Part shown: one piece after another, positions 1 to 10,970 of the stretch
How positions within the stretch are numbered: position 1 is the stretch's first letter
How the letters are laid out: each line of letters starts with the position of its first letter
From: an uncultured bacterium
Lineage (GTDB): Bacteria; CAIJMQ01
Direction: 5' to 3'
Length of the DNA: 10,970 nt
NCBI GenBank assembly: GCA_964573245.1
Contig: CAZNJA010000046.1
Span: 1 to 10,970, forward strand
Made by a program: the position numbers and the translations under genes
The notes under the pieces: model-generated
Databases searched by the model: none
The model's input: the letters and a program-made list of their open reading frames with translations, nothing else
Told to the model about the DNA's origin: nothing

Positions 1-210
1 ATTATTGATATGGCTAAGAAGATAAGAAAAGACACGGGATTGAAGGAAGTTGCTTTAGGCGGCGGAGTATTTCAGAATATGTATCTGTTAACCAATTCTT
101 ATAACGGACTTAAAAAAGCAGGATTCAAAGTATATATCCACGAAAAAGTCCCCACAAATGACGGCGGCCTTTCATTAGGTCAAGCAGTTATTGCGGGGTA
201 TAAAACTTAG
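1..210 (+). CDS. hypF: Carbamoyltransferase HypF, C-terminal fragment (runs off the left edge)
   Basis: Frame is open from base 1. VALGGGVFQN and VPTNDGGLSLGQAVIA are the characteristic HypF C-terminal motifs. hypC and hypD lie downstream. Confidence 0.95.
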   Translation: MIDMAKKIRKDTGLKEVALGGGVFQNMYLLTNSYNGLKKAGFKVYIHEKVPTNDGGLSLGQAVIAGYKT

Positions 211-269
211 GTAGAATTTATATTCTTAACATTTGAAATCAGCTGGTTGTGGTAAATGCTTAGGCAATT

Positions 270-722
270 TCACTTCCTCAACCACGGGAAAATAGTTTCT
301 GCTTTTGTATTGAAAGTGCAGTCTGGAATGATCCAATCCTTCTCCGTTTTGTAACATACAAAACTTGTGAACACAGGACCTTTCTCAAAATTCATCACGA
401 GATACACTATCTTAGTGGATGTGGACAGCTCTCTAATTTGAGCAATCTCGTAAGACTTGTAGGATCCATAGTAACTTTCTATCTGCTTGAATATAGCTAC
501 TTGGCTTGTAGCTTGTTTCTCGTTCTCAAGGGGACTCCCTTTCAGCCAAGCCTTCATCGCAGCGTTAGCTCCACTAGCTTTATATGCATCTAATCCCACA
601 AGAACTATCTTCGGAATAGTCGGACTTGCATTTTCCTCAGCAGCCGTAGTCCAACGCGGGATTGCACAAGTTGCTACCAAGAGCAGAACCACCAGACAAC
701 AAATCTTAATTGACACTCTCAC
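270..722 (-). CDS. Hypothetical exported protein, 150 aa
   Basis: GTG start with GGAGG Shine-Dalgarno just upstream on the - strand; basic N-terminus, hydrophobic stretch and TAA-E-like cleavage site; candidate sigma70 promoter upstream. Family not recognised. Confidence 0.75.
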   Translation of the reverse strand: MRVSIKICCLVVLLLVATCAIPRWTTAAEENASPTIPKIVLVGLDAYKASGANAAMKAWLKGSPLENEKQATSQVAIFKQIESYYGSYKSYEIAQIRELSTSTKIVYLVMNFEKGPVFTSFVCYKTEKDWIIPDCTFNTKAETIFPWLRK

Positions 723-790
723 AAGGTCCCTCCTCTGTTATTGTTTAGCTAATAAGTATCATATAGCTTAAATAATCTAACGAATACTTA

Positions 791-819
791 TTTATACTAC
801 TCCCCTCTTTCTCTGTCAA
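791..819 (-). promoter_or_regulatory. Candidate sigma70 promoter for the 270..722 gene
   Basis: - strand reads TTGACA (819-814), 17-nt spacer, TATAAA (796-791), about 70 nt upstream of the GTG start. Confidence 0.6.
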
Positions 820-878
820 TTATATATGCAAGGGAAGGGCAGATTTGATAAGATTGGGTTTATAAAAGACGGTTAGCG

Positions 879-915
879 TAAATCCCGTTGATGTTGGTAA
901 TATCTACGGGATAAA
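879..915. repeat. 29-bp imperfect palindrome flanked by TAAA direct repeats
   Basis: TAAA-TCCCGTTGATGTTGGTAATATCTACGGGA-TAAA. It is absent from the homologous arm at 1251-1289, which has a single TAAA. Confidence 0.75.
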
Positions 916-931
916 GATAAGACGGTTTTAG

Positions 932-976
932 GTCCGATGCTCCGACGTTATGTCGGAGAGCGGACTCCTTCGGAGT
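932..976. repeat. Compound GC-rich hairpin (REP-like)
   Basis: GTCCG (932-936)/CGGAC (961-965) encloses CTCCGAC (940-946)/GTCGGAG (952-958), followed by ACTCC-TTC-GGAGT (964-976). Confidence 0.65.
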
Positions 977-1041
977 TTGCGGGGAATAAAAATCTTTTAA
1001 CGAACACCGAAAACCGCTAACCGAACACCGAAAGGTTATTT

Positions 1042-1254
1042 ATGTGTTTAGCGTTACCGATGAAAGTTGTGAAAATAGATAGCTCCGGCGGAGTTGTTGA
1101 AATAGGCAAAGTCAAGATGCAGGTTAATTTGGAGCTTCTTGATAATGTTAAAGTCGGAGAATATGTAATCGTTCATGCCGGCTTTGCGATACAGAAAGTG
1201 GACCCGAAAGAAGCAAAAGAAACGATTGAAATTTTGAAGGAAATGGCGAGATAA
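1042..1254 (+). CDS. hypC: Hydrogenase maturation chaperone HypC/HupF
   Basis: MCLALP N-terminus with Cys2 and VGEYVIVHAGFAI motif; 70 aa. Confidence 0.97.
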   Translation: MCLALPMKVVKIDSSGGVVEIGKVKMQVNLELLDNVKVGEYVIVHAGFAIQKVDPKEAKETIEILKEMAR

Positions 1255-1297
1255 AAAACGGTTATCGTAAAGATAAAACGGGTTTCGGTTATCGGAG
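1251..1297. repeat. Left (G/T-rich) arm flanking the four-helix-bundle gene
   Basis: Contains CGGTTATCG (1259-1267) and CGGGTTTCGGTTATCGG (1279-1295). 1284-1295 is a perfect 12-bp reverse complement of 1704-1715. Confidence 0.8.
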
Positions 1298-1304
1298 AAA
1301 CAAG

Positions 1305-1667
1305 ATGAATACTATAAAAAGTTATAAAGATTTAGAAGTGTGGAATAAAGGTATTGAATTAGTAAAGCAGGTTTATTTAAGTACGAAGAAATTTCCAAAA
1401 GAAGAAATATATGGTTTGACTAATCAAATGAGAAGGTCGTCGGTATCTATCCCTTCCAATATTGCTGAAGGAAAAATGAGACAGCATACTAATGAATATG
1501 TTCAATTCTTGTATGTAGCACTTGGTTCGTGCGGGGAATTGGATACCCAGTTAATTATTGCTGAACAATTGGGATATATTTCTAAACAAGAAGCATCAAG
1601 TTTTACTGATGAGATCGACCATATTTCACGAATGATAAGGAATCTTATCAAAACCATAAGAAAATGA
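1305..1667 (+). CDS. Four-helix-bundle protein (23S rRNA intervening-sequence protein / bAvd-like family)
   Basis: SYKDLEVW, FPKEEIYGLTNQMRRSSVSIPSNIAEG and FLYVALGSCGELDTQL are typical family motifs; 120 aa; GGAG SD at 1294-1297. Confidence 0.93.
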   Translation: MNTIKSYKDLEVWNKGIELVKQVYLSTKKFPKEEIYGLTNQMRRSSVSIPSNIAEGKMRQHTNEYVQFLYVALGSCGELDTQLIIAEQLGYISKQEASSFTDEIDHISRMIRNLIKTIRK

Positions 1668-1688
1668 ATCATTTATTATTGTCGTTTT

Positions 1689-1723
1689 TGCGAAAACCGA
1701 TAACCGATAACCGAACACCGAGC
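1689..1723. repeat. Right (A/C-rich) heptamer arm flanking the four-helix-bundle gene
   Basis: TGCGAAA ACCGATA ACCGATA ACCGAAC ACCGAGC; ends 7 nt before the hypD ATG; near-copy of 1008-1033. Confidence 0.85.
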
Positions 1724-1730
1724 TGTTAAA

Positions 1731-2825
1731 ATGAAGTATATAGACGAATTCCGAAACCCTGAACTAACGAAAAAGCTTATTGCAAAGATAAGCGGGATGG
1801 TTTCAGATTACAAGAAAGACATAATACTAATGGAAGTATGCGGAACGCATACTGTAGCCATTTCTCGTGCCGGTTTGAGGAAACTTTTTCCGTCAAATCT
1901 CAAACTGCTTTCAGGGCCGGGATGTCCTGTCTGTGTAACGCCTAATAATTATCTTGATAGGGCAATTGCCTACTGCCGAAGAAATGATGTCATCTTAGTT
2001 ACCTTTGGCGATATGATGAGAGTTCCAGGTTCAACTTCTTCTTTGGAAAAAGAAAAGAGTAGGGGTGGTGATGTGCGTGTTGTTTATTCGCCGATTGATG
2101 CTTTGAAGATTGCGAAGGATAATCCGAAGAAGAAAATAATATTTCTCGGGGTCGGGTTTGAGACGACTTCTCCGACTATTGCCGCAACTATTAAAACCGC
2201 AGAAGACCAGAATATAAAGCACTTTTTTGTTTATTCAGGGCATAAGATTATGCCTCCCGCAATGAAAGCGCTTGTTGCTGATAAAGAAGTCCACATTAAT
2301 GGATTTATATGTCCCGGACATGTAAGCACTATTATCGGCTCTGTCCCTTATGAATTCATACCTGAAGAATATAATATCCCCTGTGTTATTGTAGGGTTTG
2401 AGCCGCTTGATATCGTTGAAGGTGTTTATATGCTCGTGAAGCAGATTATTGATAAAGAAAAACCGAGCGTACAGATTCAATATACCCGTTCGGTAAAAAG
2501 AGAAGGAAATCCCAAAGCGCTTGCGCTTATGGGCAAAGTATTTGAACGGGAAGATTCAAATTGGCGGGGATTGGGAATGATTCCCGACAGTGGATTAAAG
2601 ATAAGGAAAGAGTTTTCGGCTTTTGATGCTCTTAAGAATATAGAAGTTGAAGTAGAGCCGACAAAGGAAAACAAACAGTGTATATGCGGTGAGGTTTTAA
2701 GAGGAGTGGAGAGCCCGCTATCATGTAAACTCTTCAAAAAAGCATGCACGCCCGAAAACCCAATCGGTGCCTGTATGGTTTCTTCGGAAGGAACTTGTGC
2801 GGCGTATTATAAGTATGGAGAATGA
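1731..2825 (+). CDS. hypD: Hydrogenase maturation protein HypD
   Basis: MEVCGTHT, GPGCPVC, GFETT and PGHVS motifs; C-terminal Fe-S cysteines ending CMVSSEGTCAAYY. Confidence 0.98.
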   Translation: MKYIDEFRNPELTKKLIAKISGMVSDYKKDIILMEVCGTHTVAISRAGLRKLFPSNLKLLSGPGCPVCVTPNNYLDRAIAYCRRNDVILVTFGDMMRVPGSTSSLEKEKSRGGDVRVVYSPIDALKIAKDNPKKKIIFLGVGFETTSPTIAATIKTAEDQNIKHFFVYSGHKIMPPAMKALVADKEVHINGFICPGHVSTIIGSVPYEFIPEEYNIPCVIVGFEPLDIVEGVYMLVKQIIDKEKPSVQIQYTRSVKREGNPKALALMGKVFEREDSNWRGLGMIPDSGLKIRKEFSAFDALKNIEVEVEPTKENKQCICGEVLRGVESPLSCKLFKKACTPENPIGACMVSSEGTCAAYYKYGE

Positions 2826-2862
2826 GTTAAAGAATTGATGTTGAAATATCTGTAATCTTATT

Positions 2863-2891
2863 TTTCAAAAATCTCTGTAATTAGGTATAAT
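2863..2891 (+). promoter_or_regulatory. Possible internal sigma70 promoter upstream of the PPIase gene
   Basis: TATAAT at 2886-2891; only a weak -35 (TTCAAA, 2864-2869). The AT-rich context makes a chance match possible. Confidence 0.3.
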
Positions 2892-2941
2892 AACCTCTTA
2901 ATAATTTGAATTTAAGGGAAATTAACAAAAAAGGAGATGTT

Positions 2942-3637
2942 ATGAATAAAGGTGTTGTGGCAGTGGTTTTGGCGGTATGCATGATATCATGCGCGTTTGT
3001 ATTTGCGGCGGATGAAGAGTTAAAAACTGATTCTGATAAGTTAAGTTATATGCTGGGAATGGATATCGGGGCGTTTTTGAAAGGAATTCCCAGAGAAACC
3101 GATTTTGATATTTTTATCCGTGGCATCAAGGATACTTATGAGGGAGGAGAAACGCTTCTTACTGAAGAAGAGGCAATACAAATAAAGCAAGAGTTTGTTA
3201 AAGAGATGCAAATGGAGGCAACTAAGAAAATGAATGAAATCAGCGAAAAAAACAAGAAAGACGGAGAAGCATTTCTTGCGGAAAACAAAAAGAAAGAGGA
3301 AGTTGTTACGACTGCAAGCGGTTTGCAGTATATCGTTTTACAGAAAGGGACAGGCGCTTCTCCAAAGCTCGACGATAAAGTCACAGTGCATTACTCGGGA
3401 ACGCTGATTGACGGAACAGAATTCGACAGTTCTTACAAACGCGGGGAACCTGTTACCTTTCCGCTTAACGGTGTGATTAAAGGTTGGGGCGAAGGCTTAC
3501 AGCTTATGAAAGTGGGCGGAAAAAGCCGTTTATTTATACCTTCGCAGCATGCTTACGGAGAAAAAGGAGCGGGTCAGCAAATTCCGCCCAACTCTGTTCT
3601 GATATTTGAAGTAGAATTATTAGGGATTGAAGAATAA
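2942..3637 (+). CDS. FKBP-type peptidyl-prolyl cis-trans isomerase (FkpA/Mip/FklB-like) with signal peptide
   Basis: ATG 2942 follows AAGGAG and is preferred over TTG 2906. Signal peptide ends VFA; KLSYMLG dimerisation domain; VTVHYSGTLIDGTEFDSS, VIKGWGEGL and IPPNSVLIFEVEL FKBP motifs. Confidence 0.93.
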   Translation: MNKGVVAVVLAVCMISCAFVFAADEELKTDSDKLSYMLGMDIGAFLKGIPRETDFDIFIRGIKDTYEGGETLLTEEEAIQIKQEFVKEMQMEATKKMNEISEKNKKDGEAFLAENKKKEEVVTTASGLQYIVLQKGTGASPKLDDKVTVHYSGTLIDGTEFDSSYKRGEPVTFPLNGVIKGWGEGLQLMKVGGKSRLFIPSQHAYGEKGAGQQIPPNSVLIFEVELLGIEE

Positions 3638-3644
3638 GTAAGAT

Positions 3645-3667
3645 TGTCCCGATGTTACATTGGGACA
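3645..3667. repeat. Hairpin after the PPIase stop (REP-like or terminator-like)
   Basis: TGTCCCGATG-TTA-CATTGGGACA, a 10-bp stem with one G-T pair; no U-tract on the + strand. Confidence 0.6.
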
Positions 3668-3718
3668 GAAAAGCAGTGCTGAATAAAAATCTATAATTGA
3701 AAGAGAAAGGGCTATAAA

Positions 3719-4093
3719 ATGCACGAGTTTTCTATAGCAAATCCAATAGTTAAAAAAGTTTTGGATTTGGCCAAAGAGAAAAAAGCAAAAGCAGTCAAGG
3801 GCATAGAAGTTTGCGTCGGGGAACTGGTTTTATTGGGAGCGGAAGAAGAATTTAGATTTTGGCTAAAAGAACTGTTATGTAAAGAAGAAATTGCCAAGGA
3901 TGCACAAATAAAGATAAATATAGTCAAATCGAAGGTTAAATGCAGGAAGTGCGGATACGAAGGGGGTTTGGAAGTAAATCACGAACATAGTCATTCCCAT
4001 CCCGTTTTTCTTTGCCCACATTGTGAAGACAGCGATATAGACATAAAAGAGGGAAAAGATTGCGTACTAGAAAAAGTGCAAGTGGAAATATAG
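3719..4093 (+). CDS. hypA: Hydrogenase nickel metallochaperone HypA
   Basis: MHE N-terminus; CRKC and CPHC zinc motifs; hyp gene context. Confidence 0.93.
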   Translation: MHEFSIANPIVKKVLDLAKEKKAKAVKGIEVCVGELVLLGAEEEFRFWLKELLCKEEIAKDAQIKINIVKSKVKCRKCGYEGGLEVNHEHSHSHPVFLCPHCEDSDIDIKEGKDCVLEKVQVEI

Positions 4094-5103
4094 ATAGAAT
4101 ACTTCTTGCACACGGCGACGGCGGAAAGTTGATGCATCAACTTATTGAGGAATTTTTCAGGAGAAAATTCAGCAATAAAATATTAAATGAGTTAGGCGAT
4201 TCCGCAGTTATTAAGATATCTCCCCGCAAAAATTCTAAATTTTCCTTTACCACAGATTCCTATGTTGTAAATCCCATCTTTTTCCCGGGTGGGGATATCG
4301 GTAAACTTGCTGTATGCGGAACGGTGAATGATTTGGCGGTTATGGGCGCAAGACCATTATATATATCTTGCGGTTTTATAATAGAAGAAGGACTGGAATA
4401 CGAAATTTTGGAAAAGATAACGAATTCTATGGCAAGAACCGCTCAAAAATCCAACGTAAAAATCGTAACGGGCGATATCAAGGTAGTTGAGAAAAACAGC
4501 GCCGACAAACTTTTTATAAACACATCGGGAATTGGGGTTATAGATGGCAATGTCAAGATTTCCAAGAAAATGATAGGGCCGTCCGATAAAATAATCGTAA
4601 GCGGCTCTATAGGCGAACACGGTCTTGCCATTTTGTGTGCACGAGGAGGATTTGGTTTTCACAGCAGGATTAAAAGCGATTGCGCTCCATTGGGCGGGCT
4701 TATTCAAAAAATGTTCGGCGTTTCAAAAAACATTAAGTTTATGCGTGACCCAACAAGGGGTGGATTGGCTGTAACTTTAAACGAAATAGTAGAAGGAATG
4801 GATTTCGGAATTTTACTCAACGAGGATATTCTGCCGATAAGAAAAGAAGTGAAAGCAATATGCGAAATTTTGGGGTTTGATCCGTTATATATGGCAAACG
4901 AAGGCAAAGTAGTTGTCATAGTGTCAAGTAAAGATGCTGCGCTTGTTCTGAAAACCATGCGCCGACATCCTCTGGGCAAAAACAGCCGCATTATCGGCGA
5001 AATAGTCCCAACTCCCAAACAAAAAGTTTTATTAAAAACAAAAATAGGCAGCTCTCGTATTATAGATATGCCGACAGCTTCTCAACTTCCACGAATTTGC
5101 TGA
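4060..5103 (+). CDS. hypE: Hydrogenase maturation protein HypE (carbamoyl dehydratase)
   Basis: LAHGDGG, TTDSYVV..FFPGGDIGKLAVCGTVND, MRDPTRGG, ANEG and C-terminal PRIC. The start is uncertain (TTG 4060 after AGAGGG, overlapping hypA). Confidence 0.96.
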   Translation: MRTRKSASGNIDRILLAHGDGGKLMHQLIEEFFRRKFSNKILNELGDSAVIKISPRKNSKFSFTTDSYVVNPIFFPGGDIGKLAVCGTVNDLAVMGARPLYISCGFIIEEGLEYEILEKITNSMARTAQKSNVKIVTGDIKVVEKNSADKLFINTSGIGVIDGNVKISKKMIGPSDKIIVSGSIGEHGLAILCARGGFGFHSRIKSDCAPLGGLIQKMFGVSKNIKFMRDPTRGGLAVTLNEIVEGMDFGILLNEDILPIRKEVKAICEILGFDPLYMANEGKVVVIVSSKDAALVLKTMRRHPLGKNSRIIGEIVPTPKQKVLLKTKIGSSRIIDMPTASQLPRIC

Positions 5104-5147
5104 TTTGTTGTGGAGAATAACCCTTTTAAATCTTACGGGAACACAAA

Positions 5148-6020
5148 ATGCCGAGATTAAAACAGAATGCACTGCCTAAAATAAGATTGTCTTACGACAA
5201 CCAGAAGTATGCAGAACTTATAAATGTTCTCAAAAGAGAAGATCTAAATACAGTATGCCAGGAAGCAAATTGCCCCAATATATTTAACTGTTTTTCCAAA
5301 GGCGTTTTGACATTTATGATTTTAGGTGATGTATGCACGAGGAATTGTTCTTATTGCAATATTAAGACTGGAAATCCTATCCCTCCCGATACAAATGAAC
5401 CGAAAAGAATTGCAAATGTTATTGCCGGACTTAGGCTTAAATATGTCGTAATCACTTGTGTCACAAGAGATGATTTGAGTGACGGCGGTGCCGGTGTTTT
5501 TGCCGAAACAGTTAGAAATGCAAGAGACATAAGCCCTGAATGCAAAGTGGAACTTTTGATTTCAGACCTGAACGGAAATGAGGATGCTTTAAAAACAATT
5601 ATAGATTCAAATCCTCAAGTGATAGGGCATAATGTGGAAGTTGCAAGAAGACTTTTCCCAACATTAAGACCCAAAGGAAATTATGAAAGAACGCTGAAAG
5701 TTTTGAAAAATATAAAAAAACATAATCCTAAACTCATAACAAAATCAGGTTTTATGGTGGGGTTGGGCGAAAACAGGAAGGAAATAATTCAAACCATGAA
5801 AGACATTAAAGATGCAAATTGCGATATAATAACTATCGGACAATATCTTACTCCTGGTTCTAGTCACGCGCCTGTAAGCAAGTTTTACAGCGCAGAAGAA
5901 TTTTCTTTTTTTAAGAAAATGGGAGAATCATTGGGTTTTAAATGTATTCAGTCAGGTCCTTTAGTTAGAAGTTCATTTAACGCAAGCGCTTCTTATGAAA
6001 GGGCAAGGAGAAAAATATGA
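5148..6020 (+). CDS. lipA: Lipoyl synthase
   Basis: CX4CX5C (CQEANCPNIFNC), radical SAM CX3CX2C (CTRNCSYC), TIGQYL and GPLVRSS motifs. Confidence 0.95.
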   Translation: MPRLKQNALPKIRLSYDNQKYAELINVLKREDLNTVCQEANCPNIFNCFSKGVLTFMILGDVCTRNCSYCNIKTGNPIPPDTNEPKRIANVIAGLRLKYVVITCVTRDDLSDGGAGVFAETVRNARDISPECKVELLISDLNGNEDALKTIIDSNPQVIGHNVEVARRLFPTLRPKGNYERTLKVLKNIKKHNPKLITKSGFMVGLGENRKEIIQTMKDIKDANCDIITIGQYLTPGSSHAPVSKFYSAEEFSFFKKMGESLGFKCIQSGPLVRSSFNASASYERARRKI

Positions 6021-6805
6021 GAGGTTTCTTAAAAGGCAGAGATAAAGCCGGGATGGAAGCGGCAAGAAAATCGGGCAGAATTCTTATCGAGAATTTTGAA
6101 AAAATAAACAAAATCAGCAAAAAACCTGACGGTACGCTTGTTACGAATGTTGATTTGGAAATGGAAGAAGAGATTGCAAAGGTGATAAGGGCGAAATTTC
6201 CCAAGGATGAGATATTATCCGAAGAAAATATTTATCCCGTAAAAAATTCTCCTTTCCGCTGGATAGTCGACCCTTTGGACGGAACACATAATTATATTCG
6301 CGGAATAAATACAGTGGGGACTTCGATTGCGCTTGAATTCAATAAAGAAATTATAATGGGCATTATCCATATGCCTTTTGCAAAAGAACTTTATTTTGCC
6401 TGTAAAGGATGCGGTTCTTATCTGAATGACAAAAAGATATCCGTATCAAACAGGAAACTAAAAGAAAGTACACTTATTTATGACAGCAACATAATAAATG
6501 AGCAGACAGAAGTCATGCTGCGGCATCTTAAAAAACTTAAAAATAAGGTCTTCATTATGAGAATGTTCGGTTCTACCGCAAGAAGTCTTTCTTATATCGC
6601 TGAAGGCAAAGCCGATTTGGAGATAGAATATACCGATAAGGTCTGGGATTTTGCGGCAGGCGCGCTTTTGATAGAAGAAGCAGGCGGAAAGTTTACAAGC
6701 CATAACGGAGAAAAATGCAATACAGACATGAAAAATTACATTGCTTCTAACGGCCTTATCCACAGTGAAGTTCTAAAAATGTTAAACTGTCAAAAAGGTA
6801 AATAA
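6017..6805 (+). CDS. Inositol monophosphatase family protein (SuhB-like)
   Basis: LSEE, WIVDPLDGT and WDFAAGALLIEEAGG motifs; ATGA overlap with the lipA stop. Confidence 0.92.
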   Translation: MRGFLKGRDKAGMEAARKSGRILIENFEKINKISKKPDGTLVTNVDLEMEEEIAKVIRAKFPKDEILSEENIYPVKNSPFRWIVDPLDGTHNYIRGINTVGTSIALEFNKEIIMGIIHMPFAKELYFACKGCGSYLNDKKISVSNRKLKESTLIYDSNIINEQTEVMLRHLKKLKNKVFIMRMFGSTARSLSYIAEGKADLEIEYTDKVWDFAAGALLIEEAGGKFTSHNGEKCNTDMKNYIASNGLIHSEVLKMLNCQKGK

Positions 6806-6808
6806 TAA

Positions 6809-7408
6809 ATGTTGAAAAGATTTTTATTTTTTTTATTGGTAATTTGCTTATTTGCGGGTTGTTTTGCAGATACTTCGTCAAATGCAACAAACGAAGAGCA
6901 AGATAATATCCCCATACTTTTAAAAAAACCCGAAAAGTGGGGAGATGCTCCAAATTTTACAGCAGTTAGAGTAGGGGGTGGAGATTTTATGCTTTCTGCG
7001 TTAAAAGGAAAAGTTGTTTTGCTTAGTTTTTGGTCTGTTGATTGTCCTGCTTGTAAAATGCAGATACCTGTTTTAGGGCAACTTTATAAAAAATATAATA
7101 GGGAAAAATTAGAGATTGTAGGCGTTTGCTTGAGCCCCGAGACAGCAGTTCAACGTTTTACAAAATCAGTGGAAATGAATTATATTTTGGCATTACTCAA
7201 TCAGGATATGGCGAATAAATACGGAAGAGATCTGCGATTTATTCCCTTTACTTTGGTGATTGATCAACAAGGTAATATTTACCAAAAACATGTCGGTTTA
7301 GCAGATGCTGACGTATTAGAGAAAGAAATTAAAGAACTCTTGGAAAAAACAGATAAAAGTGTTAAATTACCAAACACCAAGAAGCAAGATACAAACAATA
7401 ATCAATGA
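6809..7408 (+). CDS. TlpA/ResA-family thiol-disulfide oxidoreductase, probable lipoprotein
   Basis: Lipobox LFAGC; APNF and LKGKVVLLSFWSVDCPAC; cis-Pro IPFTLVID; ccdA adjacent. Confidence 0.9.
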   Translation: MLKRFLFFLLVICLFAGCFADTSSNATNEEQDNIPILLKKPEKWGDAPNFTAVRVGGGDFMLSALKGKVVLLSFWSVDCPACKMQIPVLGQLYKKYNREKLEIVGVCLSPETAVQRFTKSVEMNYILALLNQDMANKYGRDLRFIPFTLVIDQQGNIYQKHVGLADADVLEKEIKELLEKTDKSVKLPNTKKQDTNNNQ

Positions 7409-7494
7409 CCAATAACCAATCGCCAAACAGAATCAAGTATTCAAAAGAACAATTGGAGTTTGTTTGGTTATCGTATCTTGTATCTTGGTTATTG
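7368..7494. repeat. 7-nt-periodic inverted arm pair with no ORF between the arms
   Basis: CAA at 7371/7378/7385/7392 then 7396/7403/7410/7417/7424; TTG at 7453/7460 then 7464/(TCG 7471)/7478/7485/7492. CAATAACCAA (7410-7419) complements TTGGTTATTG (7485-7494); CAAGATACA (7385-7393) complements TGTATCTTG (7479-7487). Confidence 0.8.
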
Positions 7495-7512
7495 CTAACT
7501 AGCTGATTCATT

Positions 7513-8211
7513 ATGGAAAATATCTCTTTATTCGTAGCTTTTGGCGCCGGAATTCTAACATTTTTCACACCCTGTATTTTGCCTTTAATTCCCGGTTATA
7601 TTTGTTTTATTACAGGTCTTTCGTTAGACGACCTGCGGGAAAATCAAAAACAAGACGGAAAAACCCACAATATAAAAAGAATACTTCTTCAGACAATTTT
7701 GTTTGTCTTGGGATTTTCTTTCGTTTTTATTTCTTTCGGCGCAACGGCCTCTTTTCTCGGCGGTTTTATTTATACATATGAAAAAATAATCAAAATAATA
7801 GGCGGCTCTATAATTATTCTCTTGGGTCTGCACGTTGCGGGTGTTTTTAATATTAAAAAACTTGGATATGAAAAGAAGCTGCATCTTAAAAATAAACCTG
7901 CCAATATGTTTGGCTCTTTTGTTATAGGAGTTGTTTTTGCGCTTGGCTGGACTCCGTGTGTGGGACCTGCGTTGGCGGCAATGTTGGGTTTGGCAGGAAC
8001 GCAGAAGACATTAACCCAAGGCATAGTGCTTCTCAGCATCTATTCTCTTGGTTTAGGTATTCCGTTTATTTTGACAGGTTTGGCTATAAATACATTTTTC
8101 AATATATTTGATAAAATAAAGAGATATTTCAAAATAATTTCTATATCAAGCGGGGTATTACTTGTAATAATAGGGATTATTATCATTACGGGTTGGCCGA
8201 GAAACTTTTAA
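7513..8211 (+). CDS. ccdA: CcdA (DsbD-beta family) membrane electron transporter
   Basis: About six hydrophobic segments; catalytic TPCILP and WTPCVGP motifs; YSLGLGIPF. Confidence 0.93.
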   Translation: MENISLFVAFGAGILTFFTPCILPLIPGYICFITGLSLDDLRENQKQDGKTHNIKRILLQTILFVLGFSFVFISFGATASFLGGFIYTYEKIIKIIGGSIIILLGLHVAGVFNIKKLGYEKKLHLKNKPANMFGSFVIGVVFALGWTPCVGPALAAMLGLAGTQKTLTQGIVLLSIYSLGLGIPFILTGLAINTFFNIFDKIKRYFKIISISSGVLLVIIGIIIITGWPRNF

Positions 8212-8231
8212 TCGAAATGTAGTTTCGATTA
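8209..8231. repeat. Perfect 9-bp inverted repeat with 5-nt spacer
   Basis: TAATCGAAA-TGTAG-TTTCGATTA, starting at the ccdA stop codon. Confidence 0.6.
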
Positions 8232-8242
8232 CCTCGTATAGT

Positions 8243-8348
8243 GTCCCGAAAATTTTGGAGAAATTTCCCCCGAGGAATTCGGAGAATTCCCGGGACTTTG
8301 GTCCTCGGAATTTTTGTAAAATTCCAGAGGGTGAAAAATTTTCGGGAC
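8243..8348. repeat. Nested palindromic element (MITE/REP-like)
   Basis: Perfect 14-bp terminal inverted repeat GTCCCGAAAATTTT (8243-8256)/AAAATTTTCGGGAC (8335-8348) encloses two related GGAATT..AATTCC hairpins (8269-8294, 8303-8330). Confidence 0.75.
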
Positions 8349-8423
8349 GTCTTACATTGCGGGGTTAGTTGATGAGAAAACACTGTGCTTTAGCGCGGGG
8401 AAATTCAAAAAAGGAGGTATAAA

Positions 8424-8768
8424 ATGGCAGGGGGTAAGACAGTTCAAGTCAATGATGTAAATTTTGAGGAAGAAGTAATTAAGTCAGGTATTCTTGTGTT
8501 AGTGGATTTTTGGGCTATATGGTGTGGGCCTTGTCAGACTGCTGGTCCCATTATAGAAAAAATAGCAGGCGAATATGAAGGGACAGCAAAAGTTTGTAAA
8601 TTGAATGTTGATGAGGGGCGTGAAACTGCTGCGAAATATTCTGTTATGAGCATTCCTACGCTCAATTTTTTCAAGGATGGTAAGGTTGTAGACCAAATTG
8701 TTGGTGTTACCCCGAATTTCGAGGAAGATCTTAAGGTAAAAATAGAATCTTTTCTTAAACAGAAATGA
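8424..8768 (+). CDS. trxA: Thioredoxin
   Basis: VDFWAIWCGPC and SIPT motifs; AAGGAGGT SD. Confidence 0.96.
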   Translation: MAGGKTVQVNDVNFEEEVIKSGILVLVDFWAIWCGPCQTAGPIIEKIAGEYEGTAKVCKLNVDEGRETAAKYSVMSIPTLNFFKDGKVVDQIVGVTPNFEEDLKVKIESFLKQK

Positions 8769-9712
8769 AGGATAATTTTCAAATGGGAAATAATGTATAT
8801 GATGTTGTCATTATGGGCGGCGGACCTGCGGGCTTGACTGCAGGAATATATACCTCAAGAGATAGGCTCAAGACACTTGTTTTGGAAAAATCAATATGCG
8901 GAGGCCTTGTGTCTACCGCAGATTTTATTGAGAACTATCCCGGTTTTCCGGATGGTATTAAAGGCGCCGATTTAATGGTTAAGTTCAAAAAACAAGCCGA
9001 AACGTTTGAGACAGAGATTATAGAACTGAAAGAAATTACAAGTATAAAGCAGGAAAACGGAAAAATAACGGTTCAAACAGAAAAAGAAGAATATATTTCC
9101 CGTTCATTGATAATTGCTTTGGGCAGTGTTCCAAAGATGTTGGGAATTCCCGGAGAGAAAGAATTTCGCGGAAAGGGTGTTTCATACTGCGCGACCTGTG
9201 ACGGCCCCTTCTTTAAAGATAAAGACATTGCTATTGTCGGCTGTGGAAATTCCGGATTGCAGGAAGGAGAAGCATTGCTGAAATTTGTCAAAAGCGTAAC
9301 TTTTGTGGAATATCTACCATATATGACAGCGGCTAAAATATTACAGGAGCGGCTCCAGAAAAGTCAAAAAGCGAAGTTTTTACTGAATCATGAGATTACC
9401 GCTATAAACGGCACAAATATGGTAAATTCTGTTACGGTAAAAGACCGCCAGACCAATGAGGAAAAAAAGTTTCCGGTTTCGGGCGTATTCATGTATGTTG
9501 GGTTTCTGCCTAATTCCGCATTCCTCAAGGGAATTGTCGAATTGGATAAAGACGGTTATATAAAAACAAACGAAAAAATGCAGACGTCAGTTGCCGGAAT
9601 ATATGCAGTGGGAGATATCCGCTCAAAAGATGTCCGCCAGATAGATGTAGCCTGCGGAGAAGCCACCGTTGCAGCTGTATCGATTAGAGATTATTTAATA
9701 GAAGAAAAGTAA
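8765..9712 (+). CDS. trxB: Thioredoxin-disulfide reductase (TrxB/AhpF-C family)
   Basis: GGGPAGL FAD motif, IENYPGF, GVSYCATCDG and GIYAVGD. ATGA overlap with trxA; alternative start ATG 8783. Confidence 0.9.
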   Translation: MKDNFQMGNNVYDVVIMGGGPAGLTAGIYTSRDRLKTLVLEKSICGGLVSTADFIENYPGFPDGIKGADLMVKFKKQAETFETEIIELKEITSIKQENGKITVQTEKEEYISRSLIIALGSVPKMLGIPGEKEFRGKGVSYCATCDGPFFKDKDIAIVGCGNSGLQEGEALLKFVKSVTFVEYLPYMTAAKILQERLQKSQKAKFLLNHEITAINGTNMVNSVTVKDRQTNEEKKFPVSGVFMYVGFLPNSAFLKGIVELDKDGYIKTNEKMQTSVAGIYAVGDIRSKDVRQIDVACGEATVAAVSIRDYLIEEK

Positions 9713-9735
9713 AATTATATATTTTGAGTAGTCAA

Positions 9736-10674
9736 ATGGGCAAAACAATAATCAGGACGGATAAGCTACGCAAAGAGTTTTATGAAGTTGTAGCGGTAAA
9801 AGATATCTTCCTTGAAATTAGCGAAGGGGAAATTTTCGGGTTGATTGGACCAAACGGAGCCGGTAAAACCACTACCATAAGAATGTTAGCTACTTCATTG
9901 AAACCTACCAGCGGAACAGCATATATAGAAGATCTTAATATATTAAAAGATGAAATTAAGGTTCGCAAGATTATAGGTTTTATGCCGGATTTCTTTTCTC
10001 TCTACAGTGACCTCAAAGTTTGGGAATTGCTTGATTATTTTGGACGCGCTCACAGCATAGATAAAAGAGAAAGAGCAAAACGAATTGATGAAGTTATCCA
10101 AGTAGCCAATCTGGAAAACAAACGAAATAGTCTGGTTGCAGGGCTTTCCCGTGGCATGATGCAGAGGCTGGGTTTGGCAAGGGCTTTGATACATAAACCC
10201 AGGGTTCTCTTTCTTGATGAACCTGCTTCTGGTCTTGACCCGAAAGCTAGATTTGCTTTGCGAGACCATTTAAAGAAACTTAACCGAGAAGGTGTGACCG
10301 TCTTTATTTCATCTCATATTCTTACAGAGCTGTCCGATTTATGTACATCTATCGGCATTATGGAAAAAGGGATAATCGTTGATTATGGACCGATAAGCGA
10401 AATTATAAAAAAAATATCTCTTCCCAGACGGTTTTTATTGGAAGTTATCTCTGATGCTGATACGGCGGTAAGCATTTTAAAATCTGACGATAAGGTAAGT
10501 GATTTAGAAGTAAAAGCAATGTTTCTCAGTTTTGTATATAAAGGTGAAAAAGAAGATATAGCCCATTTAAATGAAAAATTAATAAACAAAAAAGTCGGCC
10601 TTGTTAGTATACGTGAAGAAACCAGAACCCTTGAAGATATCTTCTTGAAAATTTCAAAAGGAGAAACAGCATAA
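9736..10674 (+). CDS. ABC-2 type exporter ATP-binding protein
   Basis: Walker A GPNGAGKTT, signature LSRGM, Walker B LFLDEP and ISSH. Start is either ATG 9736 or TTG 9724. Confidence 0.93.
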   Translation: MGKTIIRTDKLRKEFYEVVAVKDIFLEISEGEIFGLIGPNGAGKTTTIRMLATSLKPTSGTAYIEDLNILKDEIKVRKIIGFMPDFFSLYSDLKVWELLDYFGRAHSIDKRERAKRIDEVIQVANLENKRNSLVAGLSRGMMQRLGLARALIHKPRVLFLDEPASGLDPKARFALRDHLKKLNREGVTVFISSHILTELSDLCTSIGIMEKGIIVDYGPISEIIKKISLPRRFLLEVISDADTAVSILKSDDKVSDLEVKAMFLSFVYKGEKEDIAHLNEKLINKKVGLVSIREETRTLEDIFLKISKGETA

Positions 10675-10678
10675 AACC

Positions 10679-10970
10679 ATGAATATTTTTTCCAATCCTA
10701 TTATTCATAAGAACATAATGTCTCAGATGAGACGAGAAAGAATAATAGGCATATCAATTGGTTATATCAGTTTCATAGTATTGATCTTCTTACTTAACTT
10801 TCTATTCTACTATGGCGAACACAGGTTTTCATTGGATTTATCTGCTATATATAAACAGATATATATCTGTTTGCTAATCCTTCAGTTTTGTCTTTATTTT
10901 GTATTTGGATTTAATACTTCCGGGTTAGCAATTGTGAAGGAAAAAGAGCAGAGAACCTATGAATTTTTTA
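10679..10970 (+). CDS. ABC-2 type permease, N-terminal part (runs off the right edge; absent from the ORF track)
   Basis: My translation: MNIFSNPIIHKNIMSQMRRERIIGISIGYISFIVLIFLLNFLFY...SGLAIVKEKEQRTYEFL. Two hydrophobic segments and the permease I..EKE.RT.E.L motif; starts 4 nt after the ATPase stop. Confidence 0.85.
   Translation, partial: MNIFSNPIIHKNIMSQMRRERIIGISIGYISFIVLIFLLNFLFYYGEHRFSLDLSAIYKQIYICLLILQFCLYFVFGFNTSGLAIVKEKEQRTYEFF

Follow-up and report, generated by a model that had tools for sequence, protein, structure and literature searches.

Two inverted repeats flank hypC at this locus, one without a gene between its arms and the other enclosing a small gene. What is the gene-less element in front of hypC, and how is it related to its gene-bearing neighbour? 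The window, by which we mean the whole 10,970-nt stretch of DNA analysed here, is contig C46 of a draft genome (G000; 1.46 Mb, 110 contigs, 38% G+C, 93% complete). In a single-protein search, the nearest named relative of the small gene at 1305-1667 was found in a Candidatus Omnitrophota genome assembled from a metagenome. Contigs from public DNA runs matched 500-1056 and 844-1245 of the window without differences; the source sample itself may be among these runs. In four DNA runs no contig joined across the gene-less element or the gene-bearing cassette, a result of little weight as the contigs are short and their depth is about 3-6. The features of the window are listed below, with related genomes designated G001, G003 and G004.

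1-210: tail of hypF.
270-722, minus strand: ORF of unknown function, divergent from hypC.
841-857, plus strand: conserved motif AGATTTGATAAGATTGG, the left boundary of the insert; found in G000, G001, G003 and G004.
858-1041, plus strand: the full insert as defined against G004; a gene-less hairpin of heptamer arrays within the presumed hypC leader.
862-882, plus strand: left arm, part one, with unit CGGTTAG; 870-878 pairs with 1015-1023.
883-911, plus strand: nested hairpin 1 (TCCCGT...ACGGGA), which splits the left arm; no second copy in the genome.
912-933, plus strand: left arm, part two, with the AAAGATAAGA motif followed by unit CGGTTTT; 923-933 pairs with 1006-1016.
934-994, plus strand: loop, consisting of a nested palindromic repeat of a different family.
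995-1033, plus strand: right arm, four units (CGAACAC CGAAAAC CGCTAAC CGAACAC CG); Tandem Repeats Finder (TRF) period 7, 4.7 copies.
1042-1254, plus strand: hypC (PF01455, E = 2.1e-26).
1251-1300, plus strand: left arm of the loaded (gene-bearing) cassette; holds the TAAAGATAAAA motif and is near-identical in the G001 copy.
1305-1667, plus strand: four-helix-bundle gene of the 23S rRNA intervening-sequence protein family (PF05635, E = 3.2e-41).
1668-1728, plus strand: conserved 3' segment and right arm of the loaded cassette (CGAAAAC CGATAAC CGATAAC CGAACAC CG).
1731-2825, plus strand: hypD (PF01924, E = 3e-153).
Downstream of hypD: an FKBP-type isomerase gene, hypA, hypE and others.
7396-7487: a further pair of heptamer arrays, built from units of other families: CAATAAC at 7396-7426 and GTATCTT at 7473-7487 (TRF).

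The two arrays at 7396-7487 fill the spacer between an AhpC/TSA-like gene and a DsbD-like gene.

The arms of both elements beside hypC are tandem arrays of 7-base units, TCGGTTA on the left (CGG plus four bases) and TAACCGA on the right (four bases plus CCG). The units read here were TAACCGA, AAACCGA, ACACCGA and CTAACCG. The right arm of the gene-less element stops 11 nt before the hypC ATG. In the loaded cassette, the first left-arm unit begins 4 nt past the hypC stop codon and the right arm stops 10 nt before the hypD ATG. Within the outer stem of the gene-less element, 923-933 and 1006-1016 form a nested inner pairing of 11 nt (91%). RNA of 855-1041 was predicted to fold at -64.5 kcal/mol, compared with -46.75 +/- 4.17 for shuffled sequences (z = -4.26), and 0/200 shuffles were as stable. 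The stem of 870-878 with 1015-1023 was present in the best fold. The loaded copy also closed via its arms in the predicted RNA fold (z = -2.92). The core of the loop at 934-994 was found on seven other contigs, for example C70 (97.6% of 41 nt), with several matches on C14.

The first-pass annotation of this DNA had described the space between the arms as free of genes. Inspection of all six frames bore this out, with no ORF of at least 40 aa within 862-1033. A 10-mer in the loop, TGCGGGGAAT at 978-987, is identical to 1530-1539 inside the PF05635 ORF, where it covers codons of the conserved GSCGEL stretch. We estimate that chance would give about 0.05 matches of this kind, and the identity does not continue into the flanks. 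The 10-mer could be what remains of a lost gene, or a chance identity. Over 700-1800, Rfam returned no family at E up to 1 and a terminator scan found no G+C-rich stem with a T-run of the kind that marks an intrinsic terminator. A promoter scan of the same region gave nothing in the element and one promoter-like minus-strand site inside the PF05635 ORF.

The two elements had been presented as sister copies, with a compensatory base change between them. The underlying alignments were reproduced: 862-882 matched 1251-1271 at 90% of 21 nt, 912-933 matched 1268-1289 at 86% of 22 nt and the right-arm repeat (995-1038 with 1685-1728) reached 82% over 44 nt. Recounted by hand, the left arms agreed at 34/39 positions, made up of 19/21 and 15/18. 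Two hairpins had been removed to obtain this alignment, of which only that at 883-911 needs to go; the second, at 934-994, lies in the loop between the arms. The sister relation itself was not supported, since better matches to the loaded left arm lie on contigs C49 (97% of 34 nt) and C30 (100% of 20 nt), compared with 90% of 21 nt for 862-882.

The two 9-nt complementary pairs on which the compensatory change was built (870-878 with 1015-1023, and 1259-1267 with 1705-1713) are exact, and 1259-1267 is also complementary to 1698-1706. The resulting G-C versus T-A swap had been taken as a sign of selection on pairing, with covariation among further copies as the check. We compared the variable four bases of left and right units across 13 family elements, permuting right arms among elements, and found no covariation at the level of units. 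The within-element arm overlap was 11, and 3835 of 5000 permutations reached 11. Unit variants form a small pool (TTAT, TTTT, TGTT, TTTG and TTAG), and in three other elements, those of C6, C36 and C38, the rare TTAG unit is found in a single arm. An element's own arms were no richer in shared variants than the arms of different elements, and the swap thus carries no weight. What does hold is that paired arms stay complementary in their unit family, a pattern that arm copying or gene conversion would explain as well as selection would. The element at 862-1033 and its relatives are more than chance as a family, whereas the single swap alone is not.

The same annotation had suggested a search of the genome for further arm copies, and these proved to lie on many contigs. 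As read from BLAST and inspection, the unit family comprises 26 sites in G000: one loaded, 11 gene-less two-armed hairpins and approximately 14 one-sided arrays, a few of which may be chance. With a loaded unit also present at another locus in G001, the claim that loaded and empty forms both exist was supported. Arrays of CGG or CCG with at least four units in G000 numbered nine at period 7, one at period 9 and none at the other periods among 4-8, 10 and 11. Canonical copies (on C49, on C30, both copies in the window and the G001 copy) share an asymmetric plan, in which an A-rich start is followed by CGGTTATCG, TAAAGATAAAA, two or three units, a short loop and then TTTGCGAAAACCG leading into four right-arm units. 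The left arm bears an off-centre AAAGATAAAA motif. The hairpin architecture is common to the copies on C49, C30 and C15 and in G001.

Hairpins of the same family at G000:C49:4755-4860 and C39:9177-9226 lie between tRNA genes, as judged by eye. If the flanking genes are indeed tRNAs, these hairpins would belong to tRNA precursor transcripts. A five-unit CGGTTAT array at G000:C9:34522-34555 lies inside a long open frame, according to crude gene calls.

Heptamer arrays in this genome extend well past the CGG/CCG family. Intergenic TRF arrays with a score of at least 30 numbered 160 at period 7 in G000, against 6-22 at each of periods 6 and 8-13. They gave 74 distinct consensus units in a handful of families, among them AT-rich, CTAGATA, AACCGAT and AAGTATT. 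Single-linkage clustering of the unit consensuses put 159 of 163 arrays in one group, and families were therefore assigned by eye. Counting clusters of CGGTT/AACCG units was uninformative, as the 95 clusters were mostly coding. Over all families, 20 adjacent array pairs stood in inverted orientation; the first null threshold for such pairs was inflated by shared families, and the count was repeated with lower thresholds.

The genome-wide placement counts all depend on crude gene calls. Arrays occupied 103/870 co-directional, 10/103 convergent and 11/114 divergent spacers, or 10-12% of each type. Their edges lay within 15 nt of a stop codon in 61/161 cases and within 15 nt of a start codon in 40/155. 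Some arrays bracket the housekeeping genes nusB, der and trmD. Neighbouring spacers shared a family in 13 of 78 cases, compared with 136 of 1472 random pairs.

Next to hypD, the loaded cassette offered a comparison with a second genome. The product of 1305-1667 matched PDB entry 2gsc (E = 5.6e-26). The structures of two relatives, 2gsc and 2rld, contain five chains each. A cassette in G001 aligned with window positions 1251-1728, from the first left-arm unit to the end of the right arm and nothing beyond. It lies between mnmE and an acyltransferase gene, a different locus from the hypC|hypD junction occupied in G000. As the alignment is limited to arm, ORF and arm, the arms and the gene behave as one relocated unit. 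The two ORFs are identical at 320/363 nt and 108/121 aa (dS 0.58, dN/dS 0.09), and the left-arm start and 3' segment are almost unchanged, with 1668-1728 conserved save for a 3-nt gap. Judged from this comparison of coding sequences, the PF05635 protein is under purifying selection. In G001 (locus L030, G001:C11) the ORF module lies between 11-nt direct repeats, GTTTTTGCGAA, at approximately 1455-1480 and 1855-1870. A complete small hairpin precedes this module, an arrangement suggestive of insertion of the gene where a right arm begins.

Orthologous junctions were then compared, with HypD used to locate the hyp locus in related genomes. G004, a member of the same family with a HypD 88% identical (locus L008), carries neither insert. 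Its hypC and hypD overlap in ATGA, and in front of hypC the conserved motif AGATTTGATAAGATTG is followed by 7 nt and then the ATG. Both copies in the window are thus inserts relative to G004, and no clear target-site duplication was seen against the bare G004 junctions. G001 and G003, of the same genus as G000, have gene-less hairpins at both hyp junctions, built from units other than those of G000: G001 uses the heptamer GGTAATT, and G003 uses GGTTAATAAN, a unit some 10 nt long. Across the two junctions in these three species, left-by-right arm scores were 9-19 within a genome and 5-8.5 between genomes. Within each of the three genomes both hyp junctions use one unit family, and the families differ between genomes. 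Between mnmE and the acyltransferase gene, G000 has a gene-less hairpin of the CTAGATA type and G001 has the loaded CGGTTAT-type cassette. Hairpins are gained, lost and replaced at gene junctions.

Two further arrangements were seen at hyp loci. The hypD gene of G003 contains an extra 60 nt or so (locus L027, G003:C63, reverse strand, approximately 2058-2119 of the reversed locus). This insert, a double-hairpin palindrome, is in frame and leaves 398 aa open with no stop. The distant genome G012 (locus L013, G012:C18, approximately 730-1255) has a PF05635 gene, containing one in-frame TAG, immediately before hypC, at the junction that the gene-less element occupies in the window. Heptamer arrays of its own flank this gene, with GAAAATN on one side and ACGATTA on the other.

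The association between PF05635 genes and heptamer arrays was assessed within G000, in its relatives and across phyla. G000 has six PF05635 genes, each with its own unit family. When all 1255 genes were ranked by inverted flank similarity, five of the six came 13th, 14th, 15th, 27th and 37th and the remaining one 1053rd. A match-based score was used for this ranking in place of RNAduplex energy, which was too noisy (PF05635 genes at ranks 53-1107 of 1255). In relatives, 14 of 23 PF05635 loci scored above all shifted controls. Among 76 usable loci from many phyla, 44 lay above the 95th percentile of cross-locus scores and 26 above the 99th, and lag 7 was the sole periodicity detected, in 25 flanks. 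PF05635 genes are bracketed by inverted heptamer arrays across phyla.

Array density was surveyed by counting period-7, -14 and -21 arrays with a score of at least 36 in G000 and in 33-126 kb from each of 24 other genomes. Of the 12 genomes that carry PF05635, G000 among them, 8 reached at least 6 arrays per 100 kb; of the 13 that lack it, none did. We treat this association as a lead and not a test because the genomes are partly kin. Among carriers with low density, G018 (four genes) and G025 (fragmentary gene matches) each had 2.0 arrays per 100 kb and G037 had 2.5. G003, with five PF05635 genes, had no heptamer arrays in 100 kb, and its hyp hairpins use units of about 10 nt. The strict pattern (AACCGNN)x3, sought in 41 genomes, occurred seven times in G000 and at most twice in each of five others, giving no support for family size tracking the cognate gene; G001, which carries the same cassette, had one occurrence. 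Below 55% identity, protein identity did not predict arm similarity (Spearman 0.07, p = 0.14). The link between PF05635 and the arrays is loose. We know of no catalytic activity for PF05635.

We also considered whether the family acts as DNA or RNA. In 21 of 28 cassettes the arms aligned well enough for mispairs to be counted. In sense orientation these gave 664 Watson-Crick pairs, 60 G:U-type pairs, 35 A:C-type pairs and 172 other mispairs. The modest excess of G:U over A:C hints that the RNA strand matters, but biased mutation could also produce it. The orientation of the AAAGATAAAA motif, on the sense strand of the neighbouring genes in 5/5 intergenic copies of the family, is a hint in the same direction. 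RNase III, sought as PF14622, was found in 0/9 genomes of the class (G000-G008; 64-96% complete) and in 29/32 others. PF00636 was found in 0/4 genomes of the genus, themselves incomplete. As RNase III was not found in any of these nine genomes, excision as in rRNA intervening sequences is doubtful here, and cutting of the stem by this enzyme is unlikely in this lineage. If such stems form, they are handled by something else or persist.

Three known systems resemble this one in part. One is the ORF-bearing intervening sequence (IVS) of 23S rRNA, in which complementary termini make a stem whose loop contains a PF05635/S23p gene. In a paper on Coxiella burnetii (PMC4990558), the helix-45 IVS carries tandem GACAGAT heptamers beside the S23p ORF, in numbers that vary by strain. 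RNase III cuts within the stem there, as it excises rRNA intervening sequences, and the paper considers whether the IVS is selfish or was once mobile. The ends of 862-1033 are likewise complementary and pair as a stem. By contrast, the element itself has no ORF, the PF05635 ORF being in its neighbour at 1305-1667, and both elements of the window lie at mRNA gene junctions (ORF|hypC and hypC|hypD) and not in a 23S rRNA helix. Their arms are long arrays on both sides, and the excising RNase III was not found in the nine genomes of the class described above.

The TAACTGA and Nostoc repeats are likewise made of degenerate tandem 7-base units that lie between genes. Such units often stop just short of a start codon, as the right arms before hypC and hypD do; genome-wide in G000, 40 of 155 array edges are this close (15 nt) to a start and 61 of 161 to a stop. 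In MacGregor 2015 (PMC4679880), intergenic TAACTGA direct repeats before start codons are described in Beggiatoaceae, cyanobacteria and Bacteroidetes, with one inverted case; that text does not contain the words intervening, four helix or S23. A preprint on the Nostoc heptamer repeats calls the heptamer-binding protein unidentified (bioRxiv 10.1101/2022.06.06.494920). Those repeats are direct arrays, whereas here the arrays form inverted hairpin-forming pairs in many unit families and bracket PF05635 genes. The present unit, TAACCGA, differs from TAACTGA by one base.

REPIN-RAYT systems (PMC3337134, PMC3116915) consist of dispersed intergenic non-autonomous hairpins with a low-copy gene flanked by the repeats and mostly vertical inheritance. 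Dispersed intergenic inverted-repeat hairpins are present here as well, 11 of them gene-less in this family. The differences are that the flanked gene encodes a 120-aa four-helix bundle (PF05635) and not a Y1 (HUH) transposase, and that the arms are tandem 7-base arrays of variable length in place of a fixed palindrome. A comparison with MITEs found no transposase and no clear duplication relative to G004, with the GTTTTTGCGAA direct repeats present in the G001 copy. In the library searched, no literature linked heptamer arrays in general to PF05635; the Coxiella paper (PMC4990558) notes heptameric repeats within its one IVS. A RAYT-like transposase was tried as a candidate partner and rejected, as the sole PF01797 match in G000, a weak one (C12:23931-24167, 32.7 bits), has no flanking arrays.

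Our preferred explanation, which taken as a whole we hold to have slightly better than an even chance of being right, is that 862-1033 is a gene-less member of a dispersed hairpin family, forming a gene-and-satellite system with the PF05635 cassettes. Its two arms are inverted arrays of a degenerate 7-base unit, with small palindromes of other repeat families nested inside, and the same unit family forms the arms round the PF05635 gene at 1251-1728. The gene-less hairpins would be non-autonomous partners of the gene-bearing cassettes. By analogy with REPINs and their RAYT gene, one gene would then go with a population of satellite hairpins, and the PF05635 protein may supply, or join, a function that makes or keeps them. 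The element is probably transcribed with hypC and would fold as an imperfect RNA stem on the sense strand. Against this explanation stand the lack of a visible target-site duplication, of joining contigs in the four DNA runs and of unit-level covariation, as well as a protein family with no known catalytic activity and the loose link between PF05635 genes and arrays. The spread of arrays over all spacer types and beside housekeeping genes also fits neutral filling of spacers.

Several rival explanations draw on the same observations. The null of the first-pass annotation, in which the arms were simply duplicated locally and one substitution arose by chance on each side, is suggested by two copies that lie 390 nt apart on the same strand and by a swap that is not significant. 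It is nevertheless contradicted by the dispersed copies, as the 26 family sites lie on many contigs, C49 and C30 hold closer relatives of the loaded left arm and the cassette recurs at a different locus in G001; we consider it highly improbable. A broader account without movement or selection is that the arrays grew in place through slippage turnover, arm-to-arm copying or gene conversion, and that PF05635 genes merely land or stay there. This agrees with the free variation of unit number and sequence, with the single unit family at both hyp junctions of each genome and its difference between the three genomes, with the sharing of families between neighbouring spacers somewhat above random, and with the absence of unit-level covariation over 13 elements. 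It fits poorly with a left arm, ORF and right arm common to two different loci as one block, and with the recurrence at unlinked sites of stretches outside the repeats, namely the TAAAGATAAAA motif and the TTTGCGAAAACCG sequence that leads into the right arm. Nor does slippage alone explain why dense arrays were found only where PF05635 genes are present. We judge growth in place to be quite unlikely.

The other alternative is that these are regulatory repeats of the host, the right arm serving as a protein-binding leader array and the left arm as an anti-sequence that masks it, both kept for hyp expression or transcript stability. The proximity of TAACCGA to TAACTGA, whose repeats have been proposed to control translation, points this way, as does the position of the right arms just before the hypC and hypD starts, a placement also seen at start codons genome-wide (40/155) and described in MacGregor 2015 (PMC4679880). 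The G:U excess over A:C (60 vs 35) is in keeping with a role for the transcript, and with no RNase III found, regulatory stems would persist. Yet G004 has the same hyp genes and neither junction with an element, and a fixed regulator would have had to change together with the unit families, which differ at the same junction among species of the genus. Convergent spacers are filled as often as co-directional ones, and array edges abutting stop codons exceed those abutting starts. Host regulation is an unlikely explanation. The most likely reading remains the gene-and-satellite system.

The S23p/PF05635 family, ORF-bearing rRNA intervening sequences and the abundant heptamer repeats of some bacteria have been left unexplained for decades. 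Arms built from arrays of one unit family will match in any case, and one compensatory pair cannot count as evidence that structure is selected. The locus sets the gene-bearing and gene-less forms of one hairpin family side by side. Together with junctions that are bare or differently filled in related genomes, and with a relocated cassette, this makes the gene-and-satellite hypothesis directly testable. A wider proposal, which we put forward tentatively as a possibility, is that PF05635 proteins are the missing partner of bacterial heptamer repeats. Each gene would lie in arms of its own unit family and would maintain or spread gene-less hairpins, in the manner of REPIN-RAYT systems but with no recognisable transposase. 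In that case 23S rRNA intervening sequences, TAACTGA-type repeats and gene-less hairpins such as the one in front of hypC may all be parts of one system.

Follow-up and report, generated by a model that had tools for sequence, protein, structure and literature searches.

A four-helix-bundle gene between complementary heptamer arms in the hypC-hypD spacer of an uncultured bacterium

The four-helix-bundle (4HB, or 'S23p') proteins of PF05635/TIGR02436 form a very common family that, to our knowledge, has no known function and no known catalytic motif. Avd, the accessory protein of diversity-generating retroelements (DGRs), is pentameric and has a related four-helix-bundle fold and family, and one PF05635 homologue, 2GSC, has been reported as a pentamer. 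Tandem heptanucleotide repeats are found in cyanobacteria, Xanthomonas and Beggiatoaceae, and we know of no function or partner for them; the cyanobacterial ones are presumably those named STRR. A gene and a repeat are joined in RAYT/REPIN systems, where a single-copy gene, an IS200/IS605-like Y1 transposase, lies between inverted copies of a repeat, a 20-40-nt palindrome, that is dispersed in intergenic regions. In the Drosophila Foldback transposons and in MITEs, long terminal inverted repeats consist of short tandem units, and many copies contain no ORF and no transposase.

Heptamers and a 4HB gene meet in the 23S rRNA intervening sequences (IVSs). The available passages on the Coxiella burnetii IVS describe GACAGAT heptamers in 3-4 copies and a 28-bp stem around an S23p ORF; the heptamer copy number varies among strains, and RNase III cuts the stem in vitro at the first heptamer (PMC4990558). 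Elsewhere, heptanucleotide arrays have been described, in the parts of the sources available, as TAACTGA in Beggiatoaceae (PMC4679880), as GGGAATC and GGGGA(C/T)T in Xanthomonas and Nostoc, respectively (PMC4692102), and as the heptamer repeats of cyanobacteria (10.1101/2022.06.06.494920). All are tandem 7-mers in intergenic DNA that differ between lineages and frequently lie near start codons. The TAACTGA heptamers lie just upstream of start codons (MacGregor 2015), a role as translation or transcription signals has been proposed for them, and the accessible passages handle them as direct repeats, with one inverted instance reported (PMC4679880). No link to the 4HB family was found in the available passages of, or by a term search in, the Xanthomonas/Nostoc paper (PMC4692102), the Beggiatoaceae paper (PMC4679880) or the cyanobacterial paper (10.1101/2022.06.06.494920). 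Within openly accessible main texts, no literature was found that connects heptamer arrays with PF05635/S23p genes at large; the sole printed instance found is the Coxiella IVS paper, whose available passages note the heptamers locally (PMC4990558).

The locus considered here lies in a 10,970-nt stretch of DNA (the window) from the genome of an uncultured bacterium, denoted G000. The spacer between hypC and hypD in this genome is 476 nt long and lies outside any rRNA gene. Positions 1252-1721 are confirmed as a discrete cassette that consists of a left arm, a PF05635/TIGR02436 4HB gene and a right arm, with the following layout.

1042-1254, plus strand: hypC (PF01455, E 2.1e-26), the upstream host gene, with its stop codon TAA at 1252-1254
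1252-1721, plus strand: the whole cassette, the unit shared with a copy at a different locus of the related genome G001 (alignment, BLAST)
1255-1297, plus strand: left arm (inverted repeats I1, I2, I12 and I13), made up of CGGTTATCG (1259-1267), the 11-nt spacer TAAAGATAAAA (1268-1278) and CGGGTTTCGGTTATCGG (1279-1295)
1294-1297, plus strand: GGAG Shine-Dalgarno of the 4HB gene, overlapping the end of the left arm
1305-1667, plus strand: 4HB gene, 120 amino acids (PF05635, TIGR02436, NF008911)
1668-1690, plus strand: 3' trailer ATCATTTATTATTGTCGTTTTTG, conserved between this cassette and that of G001 (alignment)
1691-1721, plus strand: right arm of 4.4 tandem ACCGAnn heptamers (Tandem Repeats Finder, TRF: period 7, 87% matches)
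1731-2825, plus strand: hypD (PF01924, E 3e-153), the downstream host gene

The left arm starts directly after the hypC stop, and 7-9 nt separate the end of the right arm from the hypD ATG. The arms had been described in the first-pass annotation as heptamer repeats; this holds for the right one, a tandem ACCGAnn array, but the left one is interrupted by TAAAGATAAAA and is not a clean array. The junctions are A-rich: the left one reads TAAAAAA and the right one TTAAAATG. In a Pfam search of the cassette, no transposase domain was found, the sole matches being PF05635 and a sub-threshold bAvd hit, and a search of window 800-1800 with E values up to 1 detected no Rfam family. A promoter and terminator scan of 850-1800 found neither a sigma-70-like promoter on the plus strand nor a terminator. 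Contigs of 457 and 771 nt from DNA runs extend across the two junctions, left and right, and do not differ there, and no empty-site or ORF-less variants were seen in the short contigs of four DNA runs.

The 4HB protein is a full-length member of its family, matching PF05635 over positions 1-105 of 106 (E 3.2e-41, 140.3 bits against a cut-off of 33.8), TIGR02436 (E 5.1e-39, 132.9 bits against 24) and NF008911 (161.1 bits against 137); among the solved pentameric four-helix-bundle structures, it matches 2gsc_A (XCC0516) over residues 6-119 (E 5.6e-26) and 2rld_A (E 1.2e-06). The dN/dS ratio between this protein and its G001 orthologue is 0.09, and the protein is therefore kept by purifying selection. 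A weak similarity to Avd (27 bits with the bAvd model PF22296, 26.4 bits with the Avd model NF033474) brings up the possibility of a remnant or satellite of a DGR, with the 4HB protein as Avd and the arrays as template and variable repeats. Both scores are below the respective cut-offs of 40 and 80 bits, the repeats are 7-nt tandem arrays with no template/variable pair, and no match to the reverse transcriptase domain PF00078 was found in G000, of which 7% is unassembled. Given the sub-threshold Avd score and the lack of a PF00078 match, this extremely improbable reading was rejected.

Comparison with relatives shows that the cassette occupies different intergenic sites in sister species. The congeneric genome G001 contains this cassette, arms included, at a different locus, where positions 1373-1405 of the G001 stretch (L037) correspond to window 1252-1284 (94%) and positions 1480-1892 to window 1305-1720 (88%). 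Alignment and BLAST detected no similarity between G001 and G000 outside these stretches, so that homology is bounded at about 1252 and 1720. The genes that flank the G001 copy are syntenic with those on contig C15 of G000, which has an ORF-less element at that place; reciprocally, the hypC-hypD spacer, 84 nt in G001 and ~119 nt in G003, contains ORF-less foldbacks with other heptamers. In G004, of a sister genus, hypC and hypD overlap by 4 nt (a -4 nt spacer) as ATGA, an exact empty site of the kind that the first-pass annotation had suggested should be sought. The limits of homology, the different locus and this empty site bear out the earlier view of a discrete, transposase-free element. 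Against the empty site of G004, neither a target-site duplication nor another recombination signature is clear at the junctions. In its tandem-unit terminal repeats, the absence of an internal transposase and the many ORF-less copies, the element resembles Foldback transposons and MITEs; it differs in that Foldback elements are eukaryotic and much larger, in the lack of a visible target-site duplication, and in that the coding copy here encodes a non-enzymatic-looking protein.

The complementarity of the arms is seen directly in the sequence as a perfect 12-bp inverted match between 1284-1295 and 1704-1715. The 9-nt CGGTTATCG is perfectly complementary to 1698-1706 and, shifted by one register, to 1705-1713, and the 17-nt stretch 1279-1295 shows 88% pairing with each of 1697-1713 and 1704-1720; the alternative registers expected from the 7-nt period are thus observed, 7 nt apart. 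The inverted-repeat (IR) score between the upstream and downstream flanks of the gene is 12.0. When 1240-1740 is folded as RNA, the arms are paired in both the minimum free energy and the centroid structures (z -2.88; 0 of 100 shuffled sequences fold as well), so that a predicted stem of the terminal inverted repeats encloses the S23p ORF. At three loci (L067, L111, L121), the orthologous spacer contains three different heptamers, and the arms match each other in each case, a pattern of covariation. Judging from these predicted structures, the insert is probably looped out of the operon transcript by its arms.

The first-pass annotation had pictured the cassette as an mRNA analogue of an intervening sequence, and the predicted pairing and the Coxiella heptamers speak for that part of the proposal. 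Compared with the 23S rRNA IVSs of Coxiella burnetii and Leptospira, as covered in the available passages, the cassette has the same protein family and tandem arm heptamers, and similarly lacks a promoter of its own and would ride on the host transcript; it differs in its location, a protein-operon spacer rather than 23S helix 25/45, and in that the Coxiella ORF is reported as decaying and untranslated, unlike the window ORF under purifying selection (PMC4990558). In the strict form of the analogy, a double-strand-specific RNase would cut the arm stem, the 4HB mRNA would be excised, hypC and hypD would be left on separate mRNAs, and the protein would be irrelevant. The predicted pairing of the arms, the embedding of the cassettes in operons and the RNase III cleavage of the Coxiella stem fit this scheme. 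However, no RNase III was found in the lineage (PF14622 in 0 of 9 genomes of the class, PF00636 in 0 of 1), in contrast to the RNase III-cut Coxiella IVS; in a control, the RNase III profile had a match in 8 of 14 model genomes. Among the arm mismatches, G:U (139) does not exceed A:C (159), and there is, therefore, no signature of selection on sense-RNA pairing. Finally, the order of a G-rich arm followed by a C-rich arm is fixed (58 versus 12 of 73, with 3 ties), a polarity that is not explained by stem stability. The failure to find RNase III, the lack of a G:U excess and the fixed polarity all count against a simple RNase III model, and together with the maintained protein, they make the strict version improbable.

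The cassette is one of many heptamer structures in this genome. As a separate observation, heptamer arms are not unique to the 4HB gene: a second ACCGAnn array, at 1001-1033, lies upstream of hypC. This array is 82% identical to 1685-1728 and belongs to the first of two ORF-less foldbacks in the window, a copy close to hypC that the first-pass annotation had overlooked.

868-1033, no strand assigned: ORF-less foldback upstream of hypC that belongs to the heptamer family of the cassette, with GACGGTTAGCG... on the left, a hairpin core at about 934-994 and the ACCGAnn array (TRF 1001-1033) on the right; similar to the cassette arms (D1, D3)
7388-7497, no strand assigned: ORF-less foldback between the AhpC/TSA-like and DsbD-like genes, with CAATAAC/GGTTATT and AAGATAC/GTATCTT heptamers (TRF rows 7396-7426 and 7473-7487)

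The first foldback has a closed fold, with an outer stem between 870-878 and 1015-1023 (z -4.87), and is missing from G004, in which the distance from the conserved motif AGATTTGATAAGATTG to the hypC ATG is 8 nt. The pieces of the cassette recur as well: the end of the trailer, TTTTTGCGAAAACCG, also forms the border on the inner side of ORF-less arrays, with similar borders at window 995-1010 and on contigs C2, C6, C15, C36 and C49, and the left-arm motif CGGTTATCGTAAAGATAAAACGG is found again in ORF-less elements on C49, C55 and C73. The window heptamer occurs at 16 further sites in G000. Period 7 is the commonest TRF period in this genome (241 of 1011 rows), with 269 merged arrays, of which 12+3 match the type of the window cassette and 137 correspond to the arms of one or other 4HB cassette in the class. 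The arrays, accordingly, are a genome-wide family, mostly without an ORF, that had gone unremarked in the first-pass annotation. As tandem 7-nt units in intergenic DNA with lineage-specific families, they are of the type of the published heptanucleotide arrays.

This abundance could be taken to mean that the arrays are generic intergenic repeats of the kind suggested for TAACTGA, namely translation or transcription signals beside start codons, and that the 4HB gene is an ordinary gene between two of them. Wide inverted pairs of arrays in G000 bracket genes for NusB-like and SmpB-like proteins, Der, SecD, MnmE, TIM, IlvH and an HNH endonuclease. The idea that inverted arrays in G000 carry the 4HB gene and nothing else was thus rejected, and because housekeeping genes (SecD, MnmE, TIM, IlvH, Der) are bracketed too, flanks alone are no proof of a cassette. 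The generality of the flanks across the PF05635 family nevertheless largely refutes the generic-repeat reading, which we regard as very unlikely. In a wide sample that covers ~20 phyla, the IR score exceeds the 95th percentile of swapped partners at 63 of 74 PF05635 loci, compared with complementary flanks in only 6 of 137 neighbouring genes, and the sample includes genomes without dispersed arrays. By the same measure, the flanks are complementary at 15 of 17 loci of the class and, in a gammaproteobacterial family, at 18 of 30; among 1159 gene proxies in G000, 51 have an IR score >10. A second count gave 64 of 89 loci, with a peak of 0.60 at lag 7 compared with 0.33-0.48 at lags 4-11. (The initial wide search for related loci, with a 16-sequence alignment, had no sufficiently conserved stretch and was redone with an 8-sequence alignment.) Within G000, 5 of the 6 4HB homologues have complementary flanks, in line with what the first-pass annotation had anticipated. 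The PF05635 genes are oriented in the same direction as both neighbours at 52 of the 63 loci where both neighbours were called, with median gaps of 54 and 45 nt, and within these operons the arms alone serve as spacers. Complementary flanks with a 7-nt period are shown here to be the rule for PF05635 genes across phyla, which the first-pass annotation had missed. The generic-repeat reading is also at odds with the travel of the arms along with the ORF to the other G001 locus and with the different heptamers at the reciprocal sites.

In four lineages, the heptamer at the 4HB gene is also scattered across the genome as ORF-less inverted pairs. Apart from G000, Bosea sp. OK403 has exactly one PF05635 gene, flanked by (GGCAGTC)n, and 91 array matches genome-wide, mostly in ORF-less inverted pairs, compared with one for the control pattern; Luteimonas soli has 100 matches (control, 1), and a Microcoleaceae metagenome-assembled genome (MAG) has 365 (control, 0). 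This dispersal raises the possibility of a pair of the RAYT/REPIN type, in which the 4HB protein, acting as an Avd-like pentamer that binds nucleic acids, would recognize the heptamer arrays and maintain, spread or regulate the ORF-less foldbacks, the cassette being the master copy. The likeness extends to the inverted repeat that flanks the gene, the dispersed inverted pairs, the family-specific repeats and the link between repeat load and gene presence, as well as to the 137 of 269 G000 arrays that match 4HB cassette arms. In the gammaproteobacterial family of G063 (61 genomes), the median number of GGGANNN-array matches is 183 in 4HB-positive and 2 in 4HB-negative genomes, and at least 40 matches are present in 23 of 31 and 8 of 30, respectively, a comparison that is overstated because related genomes are not independent. 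The GGGA-poor 4HB-positive genomes of this family have other heptamers at their gene, and in the Luteimonas family, GGGAATC/GGGATTC is the heptamer at the accB-accC 4HB genes.

Several observations do not fit such a pairing. Unlike in RAYT/REPIN, some 4HB carriers have no dispersed copies: in a Ruminococcus MAG, all the array matches (12 of 12) are at the gene, and an archaeon has only 4. The eight 4HB-negative genomes with many arrays are a further difficulty, as is G001, with 72 GATNCT-array matches but no such arms at any of its five PF05635 genes. Two further counts are uninformative in either direction: in G067, that for its own heptamer, 11, equals that for the control, a backwards pattern that resembles it, and the counts for the class pattern GGTNANN x3 are near the control. 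Protein identity tracks arm identity weakly (median 47.8% versus 44.4%), and 45% identical proteins can share a heptamer; a protein-to-heptamer code was therefore rejected as a rule, there being only a weak trend. The gene product also differs, being a 120-aa helical bundle, from a family with no catalytic motif that we know of, rather than a Y1 transposase, and the repeat is a tandem 7-mer array rather than a palindrome. The causation might even be reversed, with cassettes settling where arrays already exist. On balance, a RAYT/REPIN-type relationship is a tentative reading that we hold to be somewhat less probable than its absence; it is compatible with the explanation that we prefer, to which it adds a role for the protein.

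That explanation, which we consider reasonably probable, is that 1252-1721 of the window represents a selfish cassette, small and without a promoter and akin to the ORF-bearing 23S IVSs, that resides in an operon spacer, is folded out by its arms and relocates via the arrays. The cassette would be transcribed by read-through from hypC, and the arms in the transcript would pair into an imperfect stem of ~17-30 bp. Such a stem would fold out the 360-nt ORF, place the hypC stop beside the start of hypD and occlude the Shine-Dalgarno of the 4HB gene itself; the insertion could thereby be tolerated at a junction that, in the relative with the empty site, is translationally coupled. To move between intergenic sites, the cassette would recombine with ORF-less arrays of its own family, with no need for a transposase. 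The G:U and A:C counts in the arms, the fixed arm polarity, the failure to find RNase III, the lack of a visible recombination signature at the junctions and the housekeeping genes bracketed by arrays weigh against this explanation too. The 4HB protein may, judging from the distribution of the repeats, act on the arrays.

A broader proposition, somewhat doubtful in our estimate, is that the PF05635 4HB proteins and the heptamer arrays make up a single widespread two-part system shared by bacteria and by some archaea. On this view, the STRR-type arrays, the Xanthomonas GGGAATC arrays and possibly others would have the protein as their partner, binding them as an oligomeric ring and driving or maintaining the spread of foldbacks, with the 23S IVSs and the operon cassettes as the master copies. 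In practical terms, the arrays break assemblies and shift start-codon calls, so that recognizing them helps annotation. More generally, a rule joins the PF05635 family with heptamer arrays: the gene is nearly always bounded by inverted arrays, and the arrays are often dispersed without the gene. If folding out the insert is all that the arms do, this is a selfish gene that survives harmlessly in coupled junctions such as hypC|hypD, accB|accC and carA|carB. If the protein acts on the arrays, the cassettes would represent a new class of small, transposase-free mobile or regulatory elements, which would also explain the presence of such ORFs inside rRNA genes.

The window is one entire contig (C46, 10,970 bp) of its genome (G000; assembly of 1.46 Mb, 38% GC, 93% complete), which carries here the end of hypF, hypC, a 120-aa PF05635 gene, hypD, an FKBP gene, hypA, hypE and redox genes, with several foldbacks, i.e. 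inverted heptamer arrays around a core.

Features of the window.
868-1033: ORF-less foldback of the window's own ACCGAnn/CGGTTAn family, two internal hairpins (fold z -4.87)
1042-1254: hypC
1255-1297: left arm of the cassette
1305-1667: gene for the PF05635 four-helix-bundle (4HB) protein, 120 aa
1691-1721: right arm, ACCGAnn
1731-2825: hypD
7388-7497: ORF-less foldback separating AhpC/TSA-like and DsbD-like genes; heptamers CAATAAC/GGTTATT and AAGATAC/GTATCTT

An FKBP-type prolyl isomerase gene (2906-3637) is placed between hypD and hypA, and the reading frames of hypA (3719-4093) and hypE (4060-5103) overlap.

The sequence bears out the first-pass annotation on the perfect reverse complements at 1284-1295 and 1704-1715 and on multiple pairing registers: CGGTTATCG of the left arm (1259-1267) matches the right array in two registers, and the 17 nt at 1279-1295 show 88% pairing with 1697-1713 and likewise with 1704-1720. 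In both the MFE and the centroid RNA structure predicted for 1240-1740, the two arms are paired (z -2.88). The description of both arms as heptamer repeats holds for the right one (4.4 copies of the 7-mer by TRF) but less so for the left, which comprises one unit, the spacer TAAAGATAAAA and then two to three units. The Shine-Dalgarno of the 4HB gene (GGAG, 1294-1297) lies within the end of the left arm, and arm pairing would occlude it. A scan of the + strand of the cassette found neither a promoter nor a terminator signal. The 4HB protein is maintained by purifying selection (dN/dS 0.09 at dS 0.58).

The closest homologue of this protein, in G001 of the same genus (phmmer E 9e-72; ORF DNA 88% identical), comes with the left-arm motif, the 3' trailer and the ACCGAnn right array, and the similarity to the window extends from ~1252 to ~1720. 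This copy sits elsewhere than hypC|hypD: the DNA on either side is syntenic with contig C15 of G000 (81% and 77% identity), at a position that in G000 is occupied by an element of 140 nt without an ORF, its inverted arrays made of another heptamer, CTAGATA/GTATCTAG. At hypC-hypD, the sister genus G004 provides an empty site, and the congeners have other foldbacks.

The hypC-hypD spacer in related genomes.
G000 (own genome): 476 nt, with the 4HB cassette (arms of CGGTTAT type)
G001 (congener): 84 nt, with a TGGTAAT-type foldback that has no ORF
G003 (congener): about 119 nt, with a GGTTAAC-type foldback that has no ORF
G004 (sister genus): -4 nt; empty, hypC/hypD overlap (ATGA)

By these comparisons the cassette behaves as a discrete unit, as first proposed, and as a relocatable one. 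Upstream of hypC, insertion of the foldback at 868-1033 separates the conserved motif AGATTTGATAAGATTG (841-856) from the start of hypC. G004 lacks this foldback and has the motif 8 nt away from the ATG; in G001 and G003 the same spacer holds foldbacks of their own types. The long spacer before the thioredoxin gene (8212-8423) contains palindromic units with GGGACTTTGGTCC, a near-identical motif of which occurs upstream of hypC in G001 (L009, about 1130); these units may represent a second dispersed repeat family.

Inspection by eye finds inverted heptamer arrays around 5 of the 6 PF05635 genes in G000, and around nearly all of the 16 flanks listed for its class (22 matches, in 6 of 9 genomes), each bracketed gene with its own heptamer. 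A wide search retrieved 603 relatives, with the best 80 loci drawn from some 20 phyla of bacteria plus one archaeon. Complementarity between the upstream and downstream flanks (100 nt each) exceeds the 95th percentile of swapped partners in 64 of 89 usable loci and the 99th in 46, and flank self-similarity peaks sharply at lag 7. When windows are anchored on the HMM match, 63 of 74 loci pass in the wide sample, 15 of 17 in the class and 18 of 30 in the gammaproteobacterial family of Luteimonas, against 51 of 1159 G000 gene proxies and 6 of 137 neighbour genes of the wide loci. Inverted heptamer-array flanks are general for the PF05635 family. Housekeeping genes in array-rich G000 can also fall between inverted arrays, so that such flanks alone do not prove a cassette. 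Strong inverted AAATCAA/TTGATTT arrays (inverted-repeat score 22) also enclose a gene for an HNH endonuclease (PF01844, E 7e-12; G000 C9:13444-14061, L165), perhaps another type of cargo for the foldback arrays.

PF05635 genes are embedded in operons: orientation is shared with the upstream neighbour in 63 and with the downstream neighbour in 58 of 69 loci with one called, and with both in 52 of 63 loci with both called; the median gaps of 54 and 45 nt are just the arms. The junctions that recur as hosts lie between genes of the same complex, namely hypC|hypD in the window and, in the family of Luteimonas (L134, L135, L138, L139, L141-L163; genes identified from flanking protein sequences), carA|carB with GGGACCC-type and accB|accC with GGGAATC/GGGATTC-type arrays. 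Three alphaproteobacteria (L067, L111, L121) share one spacer, the conserved flanks of which look like a putative nuoC-nuoD junction, with different heptamers (GGCAGTC, GGCAATA, AGTGAGT) and matched arms in each, which is covariation at the scale of the whole arm.

The arrays are also dispersed without the gene. Seven is the commonest tandem period in G000 (241 of 1011 TRF rows), giving 269 arrays after merging, of which 137 have a match in the arms of at least one 4HB cassette from the class. Of the 21 inverted pairs less than 2.5 kb apart, 14 are separated by no more than 137 nt and so enclose no ORF. ORF-less copies of the window's family have non-periodic parts in common with the cassette, namely CGGTTATCGTAAAGATAAAACGG of the left arm and TTTTTGCGAAAACCG at the inner border, and thus resemble a cassette that has no ORF.

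Heptamer matches in individual genomes.
Bosea sp. OK403 (6.6 Mb): 1 PF05635 gene; (GGCAGTC)n; 91 matches vs 1 control, mostly ORF-less inverted pairs
Luteimonas soli: 1 PF05635 gene; (CCCAGNN)n; 100 vs 1 control
Microcoleaceae MAG: heptamer at gene (GGGAACN)n; 365 vs 0 control
Ruminococcus MAG: heptamer at gene (CCACTAA)n; 12, all at gene
Archaeon: heptamer at gene CCACTAG-type; 4, at four loci

The family of Luteimonas has a PF05635 gene in 31 of 61 genomes, mostly in one copy and in many cases at accB|accC with GGGAATC/GGGATTC on its flanks, the heptamer that PMC4692102 reports as enigmatically enriched in Xanthomonas. The median (GGGANNN)3 count is 183 in gene-positive vs 2 in gene-negative genomes (Mann-Whitney p 4e-6, an overstatement because related genomes are not independent), and at least 40 matches are found in 23 of 31 vs 8 of 30, where relatedness likewise inflates significance. 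Gene-positive genomes poor in GGGA arrays have other heptamers at the 4HB gene. In G001, 72 GATNCT-array matches occur, with such arms at 0 of its 5 4HB genes.

RAYT/REPIN and the Drosophila Foldback are comparison systems for an array-flanked cassette. That the 4HB protein acts on the arrays in RAYT/REPIN fashion is possible, if rather the less probable option; protein similarity predicts arm similarity weakly, with no simple protein-to-heptamer code. The order G-rich array, core, C-rich array, read on either strand, holds in 58 of 73 cassettes (reverse in 12, ties in 3) and in the listed Bosea and Luteimonas pairs that have no ORF; being strand-symmetric, it is a property of the element rather than of ORF orientation. 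Arm mismatches show no wobble bias (G:U 139 vs A:C 159), and a genome search found no reverse transcriptase in G000.

In Coxiella, the sections of Warrier et al. 2016 (PMC4990558) on the 23S intervening sequence (IVS) place three to four GACAGAT heptamers within the 5' arm and describe a 28-bp stem cleaved by RNase III at the first repeat, and treat the heptamers as a local curiosity. The window cassette likewise combines heptamers in an arm with a predicted stem but differs in its host, an operon spacer. The suggestion of an mRNA analogue of an IVS stands for the cassette type and its setting, but excision strictly by an RNase III mechanism is improbable for this lineage, given that the RNase III domain (PF14622) was not found in any of the 9 class genomes, 5 of them at least 90% complete (the control was positive in 8 of 14 model genomes). 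Heptamer arrays of unknown function or partner are reported by MacGregor 2015 (PMC4679880), Rehm et al. 2015 (PMC4692102) and Pradhan et al. 2022 (bioRxiv 10.1101/2022.06.06.494920), the heptamer-array passages of which do not mention PF05635; a general rule linking PF05635 genes to inverted heptamer arrays was not found in full-text searches of open-access main texts.

Among the mechanisms, we rank first an insert that would be transcribed by read-through, with arms whose pairing would make it tolerable at a tightly coupled gene junction, and that would relocate by recombination with ORF-less arrays of its own family; action of the protein on the arrays is compatible with this reading. The evidence well supports the window element as a gene-bearing foldback cassette of the 23S rRNA IVS type in an operon spacer, and equally as one member of a very widespread class.
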